The notes under the pieces were generated by a model. That model had not been told where the DNA came from and ran no database searches. It worked only from the letters and a program-made list of their open reading frames with translations. This document shows, piece after piece, positions 1 through 64,000 of a stretch of 64,000 nt of DNA. The stretch lies in the NCBI RefSeq assembly GCF_045037415.1, contig NZ_CP173438.1; one strand, given 5' to 3'. Origin of the DNA: Escherichia coli. GTDB taxonomy: Bacteria > Pseudomonadota > Gammaproteobacteria > Enterobacterales > Enterobacteriaceae. The translations under genes were made by a program, and so were the position numbers. Positions within the stretch are counted from its first letter, which is position 1; each line of letters begins with the position of its first letter.

Positions 1-1332
1 TTTATCTTTTGCTGGTTCGGGTTGGCAAAAATTGGCGCGATTATGGTGCCGATTAACGCCCGCCTGTTGCGCGAAGAAAGCACGTGGATCCTGCAAAATA
101 GCCAGGCGTGCCTGCTGGTGACCAGTGCGCAATTTTATCCTATGTATCAACAGATTCAGCAGGAAGATGCCTCTCAGTTGCGGCACATTTGCCTGACAGA
201 TATGGCACTTCCCGCTGATGATGGCGTGAGTTCGTTTACTCAACTGAAAAATCAACAACCTGCCACCTTGTGCTATGCACCGCCGCTATCGACTGACGAT
301 ACGGCGGAAATTCTCTTCACCTCCGGCACCACCTCCCGACCGAAAGGGGTGGTGATAACTCATTACAACCTGCGCTTCGCTGGATATTACTCCGCCTGGC
401 AGTGCGCACTGCGTGATGATGACATCTACCTGACGGTAATGCCTGCATTTCATATCGATTGCCAGTGTACTGCGGCAATGGCGGCATTTTCTGCCGGGGC
501 CACCTTTGTGCTGGTCGAGAAATACAGCGTCCGCGCCTTCTGGGGGCAGGTACAGAAGTACCGTGCCACCGTTACCGAATGTATTCCGATGATGATCCGT
601 ACCCTGATGGTACAACCACCTTCTGTGAATGACAGGCAACACTGCCTGCGGGAAGTGATGTTTTATCTCAACCTGTCAGAGCAGGAAAAAGACGCTTTTT
701 GTGAACGCTTCGGCGTCCGCTTGCTGACGTCTTACGGGATGACGGAAACCATTGTTGGCATTATCGGCGATCGCCCTGGCGATAAACGACGCTGGCCGTC
801 AATTGGTCGGGCGGGGTTTTGCTACGAAGCGGAGATCCGCGACGATCACAATCGCCCGCTCCCGGCAGGTGAAATCGGTGAAATCTGTATTAAAGGCGTA
901 CCAGGGAAAACCATCTTCAAAGAGTATTTTCTCAACCCGAAAGCCACTGCGAAAGTGCTGGAAGCCGATGGCTGGCTACATACCGGCGATACCGGATACC
1001 GCGACGAAGAGGGCTTTTTTTATTTCGTCGATCGCCGCTGCAATATGATCAAACGCGGTGGCGAGAATGTCTCCTGCGTGGAGCTCGAAAATATCATCGC
1101 CACCCATCCCAAAATTCAGGATATCGTGGTTGTGGGTATTAAAGATTCGATTCGCGATGAAGCCATCAAAGCATTTGTGGTGCTGAATGAAGGTGAAACA
1201 TTGAGCGAAGAGGAATTTTTCCGCTTCTGCGAACAAAATATGGCGAAATTTAAAGTGCCCTCTTATCTGGAGATCAGAAAAGATCTGCCACGTAATTGCT
1301 CGGGGAAAATAATTAGAAAGAATCTGAAATAA
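1..1332 (+). CDS. caiC: Crotonobetaine/carnitine-CoA ligase, C-terminal portion (5' end lies outside the window; the TTG at 22 is internal, the frame is open from nt 1)
   Basis: Acyl-CoA synthetase AMP-binding signature [11 protein letters not shown] in the translation; sits directly upstream of caiD-caiE as in the cai operon. Confidence 0.9.
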
Positions 1333-1440
1333 ATGAAACGGCAGGGAACTACCCTGTCAGCTAATAATCACGCTCTAAAACAATATGCATTTTTTGCAGG
1401 GATGTTGTCGTCCCTGAAAAAGCAAAAATGGAGAAAAGGA

Positions 1441-2226
1441 ATGAGTGAATCATTACATCTGACCCGCAATGGATCAATTCTGGAAATTACCCTTGATCGT
1501 CCAAAAGCGAATGCTATTGATGCAAAAACCAGCTTTGAAATGGGCGAAGTATTTCTAAATTTCCGTGACGATCCGCAATTACGTGTCGCCATTATTACCG
1601 GTGCCGGAGAGAAATTCTTTTCCGCGGGCTGGGATTTAAAAGCGGCAGCAGAAGGCGAAGCACCGGATGCTGACTTTGGCCCGGGAGGTTTTGCGGGATT
1701 AACCGAAATTTTCAATCTCGACAAACCGGTCATCGCCGCTGTGAACGGCTATGCCTTTGGCGGCGGCTTTGAACTGGCGCTGGCGGCAGATTTTATTGTT
1801 TGTGCCGATAACGCCAGCTTCGCCCTACCGGAAGCCAAACTGGGCATCGTTCCTGACAGCGGCGGCGTGCTGCGTCTGCCGAAGATCCTGCCGCCTGCCA
1901 TCGTCAATGAAATGGTGATGACCGGCAGACGAATGGGCGCAGAAGAGGCGCTGCGTTGGGGGGTAGTCAACCGCGTGGTTAGCCAGGCGGAACTGATGGA
2001 TAACGCCCGCGAACTGGCGCAGCAGCTGGTTAACAGCGCTCCGCTGGCGATTGCGGCGCTGAAAGAGATCTACCGCACCACCAGCGAAATGCCGGTAGAA
2101 GAAGCGTATCGCTATATTCGCAGCGGCGTGTTGAAACACTATCCATCGGTTCTGCATTCGGAAGATGCCATTGAAGGGCCGCTGGCGTTTGCCGAGAAGC
2201 GCGATCCAGTGTGGAAAGGACGTTAA
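1441..2226 (+). CDS. caiD: Carnitinyl-CoA dehydratase (crotonase fold), 261 aa
   Basis: Translation from the ATG at 1441 ([27 protein letters not shown]...) matches CaiD; the ORF track extends to 1333 but the conserved start is internal. Confidence 0.9.
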
Positions 2227-2231
2227 CAACC

Positions 2232-2822
2232 GTGAGCTATTACGCCTTTGAGGGGTTAATTCCGGTTGTTCACCCGACGGCGTTTGTCCATCCCAGTGCA
2301 GTATTGATTGGCGATGTGATTGTGGGAGCCGGTGTCTACATCGGCCCACTCGCCTCACTGCGTGGTGACTACGGGCGGTTGATCGTGCTAGCGGGAGCCA
2401 ATATTCAGGATGGCTGCATTATGCATGGCTACTGCGACACTGACACCATCGTTGGGGAAAACGGTCATATCGGGCACGGAGCGATCCTGCATGGTTGTGT
2501 GATTGGTCGCGATGCACTGGTCGGGATGAACAGCGTGATTATGGATGGCGCGGTCATTGGCGAAGAGAGCATTGTTGCCGCTATGAGCTTTGTCAAAGCG
2601 GGCTTTCGCGGCGAGAAACGCCAGTTGTTGATGGGTACGCCAGCCCGCGCTGTACGCAGCGTGAGTGACGACGAGTTACACTGGAAACGGTTGAATACCA
2701 AAGAGTATCAGGATCTTGTCGGGCGCTGTCATGCATCGTTACATGAAACGCAGCCACTGAGGCAAATGGAGGAAAATCGCCCCCGTTTGCAGGGGACGAC
2801 GGATGTGACGCCGAAACGGTGA
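2232..2822 (+). CDS. caiE: Carnitine operon protein CaiE (hexapeptide-repeat transferase family), GTG start
   Basis: Translation [18 protein letters not shown]... with left-handed beta-helix style repeats; position after caiD. Confidence 0.85.
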
Positions 2823-2825
2823 TCT

Positions 2826-2916
2826 TGCCGGATGCGGCGTAAACGCCTTATCCGACCTGGCTGGAAAGCAACCGTAGGCCGGATAAGATGCGCCAGCATC
2901 GCATCCGGCAACCAGG
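2826..2916. repeat. REP/BIME-type extragenic palindromic repeats (two inverted copies)
   Basis: gccggatgcggcgtaaacgccttatccgac ... gtaggccggataagatgcgccagcatcgcatccggc motif between convergent caiE and caiF. Confidence 0.7.
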
Positions 2917-2940
2917 CTGCGTGGTATCAACGAAATGACA

Positions 2941-3336
2941 TTAACGACGCATACTCTTTGACAACATCATCTGCCACTTCTGCTCGCGGTTAAGTTCCGT
3001 GAGCGGAACGGCAGGAATACGCGGCGTCTTTCTTACGCCGACTAATTTATCCCGGCTGTTATTGCGCAGACGCGCGTAAATTTGCTCATCGATATCAACC
3101 ACTTTAACCAGTCGCTGACACTGGCATCCCCGCCCTTCCAGCTTATTAGGGATCATCTTAACTTCGCAGCTTATTTCTGTGACTTCCGACAGAATATAAG
3201 TCAGGGTATTAACCGCCTTGCTGTGTTCAATATCGAAATGAATAGAGATCTCTCTTGCTATCACCCACCGATTTTCAGCCATCATCCATTCGGCGATTAA
3301 CAAGTAGAGTGGTTTTTCAACATATCCTTCACACAT
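2941..3336 (-). CDS. caiF: Transcriptional activator of the cai/fix operons, 131 aa
   Basis: Translation from the internal Met (MCEGYVEKPLYLLIAEWMMAENRWVIAREISIHFDIEH...) matches CaiF; the ORF track start at 3441 is an upstream extension. Confidence 0.85.
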   Translation of the reverse strand: MCEGYVEKPLYLLIAEWMMAENRWVIAREISIHFDIEHSKAVNTLTYILSEVTEISCEVKMIPNKLEGRGCQCQRLVKVVDIDEQIYARLRNNSRDKLVGVRKTPRIPAVPLTELNREQKWQMMLSKSMRR

Positions 3337-3596
3337 ACGAACTCCAGTTTCACAAATTAAAAGACTGGCTATGACTCGTTTTGCAGCAATTAAACAAGGC
3401 CATATTAAAATTGTGGATATATCGATAGTATGCAACTTCACCGTCGATAAGTGTGAGCTAAATCCTGCTTATGTCATCAAAAATATCGATTCCCCAAAAG
3501 ATTTACTTAATGGGCAAAAAAAACGGTCCTCATCAGAGAACCGTATTAGTTATTTGATCAAATTAGCGGATGAAAAATATCCGCCATGACACGCTA

Positions 3597-6818
<3,222 letters not shown>

Positions 6819-6835
6819 GGCTCTTTTACTCCTGA

Positions 6836-7984
6836 TTACTTAGCGGTTTTACGGTACTGCTCAATTAACGCGATAAAGTGGTCAAACAACGGCGCGGCGT
6901 CGTGTGGACCAGGGCTGGCTTCCGGGTGTCCCTGGAAGCTGAACGCCGGTTTATCGGTACGATGAATGCCCTGTAACGTACCGTCGAACAGGGATTTATG
7001 TGTGACACGCAGGTTTGCAGGTAATGTTGCTTCATCCACCGCAAAACCGTGGTTCTGGGCGGTGATCATCACCACATTTTTCTCAACATCTTTAACCGGA
7101 TGGTTGCCGCCGTGGTGACCAAATTTCATTTTGACAGTCTTCGCACCGCTCGCCAGCGCCAGCAGCTGATGGCCGAGGCAGATGCCGAATACCGGAATAT
7201 CGGTTTCGAGGAATTTCTGGATGGCGGTAATGGCGTAATCGCACGGGGCCGGGTCGCCAGGACCGTTGGAGAGGAAGATGCCGTCTGGATTCATTTTCAG
7301 CACATCTTCCGCAGAAGTTTGCGCCGGAACGATGGTCAGACGACAGCCTCTATCCACCAGCATCCGCAGGATGTTGCGCTTGGCACCAAAATCATAAGCC
7401 ACGACGTGGTACGGCAGCTCGTCTTCTTTTTTCGCTTCTGGCAGACCGCCGGTCAGCGTCCAGCTCCCTTGTGTCCAGCTATAGGGTTCTGCGGTAGTCA
7501 CTTCTTTTGCCAGATCCATGCCATTCAGGCCAGGGAACGCGCGGGCTTTTTCTAACGCCAGCGCCGCATCCGGGTTATCGCCTGCGATAATGCAGCCATT
7601 CTGTGCGCCTTTCTCGCGCAGTAAACGCGTCAGCTTACGGGTATCGATATCGGCAATCGCCACGATGTTATGGCGCTTCAGGTAAGAAGAGAGGTCTTCG
7701 GTATTACGAAAGTTGCTGGCAATCAGCGGCAGGTCGCGAATCACCAGACCTTGGGCATGTACCTGAGAAGATTCTTCATCGGCGTCATTAGTGCCGACAT
7801 TGCCAATATGGGGATAAGTAAGAGTAACGATTTGACGAGAATAGGAAGGATCAGTGAGGATTTCTTGATAACCGGTCATTGAAGTATTGAAAACGACTTC
7901 CCCAACCGCCGAACCTGTTGCCCCTATGGCCCGACCGTGAAACTGGGTTCCGTCTTCCAGAACCAATAGCGCTGACTTAATCAA
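6836..7984 (-). CDS. carA: Carbamoyl-phosphate synthase small (glutamine amidotransferase) subunit, 382 aa, TTG start
   Basis: Translation (M)[23 protein letters not shown]...; carA is known to start at a UUG codon, and the ORF-track upstream extension has no support. Confidence 0.93.
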
Positions 7985-8017
7985 AACACCCTCCAGAGAA
8001 TATTCACTCACTTTATT

Positions 8018-8060
8018 TGCATATTAATTCACAATGATGACGTAAATCAATGCAAATCTG
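8018..8060 (-). promoter_or_regulatory. carAB control region: ARG-box-like operators (TGAAT-N-ATTCA type) overlapping the arginine-regulated promoter
   Basis: Reverse complement reads tgaattaatatgcaaataaagtgagtgaatattctct immediately upstream of carA; matches the ArgR box pattern. Confidence 0.4.
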
Positions 8061-8354
8061 CTTACCGACGAATTTCTGGCAAACGGCGGCATTCTGGAGA
8101 TATGGGAGCTAAAAGTCAACTTAATGGCGGGATTTTTTATATTATTTTGTGGCTCATGCATGTTTTACAGGCATTAAGCGACAAAAAGATCATATAACAT
8201 GTTCTGGAAAACGCTTGCGCAGCAAGAAGATTGCATGAAATCAAAATGAGTAGAAAAAAGTGGACCAAATGGTCAAAATTTACATTAAAACAACAAAAAC
8301 AGAATACAAAACATGTAACTTTCAGCATTTGCATTAAATTTAAAAACATAACAC

Positions 8355-8390
8355 CAAAAATAAAAGGGCCAAAAATTAAAGCCCTTTATA
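8355..8390 (-). terminator. Putative intrinsic terminator downstream of dapB
   Basis: Hairpin aaagggc-N11-gcccttt followed by a T-rich run on the minus strand. Confidence 0.4.
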
Positions 8391-8439
8391 TTCAATGAAT
8401 TAAATGTGTTATTTTTGCATCATTATAAATATTTTGTGG

Positions 8440-9276
<837 letters not shown>

Positions 9277-9421
9277 TTAATTTGCATAGACCGTTTTCAG
9301 AGTAACCAGCGCATCGCTACGCCGCCAGCCAAAAACGCTGATAATTAGAAATTAATGATAAACAGGGAGGGATATCAGTGAAAGGCATGACGCAGAAAGT
9401 GATGCGTCATACCCTCTGGCA

Positions 9422-9787
9422 TTATGCCTGGTCTTGTGACTTTGACGGCAGGCAGCACAGTATAAGCAGAATTACGCCCGTAACAGGGATCAACACGACA
9501 ATGGTAACCCACCACCCTGAATATCCGATATCGTGCATCCTTCTGACGGCTAACGCTATCGCCGGTACGGCAAAAATCAACGTTAAAATAAATGACGCGG
9601 GCAGCGCAAAAAAAATGAAAACACCATAGTCATTGTTAATTGTTACCGCTAACCACCAACATAAAAGCGGAAGCAGACAGATAACGCCACTACCAATCAT
9701 AAACGACCAGAACTCGAAGCGATTGGAAACACCTTCATAATTAAAGATGTTTTTCCACCCTTCCAGATACGCTTCTCCATACGTCAT
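9422..9787 (-). CDS. Small inner-membrane protein, DUF805-like (YhaH/YhaI family); not present at this position in K-12
   Basis: 121 aa; N-terminal NYEGVSNRFEFWSF motif resembling the DUF805 signature, followed by hydrophobic helices; good SD (aaggaag) 8 nt before the ATG; 22 bp downstream of rihC. Confidence 0.65.
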   Translation of the reverse strand: MTYGEAYLEGWKNIFNYEGVSNRFEFWSFMIGSGVICLLPLLCWWLAVTINNDYGVFIFFALPASFILTLIFAVPAIALAVRRMHDIGYSGWWVTIVVLIPVTGVILLILCCLPSKSQDQA

Positions 9788-9809
9788 AGAACACTTCCTT
9801 GTTTTATTA

Positions 9810-10724
9810 TTAGAGCGCCAGGGCCAGCACCTCAGCCACCCACTGCTGGAAGCCTTTCACATCCAGATCCAGCGCCACCTGTACATTGGCTGGTTTGCCC
9901 AGGCAACCGTCGATATCAACAACCGTCGTGCCTGAGGTAAATTCACCCTGAGTTTCTACCGCGACAAAACACGGTTTGAGTGTGAACAATTCCGGGCGCA
10001 CCAGCCAGGCGATAGCGCAAAGATCGTGCATACGTAGTCCACTTTGCATACTGCCGCTACGGTAGTGGCTAAACAGGGCGTGTAGCATTTTTCCGGTGCG
10101 ATTCAACTCCGGCAAAGTAGCGAGATAGTCAGGGGTTAATATTGCCTGATTGGTGACATCCAGACCGCACATGACGATTTCGATGCCGCTACGGAAGACA
10201 CAGGCTGCCGCTTCTGGATCGGCAGCGATATTAAACTCGGCGTTTGGTGTGCAGTTGCCGCGACCAGCAGAACCGCCCATGATCACCAGACGGCGAATAT
10301 ACGGCTTACATTCCGGGCATTGTGAAAGTAACAGCGCAATATTGGTTAACGGACCGATAGCCACCAGGGTAACGGGCTCTGGCGCACGCATCAGGGCATC
10401 ACGAATTGCCAGAAACGCCGGTATACCCAGTGGCTGACGGTTGTGTTCAACAAAGTTATAGCCAGCCATTCCCGATTCACCGTGTACAGATGCCGCATCG
10501 CGCGGCGCACGAACCAGTGGTACGGCAGCGCCCTGGGCAAGCGGAATATCCACATTCCAGAAATGCAGCAGTTGCAGGGCGTTGCGGGTGGTTTTCTCTA
10601 CCGAAACATTACCCGCGACTGTGGTCATCAGTTGCAGATCGAGTTCGGGGGTAAAAATCGCGGCGGCAATGGCAACGGCATCGTCAATGCCGGGGTCTGT
10701 ATCGAGGAAGATAGGTAAATGCAT
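9810..10724 (-). CDS. rihC: Non-specific ribonucleoside hydrolase, 304 aa
   Basis: [22 protein letters not shown]... nucleoside hydrolase DxDxxxDD motif. Confidence 0.93.
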
Positions 10725-10789
10725 GTTTTCTCCATAAAAAATGCCGGTAACAAGACCGGCATTTTCGCATAACTTAGACTACTAATGAC

Positions 10790-11740
10790 TTAATCGACTT
10801 CACGAATATCGACACGCAGCTCTTTCGGCACTTCGAAGACGATATTTTCTTCGCGGCCTTCCAGCGGAATGGCTTCGCCACCGCCAAGCTGCTGCAAGCG
10901 TGCCACCACATTCTGCACCAGAATATCCGGAGCCGATGCGCCCGCAGTCACGCCGACGCATTTAACCTCTTTCACCCACTCTTCCTGGATATCTTTCGCA
11001 TCGTCAATCAAAAATGCGCGTTTGCCCATACGCTGGGCCAGTTCCGCCAGACGGTTGGAGTTGGAGGAGTTTTTCGAACCAACCACCAGTACTACTTCCG
11101 CCTGCTCTGCCAGGGCGCGTACCGCTTCCTGACGGTTAGTCGTGGCGTAGCAGATGTCATCTTTGCGCGGACCGACAATTTTCGGGAAGCGTTTACGCAG
11201 CGCGTCGATCACATCAGACGTGTCATCCACCGACAGCGTGGTTTGGGTCATAAAGGAGAGCTTCTCTTCATTTTTGACCGTCAGTTTCCACACATCGTCT
11301 GGCGATTCGACCAGATACATTCCCCCTTCCGGGTTGCTGTACTGGCCCATCGTCCCTTCCACTTCCGGGTGCCCGGCGTGACCGATGAGAATAGATTCTT
11401 CACCACGACGGCTGGCGCGGGCGACTTCCATATGCACTTTGGTCACCAGCGGACAGGTGGCATCAAACACCGTCAAATCGCGGCTTTTCGCTTCGTTACG
11501 TACTGCCTGAGAAACACCGTGTGCGGAGAAAATCAGGATCGCGCCGTCCGGTACTTCGCTAATCTGCTCAATAAAGATAGCCCCACGCTCGCGCAGGCTA
11601 TCGACCACGTAGCGGTTATGCACCACTTCGTGACGGACATATATCGGTGCGCCGTAAATGGCCAGCGCGTTTTCAACAATGCTGATAGCGCGGTCTACCC
11701 CGGCACAAAAACCACGCGGGTTGGCCAACAGGATCTGCAT
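10790..11740 (-). CDS. ispH: 4-hydroxy-3-methylbut-2-enyl diphosphate reductase, 316 aa
   Basis: Translation from the internal Met [19 protein letters not shown]... matches IspH/LytB; the ORF-track start at 11824 is an upstream extension. Confidence 0.93.
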
Positions 11741-11741
11741 G

Positions 11742-12191
11742 TTACGCCTCCAGTGCCGGATCGATTTCCAGCACTTCAATATCAAAATGAACGGTCTGCC
11801 CGGCCAGCGGATGGTTGAAATCAACGGTAATGGAGTCGCCGTTAATTTCGCGGATCACGCCAGGCATCTCACTGCCATCCATTGCGGTAAAAAGCATGAT
11901 TGCGCCAATTTCTGGCTCGCCTGCATCCATAAATTCACGGCGGGAGAAGTACTGAATCAGGTCCGGTGACGGCACGCCAAACGCCGCATCTGGCTCCAGC
12001 GAGAAGGTGGTTTTATCGCCCACTTTCAGCCCCAGCAGGTGTTGCTCCAGCCCTTCAGAAAGAGAAGCATCACCCAGGCGGAACAGCGCCGGTTTACCGT
12101 TGTTGCGGGTAGACTCAGCGGTGGTGCCATCATCGAGTTTCAGCGTGAAGTGCACCAGGACGGCGCTATTGCTCTGTACAGATTCAGACAT
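11742..12191 (-). CDS. fkpB: FKBP-type peptidyl-prolyl cis-trans isomerase, 149 aa
   Basis: [41 protein letters not shown]... ; stop adjacent to the ispH start. Confidence 0.93.
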
Positions 12192-12213
12192 GCAGGTTTG
12201 CTCTTATATTTTG

Positions 12214-12295
12214 AGGATTTTTGCCGGATGCGGCCTACGATTTCGCAGCAATCTGTAGGCCGGATAAGATGCGTCAGCATCGCATCCGGCAGGGT
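12214..12295. repeat. REP/BIME palindromic repeats between lspA and fkpB
   Basis: gccggatgcggcctacg ... gtaggccggataagatgcgtcagcatcgcatccggc. Confidence 0.6.
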
Positions 12296-12298
12296 TTA

Positions 12299-12793
12299 TT
12301 ATTGTTTTTTCGCTTTAGAAGGTAAAAAACCTTCCAGCACAATCAGTGCCGCACCGACACAAATGGCAGTATCGGCAAGGTTGAAGGTGGCGAAGTGCCA
12401 GTCGCCGACGTAGAAGTCGATCATATCGACAACGAAGCCGTGCCACAGGCGGTCGAACAGGTTGCCCAGCGCGCCGCCAATAATCAGCGCGTAAGCGATA
12501 TTGTTTAGCTTCTGCGCGGCCTTCGAGCGATACATCATCACTACCAGGATCACGCTAATACCAATCGCAATACCGGCAAAGAACCAACGCTGCCAGCCGC
12601 CGCTATCGGCAAGGAAACTAAACGCCGCGCCATAGTTACGCGCATAATGCAGATTAAGCGACGGGAACAGCGGGACCGTATCCCCCAGAGCAAAGTTCTG
12701 GAGGATCAGGTATTTGCTGCCCAGATCGATAATCAGCACGACTACCACCAGCCACAGCCAGCGTAGCCCTGTTGAACAGATCGATTGACTCAT
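12299..12793 (-). CDS. lspA: Lipoprotein signal peptidase (SPase II), 164 aa
   Basis: Polytopic membrane protein of the correct length and position; start overlaps the ileS stop. Confidence 0.95.
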
Positions 12794-15609
12794 CAGGCAA
12801 ACTTACGTTTTTCACCGTCACCGGCGACGTTGCTGACACAGCGGCCGCAGATTTCTGCGTGTTCCGCCACCTTGCCGACATCCTGGGTGTAGTGCCAGCA
12901 GCGAGGGCACTTCTCACCTTCGGCTTTACTCAACGCGACTTTCAGCCCTTTGAGGACTTCGCTCTGCTGGGCATCAGCAGGTGCGTCGTTATAGTCTGCA
13001 ACGGTAGCGCCGGAGGTCAACAGGACAAATCGTAATTCATCGCCCAGCGCGGTCAGTTTCGCCGCCAGTTCCGGTTCTGCATACAAGGTTACTGCAGCTT
13101 CCAGCGAGCCGCCCACTTTCTTATCGGCACGCGCTTGCTCAATGACTTTGTTCACTTCGCCACGCACTTTCAACAGCTCGTCCCAGAACGCATCGTTCAT
13201 TGCTTCACTGTCTGCCAGACCAAACAGGCCTTCGTACCACTCGCCGGTGAAGACGTATTTTTCACGTTCGCCCGGCAGGTAGCCCCACACTTCATCAGCG
13301 GTGAAGGAGAGGATTGGTGCCATCCAGCGAACCAGCGCTTCTGCGATGTGATACAGCGCAGTCTGGCAGCTACGACGCGCCACGCTGTCCGCTTTGGCGG
13401 TATACTGACGGTCTTTGATGATGTCGAGGTAGAAGGAACCCATCTCAACGGAGCAGAAGCGCATCAGACGCTGTACCACTTCGTGGAAATCGTATGCTTC
13501 GTACGCCTTGAGGATGTCTTCCTGTGCCGCTTTCGCACAACCTACGGCCCAGCGATCCAGTACCACCATCTCTTCCGGTTTCACCATATCTTTTGCCGGA
13601 TCAAAACCGTTCAGGTTTGCCAGCAGGAAGCGCGCGGTGTTACGGATACGACGATAGCTGTCGGCAGCACGTTTCAGAATCTCGTCAGAAACAGCCATTT
13701 CGCCGGTGTAGTCGGTTGATGCCACCCACAGACGCAGAATATCCGCACCCAGTTTGTTCATCACATCCTGCGGCGAAACGGTGTTACCGATGGATTTAGA
13801 CATCTTGCGACCCTGACCATCCACGGTAAAGCCGTGAGTCAGTACCTGACGATATGGCGCTTTGCCCTTCATCGCGGTAGAGATCATCAGGGAAGACATG
13901 AACCAGCCACGGTGTTGGTCAGAACCTTCCAGATACATGTCCGCTGCGTGACCGGCAAATTCCGGACGCACATCAACAACGGAAGAGTGGGTAGATCCGG
14001 AGTCAAACCATACATCCAGCGTATCCGGTACTTTCACATACTGGTCAGCTTCGTCGCCGAGGATCTCTTTCGCATCGAGATCCCACCACGCCTGGATGCC
14101 GTCAACTTCAACGCGTTTTGCCACTTCTTCCATCAGTTCGAGAGTACGCGGATGCAGTTCTTCTGTGTCTTTGTGCACGAACAGTGACATCGGCACGCCC
14201 CAGGTACGCTGACGAGAGATACACCAGTCAGGACGGTTAGCAACCATCGACTCGATACGCGCCTGGCCCCAGTCAGGGATCCACTGCACGCCTTTGATCT
14301 CTTTCAGTGACTGCGCACGCAGACCTTTCTGATCCATGCTGACGAACCACTGCGGCGTCGCGCGGAAGATGATCGGCGTTTTATGACGCCAGCAGCACGG
14401 ATAGCTGTGTTGCATTTTCTCAACGTGCAACAGTGCGCCTTTTTCCTGCAACAACGCAATGACAATATCGTTCGCTTTGAAGACGTTAACGCCATCCAGA
14501 GTCGGGTAAGTACCCGGCAGATAAGTGCCGTCCGGGCCAACCGGGTTAGCGGTTTCCAGACCATATTTTTGACCGATCACATAGTCGTCCGGACCGTGGC
14601 CTGGCGCGGTATGAACGGCACCGGTACCGGCATCCAGCGTAACGTGGTCGCCAAGAATTGCCGGAACATCGAAGTCCATAAACGGATGGGTAAAGCGCAA
14701 CAGTTCCAGCTCAGCACCTTTCACCGTGCCAAGAATGGTGTAATCGCTAACGCCGATACGCTGCATTACGCTTTCAACCAGATCTTTCGCCAGAATCACG
14801 GCCTGACCGTCGATTTGCACCAGCGCATAATCAAAATCAGGTGCAATGGAGATTGCGCGGTTAGCAGGCAGCGTCCACGGCGTGGTGGTCCATATAACCA
14901 GCGAAATTGGGCCGTTAACATTGCTTACGCCAAATTTCGTTTTCAGCGCATCCTGATCGACCGCCTGGAAAGCGACGTCGATGGACGGAGAAGTTTTGTC
15001 GTAATACTCAACTTCCGCTTCTGCCAGTGCAGAACGGCAGTCAACGCACCAGTGCACCGGCTTCGCGCCTTTGTGCAGGTGACCGTTGCCGATGATTTTG
15101 CCCAGCGCGCGGATGATGTTGGCTTCAGTTTTGAAGTCCATGGTCAGGTACGGGTGCGACCAGTCGCCCAGCACGCCCAGACGGATAAAGTCTTTGCGCT
15201 GACCGTCAACCTGGGTCGCAGCGTATTCGCGGCACTTGGCGCGGAACTCAGCGGCGGTGAATTTCTCCCCCGGCTTACCGTATTCTTGCTCTACTTTCAG
15301 TTCGATTGGCAGACCATGACAGTCCCAGCCAGGCACATACGGCGAGTCATATCCAGAAAGCCCTTTGGACTTAATGATAATGTCTTTCAGAATCTTGTTA
15401 ACCGAGTGACCAATATGAATGCTGCCATTCGCATAAGGAGGGCCATCATGCAGAATGAAGGTTTTTTTGCCTTTTTTAGCTGCACGAATGATGCCGTACA
15501 GATCATCATCAGTCCAACGCGCCAGCATTCCCGGTTCGCGCTTGGCGAGATCGCCACGCATCGGGAACCCTGTTTCCGGCAAATTCAGGGTTGATTTATA
15601 GTCACTCAT
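12793..15609 (-). CDS. ileS: Isoleucine--tRNA ligase, 938 aa
   Basis: Class I aaRS HIGH ([11 protein letters not shown]) and KMSKS (KMSKSIGN) motifs; C-terminal zinc-binding cysteines. Confidence 0.97.
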
Positions 15610-15651
15610 CAGATTCTCGGTTCCGTATTTCGGTTTGATTACATAACAGGC

Positions 15652-16593
15652 TTAAGCCGGTTTTGTTAGCCCAAAAAATTCGCGGGCGGTTAATTCATCA
15701 CGCGCAATCTGCGCTTTCAGTTCGTCCAGCGATGCAAATCGCTGCTCATTGCGTATTTTTTTACGCAGCACTACTTGTATATGGCGACCATAAAGGTCCA
15801 TTGCAACATCTAACAAATGCACTTCCAGTTGCTGGCGAATACCGGCAACCGTTGGGCGTGTTCCGATGTTTGCAACGCCGGGTAACGGCTTTTCGCCAAG
15901 GCCCAACACTTCTACCGCATAAACCCCTTTCACCGGGGAAACCTGACGGCGTAGCGGTACATTCGCCGTCGGGAAACCTATAGTGCGCCCTAATTCATCA
16001 CCGTGGACTACACGCCCGGAGATGGCAAACGGGTGCCCCAGTAAACTTTCTGCCAGAGCCAGATTGTCATCCGCCAGCGCCTGACGCACGGCGGTGCTGC
16101 TGATACGCACGCCACCTTCGCAAAAAGTTTGCGTGCTGGTGATATCGAAGCCGTATTCCATACCCGCTTTCTGTAATAACAAGAAATCGCCTTCACGACC
16201 AGCGCCAAAGCGGAAATCGTCACCTACGGCAAGAAATTTTACCCGCAAGTGCTTCACCAGAAGATCACTGATGAAGTTTTGCGCGGTTAACGCCGCAAAA
16301 CGCCTGTCAAAACGCACGCACAGCACGTAATCAACGCCACACTCTGCAAGATAACGCAGTTTTTCCCGCAGCCGGGTCAGCCGTGCCGGGGCTTTATCAG
16401 TAGCAAACAGTTCCAGTGGTTGAGGTTCAAAAAGCATCACCATCACCGGTAAGTTGCGCTTGCGCCCTTCTTCCTGCAAGCCCTGTAACAGCGCGCGATG
16501 ACCGCGATGCACGCCGTCGAAATTACCAATAGTCAGCACACACCCTTCTTGCGGGGCCTGGCTGAGATTATGTATGCCGCGTATCAGCTTCAT
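15652..16593 (-). CDS. ribF: Bifunctional riboflavin kinase / FMN adenylyltransferase, 313 aa
   Basis: MKLIRGIHNLSQAPQEGCVLTIGNFDGVHRGH...; upstream of ileS in the same orientation. Confidence 0.95.
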   Translation of the reverse strand: MKLIRGIHNLSQAPQEGCVLTIGNFDGVHRGHRALLQGLQEEGRKRNLPVMVMLFEPQPLELFATDKAPARLTRLREKLRYLAECGVDYVLCVRFDRRFAALTAQNFISDLLVKHLRVKFLAVGDDFRFGAGREGDFLLLQKAGMEYGFDITSTQTFCEGGVRISSTAVRQALADDNLALAESLLGHPFAISGRVVHGDELGRTIGFPTANVPLRRQVSPVKGVYAVEVLGLGEKPLPGVANIGTRPTVAGIRQQLEVHLLDVAMDLYGRHIQVVLRKKIRNEQRFASLDELKAQIARDELTAREFFGLTKPA

Positions 16594-16600
16594 GTCTGGC

Positions 16601-16819
16601 TCAAAACAGTGAAAATCGTCCGAGTATACCTTGTACAGCGGTCAAGGTTAACCGGCGATTGAGTACCGAAATCAGAAAGAAGTGGCTTTTCATTGCTATG
16701 GCGCAAATCATGGGAAGAAACTGACCGCCTACTGCAATTTTTCTCGCGGAAAAGCTGTATTCACACCCCGCAAGCTGGTAGAATCCTGCGCCATCACTAC
16801 GTAACGAGTGCCGGCACAT
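16601..16819 (-). CDS. yaaY: Uncharacterised small protein YaaY, 72 aa
   Basis: Same size and position (between rpsT and ribF) as K-12 yaaY; no functional signal visible. Confidence 0.5.
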   Translation of the reverse strand: MCRHSLRSDGAGFYQLAGCEYSFSARKIAVGGQFLPMICAIAMKSHFFLISVLNRRLTLTAVQGILGRFSLF

Positions 16820-16900
16820 TAACGGCGCTTATTTGCACAAATCCATTGACAAAAGAAGGCTAAAAGGGCATATTCCTCGGCCTTTGAATTGTCCATATAG

Positions 16901-17185
<285 letters not shown>

Positions 17186-17208
17186 TTGCCTGTTGTTGTC
17201 AGCTTTGT

Positions 17209-17237
17209 AAAAAAACCCGCTCTGGCGGGTTTTTTTA
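17209..17237 (+). terminator. rpsT intrinsic terminator
   Basis: aaaaaaacccgc-tctg-gcgggttttttt: GC stem with T7 run, flanked by an A-run. Confidence 0.8.
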
Positions 17238-17573
17238 TGCCTGCGGAAGTTACCGTTAATCGATTATATATTTTCTCCATGAATACATCATAAATATAAT
17301 TGATGCTTTTTCATTGTGAAAGATAAAATATTTCATTTGGCTGTAAAACGTGAACTGTATAACAAATAGCAGGAAAACTGAATAAAAAACTAATTAACGC
17401 AACCTTAAAACGAAAAATTATAATTGTCGCTCTTCCCCACTTTAATTACTCTCATTGCCACAACGTTGCTTTACATCATTAATAAATACGCATCAAGGAT
17501 AGTTAGCATGTATTTGCTTAGAAAGTAAAAGTCGTTTTTCTGAGCCAGGCATTCTTGTTCTGGAGAGAATATA

Positions 17574-18947
17574 ATGAGTTCCGTACTTGAAACTGATAAA
17601 TCATCCGCATCCGATTCACTGCCTTTAATACAACGGATCAGCTATGGTTCGCTGGATGTTGCAGGTAATCTGCTCTACTGTTTTGGCTCCACCTACATTC
17701 TCTATTTCTACACTGACGTGGCGGGCATAAGCCTTGCCGTAGCTGGCATCATCCTGCTACTGGCGCGTATTGTAGACGGTATCGATGCCCCGGTATGGGG
17801 GATTATTATTGATAAAACGCATTCCCGCTACGGTAAATGTCGGCCGTGGTTTTTATGGTTGCCATTACCTTTTGCTGTATTTAGCGCACTCTCATTCTGG
17901 TCGCCAGATATCAGTATGACAGGTAAAACCATATATTCAGCAATATCGTACATGTTAGCCAGCATTCTTTTTACCGGTTTAAACACGCCGCTAAGCGCAA
18001 TATTACCTTTGATGACGTTATCACCAAAAGAACGGTTGGTATTAAACTCTTACCGGATGACCGGCGGGCAAATTGGCGTGTTATTAATGAATGCGACGGC
18101 GCTACCGTTAGTGGCTTTTCTTGGAAACGGTAATGATAAGGCAGGATTTATTTATACTGCTATCGTCTTTTCCGTAATCTCCTGTGCGCTAACGCTATTT
18201 GCCTTCAAAAATATTCGAGAACTGGATACCGACAAAATACAGCAGGAACCACGTCTGCCGATGAAAAAGAGCTTTTCGGCAATGAAAGGCAACTGGCCGT
18301 GGATCCTGATGGTGCTGGCAAATCTCATCTTCTGGATTGCCTTACAGCAGCGCAACACAACCATTGTTTACTATTTAACCTACAACCTGGATCGCAAAGA
18401 TTTAGTTCCCTTGATCAACAGCCTCGCCACCATTCAGATTTTGTTTATCATCGCAATTCCGTTTTTCAGCCGTTACCTCTCCAAAACCTGGATTTGGATC
18501 ACCGGCCTGCTGGTCGCCATGTTCGGCGGAGGACTGATGTGGCTGGCTGGAGACAATATTCCTTTGATGATTGCCGCCTGGATGCTGGCGAATATTGGCA
18601 GTGGCATTGCCTGCTCTATGCCCTTCGCCATGCTTGGTTTCGCGGTTGATTTTGGTCGCTGGAAAACAGGGATTAAAGCTACCGGCATTCTAATCGCCTT
18701 CGGCAGTACCTTCTGCATCAAGATGGGCAGTGGTATCGGCACCGCCTTCGCCGCCTGGATTATGAACAGCTTTGGCTATATTCCCAACCAGCCACAAACT
18801 GCCGCCGGTCTGGACGGTATTAGCTGGGCGTTTATCTGGGTGCCAGCCGTGCTCTTTGCACTCGCCGCCATTCCACTGCTCTTCTTTCGTAAATATGAAG
18901 CGATGGAAGAGTGCATCCAACACGATTTGCAAGTTCATAACCCTTAA
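17574..18947 (+). CDS. Glycoside-pentoside-hexuronide (GPH) family cation symporter, 457 aa
   Basis: Multi-helix membrane protein with the MelB/GPH signature region IVDGIDAPVWGIIIDKTHSRYGKCRPW; absent from K-12 at this position. Confidence 0.8.
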   Translation: MSSVLETDKSSASDSLPLIQRISYGSLDVAGNLLYCFGSTYILYFYTDVAGISLAVAGIILLLARIVDGIDAPVWGIIIDKTHSRYGKCRPWFLWLPLPFAVFSALSFWSPDISMTGKTIYSAISYMLASILFTGLNTPLSAILPLMTLSPKERLVLNSYRMTGGQIGVLLMNATALPLVAFLGNGNDKAGFIYTAIVFSVISCALTLFAFKNIRELDTDKIQQEPRLPMKKSFSAMKGNWPWILMVLANLIFWIALQQRNTTIVYYLTYNLDRKDLVPLINSLATIQILFIIAIPFFSRYLSKTWIWITGLLVAMFGGGLMWLAGDNIPLMIAAWMLANIGSGIACSMPFAMLGFAVDFGRWKTGIKATGILIAFGSTFCIKMGSGIGTAFAAWIMNSFGYIPNQPQTAAGLDGISWAFIWVPAVLFALAAIPLLFFRKYEAMEECIQHDLQVHNP

Positions 18948-18974
18948 ACATGTCACAAGCTCCTGGAGGAAATT

Positions 18975-21014
18975 ATGTCGTTTATTAAGCAAGATCCCCA
19001 TCGTCTGGTCTGGCAACAAGACGATCGTTATCTCTGGATTGAAGCATGGGGTGAGAACAGTTTACGTGTGCGTAGCGGTCGCCATCTGCCGATGATGCGC
19101 AATGAAAACTGGGCATTAACAGAAGAAAAAGGTGATGCTGTCGCCTATATCACATATGAAGAAAAGCAGGCAACACTACAAAACGGCAAAATCACCGCCA
19201 TTGTTAATCTGCAGGGTCAGATCTCTTTCTGGCGTAATGCAGAAAAATGCCTGCTGCAGGAGTTCTGGCGTCAGCGCGGCGAAATTGGCGAAGATGAGTC
19301 GGCCCACGGTCAGTATGTCAGCGCCCTGAATTTACAGGCCCGCGAGTTCAAACCGATTCCCGGCGGGAAATACACAATCAAGGCGCGGTTCGAAGCCAAC
19401 GATGGCGAAAAGTTGTTTGGCATGGGGCAGTACCAGCAGCCAAATCTGGATTTAAAAGGCTGTATGCTAGAGCTGGCGCAGCGTAATTCTCAGGCATCGG
19501 TTCCCTTCCTGCTTTCTAATCGCGGCTATGGTTTTCTGTGGAATAACCCAGCGGTGGGTCGCGTCACTTTCGCGCAAAATGGCACGGAATGGGTGGCAGA
19601 AGTTAGCGAACAGTTGGACTACTGGGTTACCGCAGGGGATACTCCCGCAGAAATCAGCGCCGCCTATGCACGTGTTACCGGTACGCCGCCAATGATGCCC
19701 GATTACGCCATGGGATTCTGGCAGTGCAAGTTGCGCTACCGTAATCAGCAAGAGTTACTAGAAGTTGCACGTGGCTACAAGCAGCGTAATTTGCCTATTT
19801 CGGTGATTGTCATCGATTTCTTCCATTGGCCGAATCAGGGTGACTGGATGTTCGATCTGCGCGACTGGCCCGATCCCGATGCCATGATTGCCGAACTAAA
19901 AGAGATGGGCATTGAACTGATGGTCTCCTTCTGGCCCACGGTTGATAACCGTACCGAGAGTTATCGGGAGATGAAAGAAAACGGCTGGCTGGTCCACACC
20001 GAGCGTGGTTTGCCTATCAATATGGATTTCCTTGGCAACACCACGTTCTTTGATGCTACCCATCCTGGCGCACGGGAATATGTCTGGAACAAAGCCAAAC
20101 GCAATTATTACGATAAAGGCGTGAAACTGTTCTGGCTGGATGAAGCCGAGCCAGAGTTCGGTGTTTACGATTATGACAACTATCGTTACTACGCAGGGCC
20201 TGTGCTGGAAGTCGGTAATATCTATCCGCGTATGTACGCCAAAACGTTCTTCGATGGTATGACCGCGGCTGGTGAAAAGCAGGTGATTAACCTGCTGCGC
20301 TGTGCCTGGGCTGGCAGTCAGAAATATGGCGCTCTGGTGTGGTCAGGCGATATTCACTCCTCTTTCCGTTCTTTGCGTAATCAGTTTGCCGCTGGCTTGA
20401 ACATGGGAATTGCCGGGATCCCGTGGTGGACAACCGATATTGGTGGTTTCCACGGCGGTAATATTCACGATCCGAAATTCCATGAACTGTTAATTCGCTG
20501 GTTCCAGTGGGGGGTATTCAGCCCAGTAATGCGTTTACATGGCAACCGCGACCCGCAGGTTTTGCCTGAACAACCCTATCGTGATGGCATAGCACAATGT
20601 CCGACTGGCGCGCCGAATGAAGTCTGGAGCTATGGTGAAGAAACCGGTGAAATTCTCACTTCCTGCCTGCAGTTGCGTGAAAAACTGAAATCTTATATCA
20701 GTAAAATTATGGCTGAGACGCACGAGAAGAACAGCCCGATAATGCGCACGATGTTCTTTGAATTTCCTGACCAGGCAGAAAGCTGGAATATTTATGATCA
20801 GTACTGCTTTGGCCCAGACCTTCTCGTTGCCCCTGTAATGCACGAAGGTACACGTTCACGTGATGTCTGGTTGCCTGCTGGAGAGACATGGATCGATTTT
20901 TATACCCATGAACACTACGCGGGTGGGCAAACGCTTCATCATTGCGCACCGCTGCACCAGATACCGGTATTCATTCGCGAGAAAGGGAAATATCGCCAGA
21001 TATTTCCCGTTTAA
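18975..21014 (+). CDS. Glycoside hydrolase family 31 alpha-glycosidase, 679 aa
   Basis: GH31-like catalytic regions KLFWLDEAEPEF (nucleophile Asp context) and ALVWSGDIHSSF (acid/base context); 27 bp downstream of the GPH symporter, suggesting one operon. Confidence 0.8.
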   Translation: MSFIKQDPHRLVWQQDDRYLWIEAWGENSLRVRSGRHLPMMRNENWALTEEKGDAVAYITYEEKQATLQNGKITAIVNLQGQISFWRNAEKCLLQEFWRQRGEIGEDESAHGQYVSALNLQAREFKPIPGGKYTIKARFEANDGEKLFGMGQYQQPNLDLKGCMLELAQRNSQASVPFLLSNRGYGFLWNNPAVGRVTFAQNGTEWVAEVSEQLDYWVTAGDTPAEISAAYARVTGTPPMMPDYAMGFWQCKLRYRNQQELLEVARGYKQRNLPISVIVIDFFHWPNQGDWMFDLRDWPDPDAMIAELKEMGIELMVSFWPTVDNRTESYREMKENGWLVHTERGLPINMDFLGNTTFFDATHPGAREYVWNKAKRNYYDKGVKLFWLDEAEPEFGVYDYDNYRYYAGPVLEVGNIYPRMYAKTFFDGMTAAGEKQVINLLRCAWAGSQKYGALVWSGDIHSSFRSLRNQFAAGLNMGIAGIPWWTTDIGGFHGGNIHDPKFHELLIRWFQWGVFSPVMRLHGNRDPQVLPEQPYRDGIAQCPTGAPNEVWSYGEETGEILTSCLQLREKLKSYISKIMAETHEKNSPIMRTMFFEFPDQAESWNIYDQYCFGPDLLVAPVMHEGTRSRDVWLPAGETWIDFYTHEHYAGGQTLHHCAPLHQIPVFIREKGKYRQIFPV

Positions 21015-21071
21015 AGGACATCGTTTGTTCATTAGCACGCCCCGTATGTAGCGGGGCGTGAGTTTTAATAG

Positions 21072-21977
21072 CTATCGTGAGGCGGGAGAAAACAACGAAG
21101 AATAATCCGTATTGCAGATTCGCTGTACCGCCGGGTGCTGAATCATCCGCTCAGCAAAAATAGCATGGTACTCTTCCATCACATTCTCGACGCGACCAAT
21201 TTCTACGACAGTTTTATCGGCATAAAAGTCATATGCATAAAGCGTTGGAGCAACGAAGATTGCATTGTGCATCGCACCAAAAGCTTTCATCAACGCGGCA
21301 TCATCAAACTCGCCAAGGATTTCTACGTTTAATCCCTGGGAGTTAAACCAGTTAAGCAATTTGCGCCCTAACATTGAACGTCGCCCAGGAATCAAAAGCC
21401 GCCGTTCTTCCAGACAAGCCGGGAACGGTTTTTCCGGTGGTGGATTTGTACACCAGAAACTCACGCCACATTCGCCAATTCTCACGGAGAACAGGCCTTC
21501 CTGCTGCGTAGAATCTATCGGACAGTCGGAAATGATCATATCCAGTTTATGCTGACTTAATTGCTCCAGCAGCATTTCGTGGGTGGATTCGAAGCAGCGA
21601 AGATGAATCGGCTCGCCTTCTACCACTGCGGCGTTAAGTACGCTACTGACCAGACGTTTGGAAAGTGCATCTGCCACACCAACATCAAACAATAAGTTGG
21701 ACTCTTTGCGATAGTTGACGATATCCAGCATTTCCTGGCTTAAGGTGAACATTTTATCGGCATAGCGATAGACCAGTTCCCCCAGTTCGCTGGGTTCCAG
21801 ACCACGTCCTTTACGCTTAAATAGTTTCCCTTGCAGGCGCTCTTCCAGCGCCCGGATCTGCCCGGTAATGGTTTGTGGTGTTAAATAAAGCGCCTCCGCT
21901 GCGCCAACCACAGAACCTTCTTTGTAGACATGCCAGAAGTAATACAAGTGGTTGTAATTGATATGAGACATGCTCAT
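21072..21977 (-). CDS. nhaR: LysR-type transcriptional activator of nhaA, 301 aa
   Basis: Translation from [41 protein letters not shown]... (LysR HTH); the ORF-track start at 21995 is 6 codons too long. Confidence 0.93.
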
Positions 21978-22036
21978 TTCTCTCCCTGATAACAATGAAA
22001 AGGGAGCCGTTTATGGCTCCCCAGTACATCGTCCTG

Positions 22037-23203
22037 TCAAACTGATGGACGTAAACGAACGCGTAACCAGCTATATCCAATTACCGCCGAAGAAATTGAA
22101 CCGACAAGGATACCTAATTTTGCCCAGTTAATCAGTTCTGGATCTACGCTACCAAATGCCAGGCTGGCAATAAAGATAGACATAGTAAAACCGATACCGC
22201 ACAGGATACCAACCGCCATAATTTGCTGGTAAGTCGTTCCCTCTGGCAGATGTGCCAGTTTCAAACGCAGCGCCAACCAGCAGAACAGACTAATACCCAG
22301 TGGCTTGCCAATCAGCAAACCAGCGATGATCCCTAATGGCAGAATGGAGGTCAAACCTTCCAGCGTGACACCTTGCAGTGAAACGCCAGCATTAGCAAAT
22401 GCAAACAGCGGCAAAATCAGATACGCCACCCATGGATGCAAAACATGCTCCAGACGTTTAGCCGGAGAGCGCCCATGCTTCTCTTTTAACGGAATAAAGA
22501 AGCCGACAATGACGCCAGCCAGCGTTGCATGGACACCTGATTTCAACACCGCTGTCCACAGCACCACGCCAACCAGAATATAAACGCCCGTGCGGCGTAC
22601 ACCACACAGATTCAATACCGCGAGTACCGCAATTGCTACAGCCGCGACGCCAAGAGAGGCCATCGATAAGTCATTAGTGTAGAACAATGCGATGATAATG
22701 ATGGCCCCAAGATCGTCGATAATAGCCAGAGCCATCAAAAAGATCTTCAGCGCTAACGGAACACGACTTCCCAACAGCGCCAACACACCAAGTGCAAAGG
22801 CAATGTCAGTCGCCGCCGGGATTGCCCAGCCTTCGCGAGTGATAGGATCGGCATAGTTAAAAGCCAGATAGAGCAATGCCGGGACAATCATCCCGCCGAT
22901 TGCGGCAATAACAGGAAATGCCGCCTGGCGCAGACTGGCCAGCGAACCTTGCATCAGCTCGCGTTTAACTTCCAGACCAACCAACAGGAAAAATACCGCC
23001 ATCAGAGCGTCATTGATCCATAGCAGCATGTTCTTGTTGATCTCAAGTGTCCCAACCCGGAGCTGAACCGGCGTCTCAAGAAAGTCGTGATACCATCCAC
23101 TGGTTGCACCGCTGTTGGCCATAATCATCGCTAATACAGCGGCAATAATGAGAATAATGCCTCCCGAGGCATCACTGCTAAAGAATCGATGCAGATGTTT
23201 CAC
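22037..23203 (-). CDS. nhaA: Na+/H+ antiporter NhaA, 388 aa
   Basis: [42 protein letters not shown]... full length. Confidence 0.96.
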
Positions 23204-23437
23204 TTTTTATTTCTCTTCAGGTGAATAGATCGTTTTCACGATTTTACCCCGCACGAATCATCGTTAAAATCAGATTATAGTGTAGGAATAGCTCGCTTTT
23301 TACGATCTATTAAAAGAATTGCGCCATCAGCGAGAGATGAGTTTTTGATGCCCGAAAGCGGCGGCTGATGACCTTAAACCCCATTAATCATAGTCTAATG
23401 TCAAGATTTCTGAAGAAATTATTCGGAAAAGTAATAA

Positions 23438-24697
23438 TTAAATTGTTCCATGCTCTAGTTTTTTATTCCACAGATGTTTGAGGATATCTAATGTAGAAAC
23501 GACATTCGCAGGAGACATTCGGTTCAATGATATAAGGAAAGGATGGTTCTCCACAAAGTGGATAAAACGCGTCGCACTGTTCAATGTTGCATGCCGCATC
23601 TCGCGGACTTTCTTACTGCCAGTGAGATTGCATACAGCCATTGAATAATTGCGGTTAGAAAATGCACGCCAGACATTATTTCGTACCCCACCACTAAGGA
23701 ATAATCGCGGCGGAAAATCAATGGTGGCGGGTGCCACACCGCGCTCTTTGACAAAGGAAATATGGCAGCGACCTTGATGAATATGCTGCAAATTAGCCAT
23801 CAGGCAGCCGCCCAATATAAAGCATTCGTGATCAAGGTAATGCTGAACGTTGTTGGAATGCTCATCGGTCAGTATTCTGACCAGTTCAAAATGACGATAT
23901 GCCGGAAGAACCGGTTTTACCAACATTCCCGGATCGTTTTGATGTAAAACTGCCGGGCCGTAATCAATATCAAACAAGGTATCCCGCCGCATAGTAAGTA
24001 ACTCTTTGCGCTGGACATGATGTGCCAGCGTCCCTGGAGACATACGCTCTTCATAGTTCGATGTGTATTGATAATGTTGCTCTACGGCAGATGGGGAGTA
24101 ATTGGTTGAGATGGCAACCACCCTGCCGCTTTGTTCTTCTGCGGTAACAAGAGCATAAAGAGAGTTATTGCTACCATTATACTTGACGCGAAAAGCGCGG
24201 GTACTCAGGGTAATATCAGAAGCTGGGAAACACTGTCGACTTTCTTTATAGTTTGCTTCACGCGCTAATTTTAACAGTTCACGGCTAAGTCCAGTGCTGT
24301 TAAGAAGTAATGACTTTCTGATATCCGCAAGTGCCTCCCCTTGCTCAATCATCAATGCTAACTGGGCTCCTCGTGGTGTGGTAATTACATGTTCCAGAGT
24401 GATAAATGTTTTCTCACAATGATGGCAATACATTCTTCTCTGGCCTTGTGCAGAATATCCATATTTTTTGAGGGACGTGCCTCCGCAAGTTGAACATTGG
24501 CAAATCAAACCTCTCCAGGAGTGATTCACAATATTACGATAAATATTAAGCGACTGTTCAGATATCACTGGAAACAAGTAACCACATTCACGGCATAAAA
24601 TATTTTTACCCTGTGCGACATAATCCTGGCTATTCAGCAACCCCAGGTTTTTACATCCTGGTGTTTTGCAACAATCAACATTTACGTTGGTAAACAT
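23438..24697 (-). CDS. Cysteine-rich hypothetical protein (tandem CxxC zinc-ribbon-like N-terminus, then a helix-turn-helix-like segment and a ~300 aa domain of unknown function)
   Basis: Cys pairs at C12/C17, C37/C40, C68-C70-C73, C93/C96; likely start is the ATG at 24697 with an agggag SD (the ORF track uses the GTG at 24703); no radical-SAM CX3CX2C motif; AT-rich gene. Confidence 0.6.
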   Translation of the reverse strand: MFTNVNVDCCKTPGCKNLGLLNSQDYVAQGKNILCRECGYLFPVISEQSLNIYRNIVNHSWRGLICQCSTCGGTSLKKYGYSAQGQRRMYCHHCEKTFITLEHVITTPRGAQLALMIEQGEALADIRKSLLLNSTGLSRELLKLAREANYKESRQCFPASDITLSTRAFRVKYNGSNNSLYALVTAEEQSGRVVAISTNYSPSAVEQHYQYTSNYEERMSPGTLAHHVQRKELLTMRRDTLFDIDYGPAVLHQNDPGMLVKPVLPAYRHFELVRILTDEHSNNVQHYLDHECFILGGCLMANLQHIHQGRCHISFVKERGVAPATIDFPPRLFLSGGVRNNVWRAFSNRNYSMAVCNLTGSKKVREMRHATLNSATRFIHFVENHPFLISLNRMSPANVVSTLDILKHLWNKKLEHGTI

Positions 24698-24825
24698 ATC
24701 CACTCCCTGCGAATAGCCGTATCTTGATATTGTTCAACGCGAAAAGAACCTGATTCAATGCGTAGCACTGAATCAGGCGGGCATAGCCCTAAATGGCATA
24801 CATTACATTTATTATGATTATCAGG

Positions 24826-26319
24826 TTAGCCCCAGGTCACCGCTTCTGGTTTATCACCTCTGGCTTTCATTAGAGAATCATTATCAATATCAGTTTTATA
24901 TTTTAAAAACTTACCATACATCTGTTTTTCAATATCTGGTTTTTTACCGATCAGATTAAGTGTTTCATAACGATCAGATTTCAGATTGTAGAGATATTTC
25001 GGTTTATTATTGCGATCGATAATCATCTTCCAGTCACCATCACGGATCGCCCATTCATCGGTTGGATCATCCTGGAATGGCATATCAATCCCGAAAATTA
25101 ATGGCTTTTCGCGTTTCAATGCTTTTTGCTCAAGAACAGGAACCAGCGATTCACCATCGAAAGTACGGTCTGTAGGTAATTTGAAGTTCATCATTTTCGC
25201 TAAAGTAGGCATCCAGTCCAGACCATAAACGGGTGTATCTGAAACCATTCCCTGTGGTAGATGTTTACCATATTTAATAATGGCTGGAACACGAATTCCG
25301 CCTTCCCAAAGGTTATCCTTGCGACCGCGTAATCCATCCGTTTCCCCTGCCAAATTCAGCTCATACACTTTGCGCGCTTCACGCGTTACCGGACCGTTAT
25401 CACTGGTAAAAATAACGATTGTGTTATCTTCTTCACCCACAGCTTTGATTTTATCCAGCACTTTTCCAACCTGTGCATCCAGATAGCTGATATTGGCATA
25501 ATATTCCCCCACACCACGCCAGGGTTTGTCTGCCCAGTCGCCATAAAATAAATCAGGATGCTGCTTCTGATACGCGCTCATATATTGTGAGTACATATCG
25601 AGGTATTTTTTGGGCGAAGCCAGGGGGCTATGCACTTCGGTAAAAGCAACATAGAGGAAGAAAGGCTTGCTGTCCTTTTTGTTATCCAGCCAGTTGACGA
25701 CTTCCGAACTGACATACTCACCGCTCATTTTATCGGCTCGTGGAGTGGGTTGCCCGTTACGTAGCCAGCCTGTCGGGTAAACCATGCCATAACGCGGGCG
25801 TTCTTTAGCGTTATCCAGCGTGGCGTCGGTAACAAAGCCCGCCGTATTAACCAGTGAGTAATCAAAGCCCATATCTTGTGCTTGTGGCTGATCGGTGCGA
25901 TCGCTGCCTGCATTCAGATGCAGCTTACCCATCATTGCCGTGTCGTACCCTTGCGCTTTGAGTAGATTAGCAATCGTGAGTTCGTTACGCCCTAAGGCAA
26001 CATCTTTGCCTGAAGGAATCCATGAGCGAATTCCAGTACGAAATGGCATCCGGCCGGTTAATAGCCCTGCGCGTGAAGGTGAACTTAAAGGAGCGGGGGC
26101 ATAGTAGTCAGTAAATTTGACCCCTTCCTGGGCAAGCCTGTCGATATTAGGTGTTTTAACGATCTGATGACCATATGTTGCTAAATCGCCATAACCTAAA
26201 TCATCCGCCATAATAATGACTAAATTAGGTTGTTTAGCCTCTGCGGCTAAGGCAGGACTAAAAGCATTCCCTGTGCAAACTGCAAGGCCGATCAAACTGG
26301 CCATTAACGTTTTCTGCAT
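24826..26319 (-). CDS. Periplasmic Ser-type sulfatase (arylsulfatase family), 497 aa
   Basis: Signal peptide MQKTLMASLIGLAVCTGNAFSPALAAEA; sulfatase signature S79-S-P-S-R-AGLL-TGR where the formylglycine position is Ser (codon AGT on the minus strand, plus-strand 26083..26085); metal-binding DD at IIMADDLGYGD. Confidence 0.85.
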   Translation of the reverse strand: MQKTLMASLIGLAVCTGNAFSPALAAEAKQPNLVIIMADDLGYGDLATYGHQIVKTPNIDRLAQEGVKFTDYYAPAPLSSPSRAGLLTGRMPFRTGIRSWIPSGKDVALGRNELTIANLLKAQGYDTAMMGKLHLNAGSDRTDQPQAQDMGFDYSLVNTAGFVTDATLDNAKERPRYGMVYPTGWLRNGQPTPRADKMSGEYVSSEVVNWLDNKKDSKPFFLYVAFTEVHSPLASPKKYLDMYSQYMSAYQKQHPDLFYGDWADKPWRGVGEYYANISYLDAQVGKVLDKIKAVGEEDNTIVIFTSDNGPVTREARKVYELNLAGETDGLRGRKDNLWEGGIRVPAIIKYGKHLPQGMVSDTPVYGLDWMPTLAKMMNFKLPTDRTFDGESLVPVLEQKALKREKPLIFGIDMPFQDDPTDEWAIRDGDWKMIIDRNNKPKYLYNLKSDRYETLNLIGKKPDIEKQMYGKFLKYKTDIDNDSLMKARGDKPEAVTWG

Positions 26320-26339
26320 AATTATTCCCTGATAAAAAA

Positions 26340-27101
26340 TTAGAAATCATAACCAAGCATATAAATCATTTGATCGCCAAAGCCATCGTAGCCCAGCTTA
26401 TTATCGAAATAACGCCACGTCACACTGGCTTTCCAGCGAGGATAGAACTTCCAGGCAATAGTTAAACCGCCATTTAACCCGTTCCGGCCAAATTGCTGCT
26501 CCGTGTAAGCATCGTTCCTGTCCAGTTCTATTTCATTCCAGTTAGATAAAACAAATTTTTCGTCAAATAACGTAAATGGTAATACTGCTGTCCAGCCAAC
26601 AACATAACCATTCCAACCATTCGTTTGACCATATTTAGCTGATACGTAGTCACCAGATTGATTATGTAATCCAATATACGGTTTAAAAAAGCCCCACTCG
26701 CCGTTCCAGCCGAGGTAACCGAATCCATAAAACATGTCCAGATCGTCACCCCATGAGTTATCCCATTGGCCATAAATTTTGCCAAAGAATGTCATATCAG
26801 AGTCAAAGAGTCTGACATGCGTCATTACTGAAACCGTATGATTTCGCCCTGCTACAGCATGATTGAGTACATTACTTTCATAAAATGAGTAAAATTCTGC
26901 TTCTTTAAAATTTACCCCAAAATCCGCAGTCACTTTCCATACTTCACCACGGTGAGTGTTTACAAATCCACTATTCCAGTCTGCATAACCCGCATTTATT
27001 GAACCAAAGGTTCCTTTATATTCTAATGAAGAATATGCAGGAAAATGATAGATAGCTGTTATCAGGGTACACGCAATAAGAAGTCGTCTTTTGGCAGACA
27101 T
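26340..27101 (-). CDS. Outer-membrane beta-barrel channel, Tsx/OmpK-like, 253 aa
   Basis: Signal peptide; aromatic-rich alternating pattern; C-terminal ...MLGYDF ending in Phe; general resemblance to the Tsx nucleoside channel family (from memory, not a computed alignment). Confidence 0.6.
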   Translation of the reverse strand: MSAKRRLLIACTLITAIYHFPAYSSLEYKGTFGSINAGYADWNSGFVNTHRGEVWKVTADFGVNFKEAEFYSFYESNVLNHAVAGRNHTVSVMTHVRLFDSDMTFFGKIYGQWDNSWGDDLDMFYGFGYLGWNGEWGFFKPYIGLHNQSGDYVSAKYGQTNGWNGYVVGWTAVLPFTLFDEKFVLSNWNEIELDRNDAYTEQQFGRNGLNGGLTIAWKFYPRWKASVTWRYFDNKLGYDGFGDQMIYMLGYDF

Positions 27102-27611
27102 ATAATATGTTCTCCATTCATTGTTTTTATGATTCCATAGGAATTAATACACCAGACAATTCATTTTTATTAAGAATGACCAGGCCAGTATATTTAAAGA
27201 TGACTATCGAAGCGTGATGAAGATCGCAGATTACTTTTGCGAACGGGCGGAGGGATATCGTGTTTCAGAAAATGTGTCTGTTTTAAATATCACCCTTTGA
27301 TTTATAGGCATTTTTCATGATGAACTTAGCATTGGCTGCTGAACGTATTTCTTTGTCTCTCTATAGTATTACACTAACCTTTAATAATTAATTTCCTTTA
27401 GCCATTCACTTTTGATAGAGGAAAACACCTTTTTTGTGAATCCCTGGATATATTTAAGTTAAATAAATTGATGTATTGAAATATTATTCCGCAAAAATGC
27501 GAGGCGTCTTCAGAAAAAGAATTGATAAAACAGAAGTGAATTAAAAGCGCAGTATAATAGCGGCGGGTGCTTGAGGCTGTCTGTCTCAGGCATTGGCTGA
27601 ACGGCAGATAG

Positions 27612-27666
27612 AGAAAAGCCCCGAGTGATATTTTACCATCAACCCGAGGCCCCCTATATGCAGAAC
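27612..27666 (-). ncRNA. sokC: Predicted Sok-type antisense RNA of the hokC/mokC type I toxin-antitoxin locus
   Basis: Position inferred from the conserved hok/sok architecture (antisense RNA overlapping the mok start); no independent promoter or terminator was verified. Confidence 0.3.
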
Positions 27667-27867
27667 ACATGTAGAGTGCCTCTTACTGACCGAAAGGTCA
27701 AGGAGAAGAGAGCAATGAAGCAGCATAAGGCGATGATTGTCGCCCTGATCGTCATCTGTATCACCGCCGTAGTGGCGGCGCTGGTAACGAGAAAAGACCT
27801 CTGTGAGGTTCACATCCGAACTGGCCAGACGGAGGTTGCTGTTTTCACGGCTTACGAATCCGAGTAA
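27658..27867 (+). CDS. mokC: Mok-type leader reading frame overlapping hokC, 69 aa
   Basis: Frame M-QNTCRVPLTDRKVKEKRA... running into hokC; same 210-nt length as K-12 mokC. Confidence 0.55.
   Translation: MQNTCRVPLTDRKVKEKRAMKQHKAMIVALIVICITAVVAALVTRKDLCEVHIRTGQTEVAVFTAYESE
27715..27867 (+). CDS. hokC: Hok-family membrane toxin, 50 aa
   Basis: MKQHKAMIVALIVICITAVVAALVTRKDLCEVHIRTGQTEVAVFTAYESE, the Hok/Gef toxin sequence. Confidence 0.88.
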   Translation: MKQHKAMIVALIVICITAVVAALVTRKDLCEVHIRTGQTEVAVFTAYESE

Positions 27868-27941
27868 GAGCAACGGCGGGGAGTGATCCCCGCCACTTTA
27901 CAGGTGCTCGCATATCTTCAACGCACCCTTTTTTTTACCTG

Positions 27942-27966
27942 GCCTGCCCACGGGCAGGCTTTTGGG
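27942..27966 (+). terminator. Putative intrinsic terminator after hokC
   Basis: gcctgcc-cacg-ggcaggc hairpin followed by tttt. Confidence 0.45.
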
Positions 27967-27970
27967 GAGG

Positions 27971-29101
27971 TTAGCGAGTCAGGTCGTCGAAAAACTTCTT
28001 CACACCATCAAAGAAGCTCTTTGAGCGCGGGCTGTTGTGCTCGCCGGTTGGGCCACCAAAGCTTTCTTGCAGCTCTTGCAGCAGCTGTTTCTGCTTCTCG
28101 TTCAGGCCTACCGGTGTTTCGACGACAACGCGGCACAGCAAATCACCCTGTGCGCCGCCGCGGACAGACTTGACGCCTTTACCACGCATACGGAACAGCT
28201 TACCGGTCTGGGTTTCGCCAGGAACTTTCAGTTTAACGCGACCATCAAGGGTCGGCACTTCGATTTCGCCGCCCAGCGCCGCCATAGCGAAGTTGATCGG
28301 GACTTCGCAATACAGGTTGTTGCCTTCACGCTCGAAAATCGGGTGCTGTTTAACCTGAACCTGAACGTACAGGTCGCCTGCCGGTGCGCCGTGTTCGCCC
28401 GCTTCACCTTCGCCCGCAAGACGGATGCGGTCTCCAGTGTCCACCCCTGCCGGGATTTTAACGGACAGCGTTTTGCTGCGCTCAACACGACCATGACCAT
28501 GACATTTGTTGCACGGATCTTTGATCAGCGTACCGCGGCCCTGACAGTGTGGACAGGTCTGCTGCACGGCAAAGAAACCCTGGCGCATCTGCACCTGGCC
28601 AGAACCATGACAGGTCGGACAGGTCTGCGGCTGTGTACCTGGTTTTGCACCGCTACCGTGGCAAACGTCACACTCTTCCAGAGTCGGAATGCGGATCTCT
28701 TTGGTCACGCCACGTACAGCTTCTTCGAGGGTGAGCTCCATGTTATAGCGTAAATCAGCACCGCGCGCCGCACGTTGACGACCACGTCCGCCGCCAAAAA
28801 TATCGCCGAAAACGTCACCAAAAATATCGCTGAAGTCTGCGCCGCCGCCAAAACCGCCGCCGCCCATGCCGCCTTGCTCAAACGCAGCATGACCATACTG
28901 ATCGTATGCCGCACGTTTTTGCGAGTCGGTCAGAACTTCATAAGCTTCCTTGATCTCTTTAAATTTCGCCTCGGCCTCTTTGTCACCCTGGTTACGGTCC
29001 GGGTGGTATTTCATGGCCAGGCGTTTGTAGGCCTTTTTGATTTCACGCTCTTCCGCTGTTTTGGAAACGCCTAAAATCTCGTAATAATCTTGCTTAGCCA
29101 T
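27971..29101 (-). CDS. dnaJ: Hsp40 co-chaperone DnaJ, 376 aa
   Basis: [37 protein letters not shown] (J domain, HPD), Gly/Phe-rich region, four CxxCxGxG zinc-finger repeats; the ORF-track start at 29131 is an upstream extension. Confidence 0.96.
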
Positions 29102-29189
29102 CTTTTTTGATTTGCCCCTAGATGAATGCACGGGCGGAGAGGAAATTCCCCTTCGCCCGTGTCAGTATAATTACCCGTTTATAGGGCGA

Positions 29190-31106
29190 TTATTTTTTGT
29201 CTTTGACTTCTTCAAATTCAGCGTCGACAACATCGTCATCTTTCGCGTTGTTTGCAGAAGCATCAGCACCGGCAGTCTGCTGCTGGGCATGTTGCTGCTG
29301 GGCGATTTCCATCAGTTTCTGGGAAACCTGTGCCAGTTCCTGCATTTTCGCTTCGATAGCGGCTTTGTCTTCACCTTTCAGAGCAGTTTCCAGTGCAGTC
29401 AGCGCAGACTCGATAGCAGTTTTGTCGTCAGCCGGCAGTTTGTCGCCTGCTTCTTCAACCTGCTTACGGGTGCTGTGCAGCAGATGGTCGCCCTGGTTGC
29501 GAGTCTGTACCAGCTCTTCAAACTTACGGTCAGCTTCGGCGTTAGCTTCTGCGTCGCGTACCATTTTCTGGATTTCATCTTCGTTCAGACCAGAAGAAGC
29601 CTTGATAGTGATCTTCTGCTCTTTACCGCTGTTTTTGTCTTTCGCGGAAACGTGCAGGATACCGTCAGCATCGATATCGAAGGTAACTTCGATCTGCGGC
29701 ATGCCGCGCGGTGCCGGGTTGATACCATCCAGGTTGAACTGACCCAGAGATTTGTTATCAGCCGCACGTTTACGTTCACCCTGCAGCACATGGATGGTTA
29801 CCGCAGACTGGTTGTCTTCAGCGGTAGAGAACACCTGGCTGTGCTTGGTCGGGATAGTGGTGTTTTTCGCGATCAGCGTGGTCATCACACCGCCCATGGT
29901 TTCGATACCCAGAGACAGCGGGGTAACGTCCAGCAGCAGTACGTCTTTTACGTCACCAGTCAGAACACCACCCTGAACAGCAGCACCGATGGCTACAGCT
30001 TCGTCCGGGTTAACATCTTTACGCGGCTCTTTACCAAAGAATTCAGCAACTTTCTTCTGAACCATTGGCATACGAGTCTGACCACCAACGAGGATAACGT
30101 CGTCGATATCAGATACGGACAGGCCAGCGTCCTGCAGTGCAACTTTCAGCGGCTCAATGGAACGGTTTACCAGATCTTCAACCAGGCTTTCCAGTTTCGC
30201 ACGAGTCACTTTGATGTTCATGTGTTTCGGACCGGTCGCGTCTGCAGTGATGTACGGCAGGTTAACGTCGGTCTGCTGAGCGGAAGACAGTTCGATTTTC
30301 GCTTTTTCTGCCGCTTCTTTCAGGCGCTGCATTGCCAGCGGATCGTTGCGCAGGTCAATGCCCTGATCTTTCTTGAATTCTTCAACCAGATAGTTGATCA
30401 GACGGCTGTCGAAGTCTTCACCACCCAGGTGGGTATCACCGTTGGTTGCCAGAACTTCGAAGGTTTTTTCGCCGTCAACTTCGTCGATTTCGATAATGGA
30501 AATATCGAAAGTACCACCACCCAGGTCATAAACCGCGATAGTACGGTTGCCAGTACCTTTGTCCAGACCGTAAGCCAGCGCAGCTGCGGTCGGTTCGTTG
30601 ATGATACGTTTTACTTCCAGACCAGCGATACGGCCTGCGTCTTTGGTTGCCTGACGCTGAGCATCGTTAAAGTATGCCGGTACGGTAATAACAGCTTCAG
30701 TTACCGGTTCACCCAGGTAATCTTCAGCGGTTTTCTTCATTTTTTTCAGCACTTCAGCAGAGATCTGCGGCGGTGCCATTTTCTGGCCTTTAACTTCGAC
30801 CCATGCGTCGCCGTTATCAGCAGCAATAATTTTGAACGGCATGATGGAAACATCACGCTGTACTTCTTCGTCCTGGAAGCGGCGGCCAATCAGGCGTTTA
30901 ATCGCAAACAGGGTGTTTTGCGGGTTCGTCACTGCCTGACGTTTAGCCGGCTGACCAACCAGAGTTTCACCATCCTGGGTATAGGCAATGATAGAAGGCG
31001 TGGTGCGATCGCCTTCGGCGTTCTCCAGTACACGAGGAGTGGTGCCATCCATAATCGCTACACAAGAGTTGGTAGTACCCAGGTCGATACCAATTATTTT
31101 ACCCAT
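29190..31106 (-). CDS. dnaK: Hsp70 chaperone DnaK, 638 aa
   Basis: [21 protein letters not shown]... full-length Hsp70. Confidence 0.97.
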
Positions 31107-31228
31107 CTAAACGTCTCCACTATATATTCGGTCATCATGTGGTTGTGAGTCTGTAATAGGGGCGAAACGTCTGGTTTCAACTGCCCAATTTCATTTTTTT
31201 GCAGACTCACTCACTGCGGTTGACTACT

Positions 31229-31262
31229 AAATGGGGTCGTAACCCACGTCATCAAGGGGGAG
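31229..31262 (-). promoter_or_regulatory. sigma32 heat-shock promoter of dnaK (P1)
   Basis: Minus-strand reads ccCTTGATGAcgtgggttacgaCCCCATTT, matching the sigma32 -35 CTTGAA / -10 CCCCATnT consensus about 120 nt upstream of dnaK. Confidence 0.6.
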
Positions 31263-31476
31263 ATGCAAAAATTTTTTGTGCTTTTGCGCAGAAATTTCGC
31301 GATATGGCAGGACAAGACGTGAAACTGACAGCAATTTTATTCATATAAAGAATGAATCGCAGCAAGGCATTCATCAAAAAATTGTAATAAAAAGAAAATA
31401 TTACGTGCCTGAAACTTCTCTTTATCAGCGGTAAACTAGTTTCATCCCCTTACCCCTCCCCACCAAGAGAATCCTT

Positions 31477-31881
31477 ATGAAATCCGTTATTACGATTTCC
31501 GCCAGCCTGGCGATTAGCCTGATGCTGTGCTGCACGGCGCAGGCAAACGACCATAAAATCCTCGGCGTCATTGCAATGCCGCGAAACGAAACCAACGATC
31601 TGGCGCTGAAACTTCCTGTTTGTCGCATTGTTAAACGCATACAACTCTCAGCCGACCATGGCGATTTGCAGTTAAGCGGTGCATCGATTTATTTCAAAGC
31701 CACCCGAAGCGCCAGTCAGACCCTGAATATTCCTTCAGAAATAAAAGAAGGGCAAACCACTGACTGGATCAACATTAACAGCGATAACGACAACAAACGC
31801 TGCGTCTCAAAAATCACCTTTTCCGGTCATACAGTGAACTCATCGGATATGGCCACGCTGAAAATTATCGGCGACGACTAA
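31477..31881 (+). CDS. yaaI: Secreted protein of unknown function (DUF2541-like), 134 aa
   Basis: Signal peptide [23 protein letters not shown]; same size and position as K-12 yaaI. Confidence 0.8.
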
Positions 31882-31906
31882 CGCCAGAATATAGAAACCA
31901 CAAAAA

Positions 31907-32620
31907 ATGAATGTTAATTACCTGAATGATTCAGATCTGGATTTTCTCCAGCATTGTAGTGAGGAACAGTTGGCAAATTTCGCCCGGCTGCTCACCCATA
32001 ATGAAAAAGGCAAAACTCGCCTCTCCAGCGTACTGATGCGCAACGAACTGTTTAAATCGATGGAAGGACATCCCGAGCGACACCGCCGCAACTGGCAGCT
32101 GATTGCCGGAGAATTACAGCATTTTGGTGGCGATAGTATCGCCAACAAACTGCGCGGACACGGTAAATTGTATCGCGCCATTTTGCTCGATGTTTCAAAG
32201 CGATTGAAGCTGAAAGCCGACAAAGAGATGTCTACGTTTGAAATTGAGCAACAGTTACTGGAACAATTTCTGCGTAATACCTGGAAGAAAATGGACGAGG
32301 AACATAAGCAGGAGTTTCTGCACGCGGTCGATGCCAGGGTGAATGAGCTGGAAGAGCTGCTGCCGCTGCTGATGAAAGACAAATTATTGGCAAAAGGTGT
32401 GTCGCATTTGCTTTCCAGCCAATTGACCCGCATTTTACGCACCCACGCAGCAATGAGCGTGCTTGGGCATGGTTTGCTGCGCGGCGCGGGTCTGGGAGGC
32501 CCTGTGGGCGCAGCATTAAATGGGGTTAAAGCGGTCAGCGGCAGTGCCTATCGCGTGACAATTCCAGCCGTACTGCAAATCGCCTGCCTGCGCCGGATGG
32601 TTAGCGCCACTCAGGTCTGA
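31907..32620 (+). CDS. yaaW: Uncharacterised protein YaaW (UPF0174), 237 aa
   Basis: Same size and position as K-12 yaaW. Confidence 0.8.
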   Translation: MNVNYLNDSDLDFLQHCSEEQLANFARLLTHNEKGKTRLSSVLMRNELFKSMEGHPERHRRNWQLIAGELQHFGGDSIANKLRGHGKLYRAILLDVSKRLKLKADKEMSTFEIEQQLLEQFLRNTWKKMDEEHKQEFLHAVDARVNELEELLPLLMKDKLLAKGVSHLLSSQLTRILRTHAAMSVLGHGLLRGAGLGGPVGAALNGVKAVSGSAYRVTIPAVLQIACLRRMVSATQV

Positions 32621-32768
32621 TACCGGAAACCGGGGAAAATTTTCATTTTCCCCTCAAAAGATCGTAGACACTGCCCCACTGGCTGATTATTATGCCGCGC
32701 CCTGAAAACACTACAGTTATTCAGGGAAATTATTTCACCATTCATTCGATGATGATTTTTGAGGAATT

Positions 32769-33335
32769 ATGGGCAACACTAAGTTGGCTAATCCGGCACC
32801 GCTGGGCCTGATGGGCTTCGGCATGACCACCATTCTGCTTAACCTGCACAACGTGGGTTATTTTGCTCTGGACGGTATTATTCTTGCCATGGGCATTTTC
32901 TACGGCGGCATCGCGCAAATTTTTGCCGGTCTGCTGGAGTACAAAAAAGGCAACACTTTCGGTTTAACCGCATTCACCTCTTACGGTTCTTTCTGGCTGA
33001 CGCTGGTTGCAATTCTGCTGATGCCGAAACTGGGGCTGACCGATGCGCCAAATGCACAGTTCCTTGGTGTCTACCTGGGTCTGTGGGGCATATTTACGCT
33101 GTTTATGTTCTTCGGCACGCTGAAAGGCGCACGCGTTCTGCAATTCGTTTTCTTTAGCCTGACCGTGCTGTTTGCCCTGCTGGCGATCGGTAACATTGCC
33201 GGTAACGCCGCGATCATCCACTTTGCCGGCTGGATTGGTCTTATCTGCGGTGCCAGCGCAATCTATCTGGCGATGGGTGAAGTGCTGAACGAGCAGTTTG
33301 GTCGCACCGTTCTGCCGATTGGTGAATCCCACTAA
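32769..33335 (+). CDS. satP: Succinate/acetate:proton symporter (GPR1/FUN34/YaaH family), 188 aa
   Basis: MGNTKLANPAPLGLMGFGMTTILLNLHNVGYF... six-helix membrane protein. Confidence 0.92.
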   Translation: MGNTKLANPAPLGLMGFGMTTILLNLHNVGYFALDGIILAMGIFYGGIAQIFAGLLEYKKGNTFGLTAFTSYGSFWLTLVAILLMPKLGLTDAPNAQFLGVYLGLWGIFTLFMFFGTLKGARVLQFVFFSLTVLFALLAIGNIAGNAAIIHFAGWIGLICGASAIYLAMGEVLNEQFGRTVLPIGESH

Positions 33336-33343
33336 TTGTTTTG

Positions 33344-33370
33344 AGATCCCCCCGCTCGGGGGGATTTTTT
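33344..33370 (+). terminator. Intrinsic terminator after satP
   Basis: atccccccg-ctc-ggggggat hairpin followed by ttttttt. Confidence 0.65.
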
Positions 33371-33957
33371 TATTCGCTAACTTCGCGTCTTGCACTCTTC
33401 GGTCTGAATGCTGCAACCACTTCCGGTGCCGTTTCAACGTATGGCCCTTCCAGCAACTGAATGCAGTACGGTACGCTGGCAAAAATACCGTGCACCACAA
33501 CGTTACCCTCAGCGTCCTTCACACCTTCCAGCGTCTCTTTAATAGACTTCGGTTGACCGGGTAAGTTAAGGATCAGCGCCTGTTTGCGAATCACCCCCAC
33601 CTGACGCGAAAGGATCGCAGTTGGTACAAAATGCAGGCTGATCTGGCGCATCTGTTCACCAAAGCCTGGCATCTCGCGGTCCGCTACTGCCAGCGTCGCA
33701 TCGGGCGTTACGTCACGACGCGCCGGGCCAGTTCCGCCCGTGGTAAGCACCAGATGGCAACTCATTTCATCCACCAGCTCACACAACGTTTGCTCGATGA
33801 TCGCCTGCTCATCGGGAATTAAGCGGGTTTCCAGTTCAAACGGCGTGGTTAGCGCCGATGTCAGCCATTCTTCCAGCGCAGGGATGCCTTTATCCTGATA
33901 AACGCCGCTGGATGCGCGATCAGAGATGGAAACTAAGCCAATACGTAAAGTATTCAT
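33370..33957 (-). CDS. mog: Molybdopterin adenylyltransferase Mog, 195 aa
   Basis: MNTLRIGLVSISDRASSGVY..., MoaB/MogA fold GGTG motif (LTTGGTGPARRD). Confidence 0.93.
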   Translation of the reverse strand: MNTLRIGLVSISDRASSGVYQDKGIPALEEWLTSALTTPFELETRLIPDEQAIIEQTLCELVDEMSCHLVLTTGGTGPARRDVTPDATLAVADREMPGFGEQMRQISLHFVPTAILSRQVGVIRKQALILNLPGQPKSIKETLEGVKDAEGNVVVHGIFASVPYCIQLLEGPYVETAPEVVAAFRPKSARREVSE

Positions 33958-34071
33958 CAAGATTTTTCCGTTTAAACAGTCTCGTTAAACAGAATGATAC
34001 ACTGCGAAGGGAGTGACAGACAGGTTTCAGAAGAGGTAGCGTGACCGACTTCCCGGTCACGCTAAGAATGA

Positions 34072-35025
34072 TTACAGCAGATCGCCGATCATTTTTTCCA
34101 GTTTTTCCTGGTCAACAGCAAACTTACGGATACCTTCCGCCAGTTTATCTACTGCCATTGGATCCTGGTTGTGCTGCCACAGGAACTCGGACTCAGTGAT
34201 ACGCGCCGGACGCGCTTTCACTTCACCAGTGTAAGACAGTTTACGTTCGATAGCCCCTTCGCTCTCCGCCAGCTCTTTCAGCAGTGCCGGTGCGATGGTC
34301 AGACGGTCGCAGCCTGCCAGTTCCAGAATTTCGCCGATGTTACGGAAGCTTGCGCCCATAACCACGGTTTCATAACCGTGCTCTTTGTAGTACTGGTAGA
34401 TTTCAGATACAGAAACCACGCCTGGATCTTCTGCCGGAGCGTACTCTTTCTTATCGGTATTCGCTTTGTACCAGTCAAGAATACGGCCAACAAACGGCGA
34501 GATCAGGAACACGCCCGCTTCCGCACAAGCACGAGCCTGAGCGAAGGAGAACAGCAGGGTCAGGTTACAGTTGATGCCTTCTTTTTCCAGCTGTTCCGCA
34601 GCACGGATACCCTGCCAGGTAGAAGCCAGTTTGATCAGAATACGATCGTTGCTAATACCTGCATCGTTGTAGAGTTTGATCAGGCGTTTTGCTTTCGCAA
34701 TTGACGCTTCGGTGTCATAGGAAAGACGCGCATCAACTTCAGTTGAGATACGGCCCGGAACCAGTTTCAGGATTTCCAGACCAATATTTACGGCCAGTTT
34801 GTCGGTCGCGTCCACGATCTGCTGCGCGCGATCGTTGCTCTGCTGTTTCGCCCAGGCGACAGCATCATCAATCAACTTACGGTATTCCGGAATCTGCGCT
34901 GCGTTAAGAATGAGAGAAGGGTTGGTTGTGGCATCCTGCGGTTGATACAGCTTCATTGCCGCGATGTCCCCAGTGTCGGCCACTACGGTGGTGTACTGAC
35001 GAAGGGAGGTCAATTTGTCCGTCAT
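34072..35025 (-). CDS. talB: Transaldolase B, 317 aa
   Basis: [40 protein letters not shown]...; the ORF-track start at 35088 is an upstream extension. Confidence 0.96.
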
Positions 35026-35303
35026 GATAGTATTTCTCTTTAAACAGCTTGTTAGGGGGATGTAACCGGTCTGCCCTGATGATATCACGACGCAACGTCA
35101 GCGCAACCGCCGACAAGACGGTTATCGCCAGGCGAGACTGTTTCGGATTTCTGACACTGCGTTGATATCGCCCGCCATTTTTATACAAAACCTCATGTAT
35201 GCTACGCAGAAGTTATCAAGTACCTCGTAGCGTATATACTTCTTAAACAATTGGTAACGTTTACACAGGAAAGTCATCGCGACCGGCAATAAGAGGGATA
35301 TGC

Positions 35304-36734
35304 ATGCCAGATTTTTTCTCCTTTATTAACAGCGTCCTTTGGGGTTCGGTAATGATTTACCTGCTCTTCGGCGCAGGTTGTTGGTTCACTTTTCGCACCG
35401 GATTTGTGCAGTTTCGCTACATCCGCCAGTTTGGCAAAAGTCTTAAAAATAGCATTCATCCACAGCCAGGCGGTTTAACCTCATTTCAGTCATTGTGTAC
35501 CAGTCTTGCAGCGCGCGTGGGTAGCGGCAACCTGGCCGGCGTTGCGCTGGCAATTACCGCCGGTGGACCTGGAGCCGTCTTCTGGATGTGGGTTGCCGCA
35601 TTTATCGGCATGGCGACCTCGTTTGCCGAATGTTCCCTCGCACAGCTTTATAAAGAACGTGATGCCAATGGGCAGTTTCGTGGCGGACCGGCATGGTATA
35701 TGGCGCGCGGGCTGGGGATGCGCTGGATGGGCGTTCTGTTCGCCGTCTTTTTGCTCATCGCCTACGGCATAATTTTCAGCGGAGTTCAGGCGAACGCCGT
35801 TGCGCGAGCCCTGAGTTTTTCTTTTGATTTTCCCCCGCTGGTGACAGGTATTATTCTCGCTGTCTTTGCTATGCTGGCGATCACTCGCGGTCTTCATGGC
35901 GTCGCCCGGCTCATGCAGGGGTTTGTCCCGTTGATGGCGATAATCTGGGTACTGACCAGCCTGGTGATTTGCGTAATGAATATCGGGCAACTTCCCCACG
36001 TCATTTGGTCTATTTTTGAGAGTGCTTTTGGCTGGCAGGAAGCGGCAGGCGGCGCGGCGGGATATACCTTAAGCCAGGCGATTACTAACGGTTTTCAGCG
36101 CAGTATGTTTTCCAATGAGGCGGGAATGGGGTCGACGCCAAACGCGGCAGCGGCAGCTGCGTCCTGGCCTCCGCATCCGGCAGCGCAAGGAATTGTCCAG
36201 ATGATTGGCATTTTTATCGACACCCTGGTCATCTGTACGGCAAGCGCCATGCTGATATTACTGGCGGGTAACGGCACAACCTACATGCCGCTGGAAGGTA
36301 TTCAGCTTATCCAGAAGGCGATGCGGGTGCTAATGGGTTCCTGGGGTGCGGAGTTTGTTACCCTCGTGGTTATTCTGTTTGCCTTCAGCTCCATCGTTGC
36401 CAACTACATTTATGCCGAAAACAATCTCTTCTTTTTACGCCTGAACACCCCTAAAGCGATCTGGTGTCTGCGGATCTGCACCTTCGCAACGGTCATCGGC
36501 GGCACCTTGCTAAGTCTTCCGCTGATGTGGCAACTGGCAGATATCATTATGGCCTGCATGGCTATTACCAATTTGACCGCCATATTACTGCTCTCGCCTG
36601 TGGTTCATACCATTGCCAGTGATTATCTACGCCAGCGTAAACTCGGCGTGCGCCCGGTGTTTGATCCGTTGCGTTATCCGGAGATCGGTCGCCAGCTTTC
36701 TCCGGACGCGTGGGATGATGTTTCGCAGGAGTAA
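35304..36734 (+). CDS. yaaJ: Alanine/glycine:cation symporter (AGCS) family transporter, 476 aa
   Basis: Full-length polytopic membrane protein of the same size and position as K-12 yaaJ. Confidence 0.9.
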   Translation: MPDFFSFINSVLWGSVMIYLLFGAGCWFTFRTGFVQFRYIRQFGKSLKNSIHPQPGGLTSFQSLCTSLAARVGSGNLAGVALAITAGGPGAVFWMWVAAFIGMATSFAECSLAQLYKERDANGQFRGGPAWYMARGLGMRWMGVLFAVFLLIAYGIIFSGVQANAVARALSFSFDFPPLVTGIILAVFAMLAITRGLHGVARLMQGFVPLMAIIWVLTSLVICVMNIGQLPHVIWSIFESAFGWQEAAGGAAGYTLSQAITNGFQRSMFSNEAGMGSTPNAAAAAASWPPHPAAQGIVQMIGIFIDTLVICTASAMLILLAGNGTTYMPLEGIQLIQKAMRVLMGSWGAEFVTLVVILFAFSSIVANYIYAENNLFFLRLNTPKAIWCLRICTFATVIGGTLLSLPLMWQLADIIMACMAITNLTAILLLSPVVHTIASDYLRQRKLGVRPVFDPLRYPEIGRQLSPDAWDDVSQE

Positions 36735-36803
36735 TCACAACTATCGATCAACTCATTCTCTTTTTTTGCTAAAGTCGGCATAAATTTCCTGCAAGGACTG
36801 GAT

Positions 36804-37580
36804 ATGCTGATTCTTATTTCACCTGCGAAAACGCTTGATTACCAAAGCCCGTTGACCACCACGCGCTATACGCTGCCGGAGCTGTTAGACAACTCCCAGC
36901 AGCTGATCCATGAAGCGCGGAAACTGACGCCCCCGCAGATTAGCTCCCTGATGCGCATCAGCGATAAACTGGCGGGTATCAACGCCGCTCGCTTTCATGA
37001 CTGGCAGCCAGATTTCACACCGGAAAATGCCCGCCAGGCAATTCTGGCGTTTAAAGGTGATGTCTACACTGGCTTGCAGGCCGAAACCTTCAGCGAAGAC
37101 GATTTCGATTTTGCCCAACAGCATTTGCGAATGCTTTCCGGCTTGTATGGCGTACTGCGCCCGCTCGATTTAATGCAGCCTTATCGTCTGGAAATGGGGA
37201 TACGTCTTGAGAATGCCCGAGGGAAAGATCTGTATCAATTCTGGGGAGATATCATCACCAACAAGCTGAACGAGGCGCTCGCAGCACAAGGCGATAATGT
37301 AGTGATAAATCTGGCGTCAGATGAGTATTTTAAATCGGTGAAGCCGAAGAAATTGAATGCCGAGATTATCAAGCCAGTGTTCCTCGATGAGAAGAACGGC
37401 AAATTTAAGATAATCAGCTTCTACGCTAAGAAAGCACGCGGTCTGATGAGTCGTTTCATTATTGAAAATCGGCTGACCAAACCAGAGCAACTAACTGGTT
37501 TTAATAGCGAAGGTTACTTCTTTGATGAAGCTTCCTCCAGCAATGGCGAACTGGTGTTTAAACGCTACGAGCAGCGTTAA
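36804..37580 (+). CDS. yaaA: Peroxide stress protein YaaA (UPF0246), 258 aa
   Basis: [19 protein letters not shown]... same size and position. Confidence 0.9.
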
Positions 37581-37619
37581 GTTTGTAGTCAATGCCGGAT
37601 GGCAATCCGGCATTGATAT

Positions 37620-37916
37620 TTAGCGATGATGTTTGTCAGGCCCCGGACGATGATCGCCACGATGATCATTGTGCTTGTTATGGCGCGGCGATGGCGGCGG
37701 TCCATATGGGTGCCAGCGATTGCCTCGCCATTCATAATGTTGTTTCCACCAGCCGTGGTCGCGCCAGTGACCGCCATCCCAGTAATAGCCACGATTATCA
37801 CGATCGCCTATCTGTAATTTTACTGACGGGACTAGCGTAATTTCCGCAGCCTGCGCTGCCATGGGAGCGAACAGAACCAGGGAAAGTGCGAGTACGATAG
37901 ATTGCATCTTTTTCAC
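37620..37916 (-). CDS. yaaX: Small secreted His/Arg/Trp-rich protein (DUF2502), 98 aa
   Basis: Signal peptide [23 protein letters not shown] followed by a low-complexity [17 protein letters not shown] region. Confidence 0.8.
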
Positions 37917-38073
37917 AGGTTACTCCTTTTATCATTGCCCGTTATGGGTCGATATCCGGAGATTACGCGATGAGAACGGCAGTTGTTATTCTCCGCAATC
38001 CTAATCTCTAAGTTACCGCATTTATTGAGAATTTCTCCTTTTTCCCTGTCGTTTTTCTCCATATTTTCTTCAT

Positions 38074-38110
38074 AAAAAAGCCGGGCTGCATAAAAGCAAA
38101 CCCGGCCTGA
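38074..38110 (-). terminator. thr operon intrinsic terminator downstream of thrC
   Basis: Minus strand: aggccgggtttgcttttatgcagcccggcttttttat (GC-rich hairpin plus T-run). Confidence 0.6.
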
Positions 38111-38129
38111 TTGAGATAATGAATAGATG

Positions 38130-39416
38130 TTACTGATGATTCATCATCAATTTACGCAACGCAGCAAAATCGGCGGGCAGGTTATGCGAAAGCAAGGGTA
38201 AATCAGCACGTTCTGCCAGCTCTTTTGGCAGATCCAACGTTTCACCGAGAATCGCTTCCACGCTCTCTTTAAATTTTGCCGGATGCGCGGTGCCGAGGAA
38301 CAAGCCATATTCGCCTGGATTCAACTGGTCACGCAGCGCACGATAAGCTACGGCAGCGTGCGGCTCCGAGGTATAGCCCAGTTCTTTTAACTCACGCATT
38401 GTCTGTTGCGTGGTTTCATCATCCACGGCTGCATACCCCAGCTCTTTCAGTTGCCAGATTTTGCGGCGGAACAACTCTTCCACACGCGGCCAGTTGTTTG
38501 GCTGGCTAACATCCATCGCATTGGATAACGTCGCCTGAGTCGCTTTGGGTGACCACTGACCGCCGTGCAGGAAACGTGGCACGGTATCATTCACGTTGGT
38601 CGCAGCAATAAAACGCTTCACCGGCAGGCCAAGAGATTTCGCCAGCAGGCCCGCTGTCAAATCGCCGAAGTTACCGCTCGGCACCGAGACAACCAGCTGG
38701 TTGCGCGCTTCCTGCGGCAACTGCGCCACGGCTTCAAAGTAGTAGCAAATCTGCGCCAGCAAACGGCTGATGTTAATGGAGTTAGCAGAGTTTAGCCCCA
38801 GCGCCACTTTCAGCTCTTCATCATCAAACGCCTGCTTCACCAGCGCCTGACAGGCATCGAAATCGCCGTCGATGGCAACAGTTTCGATATTGCCGCCCAA
38901 TGTACAGAACAGTTTTTCTTGCAGTGGACTGATTTTGCCTCGTGGATAGAGGATAACCACTTTCACATTCGGTAAACCGTAGAAAGCATGAGCCACTGCC
39001 GCTCCAGTATCACCGGATGTCGCGGTCAGAATGGTCACTGGCTTATCGCCCGCAATATGGGTCAGCATTTGTGCCATAAAGCGACCGCCGAAATCTTTAA
39101 ATGCCAGCGTTGGCCCGTGGAACAATTCCAGACAACCGACATCGCTTTCAACATTGGCGACCGGAGCCGGGAAGGCAAACGCCGCACGTACGCGCTCTTC
39201 CAGGATTTCCTGCGGGATTTCATCACCAATAAACGCCGAGAGGATCTTCGCACTGCGGGTGACAAAATCCAGCTTCAGCATCTCATCAATTTCAGTCAGG
39301 CTGAATTCCGGCAGGTCGTGCGGAAAAAACAGCCCCTGATTTTTGCCTAACCCCTGGGTTACGGCTTGCGCAAAGCTGACCTGCTCATTGTGATCTTTCA
39401 GATTGTAGAGTTTCAT
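38130..39416 (-). CDS. thrC: Threonine synthase, 428 aa
   Basis: MKLYNLKDHNEQVSFAQAVTQGLGKNQGLFFPHDLPEF... Confidence 0.97.
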   Translation of the reverse strand: MKLYNLKDHNEQVSFAQAVTQGLGKNQGLFFPHDLPEFSLTEIDEMLKLDFVTRSAKILSAFIGDEIPQEILEERVRAAFAFPAPVANVESDVGCLELFHGPTLAFKDFGGRFMAQMLTHIAGDKPVTILTATSGDTGAAVAHAFYGLPNVKVVILYPRGKISPLQEKLFCTLGGNIETVAIDGDFDACQALVKQAFDDEELKVALGLNSANSINISRLLAQICYYFEAVAQLPQEARNQLVVSVPSGNFGDLTAGLLAKSLGLPVKRFIAATNVNDTVPRFLHGGQWSPKATQATLSNAMDVSQPNNWPRVEELFRRKIWQLKELGYAAVDDETTQQTMRELKELGYTSEPHAAVAYRALRDQLNPGEYGLFLGTAHPAKFKESVEAILGETLDLPKELAERADLPLLSHNLPADFAALRKLMMNHQ

Positions 39417-40349
39417 TTAGTTTTCCAGTACTCGTGCGCCCGCCGTATCCAGCTGGCAAATATGAACAAAACCTTCCTGATTTTGCAGGTAGTTCTTACC
39501 CAACCAGTCGGCAACGCGCTGAGCGGTATCCGGCTTGTCACACAGAGCGAACAAGGTCGGGCCGGAGCCGGAGATACCGCTCGCAACCGCGCCGATTTCC
39601 GCAACCGCCTGCCGCGCCTGCCGGAAGCCAGGCAATAACCGTTCACGGTAGGGTTCAGCGATAACATCTTTCATCAGCTTCGCGGCAAGCTCAGGCTGAC
39701 GGGAATAGCAGGCGTGAATGAATCCTGCCAAATGTCGCCCGTGCGCAATGCAATCCTGGCGGCGATACTGCGCCGGTAAAATAGCCCGGGCTTCTGCCGT
39801 CGAGACTTTAATCCCCGGATACGCCAGCACCCACAGCCACTCATCAAACCCTGGCACTTGCTGACTGATGATGTCGTTTTCTTCAATCATCAACTGCATA
39901 CCACCAAGAAAACACGGTGCCACGTTGTCGTAATGAATGCTGCCGGAGATACGCCCTTCCAACTCGCCCATCAAAGCCAGCAAACGAGTGTCATTAAGCG
40001 GCTTGCCGCAGTGTTCATTCATCGCCATCAGCGCCGCGACCACTGAACAGGCGCTGGAGCCTAAGCCCGAACCGATCGGCATATTCTTTTCCAGAGTCAT
40101 CGCCACTGGAATTTGCTTGCCAAGCTCCTGGCAAAAACGCTCCCAGCACTGATAAACGATATTTTCCCGTGGCTCTGACGGCAGCTTATCGGCAAAGCGT
40201 CCGAGGTTGTTGAGACTGAATGTCTCTGCTGCCTCAACCGTGACTACATCTCCGAGCAATGCACCATCAACAGGTGTCACCGCCGCCCCGAGCACATCAA
40301 ACCCGACGCTCATATTGGCACTGGAAGCCGGGGCATAAACTTTAACCAT
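39417..40349 (-). CDS. thrB: Homoserine kinase, 310 aa
   Basis: [24 protein letters not shown]... GHMP kinase motif [10 protein letters not shown]. Confidence 0.97.
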
Positions 40350-40350
40350 G

Positions 40351-42813
40351 TCAGACTCCTAACTTCCATGAGAGGGTACGTAGCAGATCAGCAAAGACAC
40401 CGGCAGCTGTAACGTCATTGCCCGCACCATATCCGCGCAGTACCAACGGCAGCGGCTGATAATAGTGGCTATAGAAGGCCAGGGCGTTTTCGCCATTTTT
40501 CACTTTGAACAGCGGATCATTACCATCCACTTCGGCAATCTTCACGCGGCAGACGCCATCTTCATCAATATTGCCAACATAGCGCAAAACTTTTCCTTCA
40601 TCACGAGCCTTCGCCACACGCGCGGCAAAGAGATCGTCGAGCTGTGACAGATTCGCCATAAAAGCGGCAACATCACCCTCGGCGTTAAACTCTGCGGGCA
40701 GCACAGGTTCAATTTCAATATCCGCCAACTCCAGTTCACGTCCCGTTTCACGAGCGAGAATCAATAGTTTACGCGCCACATCCATACCAGAAAGATCATC
40801 TCGCGGGTCCGGTTCGGTATAACCCATTTCCCGCGCCAGTGTGGTCGCCTCGGAGAAACTCATGCCTTCGTCTAACTTGCCGAAGATATAAGAAAGCGAA
40901 CCTGAAAGAATGCCGGAGAACTTCATCAATTCATCACCAGCATTGAGCAGATTTTGCAGGTTCTCAATAACCGGTAATCCAGCCCCAACGTTGGTGTCAT
41001 AGAGGAATTTACGCCGCGATTTTTCCGCCGCATAACGCAACTGATGGTAGTAATCCATCGACGAGGTGTTGGCCTTTTTGTTCGGCGTAACAACGTGGAA
41101 ACCTTCGCGCAGGAAGTCGGCATATTGATCTGCCACAGCCTGGCTGGAAGTACAGTCAACAATGACCGGGTTCAGCAGATGATATTCTTTCACGAGGCGA
41201 ATTAAGCGCCCGAGATTAAACGGCTCTTTGGCTTGCGCCAGTTCTTCCTGCCAGTTTTCCAGATTAAGGCCATGTACATTGGTGAGCAGTGCCTTCGAGT
41301 TAGCAACACCGCAGACACGTAAGTCGATATGTTTATTCTTCAACCAGCTTTGCTGACGCTTCAGTTGCTCCAGCAGCGCACCGCCAACGCCACCGACGCC
41401 AATCACAAACACTTCGATAACCTGATCGGTATTGAACAGCATCTGATGAGTAACGCGCACGCCAGTGGTCGCATCATCGTTATTGACCACGACAGAGATT
41501 GAGCGTTCAGAAGATCCCTGAGCAATGGCGACAATATTGATGTTGGCGCGGGCCAGCGCGGCAAAGAATTTCGCCGAGATCCCACGTAAGGTGCGCATAC
41601 CATCACCTACCACCGAGATAATGGCCAGCCGTTCCGTCACCGCCAACGGCTCCAGTAAGCCTTCTTTCAGTTCCAGGTAGAACTCTTCCTGCATTGCCCG
41701 TTCAGCTCGCACACAGTCGCTTTGCGGAACGCAGAAACTGATACTGTATTCGGAAGATGATTGCGTAATCAGCACCACGGAAATACGGGCGCGTGACATC
41801 GCTGCAAAGACGCGCGCCGCCATGCCAACCATCCCTTTCATCCCCGGGCCGGAAACGCTGAACATTGCCATGTTATTCAGATTGGAAATGCCCTTGACCG
41901 GTAATTCGTCTTCATCACGGCTGGCACCAATGAGCGTACCTGGTGCTTGAGGATTTCCGGTATTTTTAATCAGGCAAGGGATCTGGAACTGGGCGATGGG
42001 GGTAATGGTGCGGGGGTGAAGAACTTTAGCGCCGAAGTAAGAAAGCTCCATCGCTTCCTGATAGGACATCGACTTCAACAACCTCGCATCGGGCACCTGA
42101 CGCGGATCGCAGGTATAAACACCGTCAACATCCGTCCAGATCTCGCAACAATCGGCGCGTAAACAGGCCGCCAGCACCGCAGCGGAGTAGTCGGAACCGT
42201 TGCGTCCCAGAACCACCAGCTCGCCTTTTTCATTACCGGCAGTGAAACCAGCCATCAGCACCATGTGGTCAGCCGGAATGCGGCTTGCCGCAATACGGCG
42301 GGTGGATTCAGCAATATCAACGGTAGATTCGAGGTAATGACCCACTGCCAGCAGTTTTTCGACCGGATCGATAACGGTAACGTTGTGACCACGCGCTTCT
42401 AACACGCCGGCCATAATGGCGATCGACATTTTCTCGCCACGGCAAATCAGCGCAGCGTTGATGCTATCCGGGCACTGCCCCAACAAACTGATGCCATGCA
42501 GGACATGTTTTATTTGGGCAAATTCCTGGTCGACGAAAGTTTTCAATTGTGCCAGCGGAAATCCCGGCTGGGCGGCGGCGAGTCCCGTCAGAAGTTCGGC
42601 AAAAATACGTTCGGCATCGCTGATATTGGGTAAAGCATCCTGGCCGCTAATAGTTTTTTCAATCATCGCTACCAGATGGTTGGTAATTTTGGCGGGGGCA
42701 GAGAGGACGGTCGCCACCTGCCCCTGCCTGGCATTGCTTTCCAGAATATCGGCAACCCGCAGAAAACGTTCTGCATTTGCCACTGATGTACCGCCGAACT
42801 TCAACACTCGCAT
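40351..42813 (-). CDS. thrA: Bifunctional aspartokinase I / homoserine dehydrogenase I, 820 aa
   Basis: [53 protein letters not shown]... Confidence 0.97.
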
Positions 42814-42837
42814 GGTTGTTACCTCGTTACCTTTGGT

Positions 42838-42878
42838 CGAAAAAAAAAGCCCGCACTGTCAGGTGCGGGCTTTTTTCT
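42838..42878 (-). terminator. thr attenuator (leader terminator hairpin)
   Basis: Minus strand: aaaaaagcccgcacctgacagtgcgggcttttttttt between thrL and thrA. Confidence 0.85.
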
Positions 42879-42894
42879 GTGTTTCCTGTACGCG

Positions 42895-42963
<69 letters not shown>

Positions 42964-42994
42964 TGTTGTGTACTCTGTAATTTTTATCTGTCTG

Positions 42995-43040
42995 TGCGCT
43001 ATGCCTATATTGGTTAAAGTATTTAGTGACCTAAGTCAAT
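42995..43040 (-). promoter_or_regulatory. thr operon promoter
   Basis: Minus strand TTGACTtaggtcactaaatactttAACCAAtatagg with the -35 TTGACT at plus 43034..43039. Confidence 0.5.
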
Positions 43041-43173
43041 AAAATTTTAATTTGATCACGGCAGGTAACCAGTTCAGAAGCTGCTATCAGACACTCTTTT
43101 TTTAATCCACACAGAGACATATTGCCCGTTGCAGTCAGAATGAAAAGCTGAAAATCACTTACTAAGGCGTTTT

Positions 43174-43860
43174 TTATTTGGTGATATTTTTTTCAATATC
43201 ATGCAGCAAACGGTGCAACATTGCCGTGTCTCGTTGCTCTAAAAGCCCCAGGCGTTGTTGTAACCAGTCGACCAGTTTTATGTCATCTGCCACTGCCAGA
43301 GTCGTCAGCAATGTCATGGCTCGTTCGCGTAAAGCTTGCAGTTGATGTTGGTCTGCCGTTGTGTCACTTTTCGCCGGTTGTTGTATTAATGTTGCTAATT
43401 GATAGCAATAGACCATCACCGCCTGCCCCAGATTGAGCGAAGGATAATCCGCCACCATCGGCACACCAGTAAGAACGTCAGCCAACGCTAACTCTTCGTT
43501 AGTCAGCCCGGAATCTTCGCGACCAAACACCAGAGCGGCATGGCTCATCCATGAAGATTTTTCCTCTAACAGCGGCACCAGTTCTACTGGCGTAGCGTAG
43601 TAATGATATTTCGCCCGACTGCGCGCAGTGGTGGCGACAGTGAAATCGACATCGTGTAACGATTCAGCTAGTGTCTTGAAAACTTTAATATTATCAATAA
43701 TATCACCAGATCCATGTGCGACCCAACGGGCGGCTGGCTCCAGGTACGCCTGACTATCGACAATCCGCAGTTCGCTAAAACCCATCGTTTTCATTGCCCG
43801 CGCCGCTGCCCCAATATTTTCTGCTCTGGCGGGTGCAACCAGAATAATCGTTATACGCAT
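43174..43860 (-). CDS. lasT: SpoU-family tRNA/rRNA 2'-O-methyltransferase, 228 aa
   Basis: MRITIILVAPARAENIGAAARAMKTMGF... SPOUT fold; the ORF-track start at 43881 is 7 codons upstream. Confidence 0.85.
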   Translation of the reverse strand: MRITIILVAPARAENIGAAARAMKTMGFSELRIVDSQAYLEPAARWVAHGSGDIIDNIKVFKTLAESLHDVDFTVATTARSRAKYHYYATPVELVPLLEEKSSWMSHAALVFGREDSGLTNEELALADVLTGVPMVADYPSLNLGQAVMVYCYQLATLIQQPAKSDTTADQHQLQALRERAMTLLTTLAVADDIKLVDWLQQRLGLLEQRDTAMLHRLLHDIEKNITK

Positions 43861-44259
43861 ATTGCCACTCTTCTTGACCAAATAACCGCGAACAGGGTGA
43901 TCACCGTCAACTTATTACGCGGTGAGAATTTACAAATTCTTAACGTAAGTCGCAGAAAAAGCCCTTTACTTAGCTTAAAAAAGGCTAAACTATTTCCTGA
44001 CTGTACTAACGATTGAATTGTTAAAAAATGCTACATATCCTTCTGTTTACTTAGGATAATTTTATAAAAAATAAATCTCGATAATTGGATTCACCACGTT
44101 TATTAGTTGTATGATGCAACTAGTTGGATTATTAAAATAATGTGACGAAAGCTAGCATTTAGATACGATCATTTCATCAAACTGTTAACGTGCTACAATT
44201 GAACTTGATATATGTCAACGAAGCGTAGTTTTATTGGGTGTCCTGCCCCTCTTAGCCTG

Positions 44260-44400
44260 TTATATTGCTGTTAAAATGGTTAGGATGACAGCCGTTTTTG
44301 ACACTGTCGGGTCCTGAGGGAAAGTACCCACGACCAAGCTAATGATGTTGTTGACGTTGATGGAAAGTGCATCAAGAACGCAATTACGTACTTTAGTCAT
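44260..44400 (-). CDS. yjjY: Small protein YjjY, 46 aa
   Basis: Minus-strand translation MTKVRNCVLDALSINVNNIISLVVGTFPQDPTVSKTAVILTILTAI*; below the ORF-track size cut-off, found by hand. Confidence 0.55.
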   Translation of the reverse strand: MTKVRNCVLDALSINVNNIISLVVGTFPQDPTVSKTAVILTILTAI

Positions 44401-44495
44401 GTTACGCCGATCATGTTAATTTGCAGCATGCATCAGGCAGGTCAGGGACTTTTGTACTTCCTGTTTCGATTTAGTTGGCAATTTAGGTAGCAAAC

Positions 44496-45212
44496 ATGCA
44501 GACCCCGCACATTCTTATCGTTGAAGACGAGTTGGTAACACGCAACACGTTGAAAAGTATTTTCGAAGCGGAAGGCTATGATGTTTTCGAAGCGACAGAT
44601 GGCGCGGAAATGCATCAGATCCTCTCTGAATATGACATCAACCTGGTGATCATGGATATCAATCTGCCGGGTAAGAACGGTCTTCTGTTAGCGCGTGAAC
44701 TGCGCGAGCAGGCGAATGTTGCGTTGATGTTCCTGACTGGCCGTGACAACGAAGTCGATAAAATTCTCGGCCTCGAAATCGGTGCAGATGACTACATCAC
44801 CAAACCGTTCAACCCGCGTGAACTGACTATTCGTGCACGCAACCTGCTGTCCCGTACCATGAATCTGGGTACTGTCAGCGAAGAACGTCGTAGCGTTGAA
44901 AGCTACAAGTTCAATGGTTGGGAACTGGACATCAACAGCCGTTCGTTGATCGGCCCTGATGGCGAGCAGTACAAGCTGCCGCGCAGCGAGTTCCGCGCCA
45001 TGCTTCACTTCTGTGAAAACCCAGGTAAAATTCAGTCCCGTGCTGAACTGCTGAAGAAAATGACCGGCCGTGAGCTGAAACCGCACGACCGTACTGTAGA
45101 CGTGACGATCCGCCGTATTCGTAAACATTTCGAATCTACGCCGGATACGCCGGAAATCATCGCCACCATTCACGGTGAAGGTTATCGCTTCTGCGGTGAT
45201 CTGGAAGATTAA
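44496..45212 (+). CDS. arcA: Aerobic respiration control response regulator ArcA, 238 aa
   Basis: [43 protein letters not shown]... receiver plus OmpR-type winged helix. Confidence 0.97.
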
Positions 45213-45229
45213 TCGGCTTTACCACCGTC

Positions 45230-45265
45230 AAAAAAAACGGCGCTTTTTAGCGCCGTTTTTATTTT
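45230..45265. terminator. Bidirectional intrinsic terminator between convergent arcA and creD
   Basis: aaaaaaaacggcgc-ttttt-agcgccgtttttattttt: GC stem flanked by an A-run upstream and T-run downstream. Confidence 0.7.
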
Positions 45266-45271
45266 TCAACA

Positions 45272-46624
45272 TTATTTCCAGATACGTAACTCATCGTCCA
45301 TGGTAACTTCTTTACTGGCTTTCATTTTCGGCAGTGAAAACGCATACCAGTCGATATTACGGGTCACAAACATCATGCCGGCCAGCGCCACCACCAGCAC
45401 ACTGGTTCCCAACAACAGCGCGCTATCGGCAGAGTTGAGCAGTCCCCACATCACACCATCCAGCAACAACAGCACGAGGGTAAACAACATGCTATTACGC
45501 CAGCCTTTCAATACCGCCTGCAAATAAATACCGTTCATTAACGCCCCAATCAGACTGGCGATTATCCATGCCACAGTAAAACCGGTATGTTCAGAAAGCG
45601 CCAGCAAGAGCAAATAAAACATCACCAATGAAAGCCCCACCAGCAAATATTGCATTGGGTGTAAACGTTGCGCGGTGAGCGTTTCAAAAACAAAGAATGC
45701 CATAAAAGTCAGCGCAATCAGCAGAATGGCGTACTTAGTCGCCCGGTCCGTTAATTGGTATTGATCGGCTGGCGTCGTCACTGCGACGCTAAACGCGGGG
45801 AAGTTTTCCCAGCCGGTATCATTGCCTGAAGCAAAACGCTCACCGAGATTATTAGCAAACCAGCTACTTTGCCATTGCGCTTGAAAACCTGACTCGCTAA
45901 CTTCCCGTTTGGCTGGTAGAAAATCACCTAAAAAACTGGGATGCGGCCAGTTGCTGGTTAAGGTCATTTCGCTATTACGCCCGCCAGGCACCACAGAAAG
46001 ATCGCCGGTACCGCTTAAATTCAGCGCCACATTCAGCTTCAGGTTCTGCTTGCGCAAGTCCCCTTCGGGTAAAGGGATATGCACGCCCTGCCCGCCTTGC
46101 TCTAACCCGGTGCCGGGTTCAATGGTCAGCGCCGTACCGTTAACTTCAGGCGCTTTCACCACACCAATACCACGCGCATCCCCGACGCTAATCACAATAA
46201 ATGGCTTGCCTAAGGTGATATTTGGCGCGTCGAGTTCGCTAAGACGCGAAACATCGAAATCGGCTTTTAGCGTTAAATCACTGTGCCAGACCTGACCGGT
46301 ATAGATGCCTATCTTGCGTTCTTCCACATTCTGATTGCCATCAACCATCAATGACTCAGGTAACCAAAAATGAATAAAACTTCGTTTCCGCTCCACGGTT
46401 TTATCGTCTTCCTGCACCGTATAAAGCTCGGTCACAGGAATAGCGATGAGCGGCCCAACGAGTTTTTGCGGCCCGCTGGTACTTTGGCGAATCACATCTT
46501 CCACATCGCTACGGTAATCGGCACGTTCGACAATCACCTGCCGAATCAGCATTATCGGAATCAACAACAGCAATACTGCACCAAACAAGGTGGTCATTTT
46601 CCAGAACAGGGGGGATTTCAACAT
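45272..46624 (-). CDS. creD: Inner-membrane protein CreD, 450 aa
   Basis: Same size and order creA-creB-creC-creD. Confidence 0.93.
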   Translation of the reverse strand: MLKSPLFWKMTTLFGAVLLLLIPIMLIRQVIVERADYRSDVEDVIRQSTSGPQKLVGPLIAIPVTELYTVQEDDKTVERKRSFIHFWLPESLMVDGNQNVEERKIGIYTGQVWHSDLTLKADFDVSRLSELDAPNITLGKPFIVISVGDARGIGVVKAPEVNGTALTIEPGTGLEQGGQGVHIPLPEGDLRKQNLKLNVALNLSGTGDLSVVPGGRNSEMTLTSNWPHPSFLGDFLPAKREVSESGFQAQWQSSWFANNLGERFASGNDTGWENFPAFSVAVTTPADQYQLTDRATKYAILLIALTFMAFFVFETLTAQRLHPMQYLLVGLSLVMFYLLLLALSEHTGFTVAWIIASLIGALMNGIYLQAVLKGWRNSMLFTLVLLLLDGVMWGLLNSADSALLLGTSVLVVALAGMMFVTRNIDWYAFSLPKMKASKEVTMDDELRIWK

Positions 46625-46681
46625 AGTCTTCTCCTTTGCAATGACAGCAGGATACGAAGGCTATGTGGGAAGAATTTGAAG

Positions 46682-48106
46682 CTATGTGAAGTGACGGTGA
46701 AGTCGAAGCGAGGCCAGCACGCCACCTTCCTGCACGTTGCGCAGCGTGACTTCGCCGTTAAACAAACGGGCGACCTCACTGACAAACGCCAACCCCAGAC
46801 CGCTGCTTTTTTGCCCATTTGCACGCGGCAAAGAGTAAAAGCGTTCAAAAATACGTGACAGCGCGTAGTCAGGAATCCCACTACCGGTATCCAGCACCTT
46901 AAGGGTGACGTATTCCTGATCCACTTCGGCGCTTAGCGTTATGCGACCGCTCTCGGGAGTAAAATCGATGGCGTTATCCAGTAAATTCCCCAGCGCCTGC
47001 TCCAGTAACGCCGGTTCAGCAGCAACGTTAATCTCAGTAGGCATAACATGCAAAGTGATGTTTTTTTCTGCCAACTGCACGGTGCGCGCTTCGCTGACGC
47101 GGCGAAATAATGCCGCCACATCAACAGCAGTCAGAACGACTTCCTGACGATTCTCCAGTCTTGCCTGGCGTAGTAACGTTTCCACCAGTGCCTGCATTCG
47201 CGCATTTTGCGTCAGAATGTTGTCGGTAAAACGAGCCACCACTTCCGGCGGCGGACCTTCGCGTAAAATTTCCGCCGCGCCACGAATCGCCGCCAGTGGG
47301 CTTTTTAGCTCATGAGTTAACGCATAAACATACTGCTCAATATAGTTTTTCCCTTCCAGCTTCACGCGCATACTTTCCAGCGCCTGCGCGAGTTTACGCA
47401 GCTCGCTACTACCGAGATCGGGGAGAGGAACGGGCTTATTGTCAGTGACGGAATCAGCATAGCGAGTGAGCCGGGCAATAGAGCGGTTGATCCACCAAAC
47501 CATGCCTGCGCCAATCACCAGTGCAATCCCCAACAAAATGGCGCTGGCCCATAAAATTCGCCGCTCGCTACGCTTAATGACCGGGGCCATCGCCGCGTTC
47601 GGTTTGCCTACGCTCAAAACGCCAATAAGCCGCGAGCCGTCCATAATCGGCGCGGCAACATACATCACAGAACTTTCGGGATCGGCAGGATTTTGCAACG
47701 TGCTGCGCGCACCATACTGACCACGCAACGTTAGCCAGACGTCATTCCAGCGCGAATAATCCTGTCCAACGGCTTTATTTGCCGAATCAAACAATACTTT
47801 GCCCTGCGCATCGGTCATATAGACATGATATTCGTTGCGCACTTTGTTAATGCCACCGATATTGGCGCGAAACGGGCGATGTTGTAGCTGATTAAACGCC
47901 TGCGCCAGTTGCCCATGCGTTGGGTCCCCAGAGAGCAAATCGGGACGCGCCAGCTCCGCCAGCAACGTTGCGGTGTCGATTAACGTCCCCTCGGTTGCTC
48001 TTCGCACGCCCGGTTTAACTTCTTTGACAAAAATAGCCAGTACGAACCAGGCCGCCACCGCCACCAGTAAAAAATAGCCCAGCAACAACCGCATGCCGAT
48101 ACGCAT
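46682..48106 (-). CDS. creC: Sensor histidine kinase CreC, 474 aa
   Basis: H-box ...ELKSPLAAIRGAAEIL... and ATPase G-boxes. Confidence 0.95.
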   Translation of the reverse strand: MRIGMRLLLGYFLLVAVAAWFVLAIFVKEVKPGVRRATEGTLIDTATLLAELARPDLLSGDPTHGQLAQAFNQLQHRPFRANIGGINKVRNEYHVYMTDAQGKVLFDSANKAVGQDYSRWNDVWLTLRGQYGARSTLQNPADPESSVMYVAAPIMDGSRLIGVLSVGKPNAAMAPVIKRSERRILWASAILLGIALVIGAGMVWWINRSIARLTRYADSVTDNKPVPLPDLGSSELRKLAQALESMRVKLEGKNYIEQYVYALTHELKSPLAAIRGAAEILREGPPPEVVARFTDNILTQNARMQALVETLLRQARLENRQEVVLTAVDVAALFRRVSEARTVQLAEKNITLHVMPTEINVAAEPALLEQALGNLLDNAIDFTPESGRITLSAEVDQEYVTLKVLDTGSGIPDYALSRIFERFYSLPRANGQKSSGLGLAFVSEVARLFNGEVTLRNVQEGGVLASLRLHRHFT

Positions 48107-48795
48107 TACAGGCCCCTCAGGCTATATCCCATGCCGCGATGAGTATTAATCGGTGAAAGATCGGGGTTGATGGCGCGCAGCTTGGCACGCAGCGTTTTAA
48201 TGTGGGTATCGACGGTGCGATCGTAGGTGTCCTGCGCATCTTCCCACACGCTATCCATTAGTTGCTGGCGGGACCAGACGCGGCCCGGCGACTTGAGTAA
48301 CGTCTTCAGCAATAAAAACTCATACCGCGTCAGCGTTAATGGCGTGTCAAACCAGCTGATCTGCGCCGCAGGTTCATTCAATTCAAAATGACCAATACGG
48401 ATAACGGGAGACGGCGTCGAGAACTTCTTCACCCGACGCAGTAAGGTGCGCACTCTGGCGCACACTTCGCGAGGTGAAAACGGTTTAGCCACGTAGTCGT
48501 CAGCGCCAATTTCCAGCCCAAGCAGGCGATCGACCTCTTCACTTCGGGCCGTCAGGAACAGTACAGGTAACGCCGGATGGAGCGCCAGTAACTGGCGGCA
48601 CAATTCAAAGCCGCTGATATCAGGCAAACCAACATCGAGAATCATGACATCGGGAACCTGCTGGCGAGCTTTATCCAGCACTGGCAAGCCTCGCTCAAAG
48701 ACCTCGACGCCAAAACCTTCCTGTTGCAACATGTAGACCAGCGTATCGGCTATCCCTTGCTCGTCTTCTACTAACCAGACCGTTTCCCGTTGCAT
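48106..48795 (-). CDS. creB: Response regulator CreB, 229 aa
   Basis: MQRETVWLVEDEQGIADTLVYMLQQEGF... OmpR family. Confidence 0.95.
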   Translation of the reverse strand: MQRETVWLVEDEQGIADTLVYMLQQEGFGVEVFERGLPVLDKARQQVPDVMILDVGLPDISGFELCRQLLALHPALPVLFLTARSEEVDRLLGLEIGADDYVAKPFSPREVCARVRTLLRRVKKFSTPSPVIRIGHFELNEPAAQISWFDTPLTLTRYEFLLLKTLLKSPGRVWSRQQLMDSVWEDAQDTYDRTVDTHIKTLRAKLRAINPDLSPINTHRGMGYSLRGL

Positions 48796-48807
48796 AAATC
48801 GCCTCTG

Positions 48808-49281
48808 TTATTGCCGCCACGGCATGACAGGAACCGCGCTAATCGCGTTTTTCGGCGAACCTTCTACAACTTTGTCGGAGTAAGCCAGATAAGCGAGCGC
48901 GTTGCGTTTAGCGTCATAAAAGCGCACGACCTGTAACGACTTAAAGACCAGGGACGTGCGTTTTTTGAATACTACCTCGCCCTGAGCTTTGCCGTTTTTA
49001 ATACGATCCGACAGTTCAATCGGCCCGACTTGTTGACAAGAAATGGCCGCATCGGAGGTATCTTCTGCCAGGCCCAATCCCCCTTTAATACCACCGGTTT
49101 TCGCCCGGCTCACATAACAGGTGACATTTTTCACATCGGGATCGTCAAAGGCTTCAACAACAATTTTGTGATCCGGGCCGATCATTTTAAATACGGTGTC
49201 GACCGAACCAATCTCTTCTGCATGAGCCAATGGCCCCAGCATTATCAGGCTTAAAGAAAGGATTAAATGCTTGTATTTCAT
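48808..49281 (-). CDS. creA: Periplasmic protein CreA, 157 aa
   Basis: Signal peptide [21 protein letters not shown]; position upstream of creB. Confidence 0.9.
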
Positions 49282-49491
49282 ATTGTTACCATTTTTATCT
49301 ATTACACGAGCAATTAGTTCGTCACGGTAAATAACATATTGATTAAGAACAAAATCTCAATACTTTTATTTCCGTCAAGCCCTAAAACATACTCGACTAA
49401 GAAAAAAACACTGAATGCTAAAACAGCAAAAAATGCTATTATCCAATTACCTGATGTCAGGTGCTCGTTGTTGAAAGGATGAGGATATTTT

Positions 49492-50361
49492 ATGGATCAG
49501 GCCGGCATTATTCGCGACCTTTTAATCTGGCTGGAAGGTCATCTGGATCAGCCCCTGTCGCTCGACAATGTAGCGGCGAAAGCAGGTTATTCCAAGTGGC
49601 ACTTACAGAGAATGTTTAAAGATGTCACTGGCCATGCTATTGGCGCGTATATTCGTGCTCGTCGTTTGTCGAAATCGGCGGTCGCACTACGCCTGACTGC
49701 GCGTCCGATTCTGGACATCGCGCTGCAATACCGCTTCGACTCTCAACAGACATTTACCCGCGCATTCAAGAAGCAGTTTGCCCAGACTCCTGCACTTTAC
49801 CGCCGTTCTCCTGAATGGAGCGCCTTTGGTATTCGCCCGCCGCTGCGTCTGGGTGAATTCACTATGCCAGAGCACAAATTTGTCACCCTGGAAGATACGC
49901 CGCTGATTGGTGTTACCCAGAGCTACTCCTGTTCGCTGGAGCAAATCTCTGATTTCCGCCATGAAATGCGCTACCAGTTCTGGCACGATTTTCTCGGCAA
50001 CGCGCCGACCATTCCGCCGGTGCTCTACGGCCTGAATGAAACGCGTCCGAGTCAGGATAAAGACGATGAACAAGAGGTATTCTATACCACCGCGTTAGCC
50101 CAGGATCAGGCAGATGGCTATGTACTGACGGGGCATCCGGTGATGCTGCAGGGCGGCGAATATGTGATGTTTACCTATGAAGGTCTGGGAACCGGCGTGC
50201 AGGAGTTTATCCTGACGGTATATGGAACATGCATGCCAATGCTCAACCTGACGCGCCGTAAAGGTCAGGATATTGAGCGATACTACCCGGCAGAAGATGC
50301 CAAAGCGGGAGATCGCCCAATTAATCTGCGCTGTGAACTGCTGATTCCGATCCGTCGTTAA
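49492..50361 (+). CDS. rob: AraC/XylS-family right-origin-binding protein Rob, 289 aa
   Basis: MDQAGIIRDLLIWLEGHLDQPLSLDNVAAKAGYSKWHLQRMFKDVTGHAIGAYIRARRL... Confidence 0.95.
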   Translation: MDQAGIIRDLLIWLEGHLDQPLSLDNVAAKAGYSKWHLQRMFKDVTGHAIGAYIRARRLSKSAVALRLTARPILDIALQYRFDSQQTFTRAFKKQFAQTPALYRRSPEWSAFGIRPPLRLGEFTMPEHKFVTLEDTPLIGVTQSYSCSLEQISDFRHEMRYQFWHDFLGNAPTIPPVLYGLNETRPSQDKDDEQEVFYTTALAQDQADGYVLTGHPVMLQGGEYVMFTYEGLGTGVQEFILTVYGTCMPMLNLTRRKGQDIERYYPAEDAKAGDRPINLRCELLIPIRR

Positions 50362-51005
50362 CGCTGCAGCTCATCTAATGCAGGGGCGTCCAGATGCGAG
50401 ATGTCCCCTGCGGTTTCAACCACCCAGCCAGACGCCAGCCACAGGCTTTCCTGATAATCCACGCGCGAAATAGAACAGTTACGCAGACGTAAGCGGCGCT
50501 CTGCCCATGCTGGTAATCCGAGAATCGTACTCACCAGGCATCCCAGTGCAATACCATGGCTCACCAGTAGCGGTCGGCTTCCCTGCGGTAAGTCCCGGCA
50601 AGATTCCAGTGCCGCATTAACGCGATCGCTGAGCTCCTGCATTGACTCGCCTTCAGGAATACGCCCGTCAACGGTGCCATTGACCAGTTGCCGACGCCAG
50701 TTCTCTTCTTCTTCGGTGAGTGAATCGATATTTCTTGTTTCCAGTACACCCATATTTAATTCACGCAGGCGAGAATCAAATATGATGTCACAGCCGCAGG
50801 CCTGGGCGATGATTTCCGCCGTGCGCCGGGTGCGTCCTAAATCGCTACTGATGATATGCGTAATGCCAAGCTCTTTGGCACGGGTTGCCACCTGCATCGC
50901 CTGTTGCTCACCTTTGGCGGTCAGCGGGCTGTCAGACTGGCCCTGAATACGTCGCTCGGCGTTCCACTGCGTTTCACCGTGGCGGACTAGGTATACCTGT
51001 AACAT
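50358..51005 (-). CDS. gpmB: Phosphoglycerate mutase family protein GpmB, 215 aa
   Basis: MLQVYLVRHGETQWNAERRIQGQSDSPLT... RHG catalytic motif. Confidence 0.93.
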   Translation of the reverse strand: MLQVYLVRHGETQWNAERRIQGQSDSPLTAKGEQQAMQVATRAKELGITHIISSDLGRTRRTAEIIAQACGCDIIFDSRLRELNMGVLETRNIDSLTEEEENWRRQLVNGTVDGRIPEGESMQELSDRVNAALESCRDLPQGSRPLLVSHGIALGCLVSTILGLPAWAERRLRLRNCSISRVDYQESLWLASGWVVETAGDISHLDAPALDELQR

Positions 51006-51044
51006 GCTTTTTTTCCGTATACTGCTGTAACGTTAATTTTCTGA

Positions 51045-51584
<540 letters not shown>

Positions 51585-51589
51585 TTAGG

Positions 51590-51660
51590 CGTTCACGCCG
51601 CATCCGGCATTCGGTGCACGATGCCTGATGCGACGCTGACGCATCTTATCAGGCCTACAA
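51590..51660. repeat. REP/BIME palindromic repeats between yjjX and trpR
   Basis: gccgcatccggcattcggtgcacgatgcctgatgcgacgctgacgcatcttatcaggcctac. Confidence 0.6.
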
Positions 51661-51662
51661 AA

Positions 51663-52004
<342 letters not shown>

Positions 52005-52078
52005 TTAGCGGGGGAAGCAAAATGCCTCCCCCGGTTGTACTCGCTAAAGAGTACGATAGCATATCATAAACGTGTGGA

Positions 52079-54016
52079 TCAGTAACGACGTCCCCATTCC
52101 GTGGCGCTCATCAACGTCGGTTTATCCCCCATGAAATAGCGGTAGTAAGCGTCATAAGCCAGCACGTTTTTCACATAACCGCGCGTCTCGGAGAATGGAA
52201 TACTCTCGACAAATGCCACTGCGTCGATACGCCCTGCGCTGTTGCCAAGCCAGGTCCGCACCCGCCCTGGTCCGGCGTTATAAGCTGCTGAGGAGAAAAT
52301 ACGGTTATTGCCAAACTGCTGATAAACATATTGCAGGTAACTGGTGCCAATGTTGATGTTCGTTTCCGGATCCAGCAATTGCCCAGGGCTGCTATAACCG
52401 GGAATAGAGAACATCTTCACCGTATGGGTCGCGGTACCAGGCATAATCTGCATCAGGCCGCTGGCCCCTACCGGTGATTTCACTTTCGGATTCCAGGCAC
52501 TCTCCTGACGAGCAATCGCCATCGCATAGCTTTGCGGGATCTCCTTACCACTGGTGTAGCGTTTGAAAAGATCGTTGTAAGCCAGCGGGAATCGCTCTTC
52601 CAGATGATCCCACAGCTTCCCGGCGATCGTTGCCTGAACGCTAAGATCCCACCATTGGTTATTGAAAGCATACCGAGCCAGTTGAGCCTGCTCTGTTTTT
52701 GACTTGCTCTTCACCAGATTGGCCCACTCGCTACGCGCGGTGTTATCGAGATTCCAGTACATCAACTCGCGCACGCGCGCCATCTCCGGCCCCTGAGTCA
52801 GGGCGCTGTCAACATTCTGCGGCGCTTTATCAATCTTCAGCTCATACTCTTCGCCGATGCGTTGTGCAGCAACCATCGGGTAGAAACCACGCTGTTGCAT
52901 GAGTTGATGCAAAATCTCTTTTGCTTCAGCTTCACGTCCGCGTTCCAGCAGTAAATCCGCCTGCCAGTAACGCCATTCATCTTTCTCTTTCGCTTCCATA
53001 GGCAGACGCGCCAGCCAGGTATTCAGGCCGCGACGATCGCCGGTGCCAAGCGCCATTCGCACACGGCGTTCAATAAGCGAAGTAGATTGCGAGCGCATAA
53101 TCGCGTCATCGCGCCATTTCGCCTGCTCGTCGGTGACATCGTTGCCCATCAAACGCCAGGCGACAATATCGCGCAGCTCCTGAATCTGATCTTCATTAAG
53201 CTGCTGTGCCTGAGCAAGCGACGGGATCATCAGCCGTGCATTTTCAGCATCCTGCCGCGCCACACTGGCAAACGCCACCGCCGCCATTTGACGGGTAAAA
53301 TCGGTCGCGCCGGTTGTACGCGCGAAGGTCAGTACCGTATTAGGGTTGTTCGCCAGTGAAATGATTGCCGAAGCGATAGTCTGGTAATCGGCAGGCATCT
53401 GCCCTGCCAGCACTGTTACCAGGCCGGTGTTACCCGCTTTCATCGCCAGACGGATACGCTCTAAATACGCCAGCGGATCTTGTTTACCTGACGCACGCCA
53501 GACGCTAAATAACTTGTCACAGGCGTTAGGCTGGCTCTTGCCGGTTAGCCACAGCTCTTTCGCCCCTTGCCAGGCTTCTTCACTCTGCCCGGTGTTCCAT
53601 TTCGCATAGTAGTAATTACATTGCGCTTCGGTAGTTCCGGGCTTTTCCGGGCTAAAGGCTAACAAGCCACGCCAGTCTTCACGCCGCGCCAGTTCATTGA
53701 CGAAACGAGATTGCAGCGTGCGAGCGGGAGGAAGCGTGGGGTTAGCGCGAACAAAGTTAGTGACCGTCACCGCCGGTTGATTCATCAGGTCATCAGTGAT
53801 CTGGCGGTATTCCAGGTAGGGATAAAGTGGGTAATCTTTCAGTCCAGGCATCATTTGTTCGACCACATCCATTTGTCGATTATCCCAGGCCTGCTTAATT
53901 TGCGCGTAACGGCTACGCTGCTCATCCAGTGAGTCGGCTCGCGCCACGCTGCTGACCGTCAGCAGACAGACACCGGCAGCCAACAGCCGCCAGGTAACGT
54001 GTTTGGCTTTTTCCAC
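52079..54016 (-). CDS. slt: Soluble lytic murein transglycosylase Slt70, 645 aa, GTG start
   Basis: (M)EKAKHVTWRLLAAGVCLLTVSSVARA... signal peptide, superhelical domain, C-terminal lysozyme-like domain (ESAWNP...). Confidence 0.95.
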   Translation of the reverse strand: MEKAKHVTWRLLAAGVCLLTVSSVARADSLDEQRSRYAQIKQAWDNRQMDVVEQMMPGLKDYPLYPYLEYRQITDDLMNQPAVTVTNFVRANPTLPPARTLQSRFVNELARREDWRGLLAFSPEKPGTTEAQCNYYYAKWNTGQSEEAWQGAKELWLTGKSQPNACDKLFSVWRASGKQDPLAYLERIRLAMKAGNTGLVTVLAGQMPADYQTIASAIISLANNPNTVLTFARTTGATDFTRQMAAVAFASVARQDAENARLMIPSLAQAQQLNEDQIQELRDIVAWRLMGNDVTDEQAKWRDDAIMRSQSTSLIERRVRMALGTGDRRGLNTWLARLPMEAKEKDEWRYWQADLLLERGREAEAKEILHQLMQQRGFYPMVAAQRIGEEYELKIDKAPQNVDSALTQGPEMARVRELMYWNLDNTARSEWANLVKSKSKTEQAQLARYAFNNQWWDLSVQATIAGKLWDHLEERFPLAYNDLFKRYTSGKEIPQSYAMAIARQESAWNPKVKSPVGASGLMQIMPGTATHTVKMFSIPGYSSPGQLLDPETNINIGTSYLQYVYQQFGNNRIFSSAAYNAGPGRVRTWLGNSAGRIDAVAFVESIPFSETRGYVKNVLAYDAYYRYFMGDKPTLMSATEWGRRY

Positions 54017-54222
54017 AAGCGCATCCTCTAAGTGTAAATACATCAATGCAGCGTCATGCCGCGTAATAGATTTATGCTAACCAGTCATTGCCGTTTACGC
54101 CACGTTACGGACACTTTTTTACTTTTACGGGGTGATCGACTGGCTGGGATTAGACAGGGAAACAGGCTACACTTCGCCTTTGAAAACTCATCATCACGAT
54201 AAACATAGAGGCGAAGTCCAAC

Positions 54223-55890
54223 GTGGCTCAATTCGTTTATACCATGCATCGTGTCGGCAAAGTTGTTCCGCCGAAACGTCATATTTTGAAAAACATCTCT
54301 CTGAGTTTCTTCCCTGGGGCAAAAATTGGTGTCCTGGGTCTGAACGGCGCGGGTAAGTCCACCCTGCTGCGCATTATGGCGGGCATTGATAAAGACATCG
54401 AAGGTGAAGCGCGTCCGCAGCCAGACATCAAGATTGGTTATCTGCCGCAGGAACCGCAGCTGAACCCGGAACACACCGTTCGTGAGTCCATTGAAGAAGC
54501 GGTTTCTGAAGTGGTTAACGCCCTGAAACGCCTGGATGAAGTGTATGCGCTGTATGCCGATCCGGATGCCGATTTTGACAAGCTGGCCGCTGAACAAGGC
54601 CGTCTGGAAGAGATCATTCAGGCTCACGACGGTCACAACCTGAACGTTCAGCTGGAGCGTGCGGCGGATGCGCTGCGTCTGCCGGACTGGGATGCGAAAA
54701 TCGCTAACCTTTCCGGTGGTGAGCGTCGTCGCGTGGCGTTGTGCCGCCTGCTGCTGGAAAAACCAGACATGCTGCTGCTCGACGAACCGACCAACCACCT
54801 GGATGCGGAATCCGTAGCGTGGCTGGAGCGCTTCCTGCACGACTTCGAAGGCACCGTGGTGGCGATTACCCACGACCGTTACTTCCTCGATAACGTTGCG
54901 GGCTGGATCCTCGAACTTGACCGCGGTGAAGGTATTCCGTGGGAAGGTAACTACTCCTCCTGGCTGGAGCAGAAAGATCAGCGTCTGGCGCAGGAAGCTT
55001 CACAAGAAGCGGCGCGTCGTAAGTCGATCGAGAAAGAGCTGGAGTGGGTACGTCAGGGAACTAAAGGCCGTCAGTCAAAAGGTAAAGCACGTCTGGCGCG
55101 CTTTGAAGAACTCAACAGCACCGAATATCAGAAACGTAACGAAACCAACGAACTGTTTATTCCACCTGGACCGCGTCTGGGCGATAAAGTGCTGGAAGTC
55201 AGCAACCTGCGTAAATCCTATGGTGATCGTCTGCTGATTGACTCCCTGAGCTTCTCGATCCCGAAAGGAGCGATCGTCGGGATCATCGGTCCGAACGGTG
55301 CGGGTAAATCGACGCTGTTCCGTATGATCTCTGGTCAGGAACAGCCGGACAGCGGCACCATCACTTTGGGTGAAACAGTGAAACTGGCGTCGGTTGATCA
55401 GTTCCGTGACTCAATGGATAACAGCAAAACCGTTTGGGAAGAAGTTTCCGGCGGGCTGGATATCATGAAGATCGGCAACACCGAGATGCCGAGCCGCGCC
55501 TACGTTGGCCGCTTTAACTTTAAAGGGGTTGATCAGGGTAAACGCGTTGGCGAACTCTCCGGCGGTGAGCGCGGTCGTCTGCATCTGGCGAAGCTGCTGC
55601 AGGTTGGCGGCAACATGCTGCTGCTCGACGAACCAACCAACGACCTGGATATCGAAACCCTGCGCGCGCTGGAAAACGCCCTGCTGGAGTTCCCGGGCTG
55701 CGCGATGGTTATCTCGCACGACCGTTGGTTCCTCGACCGTATCGCCACGCACATTCTGGATTACCAGGATGAAGGTAAAGTTGAGTTCTTCGAAGGTAAC
55801 TTTACCGAGTACGAAGAGTACAAGAAACGCACGCTGGGCGCAGACGCGCTGGAGCCGAAGCGTATCAAGTACAAGCGTATTGCGAAGTAA
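54223..55890 (+). CDS. ettA: Energy-dependent translational throttle ABC-F ATPase EttA, 555 aa
   Basis: MAQFVYTMHRVGKVVPPKRHILKNISLSFFPGAKIGVLGLNGAGKSTLLR... two ABC cassettes with Walker A/B and LSGGE signatures. Confidence 0.96.
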   Translation: MAQFVYTMHRVGKVVPPKRHILKNISLSFFPGAKIGVLGLNGAGKSTLLRIMAGIDKDIEGEARPQPDIKIGYLPQEPQLNPEHTVRESIEEAVSEVVNALKRLDEVYALYADPDADFDKLAAEQGRLEEIIQAHDGHNLNVQLERAADALRLPDWDAKIANLSGGERRRVALCRLLLEKPDMLLLDEPTNHLDAESVAWLERFLHDFEGTVVAITHDRYFLDNVAGWILELDRGEGIPWEGNYSSWLEQKDQRLAQEASQEAARRKSIEKELEWVRQGTKGRQSKGKARLARFEELNSTEYQKRNETNELFIPPGPRLGDKVLEVSNLRKSYGDRLLIDSLSFSIPKGAIVGIIGPNGAGKSTLFRMISGQEQPDSGTITLGETVKLASVDQFRDSMDNSKTVWEEVSGGLDIMKIGNTEMPSRAYVGRFNFKGVDQGKRVGELSGGERGRLHLAKLLQVGGNMLLLDEPTNDLDIETLRALENALLEFPGCAMVISHDRWFLDRIATHILDYQDEGKVEFFEGNFTEYEEYKKRTLGADALEPKRIKYKRIAK

Positions 55891-55896
55891 TGCGTA

Positions 55897-56008
<112 letters not shown>

Positions 56009-56010
56009 TC

Positions 56011-57243
56011 TTACCTCTGCTCCCCCATCATCTCCCGCACCAGCTCCACGCAGCGCAGAAAACGGCTGTCGTAATCGTCCTCTTCAACCCGCACGAATTC
56101 GATATTGTTCTCTTCCAGCATCTCCACCAGCAAGTTCTGGAACTCTTTGCGATCCACCGAACTGCCGAGGCTGCGTAAACCATCCGCCACCCACGGCGTG
56201 TTGTTCTCCAGCAGGATCACCAGATCGAAACGGTATTCATCAATCAACGCCTGCACAAACGGATGCTCACGCCCTTCGTACTTTTTGCAGAACGCCTGGG
56301 TAGTGACAAAATCGGTGTCGATAAACGCCACTTTATTGGCATATTTCACTGCAAAATCAATATATTGCGCATGTCCCAGCGCGATTTTATCGTAGTCGGA
56401 ATACTGCAACGCGATCTCATCGCCACCGAGGTGCGAAAAGACATAATCACGACCATATTCCCACGCACTGGTAGTGTTGAAGATATTGGCAAGTTTGTTT
56501 ACCAGGGTGGATTTACCGCTCGATTCACCACCGAGGATCGCCACGGTACGCACAAAGAATGGCTTCACTTCCGTAGGAATATATTCCCAGTAGCGGAACG
56601 GGTTTTCGCGGATCTGCGCACCGCTGATACTCATAAAGGTACGCTTCGGATCGACCAGCACCGTCTCGATCCCCAGATGTTCCATATACTGTGGCGCATC
56701 GGCTTCTTCCGAGGTGTAGATCAGGTCCGGCTGAATCCCTTTTTCAGCCATAAACTTTTTGATGCCGTTGCTCCATACATCCCAGCCGTGTGGATATGGC
56801 TCCATGCCCTCTTCATTGAAAGCATGAATACGGATATTTTTCTGATATTTAAAGGTTTGCAATAGCCAGCGCAGACGATCCGGCACCGTGGGCTGCTGCG
56901 ACATGGCGCTGTCTTCGAACAATGCGCGGTCGCGGGTATCGTCAAAACCCATAATGATATGCAGCTCGTCAACCTGGCTACAGGCGCGCTGGATAAGGTA
57001 GATATGTCCGGTATGCAGCGGGTAAAACTTACCGAATACGACACCGATCGTTTTCTTCTGCCGGGGAAATTCAAGTCCCAAATAACGGTGCAATGCCTCC
57101 AGCTTTTGTGCGCTGGGGCTTTTAATTTTGGCATTCAGTAACTGGCTTAAATACCCTTTGGTCATACCGCTGGCATCAGCTACCTGCTGTAGCGTGCAGC
57201 CCTGTTGCTTGATGGCAGTTTTCAGGTAATCAAATGACGACAT
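56011..57243 (-). CDS. nadR: Trifunctional NAD biosynthesis regulator / NMN adenylyltransferase / ribosylnicotinamide kinase, 410 aa
   Basis: MSSFDYLKTAIKQQGCTLQQVADASGMTKGYLSQLLNAK... HTH, then nucleotidyltransferase (H/T)xGH motif and a P-loop GGESSGKST. Confidence 0.95.
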   Translation of the reverse strand: MSSFDYLKTAIKQQGCTLQQVADASGMTKGYLSQLLNAKIKSPSAQKLEALHRYLGLEFPRQKKTIGVVFGKFYPLHTGHIYLIQRACSQVDELHIIMGFDDTRDRALFEDSAMSQQPTVPDRLRWLLQTFKYQKNIRIHAFNEEGMEPYPHGWDVWSNGIKKFMAEKGIQPDLIYTSEEADAPQYMEHLGIETVLVDPKRTFMSISGAQIRENPFRYWEYIPTEVKPFFVRTVAILGGESSGKSTLVNKLANIFNTTSAWEYGRDYVFSHLGGDEIALQYSDYDKIALGHAQYIDFAVKYANKVAFIDTDFVTTQAFCKKYEGREHPFVQALIDEYRFDLVILLENNTPWVADGLRSLGSSVDRKEFQNLLVEMLEENNIEFVRVEEDDYDSRFLRCVELVREMMGEQR

Positions 57244-57263
57244 ATCTCCCTCCGTATCTCTCA

Positions 57264-58646
57264 TTATAAGTCGTCGAACACGCTAAGCGCGTCGGAGAGT
57301 TTTTTAACGCCAAAAATCTGCATCCCTTCCGGCGTTTTTTTCGGCACGTTAGCCGCCGGAACAATCGCCCGGCGAAAACCGTGTTTCGCCGCTTCTGAGA
57401 TTCGTTCCTGGCCGCTGGGCACCGGGCGGATCTCCCCTGCCAGCCCGACTTCACCAAACACCACCAGATCCTGCGGTAGCGGTCTGTCACGCAGGCTGGA
57501 AACCATCGCCAGCAGTAACGCTAAATCGGCACTGGTTTCCGTCACCTTCACGCCACCGACCACGTTAACAAACACATCCTGATCGGCCATTTGTAGACCA
57601 CCGTGACGGTGAAGCACCGCCAGCAGGATTGCCAGACGGTTTTGCTCCAGCCCGACTGCCACGCGGCGTGGATTCGCCATCATCGAGTGATCGACGAGCG
57701 CCTGAATCTCCACCAGCAGCGGACGCGTTCCTTCCCACACTACCATCACTGAGCTACCGGAGGTCACTTCATCGCCGCGACTTAAGAAAATTGCCGAAGG
57801 GTTGCTGACTTCACGCAGCCCCTGCTCGGTCATTGCAAAGACACCCAGCTCATTCACCGCGCCGAAGCGGTTTTTATGGCTGCGTAAGGTGCGAAAACGG
57901 GAGTCGGCATCGCCATCCAAAAGCACCGAACAGTCGATACAGTGTTCCAGCACTTTAGGGCCAGCCAGCGAGCCATCTTTGGTTACGTGCCCAACCATGA
58001 CAATCGCCACACCGCGCGTTTTGGCGAAGCGCGTCAGATAAGCCGCCGTTTCACGCACCTGTGCCACGCTGCCAGGCGATGATTGTACATCCGCCATATG
58101 CATCACCTGGATGGAGTCAATTACCATCAGCTTCGGTTGCTCTTCTTCGGCAATCAGGCAGATCTGCTCGATGCTGGTTTCCGACAGCATATTAAGATTG
58201 TCAGTCGGCAGGCCAAGGCGATGAGCGCGCATTGCCACCTGTTGCAGCGACTCTTCGCCGGTGACATACAGCGTTTTCATCTGCTGCGCCAGTTTGCACA
58301 GCGTTTGCAGCAACAGCGTGGATTTCCCCGCACCAGGGTTACCGCCAATCAGAATGGCGCTTCCCGGCACCACGCCGCCGCCTAATACGCGGTCGAACTC
58401 TTTAAATCCGGTGGAAAAACGCGGCAGCTCTTCAAGGCTGATGTCGGAAAGTTTCTGGACTTTTGCCACTCCGGCGCTACCGGCATAGCCACTGAGACGC
58501 TCGTTACGCGCCACCGTTGGCGACGCTGCAAGACGCACCTCGGTGATGGTGTTCCAGGCATGACAGGCACTGCACTGCCCCTGCCAGCGCGGATAATCGG
58601 CCCCGCATTCATTACAAACAAAGGCGCGTTTTGGAGCTTTTGCCAC
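57264..58646 (-). CDS. radA: DNA repair protein RadA/Sms, 460 aa, GTG start
   Basis: (M)AKAPKRAFVCNECGADYPRWQGQCSACHAWNT... zinc finger, RecA-like P-loop GGNPGAGKST, Lon-like C-terminal domain. Confidence 0.95.
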   Translation of the reverse strand: MAKAPKRAFVCNECGADYPRWQGQCSACHAWNTITEVRLAASPTVARNERLSGYAGSAGVAKVQKLSDISLEELPRFSTGFKEFDRVLGGGVVPGSAILIGGNPGAGKSTLLLQTLCKLAQQMKTLYVTGEESLQQVAMRAHRLGLPTDNLNMLSETSIEQICLIAEEEQPKLMVIDSIQVMHMADVQSSPGSVAQVRETAAYLTRFAKTRGVAIVMVGHVTKDGSLAGPKVLEHCIDCSVLLDGDADSRFRTLRSHKNRFGAVNELGVFAMTEQGLREVSNPSAIFLSRGDEVTSGSSVMVVWEGTRPLLVEIQALVDHSMMANPRRVAVGLEQNRLAILLAVLHRHGGLQMADQDVFVNVVGGVKVTETSADLALLLAMVSSLRDRPLPQDLVVFGEVGLAGEIRPVPSGQERISEAAKHGFRRAIVPAANVPKKTPEGMQIFGVKKLSDALSVFDDL

Positions 58647-58694
58647 GATGTACCTCGTTAATGCTGTGCCGCCCGCAGGATGACGGGCGGACAA

Positions 58695-59663
58695 TTACTT
58701 CTGATTCAGGCTGCCAGAGAGGATGCAGAATACCCCCATCAGGTCAGCGTGACGGATGGTGACTTCCGTCTTTTCATTCACTTTTGGCTTGGCATGGTAG
58801 GCAATCCCCAGCCCTGCCGCTTTGATCATCGGCAGGTCATTGGCTCCATCGCCAATCGCCACGGTCTGCGCCAGCGGGATTTCATACTCCTGCGCGAGGC
58901 GGGTCAGGGTTTTCGCTTTATATTGCGCGTCAACGATGTCGCCGATCACATTGCCGGTAAATTTACCGTCCATGATCTCCAGTTCATTGGCTACCACGGC
59001 TGTCAGGCGCAGCTTGTCGCGCAGGTATTCAGCAAAGAAAGTAAAGCCGCCGGAGGCAATCGCCACTTTCCAGCCCAGCGTTTCCAGCTTGAGTACCAGC
59101 TGCGTTAAGCCTGACATCAGCGGCAGATTTTCACGCACCTGTTGCAGAATATTGGCGTCAGCGCCTTTCAGCGTCGCCACGCGGCTGCGCAGGCTGGCGG
59201 TAAAATCGAGTTCGCCGCGCATCGCCCGTTCGGTTACCTCCGCCACCCTCTCGCCCGTTCCGGCCAGTTTGGCAATTTCATCAATACATTCAATCTGGAT
59301 GGCGGTGGAATCCATGTCCATCACCAGCAAACCCGGCGTGCGCAGGTGTGGGATTTTCCCCAGCGGTGCGACATCCAGTTGCGCTTCATGGGCCAGGCGC
59401 GTAGCCCGCGCAGTGAGTGAACCTGCCAGACGAATCACCTGATAATCTTCCACGCACCAGGCGGCAACAATCACCATAGCCGCGCCCAGTTTGCTCTGGT
59501 ATTGGGTCAGACGTTGTTTATCCAGCCCACGACCATACAGCAGCCAGCCGCTACGACCTGCGTGGTAATCCAGTGGCATCACTTCATCACCACTTAATGA
59601 AAGAGGCAGACCAGGCCATAAAGAGACATCTTCAGGCAAGTCGCACCAGGTAATGTTAGGCAT
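58695..59663 (-). CDS. serB: Phosphoserine phosphatase, 322 aa
   Basis: MPNITWCDLPEDVSLWPGLPLSLSGDEVMPLDYHAGRSGW... HAD motif DMDST; the ORF-track start at 59801 is an upstream extension. Confidence 0.95.
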   Translation of the reverse strand: MPNITWCDLPEDVSLWPGLPLSLSGDEVMPLDYHAGRSGWLLYGRGLDKQRLTQYQSKLGAAMVIVAAWCVEDYQVIRLAGSLTARATRLAHEAQLDVAPLGKIPHLRTPGLLVMDMDSTAIQIECIDEIAKLAGTGERVAEVTERAMRGELDFTASLRSRVATLKGADANILQQVRENLPLMSGLTQLVLKLETLGWKVAIASGGFTFFAEYLRDKLRLTAVVANELEIMDGKFTGNVIGDIVDAQYKAKTLTRLAQEYEIPLAQTVAIGDGANDLPMIKAAGLGIAYHAKPKVNEKTEVTIRHADLMGVFCILSGSLNQK

Positions 59664-59768
59664 TAAGGCTCCTGTAAAATCGTTCGAAGCAGGGAAAATA
59701 ACGCATGAGGCTACCTTGTATCCATTGCTTCTGGCAACATTAAGTCTCAAATTTTCAAAGGGTGGAAG

Positions 59769-60413
59769 ATGGCTCGCACAAAACTGAAATTCCGGCTGCA
59801 TCGGGCAGTGATTGTCCTGTTCTGTCTTGCCTTGTTAGTGGCGCTGATGCAGGGGGCGTCATGGTTTAGTCAAAACCACCAGCGACAGCGTAATCCGCAA
59901 CTGGAAGAACTGGCCCGCACCCTGGCGCGGCAGGTGACGCTAAACGTTGCACCGCTGATGCGTACCGACTCACCGGATGAAAAACGCATTCAGGCGATCC
60001 TCGATCAGTTAACGGATGAAAGCCGCATTCTCGACGCAGGCGTATATGATGAACAAGGCGATCTTATCGCCCGTTCTGGCGAAAGCGTCGACGTGCGCGA
60101 CCGGCTGGCGCTCGACGGCAAAAAAGCGGGCGGCTATTTTAATCAGCAGATTGTCGAACCCATTGCGGGTAAAAACGGACCGCTCGGCTATCTGCGCCTG
60201 ACGCTCGACACCCATACGCTCGCCACCGAAGCCCAACAGGTGGATAACACCACTAACATTTTACGCCTGATGTTGCTGCTCTCGCTGGCAATCGGCGTAG
60301 TGCTGACCCGCACGCTGCTACAGGGTAAACGCACCCGCTGGCAGCAATCGCCCTTCCTGTTAACCGCCAGCAAACCGGTGCCGGAAGAGGAAGAAAGCGA
60401 GAAAAAAGAGTGA
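59769..60413 (+). CDS. ytjB: Inner-membrane protein YtjB (Smp), 214 aa
   Basis: Same size and position between serB and lplA. Confidence 0.85.
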   Translation: MARTKLKFRLHRAVIVLFCLALLVALMQGASWFSQNHQRQRNPQLEELARTLARQVTLNVAPLMRTDSPDEKRIQAILDQLTDESRILDAGVYDEQGDLIARSGESVDVRDRLALDGKKAGGYFNQQIVEPIAGKNGPLGYLRLTLDTHTLATEAQQVDNTTNILRLMLLLSLAIGVVLTRTLLQGKRTRWQQSPFLLTASKPVPEEEESEKKE

Positions 60414-60440
60414 CCCATTACTACAAGAAAGGAAATCGTT

Positions 60441-61457
60441 ATGTCCACATTACGCCTGCTCATCTCTGACTCTTACGACCCGTGGTTTAACCTGGCGGTA
60501 GAGGAGTGTATTTTTCGCCAGATGCCCGCCACGCAGCGCGTTCTGTTTCTCTGGCGCAATGCCGACACGGTAGTGATTGGTCGTGCGCAGAACCCGTGGA
60601 AAGAGTGTAATACCCGGCGGATGGAAGAAGATAACGTCCGCCTGGCGCGGCGCAGTAGCGGTGGCGGCGCGGTGTTCCACGATCTCGGCAATACCTGTTT
60701 TACCTTTATGGCTGGCAAGCCGGAGTACGATAAAACTATCTCCACGTCGATTGTGCTCAATGCGCTGAACGCGCTTGGCGTCAGCGCCGAAGCTTCCGGG
60801 CGTAACGATCTGGTGGTGAAAACCGCCGAAGGCGACCGCAAAGTCTCAGGCTCGGCCTATCGCGAAACCAAAGATCGTGGCTTCCACCACGGCACTTTGC
60901 TGCTCAATGCCGACCTTAGCCGCCTGGCAAACTATCTCAATCCGGATAAAAAGAAACTGGCGGCGAAAGGCATTACCTCAGTGCGTTCCCGCGTGACCAA
61001 TCTGACCGAATTGCTACCGGGGATCACCCATGAGCAGGTTTGCGAGGCCATAACCGAGGCCTTTTTCGCCCATTATGGCGAGCGCGTGGAAGCGGAAATC
61101 ATCTCCCCGGACAAAACGCCAGACTTGCCAAACTTCGCCGAAACCTTTGCCCGCCAGAGTAGCTGGGAATGGAACTTCGGTCAGGCTCCGGCATTCTCGC
61201 ATCTGCTGGATGAACGCTTTACCTGGGGCGGCGTGGAACTGCATTTCGACGTTGAAAAAGGCCATATCACCCGCGCCCAGGTGTTTACCGACAGTCTCAA
61301 CCCCGCGCCGCTGGAAGCCCTCGCCGGGCGACTGCAAGGCTGTCTGTACCGCGCGGATATGCTGCAACAGGAGTGCGAAGCGCTGCTGGTTGACTTCCAG
61401 GAACAGGAAAAAGAGCTACGGGAGTTGTCGGCATGGATGGCAGGGGCGGTGCGGTAG
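60441..61457 (+). CDS. lplA: Lipoate-protein ligase A, 338 aa
   Basis: [57 protein letters not shown]... Confidence 0.95.
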
Positions 61458-62789
61458 TTACCCACCCATGCGGGTAACTTTCTCTTCGATTTGCCGGATT
61501 TTTTCCGGCATTTCTTGCGCAATGTGGCGAAACGCCTCGCTGATACGCGGATCTCTGGCGACCGTTTGCCAGAACTGCTGCGCCAGCGGGATCGCCGTTA
61601 ACCATGCGCTTTTACTGATGTTAAGATCAAACTTCACCTCAATGGCAGCATCACGCAGCATTCCGGCGCTGTTTGGCGCATAGGCCATCGGCAGCATGTC
61701 GTAGACGGGTGTCAGCGCAAATGGTGGTTCAGATAAATAAAATGATAAATTGCCTGCGTGCATATCGCTGTTGGCGATAAGTCGCCCAAACGCCCAGATC
61801 ACTTCTGTTTGCGCCACGCTCTGGTGAGTGACAAGTTGTTGCTCACACAAATGCCGCATTGCCTCCGGCCACGATCCCGGAGAAGAGATAAACTCACTTT
61901 GCACCGCCTCCAGCGACACAATGGGCAAGCGACCATCGTTACCTTTGCAGTCAAAGCGTTCCGCTTCCAGGAATACCTGCCTGTTACTTGTTACAAGCAC
62001 CGTTGACTCGATGGCGTGGATCCCGCCGTCACGCAGGATTTGCGCGGCAATAGATTCAGCAATTAGCAGGTCCCCCCAACGTTGGCTGACTGCGGTTTGC
62101 TGTGGCACGGTGAATTTCACCAACACATGTTTATTGCCTGACGGCGTTTGTGCATAGCAGGTAAATTTTGGCTGCTCGCCGCCCGCAGAAGAACCCACAA
62201 TTTCTCCAGCCAGAGCATCGCTTGCCAACTGTTCGTAACGGGTGAGTTTTTGATCCAAAGGAATTTCCGCAGGGCGTTGTGCAGTAATCCATCGCTGATA
62301 ATTCCCCTCCCCGACCAACCAACCGCCAGTATATTCACCGTTAAATACGGTCAGGGCGTAGAGCACATCTTCTTCCTGCCAGAGACGTATATCATCAGTC
62401 AGATTCAGTTGCGCGGCTAACTTTCTGCCCCACGCGCGCCCTAAAAAGCCCTGCGGTCGGAGATCGGTCAAATACCAGGGCAAACCATCAAACCACTGTT
62501 CGTCGCCATCTGCGCCTGTTACCAGACAACTTCCCTGTGGCCAGCACAACCGGATGTCGGCGAATTTATGCGCCTTTCCGGCATCGTCCACCCGCCAGAC
62601 GGGAATACGCTCAATTCCGCGATAAGGACGCAGCAGTACATATCGCGTTGCCCGTGCTTTACCAAAGCGAATCACCCGATTTTCTCTGGCAACAAGGCGT
62701 GAGAACGTCGCCTGACTGATTGCCAGACGCTGGCGCAATTCCGGGGCAGAACGCGGCCCTTGCAGTAAAAGATCGGTCAGTTCGCTCAT
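61458..62789 (-). CDS. yjjJ: HipA-family Ser/Thr kinase with N-terminal helix-turn-helix (orphan HipA-like toxin homologue), 443 aa
   Basis: N-terminal HTH (ELRQRLAISQATFSRLV) fused to a HipA-like kinase domain; same size and position as K-12 yjjJ. Confidence 0.85.
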   Translation of the reverse strand: MSELTDLLLQGPRSAPELRQRLAISQATFSRLVARENRVIRFGKARATRYVLLRPYRGIERIPVWRVDDAGKAHKFADIRLCWPQGSCLVTGADGDEQWFDGLPWYLTDLRPQGFLGRAWGRKLAAQLNLTDDIRLWQEEDVLYALTVFNGEYTGGWLVGEGNYQRWITAQRPAEIPLDQKLTRYEQLASDALAGEIVGSSAGGEQPKFTCYAQTPSGNKHVLVKFTVPQQTAVSQRWGDLLIAESIAAQILRDGGIHAIESTVLVTSNRQVFLEAERFDCKGNDGRLPIVSLEAVQSEFISSPGSWPEAMRHLCEQQLVTHQSVAQTEVIWAFGRLIANSDMHAGNLSFYLSEPPFALTPVYDMLPMAYAPNSAGMLRDAAIEVKFDLNISKSAWLTAIPLAQQFWQTVARDPRISEAFRHIAQEMPEKIRQIEEKVTRMGG

Positions 62790-62792
62790 TAA

Positions 62793-62825
62793 TGAATAGA
62801 TTCGTGAATAGATACTTGAATAGAT
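62793..62825. repeat. Three perfect direct repeats of TGAATAGAT at 12-bp spacing, immediately 5' of the yjjJ start codon
   Basis: tgaatagat at 62793-62801, 62805-62813 and 62817-62825, read directly from the sequence. Confidence 0.85.
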
Positions 62826-62892
62826 TTATTAACATATTTCACTGAAAAGTATAGCGAAAATATTCAAGCTGGAGAGATAAATGAATAAATAC

Positions 62893-62932
62893 TAAAAAGC
62901 CGGAGCAGTCTCCCACTCCGGCTTCACACGAC
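62893..62932 (-). terminator. Putative intrinsic terminator downstream of deoD
   Basis: Minus strand: agccggag-tgggagactg-ctccggct followed by ttttagtattt. Confidence 0.55.
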
Positions 62933-62955
62933 AATCGCCTTTCAGCAAAACACAA

Positions 62956-63675
62956 TTACTCTTTATCGCCCAGCAGAACGGATTCCAGCGCGATTTTGAT
63001 CATGTCGTTGAAGGTGGTCTGACGCTCAGCGGCAGTGGTCTGCTCGTGAGTGCGGATGTGGTCAGACACGGTGCAGATGGTCAGGGCTTTCGCGCCAAAT
63101 TCTGCAGCGACGCCGTAGATACCCGCCGCTTCCATTTCCACGCCGAGGATGCCGTATTTTTCCATCACGTCGAACATTTCGCCGTCCGGAGAGTAGAACA
63201 GGTCAGCGGAGAACAGGTTACCAACGCGAGCATCAACGCCCAGTGCTTTTGCCGCGTCTACCGCGTTACGCACCATGTCGAAGTCAGCGATAGCGGCAAA
63301 GTCATGGTCTTTAAAACGGATGCGGTTAACTTTGGAATCGGTGCAGGCACCCATACCGATAACGACGTCGCGCAGTTTTACGTGCGGCAGAACAGCGCCA
63401 CAGGAACCCACGCGGATAATTTTCTTCACGCCGAAATCAGTGATCAGTTCTTTGGTGTAGATGGAGCAGGACGGGATACCCATACCGTGGCCCATTACGG
63501 AAATTTTGCGGCCTTTGTAAGTACCAGTGAAGCCCAGCATACCGCGAACGTTGTTCACTTCACGGGCATCTTCAAGGAAAGTTTCAGCAATATACTTCGC
63601 ACGCAGCGGGTCGCCTGGCATCAAAACTACGTCAGCAAAATCGCCCATTTCTGCATTAATGTGTGGAGTAGCCAT
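62956..63675 (-). CDS. deoD: Purine nucleoside phosphorylase DeoD-type, 239 aa
   Basis: [69 protein letters not shown]...; the ORF-track start at 63732 is an upstream extension. Confidence 0.96.
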
Positions 63676-63731
63676 CGTTTTATCCTTTTTGTGACATATT
63701 AAAGGCGGAGTCACTGCTCCGCCCAAATCCA

Positions 63732-64000
<269 letters not shown>

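Follow-up and report, generated by a model that had tools for sequence, protein, structure and literature searches.

DUF805 proteins form a very widespread family. The closest known members are two paralogs from E. coli K-12, YhaH (b3103) and YhaI (b3104). They are 121 and 118 aa long, respectively, are classed as DUF805 / COG3152 "putative inner membrane proteins", and belong to the uncharacterised "y-ome" (PMC11551758). A search of the literature on DUF805 found no paper assigning a function, and no paper was found on the rihC-DUF805 locus of E. coli. At the level of the locus, a 13-kb citrate-fermentation island has been described in the rihC-dapB interval of K. pneumoniae and Salmonella LT2 (PMC2735749). 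The DUF805 gene studied here lies in the same interval and likewise shows presence or absence within a species (PMC2735749 for the islands). In contrast, the citrate islands are multi-gene, metabolic, and located downstream of the DUF805 gene, whereas the present case concerns one old gene attached to rihC.

The stretch of E. coli DNA that was analysed (contig NZ_CP173438.1, 64,000 nucleotides) is referred to as the window. The ORF list placed a 121-aa reading frame with an ATG start at 9422..9787 on the minus strand. It lies between the ribonucleoside hydrolase gene rihC (9810..10724, minus strand; ORF list and RefSeq annotation of the identical region) and dapB (8440..9261, minus strand; ORF list). 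The rihC stop codon and the ORF start are separated by a spacer of 22 bp (9788..9809, minus strand), within which a Shine-Dalgarno sequence, AAGGAAG, occupies 9794-9800, 6 nt upstream of the ATG. Thus, the features named in the original prediction, a 121-aa ORF 22 bp downstream of rihC in the same orientation and with a good Shine-Dalgarno sequence, were all seen in the sequence. The distance from the ORF to dapB was 160 bp, giving a total rihC-dapB gap of 548 bp in the window, and the ORF list contained no other noteworthy frame in this gap. RefSeq annotates the ORF in an identical genome as WP_000220881.1, "DUF805 domain-containing protein", and the identical protein is present on at least 1000 public contigs under DUF805 or YhaH-family names. 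The ORF at 9422-9787 is thus a true gene whose intact frame encodes a DUF805 (YhaH-like) membrane protein of 121 aa. Since annotation and wide cataloguing precede this work, the finding is an ordinary one.

The proposed DUF805-like membrane protein was confirmed by Pfam (PF05656), for which membership was judged by the curated gathering score of 25.7 bits. The protein scored 71.1 bits (E=1.4e-19), with residues 15-119 aligned to profile positions 2-106 of 111. Three hydrophobic segments were detected at residues ~27-49, 56-81, and 92-113 (Kyte-Doolittle peaks above 1.6); YhaH and YhaI, which belong to the same Pfam family, likewise have three. Between the second and third segments, residues 82-93 read RRMHDIGYSGWW, matching the family motif R-R-x-H-D-x-G-x-S-G-W-W. 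In a 39-sequence family alignment, R82, R83, and D86 were invariant and M84, H85, I87, G88, S90, G91, and W92 were at least 90% conserved. The sequence GVSNRFEFW at residues 19-27, before the first segment, matched the family motif G-R-x-x-R-x-E-Y/F-W, with G19 and R23 invariant and E25 and W27 at least 90% conserved in the same alignment; its second residue is V, not R, in the rihC-linked subgroup. RRxHDxxxSxWW, together with R-x-E-x-W before the first segment, is common to the window protein, YhaH, and YhaI. However, the window protein was only 28% identical to each of the two, making it a distant paralog and not an ortholog, and the loci also differ, the window gene following rihC whereas yhaH and yhaI lie in the yqjG-yhaJ region. 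The C-terminal N-x-Y/F-G-P-x-P tail that is common in the family is missing from the window protein. A Cys-Cys pair at residues 111-112 is invariant in the rihC-linked subgroup and serves as its marker, in contrast to YhaH and YhaI.

An AlphaFold2 model built on the 39-sequence alignment was confident (pLDDT 89.9) and contained helices at residues 23-50, 52-86, and 92-99 plus 101-111, as well as a short N-terminal helix. The third helix of the model is broken at a conserved proline, and on the strength of this break the third hydrophobic segment may re-enter the membrane instead of spanning it. When GFP is fused to the C-terminus of the paralog YhaH, fluorescence is seen at the membrane (PMC3225971), suggesting that this C-terminus is cytoplasmic; this is at odds with a plain three-span model having a cytoplasmic N-terminus. 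Because of the positive-inside rule, the conserved residues were placed on the cytoplasmic face, where we infer that G19/R23/E25/W27 and R82-R83-M-H-D-I-G-x-S-G-W-W form a single polar site. A profile search of PDB sequences gave no match to the 121-aa protein, and a Foldseek comparison of the model with the PDB gave no match below E=3.

The arrangement of the locus points to rihC as the probable first gene of a transcript shared with the DUF805 gene. The two genes share a strand and are separated by a short spacer, no promoter-like or terminator-like site was found in the 22 bp between them, and their adjacency is seen in at least eight species. The equivalent spacers of E. albertii, K. pneumoniae, and K. 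oxytoca measure 22-31 bp, each with a GGAG-type Shine-Dalgarno sequence. Downstream, a hairpin with a 14-bp stem (9381..9416, minus strand; inverted repeat I4) was predicted by RNA folding, starting 6 nt past the ORF stop. The 61-nt stretch containing it folded at -25.9 kcal/mol, versus -16.5 kcal/mol for the K-12 equivalent. Because its U tract is short, the hairpin does not fit the simple intrinsic-terminator pattern; it probably closes the rihC-DUF805 transcription unit before the dapB control region. The DUF805 protein would then be translated from the rihC transcript, given the 22-bp gap, the Shine-Dalgarno sequence, the lack of a promoter between the genes, and the hairpin after the stop.

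The region between the ORF and dapB was also inspected. The dapB upstream region (9262..9390, minus strand) is identical to that of K-12 in the alignments and is unaffected by the indel; a promoter-like site lies within it at 9382..9355. Both allele types, and Pseudocitrobacter as well, have a strong hairpin at the same position, directly before the conserved control region of dapB. The 3' arm of this hairpin (TCATGCC) falls within the block that the window and K-12 have in common. Only this arm and the tail (TCATGCCTTTCACTG) are conserved in sequence, the 5' arm differing between alleles. An Rfam scan of 9100-10000 found nothing.

The rihC-dapB gap of K-12 MG1655 measured 166 bp and contained no trace of the ORF, and the original figures of 548 bp here and roughly 170 bp for K-12 were both right; the net excess in the window is 382 bp. 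Alignments delimited a variable block of 419 bp (9391..9809, minus strand), in place of which K-12-type genomes carry 37 unrelated bp, CCTGTCACATGTTATyGGCATGCAGTCATTCATCGAC. The statement that the extra DNA is almost exactly one gene therefore holds in that the difference is the presence or absence of a single gene, but it is not a clean one, since 419 bp have been swapped for 37 unrelated bp. Local alignments of the 37 K-12 bases with the spacer, the 3' end of the ORF, the hairpin, and the predicted product of a repeat-mediated deletion were no better than those of shuffled sequences. A check for short direct repeats at the indel boundaries, as proposed with the original prediction, gave nothing convincing. 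The only candidate was TATGACGYAT (10 nt, 9/10 matching, copies 377 bp apart), which was no better than regional chance repeats and is probably due to chance.

Two simple routes to the K-12 junction were rejected. Repeat-mediated deletion via TATGACGYAT was discarded because its predicted product does not match K-12, and simple deletion was discarded because the 37 bp are not derivable from the DUF805-bearing sequence. The event behind the K-12 junction was either a replacement or a deletion with subsequent divergence.

The extra DNA had been interpreted as an insertion between rihC and dapB. However, orthologs were found right after rihC in E. albertii, E. whittamii, Escherichia sp. MOD1-EC7003, and a further Escherichia genome, and also in K. 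pneumoniae, K. oxytoca, K. spallanzanii, and Phytobacter massiliensis, indicating that the gene is older than E. coli. In total, the gene adjoins rihC in at least eight species from three genera, and the order ileS-lspA-fkpB-ispH-rihC-DUF805 is common to these ortholog-bearing species. Identity to the window fell with species distance. The values for DUF805, RihC, and IspH were 79%, 88%, and 98% in E. albertii, 50%, 83%, and 92% in K. oxytoca, and 42%, 83%, and 92% in K. pneumoniae, and the Klebsiella orthologs as a group were 42-52% identical to the window protein. Such a gradient is what one expects of a faster-evolving gene that was inherited vertically. The dS separating the window from E. 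albertii was 0.35 for the DUF805 gene, comparable to the 0.57 of dapB. As a separate observation, rihC dS between E. coli and E. albertii was 1.1-1.2, about twice that of dapB (0.55-0.58; window rihC versus L005 and L007).

Because orthologs at the same site show graded divergence, the gene must have existed before E. coli arose, and K-12-type genomes represent a derived loss. The identification as a DUF805 gene, with a history as an ancestral neighbour of rihC that was lost in K-12-type genomes, is one that we hold with high confidence. The opposite direction, in which the lineage of this strain recently gained a single gene by insertion into an otherwise fixed core region, would fit the lack of the gene in K-12 and in 81% of complete E. 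coli genomes, and would also fit the lower G+C of the ORF (44.5%, versus 53-55% in its neighbours). The distribution is not, however, the restricted and recent one of an islet: seven other species, of three genera, have an ortholog at this very position, and the divergence of these orthologs scales with species distance. The G+C at third codon positions is 50% in the ORF, close to the 51% of dapB, so the low overall G+C reflects the content of hydrophobic amino acids; a foreign-DNA signature was rejected on this ground. Mobility genes, a tRNA, and significant flanking direct repeats were looked for at the indel and none was found, and the rihC-dapB interval has already been described as a hotspot of variation. 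Taken together, these points make a recent insertion very improbable.

Ancestral presence followed by loss also has to accommodate genomes outside Escherichia that possess rihC and lack the gene. Such genomes were Citrobacter koseri, Kluyvera georgiana, and Raoultella terrigena, in which a convergent LysR gene lies right after rihC, and Pseudocitrobacter, in which the gap is 264 bp. This patchy distribution at the family level requires several losses or some lateral exchange.

The description of the surroundings as a rigidly syntenic core region did not stand, as the rihC-dapB interval holds different islands in different Enterobacteriaceae. In E. whittamii, mannose-type phosphotransferase (PTS) and cupin-like genes were observed in the interval. 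In Klebsiella, Citrobacter, and Kluyvera, it contained a LysR regulator, a 209-aa protein, and a CitA/CitB-like two-component pair. Cargo that differs by species in this way (L008 3900-7500; L010 4296-8344; L086-L089; L098-L101) matches the published citrate-island hotspot.

The rihC-linked orthologs resemble the window gene in lying directly after rihC with a spacer of 22-31 bp and in encoding 120-121 aa. They are 42-83% identical to the window protein, and 34 residues, including the Cys-Cys pair, are invariant across nine aligned members. They differ in what follows: in Klebsiella, a convergent LysR gene comes after the DUF805 gene and overlaps its 3' end, whereas in E. coli dapB is directly next. 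The overlap with the LysR-family gene measured 53-68 bp (L098 3814-3866; L101 3796-3863; L100 3811-3866). In K. aerogenes (L100 1-3866), the block of DUF805 and LysR genes is kept, with CitMHS transporter and aconitase genes upstream instead of rihC, and in K. grimontii (L011) the ortholog is kept with no rihC within 4 kb. These two cases show that linkage to rihC is not obligatory.

Among 5426 complete E. coli genomes, 1047 carried the gene and 4379 had the loss allele (~81% without the gene). The gene was always chromosomal and lay between rihC and dapB in every row examined. It is truly missing from K-12, not merely unannotated there, and, judged by length, it is not commonly disrupted where it occurs, being full length in all 1047 carriers; on both points the original prediction was upheld. 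The gene is kept by most phylogroup B2 E. coli and by a second lineage including ST405, a phylogroup D sequence type. The window allele, at 99% identity or more, accounted for 937 carriers, including ST131, Nissle 1917, LF82, PMV-1, and avian pathogenic O1:K1:H7 strains; these are all phylogroup B2, an assignment made from recognised strain names.

A second allele was present in 107 genomes, at the same locus (2501-2866 in both L003 and L004). It was 84% identical to the window in DNA and 76% in protein, with at least 99% identity among its carriers, one of which, WP7-S18-ESBL-09, is an ST405 strain (PMC9598598). In three further genomes, a recombinant allele combined a B2-like 5' half with a 3' half like the second allele. 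The dS between the two E. coli alleles was 0.43, as deep as that between species (E. coli versus E. albertii); because of this depth, at least one of the E. coli alleles may have been imported by recombination from another Escherichia lineage.

K-12, IAI39 and SMS-3-5 (phylogroup F), 042 (D), and E2348/69 (B2) all lack the gene and have a gap of 166 bp, and the junction sequence was near-identical in the four that were read (K-12, IAI39, SMS-3-5, and 042). As gene-less genomes share the same 419-to-37-bp junction, they are best read as carrying one old loss allele, which spread both vertically and by homologous recombination. In E2348/69 (L097 4206-6108), positions that differ from the window are concentrated in the final 250 bp of rihC and disappear past the junction, a pattern in the alignment which suggests that a short recombination tract brought the loss allele into this strain. 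The rihC-dapB region as a whole is strongly mosaic within E. coli.

The DUF805 gene is under purifying but relaxed selection. Its dN/dS was 0.22-0.35 and significantly below 1 in all ten pairwise comparisons (Fisher p 2e-7 to 1e-4), while rihC and dapB gave values of 0.03-0.10, so that the ratio for the DUF805 gene is 3-10 times higher. This elevation, the repeated loss of the gene across species and lineages, and a T8 homopolymer inside the ORF (9608..9615, minus strand) at which frameshifted database variants diverge would all be consistent with a decaying, functionless remnant that survives in B2 only because no deletion has so far removed it. Such decay is nevertheless an improbable explanation, as dN/dS was significantly below 1 in every pair tested, the frame is preserved and the length stays at 120-121 aa between Escherichia and Klebsiella, the conserved residues of the DUF805 family are all retained, and at least 1000 contigs carry the identical sequence. 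Regarding the variants themselves, the frameshifted proteins P0010, P0017 (41 member sequences), and P0022 diverge exactly at the T8 tract, and a frameshifted E. albertii form, P0012, diverges further downstream; the T8 variants could be sequencing errors or the result of real slippage.

With respect to function, the conserved position next to rihC points to co-expression and perhaps to a common role, and a pairing that has persisted since before the split of Escherichia and Klebsiella may reflect a real functional partnership. The product would then be a dispensable accessory protein of the inner membrane that acts together with RihC in nucleoside salvage, for instance as a handler or sensor of a nucleoside, a base, or ribose at the membrane. 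Against a functional link, most E. coli have rihC but not the DUF805 gene, and a RihC homolog was found within 4 kb of none of 70-odd distant DUF805 loci. The role of a dispensable membrane accessory in RihC-linked nucleoside salvage, although the likeliest one, is therefore put forward only tentatively and with low confidence. The broader proposition that the protein either has a functional tie to RihC, as its membrane partner, or is an inner-membrane factor exploited by phages, with loss driven in that way, we consider unlikely.

The phage part of this proposition assumes a phage-host conflict, in which phages exploit the membrane protein for entry and fast evolution and loss are repeatedly favoured. 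Such a conflict would explain both the presence/absence polymorphism and the deep allelic split. It is in line with the elevated dN, with the coexistence of two alleles at 76% amino-acid identity in one species, and with the recombinant allele. The one lead on function is that PhiWec188 and PhiWec190, two coliphages, need the paralog YhaH to infect, as confirmed by complementation (preprint, bioRxiv 10.1101/2024.11.29.626071). Phages themselves encode DUF805-containing membrane proteins (PHROG 12855, E=2.5e-16); this was the one PHROG match in the phage library, and its label, "membrane protein", carries no functional information. On the other hand, dN/dS is well below 1, and the substitutions are spread over all segments without concentration in one exposed loop. 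PADLOC gave no match for the gene, and the evidence on YhaH comes from one preprint and concerns the paralog, not this protein. A phage-host conflict thus seems a rather remote explanation.

Nothing in these results would surprise a specialist. They correct the direction of the event: with K-12 as the reference, an ancestral gene looks like an inserted one. Most phylogroup B2 strains, including ST131, Nissle 1917, LF82, and O1:K1:H7, have one gene more in the rihC operon than K-12, and work on nucleoside salvage or the membrane proteome in B2 strains should account for it. The conserved partner rihC, together with natural strains with and without the gene, offers a cheap experimental entry point. 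If true, a partnership with RihC would be the first functional handle on the large DUF805 family.

Follow-up and report, generated by a model that had tools for sequence, protein, structure and literature searches.

A compact two-gene operon, a GPH symporter gene followed by a GH31 gene, lies between rpsT (positions 16922-17185, plus strand) and nhaR (21072-21971, minus strand, convergent with the GH31 gene) in the 64,000-nucleotide stretch of Escherichia coli DNA analyzed here (contig NZ_CP173438.1; "the window"). The first gene (17574-18947, plus strand) encodes a 457-aa GPH-family (MFS_2) glycoside:cation symporter, and the second (18975-21014, plus strand) a 679-aa protein that, from its homology to the soil-metagenome enzyme MeXyl31, is a predicted cytoplasmic GH31 alpha-xylosidase of the MeXyl31 type. 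The initial annotation had proposed just this pair at this place; its coordinates and protein lengths were exact, and profile matches bear out both families. A 27-nt gap separates the transporter stop from the GH31 start, which has the ribosome-binding site GGAGGA, while the symporter has GGAGAG 8 nt upstream of its ATG. The two genes are probably co-transcribed, and a cation is the presumed coupling ion. Between the GH31 and nhaR stops, a GC-rich hairpin followed by a T run (21036-21060, no strand assigned; 10-bp stem with 8 GC pairs) probably terminates the operon and may work bidirectionally. The intrinsic terminator of rpsT (17208-17237, no strand assigned) is a perfect 13-nt inverted repeat with A/T runs.

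The putative leader and promoter region of the module runs from 17245 to 17573 on the plus strand and is AT-rich (31% GC). It contains weak sigma-70-like hexamers at 17300-17329 and a CRP-like site, CGTGAACTGTATAACA, at 17349 that agrees with the consensus at 8 of 10 positions. Shuffled sequence gives about as many promoter-like matches (7.2 expected) as the region itself (8), and we therefore put forward the promoter and the CRP site as tentative assignments. The promoter scan gave no convincing promoter, there is no regulator gene in the module, and an Rfam scan of leader plus operon gave no match at the gathering score. A full-length match to STnc370 on the minus strand (17204-17272) scored 33.5 bits against a threshold of 54 and overlaps the rpsT terminator; because it is absent at the syntenic Salmonella locus, we rejected it as terminator-driven noise.

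The site exists in three states. Homology between K-12 and the window stops at 17244, just past the rpsT terminator, and restarts at 21082, which puts the left edge of the variable segment at about 17244/17245 and its right edge at about 21081/21082, some 10 bp within the 3' end of nhaR, in its last codons. In K-12 the rpsT-nhaR spacer is an unrelated sequence of about 426 bp that contains IS1A. The description of the module as standing "in place of" the K-12 IS1 is therefore right in that IS1A does sit between nhaR and rpsT but loose in its wording, IS1A being lodged inside that unrelated spacer. Searches of the K-12 spacer for remnants of the module (blastn-short, tblastx) matched the rpsT terminator alone, the other ~367 bp being unrelated. 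The third state is a 95-bp spacer in the B2 strain SCU-387, which is 100% identical to the window through the rpsT terminator, the last sequence that the window has in common with K-12 and SCU-387. No direct or inverted repeats that could be an insertion signature were found at the module boundaries, where the two terminators are the only clean inverted repeats, and no integrase or transposase gene and no tRNA target was found at the module.

The module is kept in 639 of 5426 complete E. coli genomes (~12%), and the order rpsT-GPH-GH31-nhaR recurs in Salmonella, Citrobacter rodentium, Citrobacter sp. FP75, and C. youngae; other Escherichia have the module at the same site, and C. werkmanii shares the order on the rpsT side. 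The Salmonella enterica pair, which we take to be STM0041/STM0042, is orthologous, with the same lengths and amino acid identities of 88% (GPH) and 83% (GH31). Nucleotide identity to the Salmonella and Citrobacter loci is 75-81% for the module and 79-83% for the flanking nhaA, nhaR, and ribF. With site and order conserved across genera and divergence like that of the flanking core genes, the module is not an island or mobile element and not a recent insertion: it is ancestral at rpsT-nhaR in the lineage of Escherichia, Salmonella, and Citrobacter, and most E. coli, K-12 included, have since deleted it. E. coli carries two deeply diverged haplotypes, which may stem from introgression or from an ancient polymorphism. 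It is apparently core in Salmonella, whose module cluster holds 7386 sequences, and it is under purifying selection (dN/dS of 0.03-0.05 for the module as a whole and for the symporter, ~0.04 for the GH31 enzyme). Our literature search found no paper tying ST131 to this GH31 and no functional study of the Salmonella pair; its sole passing mention was of STM0041, listed as a hydrolase (PMC9241588).

The symporter belongs to the GPH:cation symporter family (TC 2.A.2), matching TIGR00792 over residues 21-453 with 359.9 bits (cut-off 231.35); a crude hydropathy scan gave several hydrophobic segments and no clean 12-helix count. It would import the glycoside substrate. Identity to YicJ, YagG, YihO, YihP, UidB, and MelB is 25-29% (YicJ 29%), and scores fall below the orthogroup cut-offs for YagG/YicJ (246 bits against 610), UidB (221 against 528), MelB (214 against 456), and YihO (176 against 836). 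Its relatives at ~50% identity, which we tried as a substrate clue, were uninformative, being paired with GH127, GH36, and GH141 enzymes. Because it is no ortholog of YicJ and its closer relatives have these varied partners, the symporter lends no independent support to a xyloside substrate.

GH31 models matched the 679-aa protein in the profile search, and the GH31 family domains (PF13802, PF01055, and PF21365) are present on the cluster of 100% identical proteins to which it belongs (P0001). Alignment places the nucleophile at D389 (in FWLDEAEP) and the acid/base at D459 (in WSGD), in register with D416/D482 of YicI and D405/D472 of YihQ and in agreement with the GH31 patterns W-x-D-x-[NSA]-E and W-x-G-D. 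R442, W456, F492, and H522 are also conserved, and the catalytic and conserved residues are invariant in 12 of 12 family members, from Proteobacteria to Firmicutes. The protein has no signal peptide or hydrophobic N-terminus.

Among solved structures, the enzyme stands closest by far to MeXyl31 (PDB 5ZN6), with 64% identity over 660 aa, a single gap, and 1025 bits across residues 9-671; the runner-up reaches 334 bits. The PDB holds 64 GH31 chains that match at E<=1e-10, and the five best structural matches are all alpha-xylosidases, well ahead of the glucosidases. One of the five, PDB 6dru, is presumably the Aspergillus niger alpha-xylosidase. This full-length identity, above that to every other GH31 structure, places the protein in the MeXyl31 type, and its activity as an alpha-xylosidase is predicted from the same 64% identity to a characterized enzyme. 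MeXyl31 itself is a GH31 alpha-xylosidase with two crystal structures, PDB 5ZN6 and 5ZN7 (Matsuzawa 2016 and Nakamichi 2022, both cited by PMC10792220), and the latter source assigns the MeXyl31 type to subfamily GH31_4. The two enzymes share a length class (679 and 687 aa), a three-domain architecture, the Asp pair, and a conserved -1 subsite, and, judging from length and alignment, both lack the PA14 insert of the xyloglucan-specific GH31_4 enzymes. They differ in host lineage, MeXyl31 being 96% identical to one surveyed protein (P0021) and 78% identical to a Pleomorphomonas protein, and in setting: P0021 has a LacI regulator and ABC and GH2 genes nearby, a context that gave no clear pointer to the substrate, where the E. 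coli module has a GPH symporter.

As the initial annotation pointed out, the transporter-then-GH31 organization is that of yicJ-yicI, and the enzyme is close in size to YihQ and shorter than YicI-type xylosidases. It has 679 aa to the 678 of YihQ and is 93 aa shorter than YicI. The GH31 enzyme and YicI are both cytoplasmic alpha-xylosidase-type proteins with shared catalytic residues, yet they are 25% identical, and the YicI-type model (PRK10658/NF007940) gave 242.3 bits against a cut-off of 606. The yihO/yihP-yihQ system likewise sets GPH proteins beside a GH31 enzyme with the same Asp pair; the match to YihQ, at 25% identity, is confined to the C-terminal 400 aa, and the YihQ-type model (PRK10426/NF007746) gave 191.4 bits against 553. 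No NCBIfam equivalog cut-off was reached, so annotation does not assign the exact specificity, which the initial annotation had also left open.

Could the enzyme act on sulfoquinovosides, as had been suggested? The sulfonate pocket of YihQ is formed by Arg301, Trp304, and Tyr508 in E. coli numbering (PMC8006165). The corresponding residues here are P286, G289, and F492, none of the three matching, and residues 281-291 include neither Arg nor Lys. The alignment that the initial annotation had proposed as a check thus showed the catalytic Asp pair present and the sulfonate triad absent, and the outcome it had named in advance as telling against its reading, a clear relationship to a characterized xylosidase with no triad, is the one obtained. 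No sulfoglycolysis genes (yihS/T/U/V-like) adjoin the module, whose neighbors are rpsT and nhaR. At the level of sequence, the residue test largely refutes the sulfoquinovose reading, and the proposed role on sulfoquinovosides or sulfated glycosides was not borne out.

The same annotation had speculatively linked the module to a sulfatase block on the far side of nhaAR. That block is indeed close, with orf421 ending 2.4 kb and the sulfatase gene lying 3.8 kb from the GH31 stop. One can picture a relay in which an outer-membrane channel and the periplasmic sulfatase act first on a sulfated glycoside, with GPH import and GH31 cleavage following, and it is topologically possible, the window's sulfatase (Ser-type, motif SSPSR) being periplasmic by its signal peptide and the GH31 enzyme cytoplasmic. 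The two blocks also travel together, both occurring in Salmonella and in 638 of the 639 module-bearing E. coli genomes, the remaining one being split by a record start. However, the module genomes are nested within a larger set of 1277 genomes with the sulfatase block, about half of which lack the module, and in clonal E. coli such nesting is what shared ancestry alone would yield. At this locus C. rodentium carries the module but lacks the sulfatase block, and the shorter flank examined in C. werkmanii showed neither a sulfatase nor orf421. Across 87 homologous loci surveyed, two from Lachnospiraceae (L009 and L033) do have a sulfatase inside or beside the GH31 operon, but any sulfatase within 10 kb is rare (6/87), and that in the Blautia producta operon, which we considered as a case of such an association and set aside, is 22% identical to the window's. 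Together with the absent triad and the distance from YihQ, these observations make the relay most improbable, and what remains of the link is proximity. The module is an ordinary sugar operon without sign of action on sulfonated or sulfated sugars.

We consider it likely that the module is an alpha-xyloside uptake and hydrolysis operon of the MeXyl31 type, ancestral in the lineage and lost from most E. coli. The GPH-family cation symporter would bring in a small alpha-xylosyl glycoside or disaccharide, the cytoplasmic retaining GH31 enzyme would cut off xylose with D389 as nucleophile and D459 as acid/base, and the products would enter central metabolism via the host xylose pathway. That transport and hydrolysis are coupled is suggested by the pairing of the two genes in an operon and by the enzyme being cytoplasmic. 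The block in ST131-type E. coli should accordingly be reannotated, not as a sulfoglycolysis or sulfatase-linked system but as a predicted alpha-xylosidase with its importer, derived from an ancestor shared with Salmonella and Citrobacter.

The label "alpha-xyloside" may reflect a mere surrogate activity of the characterized homolog. GH31 specificities shift through few substitutions and no equivalog model passed, so one might suppose that the true substrate is an alpha-glucoside, a nigerose-type sugar, an alpha-galactoside, or the like, cleavage of pNP-alpha-xyloside being a side activity. We think this very unlikely given the uniformly alpha-xylosidase identity of the closest structures and the motif D281-F282-F283, which is hydrophobic like D306-C307-F308 of YicI; the alpha-glucosidase motif at this position is D-I-D.

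Another reading is the use of isoprimeverose or xyloglucan oligosaccharides, which would make the module functionally redundant with yicJ-yicI and similar in role to xylP-xylQ of Lactobacillus. Many Firmicute loci combine a histidine kinase, an AraC-type regulator, an ABC transporter, and GH31, a two-component/ABC/GH31 layout like that of the Ruminiclostridium cellulolyticum xyloglucan cluster (PMC4780118). Some place the MeXyl31-type gene beside that of a putative GH74-like protein (recognized by eye; NCBIfam gave no confirmation), and some beside one for a GH3 enzyme or for an alpha-xylosidase of the true YicI type (1156 bits). According to PMC10792220, xyloglucan oligosaccharides are substrates of other alpha-xylosidases in GH31_4, but MeXyl31 and fungal AxyC, good on pNP-alpha-xyloside, are poor on isoprimeverose and on XXXG-type xyloglucan oligosaccharides. 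YicI, by comparison, prefers isoprimeverose-type substrates. The presence of MeXyl31-type and YicI-type enzymes in one operon, moreover, argues for different linkages and not for redundancy, and no beta-glucosidase or beta-galactosidase accompanies the enzyme in the enteric module. We regard the use of isoprimeverose or xyloglucan oligosaccharides as unlikely, though less so than another glycosidase specificity.

Transporter genes recur beside the enzyme across the 87 loci: those for an ABC binding protein and permeases in 43-46 of them, and one for a GPH protein in 15. The R. cellulolyticum Xyl31A cluster, which likewise has a cytoplasmic alpha-xylosidase acting on imported substrate, differs in its GH3 and GH42 partners and in its ABC importer for oligosaccharides of <=9 sugars (PMC4780118); a single enzyme with a secondary transporter, as in the E. 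coli module, implies a much smaller substrate. Identity of ~60% within the MeXyl31-like clade is kept from Enterobacterales to Firmicutes, often beside a YicI-type enzyme, and since its characterized members are poor on xyloglucan fragments, it is conceivable, if rather doubtful, that the clade targets an as-yet-unnamed alpha-xylosyl disaccharide or glycoside and that Salmonella and the pandemic ST131 lineage have kept the module for a private nutrient niche in the gut. For so widespread and strongly conserved a clade, E. coli and Salmonella would be convenient genetic systems in which to search for the substrate. More speculatively, candidates would include Xyl-alpha-1,3-Xyl/Glc derived from the O-glucose glycans of the host, or an alpha-xyloside of dietary or microbial origin.

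The GPH symporter and GH31 genes recognized between rpsT (16922-17185, + strand) and the nhaR and nhaA genes (21072-23203, − strand) proved to be a same-strand pair, consisting of a 457-aa transporter ORF (17574-18947, +) and a 679-aa GH31 ORF (18975-21014, +). A 27-nt gap carrying the ribosome-binding site GGAGGA separates the transporter stop from the GH31 start, and the transporter has its own site, GGAGAG, 8 nt 5' of the ATG. Upstream of the transporter gene is a 329-bp leader of 31% GC, itself preceded by the rpsT terminator (17208-17237). Between the convergent stops of GH31 and nhaR lies a strong hairpin followed by a T run (21036-21060). Gene calls and a repeat search found no regulator, mobility gene, or boundary repeats in the module; promoter-like hexamers did not exceed their frequency in shuffled controls, and the top CRP-like candidate matched 8 of 10 positions. 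In an Rfam scan, 17204-17272 (−) matched STnc370, a Salmonella sRNA family, over its full length but below threshold (33.5 bits; gathering score, 54). The match overlaps the rpsT terminator and is probably a terminator artifact, since the same scan gave no STnc370 match at the syntenic Salmonella locus.

The GH31 ORF matched only GH31 models and missed every equivalog cutoff, including those for alpha-xylosidase PRK10658 (242 bits; cutoff, 606), MalA (218 bits; cutoff, 800), and the YihQ-type PRK10426 (191 bits; cutoff, 553). A database cluster 100% identical to it carries Pfam domains PF13802, PF01055, and PF21365. Among solved structures, the best match was MeXyl31, a characterized soil-metagenome alpha-xylosidase (PDB 5ZN6), with 1025 bits over residues 9-671 (660 aa at 64% identity, one gap). 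Ranks 2 to 5 were likewise all alpha-xylosidases: 6dru (presumably the Aspergillus niger GH31 enzyme), 7kmp (whose entry bears that name), BoGH31A, and CjXyl31A. The E. coli enzymes YicI (162 bits) and YihQ (105 bits) each showed 25% identity.

The initial annotation had entertained a sulfoquinovosidase like YihQ and named the residues to compare. The window enzyme has both catalytic aspartates, D389 and D459, which align with D416/D482 of YicI and D405/D472 of YihQ. The sulfonate pocket of YihQ is formed by Arg301-Trp304-Tyr508 (PMC8006165), and the window enzyme has P286, G289, and F492 at these positions. Its residues 281-291 (DFFHWPNQGDW) include no basic residue, and therefore a slight alignment shift cannot recover the pocket Arg. 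Judged by these residues, the enzyme is not a sulfoquinovosidase; by homology, it is predicted to be a MeXyl31-type alpha-xylosidase. Its specificity, previously left open, is narrowed to the alpha-xylosidase class, short of a natural substrate. PMC10792220 places MeXyl31 in subfamily GH31_4 and reports that pNP-alpha-xyloside is hydrolyzed well by it and by fungal AxyC, and that isoprimeverose and xyloglucan oligosaccharides are not.

Around 87 surveyed loci encoding family members, the genes that recur are for transport and regulation. ABC binding proteins and permeases occur near 43 to 46 of these loci, a histidine kinase and AraC-type response regulators near about 30, and GPH symporters near 15. 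Several loci have two GH31 genes (L018, 7868-12043; L076, 6105-12055; L031, 9941-14994; L012, 8983-16467). The MeXyl31-type gene is accompanied by a second GH31 paralog in L076, by a 44%-identical paralog in Pleomorphomonas, and by a true YicI-type alpha-xylosidase in a Blautia MAG (1156 bits; cutoff, 606) and also in Sediminibacillus; at a few loci there is, in addition, a putative GH74-like protein, a GH3 enzyme, or a GH127-like protein. Such pairing suggests alpha-xylosyl substrates and a division of labor in which the MeXyl31 type acts on a linkage outside the reach of the YicI type.

The transporter scored 359.9 bits against the GPH:cation symporter model TIGR00792 (cutoff, 231) and fell under the cutoffs of the YagG, UidB, MelB, and YihO-type models. 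Because it is 25 to 29% identical to every K-12 GPH paralog (YicJ, YagG, YihO, YihP, UidB, and MelB), it forms a separate GPH subfamily. Relatives at ~50% identity adjoin GH127, GH36, and GH141 enzymes, and in Rahnella the GPH protein adjoining the GH31 homolog is 49% identical to YicJ, unlike the window transporter. The substrate is defined by the partner enzyme rather than by the transporter. The helix-II acidic motif reads D68-G-I-D71-A72, the MelB counterpart being D55-A-I-N58-D59. MelB position 59 is Asp in MelB, YicJ, YagG, UidB, YihO, and YihP, and the window motif is shifted (residues 65-73); it therefore gives no indication of the coupling ion.

The initial annotation had also, as a speculation, joined the module to the sulfatase block (23438-27101) beyond nhaAR, as serving sulfated or sulfonated glycosides together. 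The block comprises a 421-aa protein (orf421; 23438-24703, −), a periplasmic Ser-type sulfatase with a signal peptide and an SSPSR motif (24826-26319, −), and, at its end, an OmpK/Tsx-like outer-membrane protein that likewise has a signal peptide (26340-27101, −). The GH31 N terminus lacks a hydrophobic stretch, so the enzyme is read as cytoplasmic, and with the Ser-type sulfatase located in the periplasm, a relay between the two is topologically possible. The block occurs in 1277 of 5426 complete E. coli genomes and in all that bear the module, and a query spanning both was covered to at least 80% in 638; shared ancestry alone yields such nesting in a clonal species. Proximity is the sole argument for the link, and against it, about half of the block genomes lack the module, module-bearing Citrobacter rodentium has the block position occupied by a GH18 gene and phage lysis genes, and only 6 of the 87 family loci have a sulfatase-like gene within 10 kb, 3 of those 6 being the same enteric synteny. 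The shorter C. werkmanii flank showed no sulfatase and no orf421. The sulfonate/sulfate reading of the module is not supported.

A formylglycine-type sulfatase lies in or directly upstream of a MeXyl31-type GH31 operon at two Lachnospiraceae loci, Blautia producta (L009, 702-9995) and a MAG (L033, 8514-12013; 27% identical to the window sulfatase). The B. producta case was at first suggestive, yet its sulfatase is 22% identical to the window's, and such neighbors are rare (3 of ~70 nonenteric loci). The window sulfatase has no adjoining maturase gene; the syntenic Salmonella block has an extra radical-SAM/SPASM maturase and an arylsulfotransferase. The 421-aa protein, whose N-terminal Cys-rich zinc ribbon weakly matches an IS1/IS1595 zinc-binding domain (28 bits), also adjoins the sulfatase in Salmonella and Citrobacter, conserved at 65 to 67% amino acid identity, and its gene shows only 81% nucleotide identity from one E. 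coli haplotype to the other. The OmpK/Tsx-like gene is of low GC (40%), its sole NCBIfam match being below cutoff.

The module itself is carried by 639 of the 5426 genomes, always on the chromosome: 565, including ST131 strains such as EC958, have it at ≥99% identity, and in 74 the site holds a ~87% allele. The order rpsT-GPH-GH31-nhaR-nhaA recurs in Salmonella enterica (7386 sequences in the GH31 cluster, under the name "MULTISPECIES ... [Salmonella]"), C. rodentium, Citrobacter sp. FP75, and C. youngae. The rpsT-side order is found in a shorter C. werkmanii flank, with nhaA/nhaR present, and in Superficieibacter and one Enterobacter species; in Escherichia whittamii the protein is present by name only. 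Compared with Salmonella and Citrobacter, the module shows 75 to 81% nucleotide identity, and flanking ribF, nhaR, and nhaA show a similar 79 to 83%; dN/dS is 0.03 to 0.05 in both module genes, as in core genes. The parsimonious reading is that the module is ancestral, under purifying selection, and lost by most E. coli.

The rpsT-nhaR junction has at least three states: the 3.83-kb module (window 17245-21081), a 95-bp spacer in the B2 strain SCU-387 (L097, 3400-3494), and an unrelated ~426-bp spacer plus IS1A in K-12 (L003, 8622-9815). The statement that the module stands in place of the K-12 IS1 is thus only loosely right: IS1A is there, but within an unrelated spacer and as one of several states. 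The last 2 to 6 nhaR codons differ between states (NhaR being 299 or 301 aa), which places the breakpoints inside the nhaR 3' end. The junction is an indel hotspot.

Compared with E. coli M172-1 (L002, 6265-9717), the window module (17574-21014) is far more diverged than its flanks, with dS values of 1.09 (GPH gene) and 0.55 (GH31) versus 0.08 (ribF), 0.14 (nhaR), and 0.32 (nhaA); the GPH value nears the E. coli-Salmonella distance (1.41). Such a contrast is suggestive either of an allele introgressed from some other lineage of Escherichia or of a polymorphism of great age. Overall, the module appears to be a real but ordinary catabolic operon whose enzyme kind is known and whose genes already bear generic RefSeq names ("MFS transporter" and "glycoside hydrolase family 31 protein") in EC958 and hundreds more genomes. 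The remaining interest lies in the natural substrate of the highly conserved MeXyl31-type clade and in the unusually deep split of the two E. coli haplotypes. For the query spanning module and sulfatase block, identity is in the 90 to 95% band in most E. coli genomes, and window nhaA and nhaR (21072-23203) are 92 to 96% identical to K-12 in nucleotides, unusually low for E. coli core genes; they may have hitchhiked with the flanking accessory blocks.

Follow-up and report, generated by a model that had tools for sequence, protein, structure and literature searches.

The locus studied here is a three-gene island that is absent from E. coli K-12, as judged by blastn against the K-12 locus, and that lies between nhaA and mokC/hokC at positions 23448 to 27446 of the window, which is the whole stretch of 64,000 nucleotides that was analysed. 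All three genes are read from the minus strand. The first gene of the module (26340-27101) codes for a Tsx/OmpK-like outer-membrane channel, assigned through PF03502 on its orthologues, and it is followed by the gene for a periplasmic sulfatase (24826-26319). This enzyme is of the Ser-type, as had been stated in the preliminary description, with the motif SSPSR at residue 79. The target gene (23438-24697), which codes for an IS1-like transposase-derived protein, comes last, after a spacer of 128 bp that contains a terminator-like hairpin with a 14-pair stem and a T-run (24748-24778, minus strand). In E. coli this strong hairpin stands between the sulfatase gene and the target gene, and a search for a separate promoter of the latter gave no convincing result. 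In the E. albertii-type locus L034 the hairpin is kept and its loop has changed, and in other genera its position is taken by the gene for the sulfatase maturase anSME. Of 5426 complete E. coli genomes, 1269 carry the island in colinear form, so that the module occurs in about a quarter of the genomes, mainly with at least 99% identity to the window.

The open reading frame claimed at 23438-24697 agrees with the ORF list, which gives a product of 419 amino acids plus stop, and with RefSeq, where a CDS of identical coordinates is annotated as 'hypothetical protein' (WP_000494928.1). We regard the ATG at 24697 as the true start because a GGGAG Shine-Dalgarno sequence is found 7 nt 5' of it and because MF are the first residues of all target orthologues in the alignment. 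Every orthologue consists of one unbroken ORF, and the two-ORF layout with programmed -1 frameshift that is classical for IS1 was not seen. The protein lacks a signal peptide, and its partner enzymes are periplasmic, with N-terminal signal sequences. Relatives of the protein bear misleading database names such as 'IS1 family transposase', 'lactate dehydrogenase' or 'cytoplasmic protein', and no literature on the family was found in searches with Salmonella and CFT073 locus tags or on sulfatase/anSME/Tsx, IS1 domestication and nucleotidase plus IS1.

The N-terminal part of the protein had been described as four Cys clusters in the arrangement of tandem Cys4 ribbons, followed by an HTH-like stretch, and both observations proved correct. 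All four clusters are present and two ribbons appear in the AlphaFold model. Zinc ribbon 1 (residues 10-38; 24584-24670, minus strand), with the ligands C10, C15, C35 and C38, is family-specific, and zinc ribbon 2 (residues 68-94; 24416-24496, minus strand), with the ligands C68, C71, C91 and C94, is of the InsA/IS1 type. In a family alignment of 52 members with 17-85% identity, each of the eight ligands is kept in 42-50 of the 46-50 sequences covering its column, and C9 and C66 are not conserved. The Cys columns of ribbon 1 are kept throughout the 46-47 sequences that reach into it. In the model both ribbons are three-stranded and span residues 26-43 and 76-99, with the beta-hairpins of ribbon 1 at 26-29, 32-35 and 41-43. 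The stretch that follows is predicted to form a three-helix HTH of the InsA type (residues 108-153; 24239-24376, minus strand).

The protein had also been said to belong to no assignable family. For the N-terminus this no longer holds, since the NCBIfam model NF050000 (IS1/IS1595 N-terminal zinc-binding domain) matches residues 70-101 with 28.1 bits, just at its cutoff of 28, and a second E. coli allele carries the NF050000 name in RefSeq. Comparison of the family profile with IS1 InsA by hhalign gave a probability of 96.8% (E 2.6e-10, residues 64-141), and a shallower alignment gave 93%. The InsA ribbon of Pfam, PF03811, matches 7 of the 52 members at E<=1e-3, while the IS1595 ribbon PF12760 matches none of them at this threshold (E 1.6 on the query) and the IS1595 DDE model gave no match among the 52 members. 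Judged by these profile comparisons, ribbon 2 and the HTH are homologous to IS1 InsA. Pfam found nothing significant on the target protein alone, and a PDB search with the single protein returned as its best result a chance match (E 0.39). Matches of the family profile to C2H2 poly-zinc-finger structures in the PDB (E 4e-12) were set aside as an artefact of Cys/His periodicity over the two ribbons, and they are uninformative on the C-terminal domain. PHROGs yielded a weak ribbon match only and PADLOC nothing, and a link to defence systems is therefore not apparent.

For the C-terminal domain the statement that no family can be assigned stands, as 0 of 52 members match any Pfam or NCBIfam model there, DDE models of Pfam included, and hhalign found no relationship between the family and IS1 InsB (0.2% probability). 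Thus, the protein shares with IS1 the InsA-type ribbon and HTH, and an InsB-type DDE domain is not recognizable by sequence. The domain (residues 158-419, 260 amino acids; 23441-24226, minus strand) is nevertheless predicted to adopt the RNase-H-like fold of DDE transposases, which had been put forward for checking, with the core beta1-2-3 / alpha / beta4 / alpha / beta5 / alpha and a beta-rich insertion at residues 331-357. This assignment comes from an AlphaFold model built on an alignment that included distant relatives; with 23 close homologues alone, residues 208-370 were poorly modelled. When the D, D and E positions were assigned by the secondary-structure topology of the AF2 model, and not by superposed coordinates, the triad was found not to be conserved. 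Column 291 (E291, after beta4) is the sole column that is always acidic in the 52 sequences, the beta1 position is T/S166 in 49 of 52 and the position in the last helix is N411 in 49 of 52, and neither beta1 nor any helix that follows beta5 carries a conserved acid in these sequences. Since only the middle acidic position of the three is kept, it is very unlikely, as far as can be read from the alignment, that the protein performs canonical DDE chemistry with two metals.

Conservation in this domain extends to the invariant residues R238 and H269 and to the near-invariant H290, E291, W343 and N411, and the His/Glu/Arg cluster might just as well be an active site of non-canonical type that has survived. 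In that case the protein would be an enzyme that cuts or rearranges nucleic acid with E291 together with H290, H269 and R238, for example an RNA-processing enzyme, or a nuclease or recombinase that is site-specific for the locus. We consider this unlikely. The acidic residue on beta1, which is indispensable in active nucleases of the RNase-H fold, is missing here, no inverted repeats or invertible segments were found around the promoter, and no sign of rearrangement is seen in the 1269 genomes with the colinear island.

We then considered the company in which the gene is found. At four other enterobacterial loci, which occupy three chromosomal sites, it is the last gene of an operon made up of Tsx-like channel, sulfatase and anSME genes. 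The maturase gene, placed between the sulfatase gene and the target orthologue, is a genuine anSME (TIGR03942, 534 bits), and the gap between it and the target orthologue is 8-27 bp in Salmonella, Klebsiella, Scandinavium and one further enterobacterium, in which the orthologue has 36% identity. In Escherichia the maturase is lost, and tblastn detected no remnant of it in the window, the E. coli spacer included. This loss goes along with a Cys-to-Ser change in the sulfatase, and the target gene was kept. Members of the wider family have other neighbours. In 17 of 17 loci of Vibrionaceae and Psychromonas, which were searched with a six-sequence sub-alignment, a family member comes after a 5'-nucleotidase-like gene at a distance of 27-165 bp, with an exception in spacing at locus L020, where the end of the partial match lies 771 bp upstream. 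Other relatives are transcribed divergently from nupC-deoCABD or nupC-PNP operons.

The preliminary description had offered a new accessory or maturation factor as one of its options, and the tight operon linkage to sulfatase and anSME at four other loci, as well as the retention of the gene in Escherichia next to a Ser-type sulfatase after the loss of anSME, speak for it. Such a protein might work as a partner with the maturase, chaperone the exported sulfatase or 5'-nucleotidase from the cytoplasm, or take part in a maturase-independent activation of the Ser-type sulfatase. However, the wider family is paired with 5'-nucleotidase and nucleoside genes where neither sulfatase nor maturase is present, and the other genera already possess a genuine anSME. 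In addition, an InsA-type ribbon, an HTH and a transposase fold are what is expected of a nucleic-acid-binding protein, and the Cys motifs are accounted for by the two Cys4 sets of the ribbons, with no redox or cofactor motif. An accessory role is therefore disfavoured and appears to us improbable.

The same description had named a domesticated zinc-ribbon transposase of IS1595/ISXO2-like architecture. The domestication is supported by the InsA homology, the DDE fold, single-copy synteny in the absence of terminal inverted repeats, and selection, while the proposed affinity has to be replaced, as the PF12760 ribbon and DDE_Tnp_IS1595 that define IS1595 (ISXO2-like) members are lacking and the relationship is with IS1/InsA instead. 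Terminal inverted repeats around the gene and the module were at chance level in four species. A 14-nt pair (23422-23435 and 27230-27243) was rejected as such, as about two pairs of this kind are expected by chance, according to our estimate, and as K-12, which has no island, possesses the DNA in which one of the arms is located. A confident match to a known transposase family together with flanking inverted repeats had been named as a result that would refute the preliminary description; there are no such repeats and no confident full-length transposase-family match. Across 1275 E. coli genomes the median copy number is one, and the gene is always chromosomal, at the same locus, and never on plasmids. 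The terminal inverted repeats, multiple or mobile copies and target-site duplication that characterize IS1 mobility were thus not found, and single-copy syntenic orthologues across taxa, purifying selection and lost element ends, as in domesticated transposases, were.

An active transposase, be it of an IS1/IS1595-type insertion sequence or of a transposon that has the sulfatase genes as its cargo, would agree with the InsA-like N-terminus and the transposase fold, with the fact that the four-gene module occupies three distinct places in the chromosomes of different genera and with the name 'IS1 family transposase' used for relatives in some databases. It is nonetheless very improbable, given the single copy at one locus, the lack of inverted repeats and of a conserved triad, and the divergence of the orthologues in place to a dS of about 0.9. 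Moreover, the IS1 equivalog NF033558 scores 20.4 bits on the target against a cutoff of 100 bits, over profile positions 1-76 only, and InsB is not matched.

The gene is under purifying selection, with a dN/dS of 0.10 at a dS of 0.90 between two E. coli alleles, and this value, together with full-length orthologues down to 36% identity, indicates that it is more than a chance ORF. A frameshift or pseudogene state, which had likewise been named as a result that would refute the preliminary description, was not found, as about 1270 complete E. coli genomes have the gene in intact form. Among Salmonella serovars, the host-restricted Typhi, Paratyphi C and Dublin have entries for truncated forms, and the whole island is absent from E. 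coli K-12 and O157:H7. These are the observations on which a decaying relic without function could be based, but the reading is already contradicted by the dN/dS, by intact full-length orthologues at 36-85% identity across Enterobacteriaceae and relatives across Vibrionaceae, and by the conservation of all eight zinc ligands, and we give it hardly any weight.

With regard to possible binding sites, the module promoter contains a CRP-like site, TGCGATCTTCATCACG (27213-27228, minus strand), which is recognized by resemblance to the consensus only, and an equivalent TGNGA-N6-TCAC site occurs in all orthologous promoters read. Further upstream, the block AAATCAAAGGGTGA (27290-27303, minus strand) is the first conserved block in Escherichia promoters that otherwise cannot be aligned, and it is a candidate operator. 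A degenerate form of this pattern, which was defined post hoc, is found once each in the window and in loci L002, L034, L004 and L010, always in this promoter, where 0.04-0.14 occurrences were expected in all sequence searched. The block is absent from Klebsiella and Scandinavium. In 5'-nucleotidase promoters of Vibrio, a 20-nt element, CCAACTCAAAnGGTAAC, with the pattern CCAAC(T/A)CA...GGTAAC, lies upstream of a CRP-like site and is another candidate operator. It was recovered in the held-out loci L026 and L028 with 22-24 bits, when 0.38 matches of at least 13 bits are expected by chance per 17 kb, and it could be the site of a different factor, CytR for instance. This element is not detectably present in enterobacterial promoters. 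Its identity with AAATCAAAGGGTGA was rejected, since PWM scans of whole loci and promoters gave p values of 0.04-0.89 at inconsistent positions. Likewise, a similarity to the IS1 inverted repeat, based on CCAACT in both, was discarded with a best gapless PWM score of 6.4 bits, which is not significant.

Taken together, the protein is neither a sulfatase maturase nor an active IS. The InsA homology, the lost catalytic residues, the absence of mobility, the purifying selection and the fixed operon position lead us to see in it a domesticated IS1-like transposase, and it seems moderately probable that it is a host-fixed descendant of an IS1-type transposase that serves as a local regulator of its operon. 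Among the functions suggested beforehand, a DNA-binding regulator of the sulfatase module is the one best supported, indirectly, by the domain content and the conserved terminal operon position, as well as by the divergent orientation in other relatives and the conserved promoter elements. We propose that the end-binding module of the transposase, ribbons and HTH, was retained and binds a specific site in the CRP-type promoter of the operon, so that the bound protein would exert local control over its genes. The catalytic domain, being dead, would serve for oligomerisation or ligand sensing, and R238, H269, H290, E291, W343 and N411 would form a repurposed pocket.

More tentatively, with the protein as its founding member there may be a so far undescribed family of gammaproteobacterial transcription factors that go back to DDE transposases. 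In this family an end-binding module of the IS1 type, joined to an RNase-H-like domain that is catalytically dead, would have been recruited for the control of operons whose products are periplasmic scavenging hydrolases, namely the sulfatase in enterics and 5'-nucleotidase/nucleoside uptake in vibrios. Eukaryotes offer well-documented cases of DDE transposases that were domesticated into host regulators. In bacteria such cases are, to our knowledge, almost undocumented, and transposase-like genes there are routinely taken for insertion sequences in annotation and dismissed as such. We know of no earlier bacterial DDE transposase that was exapted as a dedicated regulator, so this would be the first if the proposal is true. 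The family is conserved across Enterobacteriaceae and Vibrionaceae, with occurrences in E. coli, Salmonella, Klebsiella and Vibrio, and it is directly testable, as it is single-copy, has a fixed operon position and comes with a confident structural model. It also marks a poorly understood module of Tsx-like channel, sulfatase and maturase, which in Escherichia includes an unexplained Ser-type sulfatase without its maturase, and the assignment as transposase-derived corrects the misleading names of relatives in databases.

In comparison with known systems, the closest likeness is to IS1 InsA/InsAB', in which the second Cys4 ribbon and the HTH have their homologues and in which a DNA-binding module is likewise followed by a domain of RNase-H fold. 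InsAB' has 232 amino acids versus 419 in the target, which carries an extra N-terminal ribbon and whose C-terminal domain, without detectable sequence similarity to InsB, is about 100 amino acids larger, with the beta-rich insertion. From classical IS1 it differs by the absence of frameshift, inverted repeats and a conserved DDE triad, and by its single copy. The catalytic domains of IS256/Mutator (ISCth4, 6xg8) and IS4 (Tn5, 1mm8) resemble it at the level of the fold only, as the identity is 9-10%, and these enzymes keep D, D and E, whereas the target family keeps the middle acidic position alone. With the anSMEs (AtsB/AslB/ChuR, radical SAM-SPASM) it has in common the sulfatase neighbourhood and the richness in Cys; the exclusion of an AtsB/AslB-type maturase in the preliminary description is confirmed, since the protein has no CX3CX2C motif, no SPASM domain and no radical-SAM match in NCBIfam or Pfam. 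Transposases exapted as transcription factors are known from the eukaryotic FHY3/FAR1, CENP-B and ZBED proteins, and the bacterial TldR repressors are derived from TnpB. TldR stems from an RNA-guided nuclease and not from a DDE transposase, the examples of DDE origin come from eukaryotes, and for the target protein the regulatory role is one that we infer. The logic is shared with all of them: the end-binding module is kept and catalysis is lost in a single-copy, syntenic gene that is under selection.

The product of the 419-residue ORF at 23438-24697 (minus strand), the target, is very probably a domesticated, non-mobile derivative of an IS1-related transposase with a degenerate catalytic site. 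The coordinates in the preliminary description were correct, including the start, an ATG at 24697 with an upstream GGGAG Shine-Dalgarno sequence; MF begins every orthologue. The four Cys clusters described there are real, and conservation across the family of 52 aligned relatives gives C10, C15, C35 and C38, and C68, C71, C91 and C94, as ligands, with C9 and C66 being variable. In a confident AlphaFold model (pLDDT 94.2, pTM 0.93) two three-stranded zinc ribbons are followed by a three-helix HTH (residues 108-153), within which the HTH-like stretch noted earlier falls, and by a large alpha/beta domain that starts at residue 158. The protein had been said to have no assignable family, which does not hold for its N-terminal part: residues 70-101 score 28.1 bits against NCBIfam NF050000 (IS1/IS1595 N-terminal zinc-binding domain; curated cutoff 28), a domain name that the other E. 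coli allele already bears in RefSeq. In a profile-profile comparison with InsA of the K-12 IS1A copy, residues 64-141, comprising ribbon 2 and the HTH, were aligned to InsA 4-84 with a match probability of 93% using a shallow alignment and of 96.8% (E 2.6e-10) using a deep one. The Pfam InsA ribbon (PF03811) matched 7 of the 52 family members at E<=1e-3, and the IS1595 ribbon matched none of them at this threshold. Therefore, the affinity is with IS1/InsA and not with the IS1595/ISXO2 type suggested when a domesticated zinc-ribbon transposase was first considered; the domestication part of that proposal stands. Ribbon 1 is a family-specific addition. A search of PDB sequences with the family profile retrieved C2H2 poly-zinc-finger proteins, both designed and natural (E 4e-12), a homology that was rejected since the matches reflect the regular recurrence of Cys and His across the two ribbons; they represent a pitfall for automated annotation.

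Structural comparison with the target gave scores of 10.7 for ISCth4 (IS256/Mutator), 9.8 for Tn5, 8.5 for Hermes and piggyBac, about 8 for Argonaute PIWI domains and about 7.5 for retroviral integrases. Foldseek retrieved only family members from AFDB50, belonging to Enterobacteriaceae, Vibrionaceae, Serratia and Proteus and bearing names such as 'cytoplasmic protein', 'IS1 family transposase' and 'lactate dehydrogenase'. The last label is attached to Photobacterium and Vibrio members in several databases, and no domain search that we ran supports it. The C-terminal domain is built from beta1 (161-172), beta2 (179-187), beta3 (193-198), helices 224-237 and 263-280, beta4 (283-288), helix 292-307, beta5 (311-320), a beta-rich insertion (331-357) and the last helices 373-384 and 396-415. 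Column 291 is the sole always-acidic column in the 52 sequences (E in 47, D in 5) and lies directly after beta4, where, according to a mapping that rests on topology, the second catalytic Asp would canonically stand. No position of beta1 (158-174) is acidic in more than 31% of the 52 sequences, T/S166 being conserved instead, and none in the helices after beta5 in more than 44%, where N411 is conserved instead. As column 291 alone is always acidic, the DDE triad of catalytic carboxylates is not conserved. R238 and H269 are invariant, H290, W343, Y211, Y246, N199 and P262 nearly so, and in the predicted structure a conserved polar cluster persists round the former active site. A surviving non-canonical nuclease or recombinase, for which this cluster speaks and the lost triad does not, is unlikely.

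In agreement with the preliminary description, the target lacks the radical-SAM CX3CX2C motif, no radical-SAM model matches it, and the adjoining sulfatase is of the Ser type (SSPSR). It had also been held not to be a sulfatase maturase, and this is confirmed by the existence of a separate maturase gene: in Salmonella, Klebsiella, Scandinavium and the enterobacterium of locus L010, whose orthologue is only 36% identical to the target, the module order is Tsx-like channel, sulfatase, radical-SAM/SPASM enzyme and target orthologue, the latter starting 8-27 bp past the radical-SAM gene, and this enzyme is a true anaerobic sulfatase maturase (anSME; TIGR03942, 534 bits versus a cutoff of 349). This four-gene module occupies three different chromosomal places. 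The maturase gene has been lost from Escherichia: the E. albertii-type locus and both alleles of E. coli have instead a spacer of 128-153 bp, which contains a conserved hairpin of 14 pairs and in which no maturase remnant was detectable. In the window, the hairpin, followed by TCTTTT, lies between sulfatase and target at 24748-24778 (minus strand); it is kept in the E. albertii-type locus with a different loop, and it may uncouple transcription of the target from that of the sulfatase. In the Escherichia sulfatases (E. albertii type and both alleles of E. coli), which lack a maturase gene, the formylglycine position (residue 79) is Ser, within SSPSR; the Salmonella, Klebsiella, Scandinavium and L010 enzymes combine Cys (CSPSR) with a true anSME. 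This pattern inverts the textbook rule, according to which Ser-type sulfatases strictly need an AtsB-type maturase. The E. coli sulfatase is under strong purifying selection (dN/dS 0.033). The Salmonella locus (L004:2404-13091) is larger, with two arylsulfate-sulfotransferase-like genes and a 5'-nucleotidase-like gene round the core; its Tsx-like gene is divergent from the sulfatase and adjoins the 5'-nucleotidase-like gene, which is 48% identical to that of V. taketomensis. Among the AFDB50 matches, the orthologues of Typhi (327 aa), Paratyphi C (247 aa) and Dublin (375 aa) seem truncated with respect to about 418 aa, which fits the pseudogenisation typical of host-restricted Salmonella serovars.

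At all 17 loci taken from reference genomes of Vibrio, Photobacterium, Enterovibrio, Thaumasiovibrio and Psychromonas, the family member was found downstream of, and on the same strand as, a 520-aa 5'-nucleotidase-like gene, with a gap of 27-165 bp in 16 loci and, at L020, only a partial match 771 bp upstream. This neighbour has Metallophos and 5_nucleotid_C domains and scores under every NCBIfam equivalog cutoff. The family gene is divergent from nupC-deoCABD in Agarivorans, from nupC and a nucleoside phosphorylase gene in another genome and from a 5'-nucleotidase-like gene in V. taketomensis, and lies downstream of a nucleoside phosphorylase gene in Photobacterium; one Raoultella relative had no nucleotidase- or nucleoside-type neighbours. 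What unites these contexts is not sulfatases but operons that pair periplasmic ester hydrolases with channels or transporters for the products of these enzymes. An accessory factor of the hydrolases, the other main rival reading beside a surviving nuclease or recombinase, is quite unlikely.

The window belongs to the E. coli chromosome, and its segment round the target is 100% identical to many ExPEC genomes. Between dnaK-dnaJ-mokC/hokC and nhaA-nhaR lies an insert of three minus-strand genes, encoding the target (23438-24697), the sulfatase (24826-26319) and the Tsx/OmpK-like outer-membrane channel (26340-27101). The insert is missing from K-12, whose homology ends at 23447 and restarts at 27447, and is colinear and present in 1269 of 5426 complete E. 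coli genomes. The two main E. coli alleles share ~81% identity across the target, which is under purifying selection (dN/dS 0.10 at dS 0.90). When window 22037-27101 is compared with L002, the second allele, dS is very high throughout the island (0.53-0.90) and falls only to 0.35 in nhaA, a core gene at its flank; such divergence suggests either that the polymorphism is old and linked or that one allele was imported from a different Escherichia lineage. The UTI89 island, with 95.5% identity in two pieces, looks mosaic. E. coli genomes carry a median of one copy of the target, which always sits on the chromosome at this locus, and the window contains no paralogue. Inverted repeats round the gene or module were no more than expected by chance in E. 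coli, Klebsiella, Scandinavium, the L010 enterobacterium and Vibrio aquaticus, and the only suggestively placed pair has one arm in DNA common to island-less K-12. The gene is most improbable as an active transposase despite its InsA-type module, and a functionless relic is just as improbable under such selection.

A CRP-like site was present in every orthologous tsx-like promoter read (the window, L002, the E. albertii-type L034, Salmonella L004 and the enterobacterial loci L006, L008 and L010), being TGCGATCTTCATCACG in the window (27213-27228, minus strand) and a perfect TGTGA-N6-TCACA in Scandinavium; judged by sequence, these sites suggest that the module is subject to catabolite control. 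The three Escherichia alleles are conserved abruptly from CTATAAATCAAAGGGTGAT to the start codon and unalignable further upstream. A degenerate form of CTATAAATCAAAGGGTGAT, a post hoc pattern with 0.04-0.14 matches expected in all sequence searched, is found a single time in each of five enterobacterial loci, invariably within the tsx-like promoter, and is absent from Klebsiella and Scandinavium. In Vibrionaceae, the 5'-nucleotidase-like gene is preceded at 130-150 bp by a 20-nt element, CCAAC(T/A)CA(A/T)..GGTAAC, with a CRP-like site downstream of the element. It reaches 18-27 bits in 13 promoters, where chance would give 0.38 matches of 13 bits or more per 17 kb, and 22-24 bits in held-out Enterovibrio and V. 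mytili loci, with 5'-nucleotidase identity down to 33%; in the Agarivorans locus it is the top match, in the nupC-X intergenic region. The element is deeply conserved in Vibrionaceae, Psychromonas and Enterovibrio (L017-L033; also L012:7595-7614, a locus with the same type of promoter element) and was not detectable in enterobacterial promoters. A candidate operator for the family protein, it could instead serve another factor. Its supposed resemblance to the IS1 inverted repeat was rejected, the CCAACT match not being significant.

From the domain content, the contrast between a cytoplasmic protein and partner enzymes in the periplasm, a gene position at the end of the operon or divergent from it, as is typical of local regulators, and the conserved promoter elements, we infer that the retained InsA-type module would bind specific DNA and that the target would regulate its own operon locally. 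The whole statement, a domesticated transposase derivative acting as a local sequence-specific regulator, has in our judgement slightly better than even chances. Nothing on this family was found in the literature searched. InsA of IS1 is a repressor that binds the IS1 ends. The target resembles the IS1 family in its InsA module and RNase-H fold but differs from it in InsB sequence, DDE triad, terminal inverted repeats and mobility, and frameshift, and therefore is not to be classified with the IS1 (or IS1595) transposases. By analogy, its closest functional counterparts would be exapted transposases used as transcription factors, of which those derived from DDE enzymes are eukaryotic and the bacterial case known to us, TldR, is derived from TnpB.

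Follow-up and report, generated by a model that had tools for sequence, protein, structure and literature searches.

The window analysed here, a 64,000-nt stretch of the chromosome of a type B2 Escherichia coli, contains a locus that is 99.7% identical to that of strain 536. Read along the minus strand, dnaK and dnaJ, the mokC/sok module, a porin gene, a sulfatase gene, an intergenic spacer, a gene for a Cys-rich protein, and nhaA and nhaR follow one another at this locus, which about 1275 out of 5426 complete E. coli genomes carry in a single copy. The palindromic element studied here belongs to the 3' untranslated region of the sulfatase gene (24826..26319, minus strand). The features surrounding it are listed below in the direction of transcription.

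26340-27101, minus strand: Tsx/OmpK-like porin gene, next to the sulfatase gene
24826..26319, minus strand: sulfatase gene, 497 aa (ORF; Pfam PF00884, E=1e-59; RefSeq 'sulfatase family protein')
24800..24825, minus strand: A/T-rich linker right after the sulfatase stop codon, weakly conserved (entropy 0.98 bits vs 1.10 bits at synonymous sites)
24773..24799, minus strand: conserved block ATG CCA TTT AGG GCT ATG CCC GCC TGA, a candidate 8-codon mini-ORF MPFRAMPA* (entropy, codon-position counts)
24779..24789, minus strand: small hairpin GGGC-UAU-GCCC, the second palindrome of the preliminary description (near-invariant stem)
24748..24778, minus strand: stem-loop of the predicted terminator, GCCUGAUUCAGUGC-UAC-GCAUUGAAUCAGGU, which contains the 9-bp repeat of the preliminary description (fold, covariation, strand asymmetry)
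24741..24747, minus strand: T tract UCUUUUC directly 3' of the stem, an A-run on the plus strand (terminator scan)
24716..24740, minus strand: junction without conservation, at the site of a missing gene of about 1.2 kb for the anaerobic sulfatase-maturating enzyme, anSME (allele alignment)
24698..24715, minus strand: conserved translation-initiation region of the Cys-rich gene, UAUUCGCAGGGAGUGGAU, with the Shine-Dalgarno sequence AGGGAG (alignments)
23438..24697, minus strand: Cys-rich gene, 419 aa, with an IS1-like zinc-ribbon N-terminus and an uncharacterised C-terminal part (ORF, RefSeq, NCBIfam)

The spacer between the sulfatase and Cys-rich genes measures 122 bp, as previously described, when the GTG start of the Cys-rich gene is used, and 128 bp from the better supported ATG start, which is favoured by RefSeq, by the alignment of homologues and by the AGGGAG Shine-Dalgarno sequence. 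A scan of positions 23000-28000 against Rfam 15 with E values up to 10 gave no match in 24700-24830. Its sole significant match was the sok antitoxin RNA (116 bits, E=6e-27, 27565-27717, plus strand), which lies beside the annotated mokC toxin gene and directly upstream of the porin gene. The porin/sulfatase/Cys-rich segment (about 23300-27300) exists in deeply divergent E. coli alleles with ~86% DNA identity and 84% identity of the Cys-rich protein, and its flanks are nearly constant between those alleles (DnaJ is WP_001118464.1 in five of five annotated strains, and NhaA is 98.6-99.7% identical). This divergence inside constant flanks suggests that the polymorphism is old or that the segment was recombined in from another lineage of Escherichia.

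Both palindromes of the preliminary description are present, the perfect 9-bp arms CCTGATTCA-N11-TGAATCAGG at 24749-24777 and GGGC-ATA-GCCC at 24779-24789, and the larger repeat is longer than first noted, with 13-nt arms, a 3-nt gap and one G.T pair. On the minus strand, which is the sense strand for both flanking genes, the larger repeat folds into a hairpin (24778-24748) of 14 pairs, including 2 G-U and 6 G-C, with a 3-nt loop and an energy of -20.5 kcal/mol, which appears in both the MFE and the centroid fold of the spacer. The hairpin is directly adjoined by TCTTTTC (24747-24741), and the consensus scan placed the best-scoring terminator-like site of the region here, on the minus strand, with the tail TCTTTTCGCG. 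It had been stated that neither palindrome is followed by a T-run, which holds for the plus strand only; the T-run was missed because that non-coding strand was read, both flanking genes being on the minus strand. The ensuing claim that the palindromes are no classical terminator therefore fails. The T tract of the window is interrupted, has 5 T in 8 nt with a longest run of 4, and is shorter than the ancestral UCUUUUAUUU. The distance from the sulfatase stop codon to the hairpin is about 47-50 nt, and this position is the same in all loci with the element.

A perfect 9-bp inverted repeat is unremarkable by itself. The window has 11 such repeats with spacers of up to 12 nt, compared to 2.0 +/- 1.5 in shuffled windows, and most of these 11 are obvious terminators. 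For the repeat at the sulfatase junction, chance is excluded by its conservation and covariation. Further perfect inverted repeats, 11-14 bp long and with short loops, lie at 17208-17237, 42843-42876, 45233-45260, 10738-10765, 37589-37616, and 34037-34064, several of which are bordered by A and T runs on either side and look like bidirectional terminators.

Orthologous loci were gathered by a genome scan with the Cys-rich protein family, by exact-protein look-ups, and by searching metagenomes with a degenerate pattern for the sulfatase C-terminus, which was chosen to avoid biasing the untranslated region. The resulting set comprises 37 distinct sequences from Escherichia, Salmonella, Citrobacter, Klebsiella, Kluyvera, Kosakonia, Phytobacter, and metagenomic lineages. 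Compensatory changes were observed at 10 of the 14 main-helix pairs in the 37 sequences (9-10 of 14 over the 19- and 37-sequence sets). Standard pairs account for 96.3% of cells in the 37 sequences vs 26-42% when the 3' partners are slid. The 19-sequence alignment agrees, the range over both sets being 96-97% paired vs 24-42% slid, and the observed covariation score was reached by none of 500 shuffles. The hairpin has an energy of -15 to -24 kcal/mol in every orthologue, and the 8 nt after the stem contain 5-6 T in all 33 unique orthologues, with an entropy of 0.64 bits in this tail vs 1.76 bits beyond the T tract. The terminator was independently called by the scan in Salmonella and Kosakonia, and the Citrobacter-like orthologue was not called by it, owing to an internal mismatch. 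An absence of conservation at orthologous loci, which the preliminary description had named as evidence against a functional palindrome, is the opposite of what was found: the hairpin is conserved with covariation in 37 orthologues.

The strand on which the element acts follows from the same alignment. In the main helix of the 37 sequences, G-U occupies 69 cells and A-C 7, and pairing reaches 96.5% when the alignment is read as the sense strand vs 84.3% as antisense. The excess of G-U over A-C implies an RNA helix on the sense strand rather than a DNA palindrome. The stem can also be followed within E. coli, where the allele with 86% identity carries a C-G to U-A double change beside the loop and a G-U to A-U change and keeps the pairing; this allele has a longer T tract, scrambled sequence over the next 25 nt and, further on, a conserved ribosome-binding region of the Cys-rich gene. 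A covariance model built from the first alignment finds exactly one copy per locus, always directly 3' of the sulfatase stop codon and on the sense strand, and no second copy anywhere in the window. By the same model, the motif is absent in the more distant relatives Franconibacter, Enterobacter pulveris, Citrobacter amalonaticus, and Buttiauxella. At the same junction, the first three have different hairpins and in Buttiauxella the two genes are directly coupled. A REP-like dispersed repeat was considered and rejected, since each of the 1275 complete E. coli genomes with the element, out of 5426, has it at a single place, and it is present once in the window. These comparisons establish that the element is an RNA hairpin under selection, built like an intrinsic terminator. 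Based on these results, we consider it likely that the inverted repeat forms the stem of a Rho-independent terminator acting on the minus strand in the sulfatase 3' untranslated region, and most likely a leaky intercistronic one. This terminator was previously unannotated, and its prediction is well supported.

Comparison of gene order among the orthologous loci revealed an additional gene next to the hairpin. The sulfatase and Cys-rich genes are separated by a gene for a radical-SAM/SPASM protein of 395-400 aa, anSME, in Salmonella, Kosakonia, most Citrobacter, several metagenomic lineages, and two of three Phytobacter species. In these loci, the hairpin with its T tract lies between the sulfatase stop and the anSME start, 15-25 nt before the latter, a distance too short to hold a promoter, and the Cys-rich gene begins ~20 nt past the anSME stop with the same conserved ribosome-binding region. 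The hairpin is thus fixed in position relative to the sulfatase stop codon and not to the Cys-rich gene, from which it is ~1.3 kb upstream in most genera. This position, ahead of anSME, contradicts the proposed dedicated control of the Cys-rich gene. An arylsulfate sulfotransferase gene (PF05935) is found between the Cys-rich gene and nhaA in Salmonella and some other lineages (L026, L029, and L038; 4870-6590 in each) and is absent from Escherichia.

The anSME gene is absent in all Escherichia examined, namely the E. coli alleles, E. whittamii, E. albertii, and one further species. Three segments make up the Escherichia spacer: the sulfatase 3' untranslated region, complete as far as the first 7-8 nt of the T tract, then ~25 unconserved nt, and finally the last 21 nt of the anSME/Cys-rich junction. 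These 21 nt are the only match to that junction, no anSME remnants being present in the Escherichia spacer, and the intervening stretch at 24716-24740 is strongly diverged even among E. coli alleles. On this comparison, the sulfatase/Cys-rich spacer of Escherichia is a deletion product. The terminator now fronts the Cys-rich gene because Escherichia deleted anSME, and in the window about 50 nt separate the T tract/hairpin from the Cys-rich start. Independent losses of the gene occurred in Klebsiella oxytoca, Klebsiella spallanzanii, Kluyvera intermedia, Phytobacter massiliensis, and some lineages from metagenomes. In one metagenomic locus (L034), anSME fragments remain that comprise the first 20 and the last 32 codons. 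As reconstructed here, the hairpin did not evolve to control the Cys-rich gene, though this gene now depends on predicted read-through. The earlier suggestion of an RNA stem-loop controlling read-through was near the truth with respect to read-through itself, but the element is a predicted sense-strand terminator that is not dedicated to controlling the Cys-rich gene.

The proteins encoded on either side of the spacer were also inspected. The sulfatase motif PAPLSSPSR near aa 75-83 has a Ser at the formylglycine position, and Ser-type sulfatases need an AtsB-type radical-SAM maturase. A sulfatase motif of the form (C/S)X(P/A)XR has been described (PMC7771511). The Escherichia sulfatases (L001-L008) all have Ser (SSPSR) and no adjacent anSME, and the non-Escherichia sulfatases (L009-L025) all have Cys (CSPSR), including those without anSME. 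The Escherichia sulfatase may have its maturase encoded elsewhere, or it may be inactive or changed in function. One E. coli copy of the sulfatase gene is annotated as a pseudogene. The Cys-rich protein occurs only in Enterobacteriaceae, in synteny with the sulfatase cluster, and matches NCBIfam NF050000, an IS1/IS1595-type zinc-binding segment, at aa 68-99. Its AlphaFold model (mean pLDDT 68.5) gave weak matches only (E of 0.014 or worse), all of them RNase-H-fold transposases or integrases, with ISCth4 as the best (E=0.014). The structure matches were too weak to assign a function; the protein may be a domesticated transposase or a regulator.

In the proposed mechanism, RNA polymerase would transcribe 24778-24748, the RNA would fold as the 14-pair hairpin, and the U-rich tract at 24747-24741 would weaken the RNA-DNA hybrid, so that a fraction of transcripts stops there. 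A scan with promoter consensus found no promoter-like site between the terminator and the next start codon in the window or in the Salmonella, Kosakonia, and Citrobacter-like loci. By this layout, the terminator must be leaky because the distal genes would be transcribed only through it. In the ancestral cluster of porin, sulfatase, anSME, and Cys-rich genes, a leaky terminator would most likely yield much sulfatase and little maturase transcript, and the hairpin would most likely also give the sulfatase mRNA a stable 3' end. In Escherichia, the Cys-rich gene would presumably be expressed through terminator read-through. Termination itself, its leakiness, and its role in stoichiometry are predictions of this model. 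Given the short, interrupted T tract and the stem with 6 G-C among 14 pairs, the terminator of the window could be weak, or its hairpin could serve mainly to protect the 3' end.

A plain terminator leaves unexplained why the 25 nt upstream of the stem, which include the conserved block and the small hairpin, are conserved above synonymous sites. The entropy is 0.42 bits for the block and 0.12 bits for the small GGGC/GCCC stem, compared to 1.10 bits at the third positions of the adjacent sulfatase codons and 1.76 bits past the T tract. The small hairpin is paired in 95.8% of cells with zero compensatory changes, unlike the main stem, and the first two bases of its loop vary, whereas the third is always U. 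The block consensus ATG CCA YTT AGG GCN NTG CCC RCC TGA would encode MPLRA(M/L/V)P(A/T)*, its UGA falling within the terminator 5' arm in Escherichia and many other genera. Counted by parsimony, changes at the three codon positions number 26/3/23; a permutation test, chosen after seeing the data, gave P = 0.01 for any phase and P = 0.05 for the non-stem columns. With P of about 0.01-0.05, the evidence for a mini-ORF is suggestive and provides a lead only.

Translation of this block would turn the terminator into a regulated attenuator, a proposal that we regard as tentative and, on balance, improbable. In the window, a ribosome would start at AUG 24799, synthesize MPFRAMPA, and stop at UGA 24775-24773 in the 5' arm, where it would block the hairpin and thereby permit read-through into anSME or, in Escherichia, into the Cys-rich gene; without translation, termination would ensue, though the chance that the switch works in this way is small. 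The start is retained as ATG in 30 of the 33 unique sequences and as TTG in two, being lost only in one locus that lacks anSME, and the substitutions are mostly synonymous or conservative (CCA/CCT, TTT/TTC, CTT/CTC/CTG, AGG/CGG, GCN, and NTG for M/L/V), in keeping with the codon-position counts. The Klebsiella oxytoca lineage has changed 8 of the 27 bases and retains the 8-codon ORF and the same stop (MLPGAIPA*), with an extra synonymous CCA/CCT change. Moreover, the frame ends in, or passes through, the terminator in every lineage with the ORF, coding and pairing constraint together would account for an invariant small stem next to a covarying main stem, and the position of a stop codon relative to an attenuator loop is known to control pyrE (PMC2784333). 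In contrast, no Shine-Dalgarno sequence precedes the ATG, the first codon positions vary as much as the third, and radical changes (R to W, P to S) are among the substitutions. The stop is not conserved, being TGG in Citrobacter and CGA in Kosakonia/Phytobacter in linkage with stem covariation, a 1-nt deletion shifts the frame of the block in the anSME-less Phytobacter massiliensis, P is only 0.05 without the stem columns, and the proposal lacks a candidate signal. A translated leader MPLRA(M/L/V)P(A/T) with its conserved rare AGG/CGG arginine codon, which would bring a ribosome over the 5' arm to switch on anSME transcription (in Escherichia, that of the Cys-rich gene) and might respond to a signal by ribosome pausing, is thus a speculative proposal.

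Several observations were made on this frame and on alternative pairings around it. In P. ursingii (L021, about 2700-2790), the mini-ORF frame has no stop and continues in frame into the anSME start codon, and in Citrobacter it crosses the hairpin to overlap the anSME start in another frame. In the C. youngae record (L010, about 190-215), a homopolymer at the anSME start is longer by one A than in two near-identical contigs. An antiterminator of the trp type was tried and rejected: AACCUGAU after the stop codon (24827-24820) can pair with the 3' arm (AACCUGAU/AUCAGGUU) in E. coli, and this pairing is absent in other genera. The consensus fold likewise gives only the two hairpins and no alternative antiterminator pairing.

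Conservation of the block just upstream of the terminator hairpin (0.42 vs 1.10 bits at synonymous sites) could alternatively reflect a 3'UTR-derived small RNA of ~60 nt, running from ~24803 to the T tract, either processed or transcribed from GTGACC-18-CATAAT, with the 5' block UAUGCCAYUUAGGGC as its seed. The layout resembles that of known 3'UTR-derived small RNAs such as UhpU (PMC12704781), and the window has a promoter-like site at 24840-24811 (GTGACC from 24840; -10-like CATAAT at 24816-24811). This site is missing in the Salmonella, Kosakonia, and Citrobacter-like loci, and the idea of a separate promoter at this place was rejected. Furthermore, the spacer has no Rfam match even at E values up to 10, T runs are at most 4 long in the window and 4-6 in the orthologues, vs at least 7 in Hfq-binding small RNAs (PMC5558911), and conservation has a period of three instead of forming a contiguous seed. 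When the block was tested for complementarity to the translation-initiation regions of the genes of the locus in four species, z-scores ranged from -1.2 to +1.8, none above shuffled controls. A small RNA is very unlikely on these grounds. It is also unlikely, if slightly less so, that the intercistronic hairpin protects the mRNA instead of terminating transcription, that is, that it blocks 3'-to-5' exonucleases and stabilises the sulfatase segment of a polycistronic transcript. A stable, conserved hairpin between cistrons of one operon would be expected of such an element, and the weak, interrupted T tract of the window might terminate poorly; however, a pure stabiliser would have no use for the T-rich tail that is kept in every orthologue (5-6 T of 8; 0.64 vs 1.76 bits). 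The two roles are in any case compatible, since terminator hairpins stabilise 3' ends too.

The remaining possibility, a palindromic DNA operator for a dimeric regulator, had been raised in the preliminary description and could involve, for example, the zinc-ribbon Cys-rich protein acting on its own gene. Its dyad symmetry would suit such a site, and the IS1-type zinc-binding N-terminus of the Cys-rich protein could bind DNA. However, the arms covary, with 10 of 14 pairs changing on both sides, and preserve no recognition sequence; the asymmetry between 69 G-U and 7 A-C cells indicates selection on one RNA strand; no promoter-like site overlaps the palindrome; the adjoining T tract is conserved; and the palindrome keeps its place behind the sulfatase stop codon, which in most genera puts it 1.3 kb away from the Cys-rich gene. 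An operator is thus largely refuted and can be regarded as extremely improbable, which leaves the leaky intercistronic terminator as the preferred interpretation.

Taken alone, the element is a routine addition to the annotation, a terminator so far unannotated in an accessory locus present in about a quarter of complete E. coli genomes. Its wider distribution points to expression partitioning by a predicted terminator in a sulfatase/maturase operon conserved across Enterobacteriaceae, and to re-wiring by a deletion that placed the Cys-rich gene directly behind this terminator in Escherichia. If the mini-ORF is translated, the locus would offer a compact, testable case of translation-controlled read-through outside the biosynthetic operons known for such attenuators, and its leader would be part of a previously undescribed translation-coupled attenuator in a sulfatase operon. 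In the literature on STM0035/STM0036 and on sulfatase/anSME operons, nothing was found on this element. In a table of SsrB ChIP-chip results, a probe overlaps the 5' intergenic region of STM0036, and the SL0037-SL0038 operon is 4-fold down in an ssrB mutant (PMC2837388). If STM0036 is the anSME gene, these data would point to a promoter or to the binding of a regulator in the A/T-rich linker of Salmonella (the spacer equivalent at 2187-2285 of L029).

With respect to known systems, the pyrBI leader of E. coli is an attenuator of the same translation-coupled logic as that considered for the mini-ORF. In rph-pyrE of E. coli, the distance of the stop codon from the attenuator loop sets the expression of pyrE (PMC2784333). 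The sulfatase locus resembles both in having a terminator hairpin between genes of one operon, and its candidate mini-ORF would stop in the 5' arm. It differs from them in that it has no U-rich pause region, no nucleotide-sensing logic, and no Shine-Dalgarno sequence, and in that the stop position varies among genera, the mini-ORF being a candidate only. The conserved block directly upstream of the terminator of the parental mRNA is a feature shared with 3'UTR-derived small RNAs of Enterobacteriaceae such as UhpU (PMC12704781), from which the locus departs by a T run below the at least 7 T of that class (PMC5558911). It also matches no Rfam family and shows no complementarity to targets among the genes of the locus, and its conservation follows a period of three. 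Rho-independent terminators occur inside operons, as exemplified by the internal terminator of the rpsU-dnaG-rpoD operon, and partial termination at such sites reduces the expression of distal genes. As in rpsU-dnaG-rpoD, the sulfatase locus has a stem-loop and U tract between co-oriented cistrons and no promoter before the next gene. Unlike in that operon, partial termination is a prediction here, the 25 nt upstream of it are unusually conserved, and its downstream partner, anSME, has been deleted in Escherichia.

Follow-up and report, generated by a model that had tools for sequence, protein, structure and literature searches.

Among chromosomal type I toxin-antitoxin loci the hokC/sokC pair of Escherichia coli is a textbook example, and its occurrence free of any insertion sequence in contig NZ_CP173438.1 (assembly GCF_045037415.1) raises the question whether its coding and RNA elements are all in place, where the locus begins and ends, and whether it could act as a toxin-antitoxin system. 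The locus was analysed in a stretch of 64,000 nucleotides of that contig (the window). A sequence-only reading had placed an intact hok toxin locus at 27102-27867, had expected a Sok-like antisense RNA over the mok start, and had supposed that the locus may be functional here without the IS186 thought to inactivate it in K-12.

No coding or RNA element is missing from the locus, its predicted pairings change in the expected way, it is conserved, and no insertion occupies the IS186 site. The region is very probably the chromosomal hokC (gef)/mokC/sokC type I toxin-antitoxin locus in its uninterrupted form, expected to follow the hok/sok paradigm; homology to hok/sok of R1 and to the K-12 locus leads us to predict its transcription starts, 3' processing, SokC action and toxicity. 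It is an already known system in its commonest form, and the import of the analysis lies mainly in correct annotation.

Coding frames and genomic setting

The gene order in this part of the window is nhaR, nhaA, a three-gene islet, hokC, dnaJ and dnaK. The hokC gene (27715-27867, plus strand), with the Shine-Dalgarno (SD) sequence AGGAG at 27701-27705, encodes a 50-aa Hok/Gef membrane toxin. Its product matches the Pfam profile HOK_GEF (PF01848) with 84.2 bits (cut-off 22, E=4.6e-24), which places it in the Hok/Gef family, whose members are small peptides of ~50 aa with an N-terminal transmembrane helix and conserved Cys. The overlapping mokC frame (27658-27867, plus strand; 69 codons) starts upstream of hokC with an SD sequence of its own, GAGG at 27646-27649, 8 nt 5' of the ATG at 27658, and uses the same stop codon as hokC. 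The two genes are in frame, mokC adding an N-terminal extension of 19 codons, as annotated in K-12 (mokC 16751..16960, hokC 16751..16903). The intact 50-aa Hok and the overlapping mok frame described from the sequence could thus both be confirmed, and the K-12 annotation of hokC, mokC and sokC can be transferred to the window base for base.

The region 27102-27970 is 100% identical to that of E. coli SK1144 and of many other genomes, and at least a part of it corresponding to hokC was matched in 5425 of the 5426 complete E. coli genomes. The hokC product carries the RefSeq accession WP_000809168.1, common to the IS-free strain SK1144 and the IS-carrying strain CP53. In the RefSeq (PGAP) annotation the 50-aa hokC coding sequence is named 'mokC', and both the 69-codon frame and sokC are left unannotated.

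The hok mRNA and its antisense RNA

A perfect -10 hexamer TATAAT (27553-27558, plus strand), read from the sequence and kept in K-12, O157 and E. albertii, marks the putative hokC/mokC promoter. It is placed 6 nt 5' of the point where a match to the Rfam family RF01794 begins, from which the transcription start was predicted at ~27565. No -35 hexamer with at least three of six consensus matches was found for it in a looser scan, and a strict consensus scan called no promoter at this position. The RF01794 match covers 27565-27717 with 116.4 bits (gathering score 59, E=3.8e-27) over the full length of the model (1-157), running from the translational activator element tac, GGGUGCUUGAGG, to the AUG of hok. 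The family is named 'sok antitoxin' and matches the strand of the hok mRNA; since the match extends on that strand from tac to the hok AUG, the family models the hok leader.

The full-length hokC mRNA is predicted to comprise ~400 nt (27565-27964, plus strand), with its two ends paired with each other. When folded with ViennaRNA it reached a minimum free energy (MFE) of -168.5 kcal/mol (z=-6.44), and none of 100 shuffled sequences folded as well. At the 3' side the mRNA would end at a terminator (27941-27964, plus strand) deduced from the folds, a hairpin at 27941-27960 followed by UUUU; it was not called in the consensus scan because its tail has only four T. The transcript end at 27964 is 7 nt before the dnaJ stop (dnaJ, on the minus strand, ends at 27971), and the functional unit extends from ~27553 to 27964, that is up to 7 nt from dnaJ. 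The terminator hairpin itself stands 10 nt from the dnaJ stop and, on the dnaJ strand, is followed by an A tract and not by a U tract. In IS-free strains dnaKJ transcripts may read into the hokC 3' UTR and the fold-back inhibition element as antisense RNA.

Three folding states were predicted, and together they correspond to the published hok pathway (PMC9841398, PMC1635323). In the nascent transcript the first 32-51 nt form a metastable 12-bp hairpin (-17.4 kcal/mol) in which 27566-27577 pairs with 27583-27594, so that tac (27565-27576, plus strand) has its first partner at 27583-27594 on the same strand. In the full-length mRNA the partner of tac is the fold-back inhibition element fbi, CUUCAACGCACCC (27916-27928, plus strand), the helix consisting of 6 bp, a bulge and a further 6 bp. 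The upstream complementary box ucb, AAGCCCCGAG (27616-27625, plus strand), an anti-SD element found paired in both of the longer forms, here binds with 27618-27625 to the mok SD region 27643-27650. Long-range tac/fbi closure and the masking of the mok SD by ucb, which are hallmarks of hok mRNAs, are thus both seen in the MFE folds. In the truncated mRNA, for which the RNA was trimmed to 27898-27903, ucb pairs through 27616-27622 with tac; the mok SD (27646-27650) is now paired with the downstream complementary box dcb (27678-27682, plus strand), a pairing also contained in the Rfam consensus structure. Only in this form does the Sok-target hairpin sokT appear (27654-27674, plus strand; a 7-nt loop CAGAACA at 27661-27667). 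The MFE fold of the truncated mRNA gives the same helices as the conserved 5' leader structure, namely the tac stem, the Sok-target hairpin and the SD/dcb stem. Trimming from the 3' end is predicted, by analogy with R1, to stop at an 8-bp stem-loop (27875-27894, plus strand), and the trimmed hokC mRNA is predicted to be 334 nt long. The 3' hairpin, fbi and the terminator all lie at 27875-27964, and a locus ending at 27867, as first delimited, misses them.

By itself, the tac/fbi pairing in the window exceeds chance only slightly and not significantly: 18 of 300 shuffled 3' UTRs do as well. A per-sequence shuffle test is too weak for a helix of 13 nt, and we relied instead on the conserved position of the element, on the folds of homologues and on one compensatory change. 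The homologues were plasmid and phage-plasmid loci of ~75% identity, aligned over the whole mRNA. The length-dependent switch came out the same in seven loci folded independently (the window, O157 and five plasmid or phage-plasmid homologues): in long transcripts the 5' end of the homologues found its partner 360-385 nt downstream, and in transcripts of 330-340 nt it found a local one. The single compensatory change, in homologue L010, combines U4 to C in tac with A to G in fbi. In 20 of 22 homologues the best partner of tac lay at nt 349-375, in a YCYUCAAYGCACCC-like box with the same bulged geometry or small departures from it at most; this sample is biased, as it includes sequences from a genome-wide search whose pattern fixed the tac sequence. 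The fold-back elements, which the sequence-only reading had wished to see compared with functional hok/sok loci, are therefore intact in the window and are predicted to go through the same switch, with no sign of the disruption that would speak against a working locus.

Homology to the K-12 ncRNA sokC (16952..17010) places a 59-nt SokC antisense RNA at 27608-27666 on the minus strand. It is identical to K-12 sokC in 57 of 59 nt, the differences lying at 27652 and 27662, and it is predicted to fold into a single-stranded 5' tail, a long hairpin and a U-rich tail (-23.1 kcal/mol, z=-3.9). Its putative promoter (27673-27701, minus strand) combines a -35 hexamer TTGACC (27701 to 27696), a 17-nt spacer and a -10 hexamer CACTCT (27678 to 27673), with the SokC start G at 27666, 6 nt beyond the -10 hexamer. 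The -10 hexamer fits the consensus poorly, and the promoter went uncalled in the strict consensus scan; K-12, O157 and E. albertii have both hexamers unchanged, and a Sok promoter is thus not absent from the locus. As judged from the sequence, the locus therefore appears to encode in cis a Sok RNA with its own promoter that overlaps the mok initiation region, in agreement with the antisense RNA anticipated over the mok start.

Put together, these elements would work as follows. A promoter relying on its -10 hexamer would start the mRNA near 27565, and the local metastable hairpin would hold tac at the 5' end of the nascent RNA. The finished transcript of ~400 nt would be closed by tac/fbi pairing, with ucb masking the mok SD, and would remain untranslated and unbound by Sok. 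Slow 3' exonucleolytic trimming to the hairpin at 27875-27894 would then remove fbi and allow the 5' end to refold, with tac paired to ucb, the mok SD paired to dcb and the Sok-target hairpin formed. SokC (27666 to 27608) would bind by its 5' tail and block translation of mok and hence of hok, and the duplex would be degraded; once SokC was depleted, MokC and HokC would be made and HokC would depolarise the inner membrane.

The Sok-target loop is complementary to the SokC 5' tail, and one of the two SokC differences falls within it. The loop reads CAGAACA here and CUGAACA in K-12 and O157, and without the U it does not contain the U-turn motif YUNR, which the plasmid homologues keep at this place as CUAG, CUUA or CUCA. 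The same substitution at 27662 makes mokC codon 2 CAG (Gln) in the window and CTG (Leu) in K-12, the Gln2 allele being the one by which YUNR is lost. Among 5426 complete E. coli genomes the allele without U was found in 1902 and that with U in 3477, and the former is shared by E. albertii and a third Escherichia species. Rapid binding of Sok in R1 has been reported to hinge on YUNR; the motif is an accessory kinetic feature that does not define membership in the family, and the loop allele lacking it is a common polymorphism.

Insertion site, conservation and activity

The 103 bp between the hokC stop and the dnaJ stop are uninterrupted and align with the K-12 sequence from which IS186A has been removed, so that the absence of an IS noted from the sequence is confirmed. 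The 3' hairpin contains the empty IS186 target, GGGG at 27878-81, AGTGAT, and CCCC at 27888-91; this hairpin form, GGGG-N6-CCCC, we take to be the preferred target of IS186. In K-12 IS186A sits inside the same hairpin, flanked by a 10-bp duplication that corresponds to 27880-27889 of the window, and it detaches fbi and the terminator from the gene. The K-12 IS186 has been reported to lie 22 bp after the reading frame (bioRxiv 10.1101/2020.03.04.975888).

With a 171-nt query spanning the insertion site, 3814 of 5425 complete E. coli genomes (70%) showed no interruption there, which makes the IS-free state the rule; an IS occupies the same 3' hairpin in ~30% of them. IS-free hokC alleles had been described in 1999, according to the summary of Pedersen & Gerdes 1999 given in bioRxiv 10.1101/2025.08.07.668861. 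IS421 interrupts the same hairpin in hok homologues of phage-plasmids (plasmids L008 and L009), and the GGGG-N6-CCCC 3' hairpin of hok loci is thus a recurrent target of IS186 and IS421. Strain H106 carries an additional IS150 at ~27640, in the hok leader and sokC.

Conservation was assessed against E. albertii NBRC 107761, in which the islet, hokC and dnaJ are arranged as in the window. The hokC RNA block (27553-27970) is 96-99% identical between the two, and the spacer 68-76%. None of the 50 third codon positions of hokC differ, compared with 47 of 386 in dnaJ, 56 of 252 in the channel gene and 83 of 288 in the sulfatase gene; in these neighbouring genes 12-29% of the third positions differ. 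As far as sequence comparison can tell, this suggests purifying selection at the RNA level, or else recent exchange, and the fact that so little of the RNA differs between E. coli and E. albertii argues for selection on the chromosomal hokC.

What such a locus does in the cell has been described in different ways. In the summary of Pedersen & Gerdes 1999 given in bioRxiv 10.1101/2025.08.07.668861, the IS-free hokC of ECOR24 shows neither post-segregational killing nor activation by rifampicin; Faridani et al., by contrast, describe the ECOR loci as active (PMC1635323). The HokC coding sequence is toxic on overexpression (bioRxiv 10.1101/2025.08.07.668861). In a CRISPRi screen the knock-down of sokC was strongly deleterious even in K-12 (bioRxiv 10.1101/2020.03.04.975888), which suggests that the K-12 locus, once relieved of sokC, has kept its toxicity in spite of the IS. 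For HokB, a homologue, a Cys made by TadA editing has been reported to be important for toxicity, and HokC has a Tyr at the position of the edited Cys. The codon of this Tyr47 (27853-27856) stands in the UACG context that is the TadA A-to-I editing motif, and its editing would give Cys; ~9% editing has been reported for K-12 hokC Tyr47 (PMC12214031).

The strongest alternative to a working locus is that hokC is an intact but phenotypically silent relic, transcribed and processed, from which too little HokC is made for post-segregational killing or stress activation. The weak promoter consensus, the missing YUNR motif, the low degree of Tyr47 editing in K-12 and the tolerance of an IS in the locus by about three genomes in ten would all agree with such a relic. 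A decaying relic would however not be expected to keep its RNA block, in comparison with E. albertii, far better conserved than synonymous positions in the adjoining genes, and both the strongly deleterious effect of sokC knock-down in K-12 and the toxicity of overexpressed HokC speak against it, so that we regard it as a possible but rather unlikely state of the locus. For the uninterrupted hokC/mokC/sokC locus, the supposition that it may be functional without the IS is compatible with its intact control elements; it is not new and was put too strongly, as the IS-free state is that of the majority and ECOR24 is reported to show no post-segregational killing.

The conservation of the block could also be due to a small cassette having lately been exchanged horizontally or recombined between Escherichia lineages, instead of to purifying selection on a working RNA. 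Hok loci are mobile, being found on plasmids and phage-plasmids, and the sequences at the islet junctions, only 87-90% identical to O157, suggest past recombination in the region. The conserved block nevertheless coincides with the functional unit from promoter to terminator (~27491-27970), its place in the chromosome is shared by E. coli, E. albertii and genomes of two other Escherichia species, and both alleles at 27662 are widespread; exchange therefore seems to us improbable as the source of the conservation, and selection on the hokC RNA the better account of it. A far more speculative extension, to which we give hardly any credence, is that the CAG allele slows SokC binding, rendering the uninterrupted hokC more easily triggered than the allele of K-12 and O157, that dnaKJ read-through into fbi and the 3' hairpin links activation to heat shock, and that the near-invariance of the RNA reflects selection for regulated killing or dormancy.

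The spacer and the channel-sulfatase islet

On its 5' side hokC is divergent from a channel-sulfatase module across a spacer which the sequence-only reading had given as 555 bp of AT-rich DNA. Measured between the start codons of the channel gene (27101, minus strand) and mokC, it comprises 556 bp (27102-27657) with 36.2% GC, the window having 51.2%, and the description holds. The hok promoter, tac, the metastable hairpin, ucb and the mok SD are found in it, as had been supposed for the hok/sok control elements in general; the Sok promoter lies inside mokC (27673-27701) and fbi and the terminator lie 3' of hokC, and these elements are thus outside the spacer.

The spacer is moreover of two origins. 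The window has the islet (23448-27446; 4.0 kb, 42.6% GC) in place of 72 bp that lie between nhaA and hokC in O157, and with the islet junction, mapped against the islet-free O157, at 27446, the 345 bp at 27102-27446 (33.6% GC) are islet DNA and only ~118 bp of shared sequence remain 5' of the hokC mRNA start. This islet-borne part is the presumed regulatory region of the divergent channel-sulfatase operon and lies outside the hokC locus. The strict scan found no promoter for the channel operon, and the looser scan gave only weak AT-rich matches, by which the operon's promoter could not be placed.

Three genes make up the islet: a Tsx/OmpK-like channel gene (26340-27101, minus strand), a sulfatase gene (24826-26319) and a gene for a 419-aa hypothetical protein (23438-24697) with a weak match to an IS1-type zinc ribbon. 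Of 5426 E. coli genomes 933 have the islet, as does E. albertii, and it is therefore an old presence/absence polymorphism. The flanks at both of its junctions are unusually diverged. In the E. albertii type strain the channel homologue has 758 nt compared with 759, and 118 of the 253 residues in its translation are different, which suggests that the gene is a frameshifted pseudogene.

Within the remaining part of the spacer, the stretch 27493-27514, AAAAATGCGAGGCGTCTTCAG, is relatively GC-rich and lies 50-75 bp 5' of the hokC start; it is invariant in the window, K-12 and O157 amid diverged AT-rich DNA, and E. albertii differs from it at one base. No open reading frame of note was found in the spacer, a repeat search of it returned only short families at chance level, and an Rfam search over 26000-29000 at E<=1 gave the hok leader and one noise match, rpsL_pseudo (E=0.63). 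That something further and so far undescribed is contained in the AT-rich spacer, for instance a small RNA, a small open reading frame or an operator array common to hokC and the sulfatase operon, is suggested by its length and by the invariance of the GC-rich stretch between E. coli haplotypes, and is made very unlikely by the outcome of these searches and by the mere 68% identity of the islet-borne part to E. albertii.

Comparison with known hok loci

The nearest relative of the locus is that of K-12 (hokC b4412, mokC b0018, sokC b4413), which has the same position between dnaJ and nhaA and encodes an identical HokC. The hok -10 hexamer, tac, ucb, the SD, dcb and the Sok promoter hexamers are the same in both, and SokC differs at the two positions given above. 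The K-12 locus differs in carrying IS186A in the 3' hairpin, empty in the window, and in having Leu instead of Gln as MokC residue 2; the window in turn has the 4-kb channel-sulfatase islet 118 bp 5' of the mRNA start, where K-12 has the nhaA promoter region. The hokC locus of ECOR24 resembles that of the window in being IS-free and in having fbi, and its transcript of ~330 nt (PMC3562002) matches the predicted 334-nt form. The hokC locus of the AIEC strain NRG857c, which has been described as intact, without an IS and 'close to GI' (PMC7232551), is likewise uninterrupted.

The hok/sok (parB) system of R1 and the plasmid homologues of the pnd and srnB/flm types share with the window locus the same architecture and the same predicted folding pathway. 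The hok mRNA of R1 has ~400 nt, as predicted here, and in both loci Sok overlaps the mok start. Unlike the R1-type loci, the locus of the window is chromosomal, has mokC in frame with hokC and has a Sok-target loop without YUNR, and its nucleotide identity to the plasmid homologues is ~75% or less. Post-segregational killing further sets the R1-type loci apart, none having been demonstrated for chromosomal hokC.

Follow-up and report, generated by a model that had tools for sequence, protein, structure and literature searches.

A conserved direct-repeat array as a candidate operator of hipH (yjjJ), an unpartnered HipA-family kinase gene of Escherichia coli

The hipH (yjjJ) gene of Escherichia coli probably encodes a functional, inherited kinase of the HipH clade that is kept low by its own cis elements, among them an array of direct repeats most likely read by HipH itself. 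The gene is a single uninterrupted open reading frame of 443 codons plus stop at 61458..62789 on the minus strand of the window, by which we mean the whole 64,000-nucleotide stretch of DNA analysed here (contig NZ_CP173438.1). A first-pass annotation had described yjjJ as a HipA-family kinase fused to its own N-terminal helix-turn-helix (HTH), with lplA convergent, deoD upstream and no hipB-like gene on either flank, and this observation was confirmed in every detail. Comparison with the literature supports the view that this reading is the published one and hence already known (PMC8262856); as stated, it would not surprise a specialist. What is new here is a candidate control element, the repeat array, for the unpartnered HipH, evidence that hipH has long resided beside the deo genes and is no mobile toxin-antitoxin gene, and the finding that most E. 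coli have swapped hipH for a phage-like Xre open reading frame (ORF).

The protein matches the NCBIfam equivalog NF007297 ('HipA family toxin YjjJ') end to end over residues 1-442, with 672 bits against a cutoff of 401 bits (E 3.5e-202), and Pfam HipA_C over residues 200-429 (E 6.9e-21). Gerdes et al. 2021 described its K-12 orthologue (b4385, P39410) as a HipA homologue that is encoded monocistronically and bears an N-terminal HTH, renamed it HipH and placed it in clade X of the Hip tree, which has 101 members (PMC8262856). The two loci agree in position, gene length, promoter repeats, architecture and monocistronic organisation. The genes share 97.2% nucleotide identity (37 differences) and the proteins 432 of 443 residues (97.5%), and none of the 11 substitutions falls at a conserved or catalytic position. 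At residue 211 the protein of the window carries the family consensus, C211, and that of K-12 carries Y211. Several E. coli chromosomes, annotated ytjB-lplA-yjjJ-deoD-deoB, match the 3.4 kb around hipH with 100% identity.

The ORF coordinates agree with the convergent lplA and upstream deoD of the first-pass annotation. lplA (60441..61457, plus strand) meets hipH with a gap of 0 nt, the two stop codons abutting, and deoD (62956..63675, minus strand, as hipH) lies upstream across a 166-nt gap, a synteny kept across Enterobacterales. Both gaps are too small for any gene, and no antitoxin, hipB or HipS gene was found on either side. The intrinsic terminator of deoD (62896..62925, minus strand; inverted repeat I4), with a 13-bp stem, 7 GC pairs and a T-run, parts the deo operon from hipH. 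Two terminator-like hairpins of lplA (61456-61479 and 61492-61510, together 61456..61510, plus strand) lie within the 3' coding end of hipH, and for hipH itself the minus strand yielded no terminator-like site beyond the stop codon. Rfam returned no family for the intergenic regions, its sole match being noise to a human lncRNA model, and the PADLOC anti-phage defence models returned 0 families at E<=0.01. The locus does not hold a canonical type II toxin-antitoxin operon with a cognate protein antitoxin gene, and the words 'type II TA system ... toxin' in the NCBI product name denote the family to which HipH belongs and do not imply a pair.

HipH is built of three parts: an N-terminal winged helix of the ArsR/MarR type (residues 1-55), a small beta unit (61-100) and, from about residue 105 to 443, a kinase core resembling those of HipA and HipT. 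The AlphaFold2 model, built from a 30-sequence alignment, has a pLDDT of 89.8 and a pTM of 0.88, and its sole segment of low pLDDT is residues 200-204 in the Gly-rich loop. Structure searches found no solved structure of HipH. Foldseek aligned the chain over its full length with HipA from E. coli and Shewanella (E about 1e-11 to 1e-10, TM about 0.55); next in rank came HipT, from Legionella and E. coli O127, and CtkA. The N-terminal winged helix-turn-helix (wHTH) domain (62625..62789, minus strand) is weak in sequence searches (MarR_2, E 0.055), with homologues reaching 1e-5, and Gerdes et al. 2021 placed the HTH at residues 15-34 (PMC8262856). Its predicted recognition helix covers residues 26-35 (62685..62714, minus strand) with the motif S25-Q26-x-T28-x-S30-R31. 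Among 34 aligned N-termini, T28 and R31 never vary, while S25, Q26 and S30 are at least 90% conserved. The beta unit between the wHTH and the kinase core (62490..62609, minus strand) is modelled as four strands (residues 61-67, 73-82, 87-92 and 97-100; pLDDT about 92), and a search gave no convincing structural match for it.

A correspondence of residues 61-100 to HipS or to the HipA N-subdomain-1 was sought and could not be shown. The N-terminal subdomain-1 of HipA (Pfam couple_hipA/HipA_N) had no match in HipH at E<=10, and hhalign, run as a test for HipA sensu stricto (clade I), aligned only residues 245-368. With no N-domain match and no adjacent hipB, HipH does not appear to belong to clade I, and it has the features of clade X, namely the equivalog match, the kinase core motifs, a fused HTH, a monocistronic gene and two loop serines. 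HipA of the K-12 HipA/HipB system has the same kinase fold, D/H/N/D residues, ATP-binding lysine and P-loop autophosphorylation serine, but it is only about 13% identical to HipH, which has no hipB beside it. Unlike the Cro-type HTH of HipBA, the DNA-binding module of HipH is part of the kinase polypeptide and of the ArsR/MarR winged-helix type. The kinase core also aligns with HipT of the HipBST systems of E. coli O127 and Legionella, and in HipT, as in HipH, two adjacent serines of the Gly-rich loop are autophosphorylated (PMC8262856, PMC9948734); HipBST comprises three genes (kinase HipT, antitoxin HipS, and HipB), whereas HipH is one.

The kinase residues were compared in 81 full-length HipH proteins from the fetched loci, down to 36% identity. 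The Gly-rich loop G199-SSAGGEQPK-F209 (62163..62195, minus strand) carries the autophosphorylation serines S200/S201; residues S201, G204, E205, Q206, P207 and K208 are present in 81/81 proteins and S200 in 80/81. The ATP-binding lysine K225 (62115..62117, minus strand) and the Mg2+-binding aspartate of Y363-D364 (61698..61703, minus strand) are found in 81/81. The catalytic loop D342-M-H344-A-G-N347 (61749..61766, minus strand) aligns by BLASTP with D309-G-H311-A-K-N314 of K-12 HipA, where the segment reads LIANSDMHAGNLSF...LTPVYDML in HipH and LIGATDGHAKNFSV...LTPFYDII in HipA. Altogether S201, K208, K225, D342, H344, N347 and D364 (HipA S150, K157, K181, D309, H311, N314 and D332) are each conserved in 81/81, and only HipA K313 differs systematically, being replaced by G346 in 81/81 HipH proteins. 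The catalytic machinery of HipH is intact and invariant across the family, and the catalytic-loop residues whose loss on careful alignment would have spoken against the first-pass annotation are retained. As the K-12 protein is 97.5% identical and the conserved sites are unchanged, the allele of the window would be expected to have Ser/Thr kinase activity and to inhibit growth.

Much of what this kinase does on overexpression has been published. Gratani et al. 2022 reported that YjjJ overexpression kills, with filamentation, DNA degradation and RecA induction, and does not raise antibiotic tolerance (PMC9948734). SILAC phosphoproteomics and in vitro assays gave RpmE-S69, CsrA-S56/59 and YjjJ itself as targets, with autophosphorylation at S200, S201 and S217; GltX, in contrast to HipA, is not a substrate (PMC9948734). 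In the same study, a kinase-dead mutant with substitutions at 342 and 364 lost most of its toxicity, and native yjjJ expression was described as 'very low'. Liao et al. 2024 showed that c-di-GMP binds HipH with a KD of 7.6 uM and suppresses its DNase activity (plasmid cleavage in vitro), that induction of hipH by c-di-GMP needs the native promoter region, by a route left undefined, and that deletion of the HTH abolishes toxicity (PMC11452175). HipH deleted for residues 340-372 was still toxic in that study, which conflicts with Gratani et al., and the literature is split on kinase activity as the toxic activity of HipH (PMC9948734 vs PMC11452175). The first-pass label of a less-studied variant is now only partly true, because the toxicity tests, phosphoproteomics and antidote searches that it suggested already exist (PMC9948734, PMC11452175).

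The toxic deletion mutant and the requirement for the HTH (PMC11452175) would fit a HipH that is primarily a genotoxic DNase, with a kinase fold incidental to toxicity, an HTH that delivers the protein to DNA and c-di-GMP as the true antitoxin. The c-di-GMP-inhibited plasmid cleavage, the localisation of HipH to the nucleoid in published K-12 work, and the fact that Gratani et al., too, saw DNA degraded and RecA induced point the same way. We nevertheless regard this reading as unlikely. Only HipA_C and the wHTH were detected in HipH, with no nuclease domain or motif; toxicity is lost on point mutation of residues 342 and 364 (PMC9948734); and the kinase catalytic residues are invariant in 81/81 proteins, so kinase chemistry is what selection preserves. 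A nuclease may have contaminated the His-tag preparation.

Two antidotes to HipH have been reported, HipB in trans and c-di-GMP. Co-overexpression of HipB rescued cells from YjjJ toxicity in two studies, one of them that of Gratani et al., and kinase-dead YjjJ activated HipA, which is consistent with sequestration of HipB (PMC9948734). HipB of the unlinked hipBA operon might accordingly serve as the natural antitoxin of HipH in a split, trans-acting type II pair. We give this reading little credence, since HipB did not inhibit the activity of HipH in vitro (PMC11452175) and since hipH occupies one site from Escherichia to Serratia and occurs also in Betaproteobacteria, a vertical pattern unlike that of hipBA. 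Gerdes et al. 2021 raised instead the idea of an antitoxin in cis, in which the N-terminal HTH would fold back on the kinase and hold HipH inactive (PMC8262856). The HTH is indeed fused where a separate HipB would be, and the pTM of the AlphaFold2 model implies a defined inter-domain arrangement. This we consider quite improbable, as full-length HipH is toxic and acts as a kinase both in cells and in vitro (PMC9948734), as deletion of the HTH removes toxicity instead of unleashing it (PMC11452175), and as the recognition helix shows the conservation of a surface that reads DNA and varies together with repeats upstream of the gene.

These repeats form the candidate operator. Three tandem direct repeats ATCTATTCA with a 12-nt period occupy 62793..62825 on the minus strand, with exact copies at 62817-62825, 62805-62813 and 62793-62801, the last of them 3 nt before the ATG. 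A distal fourth repeat at 62882..62890 (minus strand), 65 nt upstream of the first proximal copy, reads ATTTATTCA here, one mismatch away from the ATCTATTCA found at this place in K-12. The window contains five exact copies of ATCTATTCA against 0.51 expected, and three of the five are at the hipH promoter. The other two, at 23222 and 38120, were considered as a regulon and rejected, being single copies at a frequency compatible with chance. The operators of hipBA are palindromic (TATCC-N8-GGATA), whereas the candidate operator of HipH is built of direct repeats. The repeat sequence appeared in the literature only in unrelated primers and shRNAs, and no description of a HipH operator, autoregulation, structure or repeat array was found in the literature searched. 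A Reg-Seq study includes the yjjJ promoter among its targets, and the accessible part of its supplement holds no yjjJ data.

The phylogenetic footprint of 24 aligned Enterobacterales promoters, CTTTAC-N17-TATAAA followed at once by the repeats, points to a sigma-70 promoter for hipH. In the window this putative promoter (62826..62854, minus strand) has a -35-like CTATAC (62849-62854), a 17-nt spacer and a -10-like TAATAA (62826-62831) abutting repeat 1, and in many Betaproteobacteria a TATAAT or TATACT likewise abuts repeat 1. A sigma-70 consensus scan of 61200-63100 gave no promoter, because the hipH -35 is degenerate (CTATAC). The promoter alignment would place the three repeats at about -5 to +31, that is, in repressor territory. 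hipH also has no Shine-Dalgarno sequence: the anti-Shine-Dalgarno duplex has a dG of +0.1 kcal/mol, against -5.4 for deoD and -5.6 for lplA, and even a 4-mer core is present at only 4% of the hipH family loci.

The repeat array is conserved across 80 hipH loci. The cores of the repeats are the invariant columns among the 24 aligned Enterobacterales promoters, including the core A-T-x-x-A-T-T-C-A of the distal repeat. E. coli, Salmonella, Citrobacter and Erwinia share one layout, with three copies, the last of which stops 0-5 nt before the ATG, and one 63-66 nt upstream of the first, yet the sequence between the repeats is unalignable in Salmonella, Citrobacter and Erwinia. The distal spacing of 63-66 nt (mostly 64-66) holds even at loci where deoD is not the neighbour (L023, L025 and L048). 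As a motif-free measure, we calculated lag self-identity over the 70 nt upstream of the start at 82 loci. Self-identity peaked at lag 12, at 0.443, whereas shuffled sequences averaged 0.294 and did not exceed 0.308; lag 24 showed an echo of 0.380, and the lag-12 peak was absent from control regions. The peak is seen separately in Enterobacterales (0.476) and in other lineages (0.425), and therefore the array travels with hipH, not with deoD.

The repeat sequence also shifts where the recognition helix of HipH shifts. In Rheinheimera/Alishewanella the helix reads DRSTxTR and the repeats read ATCGATGCA/ATTGATGCA; in Comamonas the helix reads SRATLAR and the repeats read ATCGTTTCA/ATCGACACA; the 12-nt period is the same in both. 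Both lineages with a deviant helix thus have different upstream repeats. Given that the array travels with hipH and that helix and repeats covary, HipH's own winged helix is the most economical reader of the array.

We propose that the unpartnered toxin HipH would be tolerated through very low expression set by its own cis elements and not through a linked antitoxin. These elements would be a weak promoter, the three 12-nt repeats at roughly -5 to +31, the distal copy and the missing Shine-Dalgarno sequence. The winged helix of HipH would bind the ATCTATTCA repeats over its own -10/+1 region and repress its own gene, in Enterobacterales binding also the distal copy 65 bp upstream. Binding of c-di-GMP to HipH may release the HTH from DNA, which would at once derepress the hipH promoter and lower the DNA-directed toxicity. 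Such a release would explain both the induction of hipH and the suppressed toxicity reported by Liao et al. The repeat array would then be a functional stand-in for the missing HipB/operator pair. That HipH is such a one-polypeptide repressor-kinase, autorepressing through its wHTH on its own repeats and freed from DNA by c-di-GMP, is a tentative proposal for which we see a little less than an even chance.

Several observations stand against autorepression. In the ChIP-exo study of Gao et al. 2021, myc-tagged YjjJ in K-12 had zero binding sites (PMC8464067), though native expression is very low in exponential phase. The covariation of helix and repeats amounts to two independent lineage switches only. 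As a rule, winged helices of the ArsR/MarR class act as dimers on palindromes and not on 12-bp direct repeats. The ArsR/SmtB and MarR repressors NolR, CzrA, BigR, HlyU and SqrR are small homodimers with palindromic operators and sensor sites, whereas HipH joins one wHTH to a kinase of 390 residues, and the sites proposed for it are direct repeats in tandem. Finally, the repeats persist in the 75% of E. coli without hipH, where the time since loss may be short: the array is present as one copy per genome in 5,422/5,426 E. coli genomes, those without hipH included. Maintenance of the array is therefore not strictly dependent on HipH.

The ChIP-exo result (PMC8464067) and the retention of repeats in genomes without hipH would also be compatible with binding by another regulator, for example a c-di-GMP-responsive factor. 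Alternatively, the repeats might act in the mRNA leader on translation or stability in place of a Shine-Dalgarno sequence, as they would fill the predicted 5' UTR of a gene that has none. We regard a reader other than HipH, or a leader element, as possible but doubtful. Another regulator would have to co-travel with an array that accompanies hipH in unrelated contexts and in two proteobacterial classes, and the repeats change where the HipH helix changes. A leader element would be awkward to reconcile with a distance from the last repeat to the ATG that varies from 0 to about 25 nt across loci; it has no Rfam family match; and the distal copy, lying upstream of the putative promoter, would not be in the mRNA.

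Homologues of hipH are numerous: of the candidates scored, 5,622 proteins reached E<=1e-5. In a synteny scan with one genome per species, deoD lies directly upstream in most Enterobacterales loci, including those of Escherichia, Citrobacter, Leclercia, Kosakonia, Buttiauxella, Cedecea, Erwinia, Yersinia, Serratia and Ewingella. hipH is monocistronic in most Enterobacterales loci, and in Salmonella, Citrobacter and Erwinia, too, it stands as a monocistronic gene immediately downstream of deoD. Across these genera HipH identity falls from 94% to 44% as phylogenetic distance grows, and DeoD identity stays within 98-86%; dN/dS of hipH is 0.12 against K-12 and 0.17 against E. albertii. hipH is under purifying selection and has stood beside deoD since before the Enterobacterales diverged. 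Outside this order, in Rheinheimera and many Betaproteobacteria (36-42% identity), its neighbours differ. The distribution is not the mobile, patchy, horizontally transferred one: hipH is inherited vertically, fairly fast-evolving yet constrained, unlike a typical mobile toxin-antitoxin module.

Within E. coli, yjjJ is present in 1,347 of 5,426 complete genomes (25%), and this patchiness comes from other DNA having replaced the gene in situ. About 75% of E. coli have an lplA-deoD interval that is ~1 kb shorter and holds an 87-aa ORF on the opposite strand, whose ribosome-binding site is good and whose product has a Pfam HTH_3 (Xre/Cro) domain; the swapped segment spans the lplA stop to the hipH ATG. 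Homologues of this ORF were found in Escherichia/Shigella only, many of them truncated, and the ORF is a pseudogene in some strains. Its distant relatives are temperate-phage Cro/CI-type regulators only. We note that its 'plasmid' matches at >95% identity are megabase-sized records, presumably chromosomal. The ORF was also considered as a displaced HipB or missing antitoxin, and this was rejected, as BLASTP showed no similarity to HipB or HipH and as the ORF and hipH never occur together at the lplA-deoD locus. In strain WB61 an independent deletion has left the first 146 nt of hipH. The swap in three quarters of E. coli means that hipH is dispensable in that species.

The ancient deoD-hipH synteny and the purifying selection lead us to view HipH as a resident regulatory kinase and not as a selfish toxin-antitoxin element. 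For this kinase the repeat array bears on two questions, how an unpartnered toxin is restrained and how c-di-GMP induces hipH transcription. The HTH and repeat variants of Rheinheimera and Comamonas provide a natural specificity-swap control for any readout of the repeats.

The kinase gene hipH was found in only 1,347 of the 5,426 complete Escherichia coli genomes. In the remaining genomes, it is substituted by an 87-aa Xre/Cro-type HTH ORF on the opposite strand, and the swapped segment is bounded by the lplA stop and the hipH ATG (window 61458-62789 versus 1259-1713 in the E. coli O157:H7 locus L002, and likewise in L003). This small ORF is limited to Escherichia/Shigella, is a pseudogene in some strains, and counts regulators of temperate phages among its distant relatives. 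hipH has also been lost by another route: in E. coli WB61 (L001 3501-3692), the gene is reduced to its first 146 nt, and its annotation describes the remnant as the pseudogene of a truncated 'transcriptional regulator'. This loss is an event independent of the replacement by the Xre ORF. The promoter repeats and the ATG of hipH are kept in the genomes without hipH (L002 1552-1585 and 1639-1647, and E. coli-wide), and the interval between the distal and the proximal repeats has diverged strongly between the hipH allele and the alternative allele. In the alternative allele, the kept hipH ATG starts a 27-codon ORF that is antisense to the Xre gene.

One base of the distal repeat (62882-62890, minus strand) is mismatched in this strain (ATTTATTCA); in K-12 and E. 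albertii the repeat is perfect (ATCTATTCA). In Enterobacter cancerogenus and Pantoea (L023, L025, and L048), hipH lies away from deoD, the distal repeat is still present 65-66 nt ahead of the proximal array, and a terminator hairpin of the upstream gene sits between the two. Two additional exact copies of ATCTATTCA are present in the window, both on the minus strand. The copy at 23222-23230 precedes by 19 nt a 388-aa ORF (22037-23203, minus strand), which is probably nhaA judging from its size and map position, and the copy at 38120-38128 is directly 3' of a 428-aa ORF (38130-39416, minus strand), presumably thrC. Chance would suffice to account for these isolated copies.

The -35-like element of hipH (62849-62854, minus strand) is conserved as CTTTAC/TTGACA in other Enterobacterales; the comparison covered E. 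albertii (L009) and other genera. In E. coli the element is degenerate (CTATAC), which suggests that the hipH promoter of this species is weakened. hipH lacks a Shine-Dalgarno sequence (62790-62812, minus strand), as does the family as a whole: a 4-mer Shine-Dalgarno core occurs in only 4% of the hipH-family loci (the window and 80 related loci). The leader that we infer for hipH is made up of little else than these promoter repeats. At the other end of the gene, the stop codons of lplA and hipH adjoin with a gap of 0 nt, two terminator-like hairpins of lplA (61456-61510, plus strand) fall within the final ~17 hipH codons, and hipH showed no terminator-like site of its own; the convergent transcripts may therefore overlap.

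Residues 61-100 of HipH (62490-62609, minus strand), which separate the winged helix from the kinase core, are modelled with confidence as a beta unit of four strands. Structural and sequence comparison of this unit gave no convincing match, and a correspondence to N-subdomain-1 of HipA or to HipS is possible. Beside the Gly-rich loop, codon 211 (62155-62157, minus strand) encodes C211 in the window allele, as in the family consensus, whereas K-12 HipH has Y211. At this position, it is thus the laboratory reference protein that deviates.
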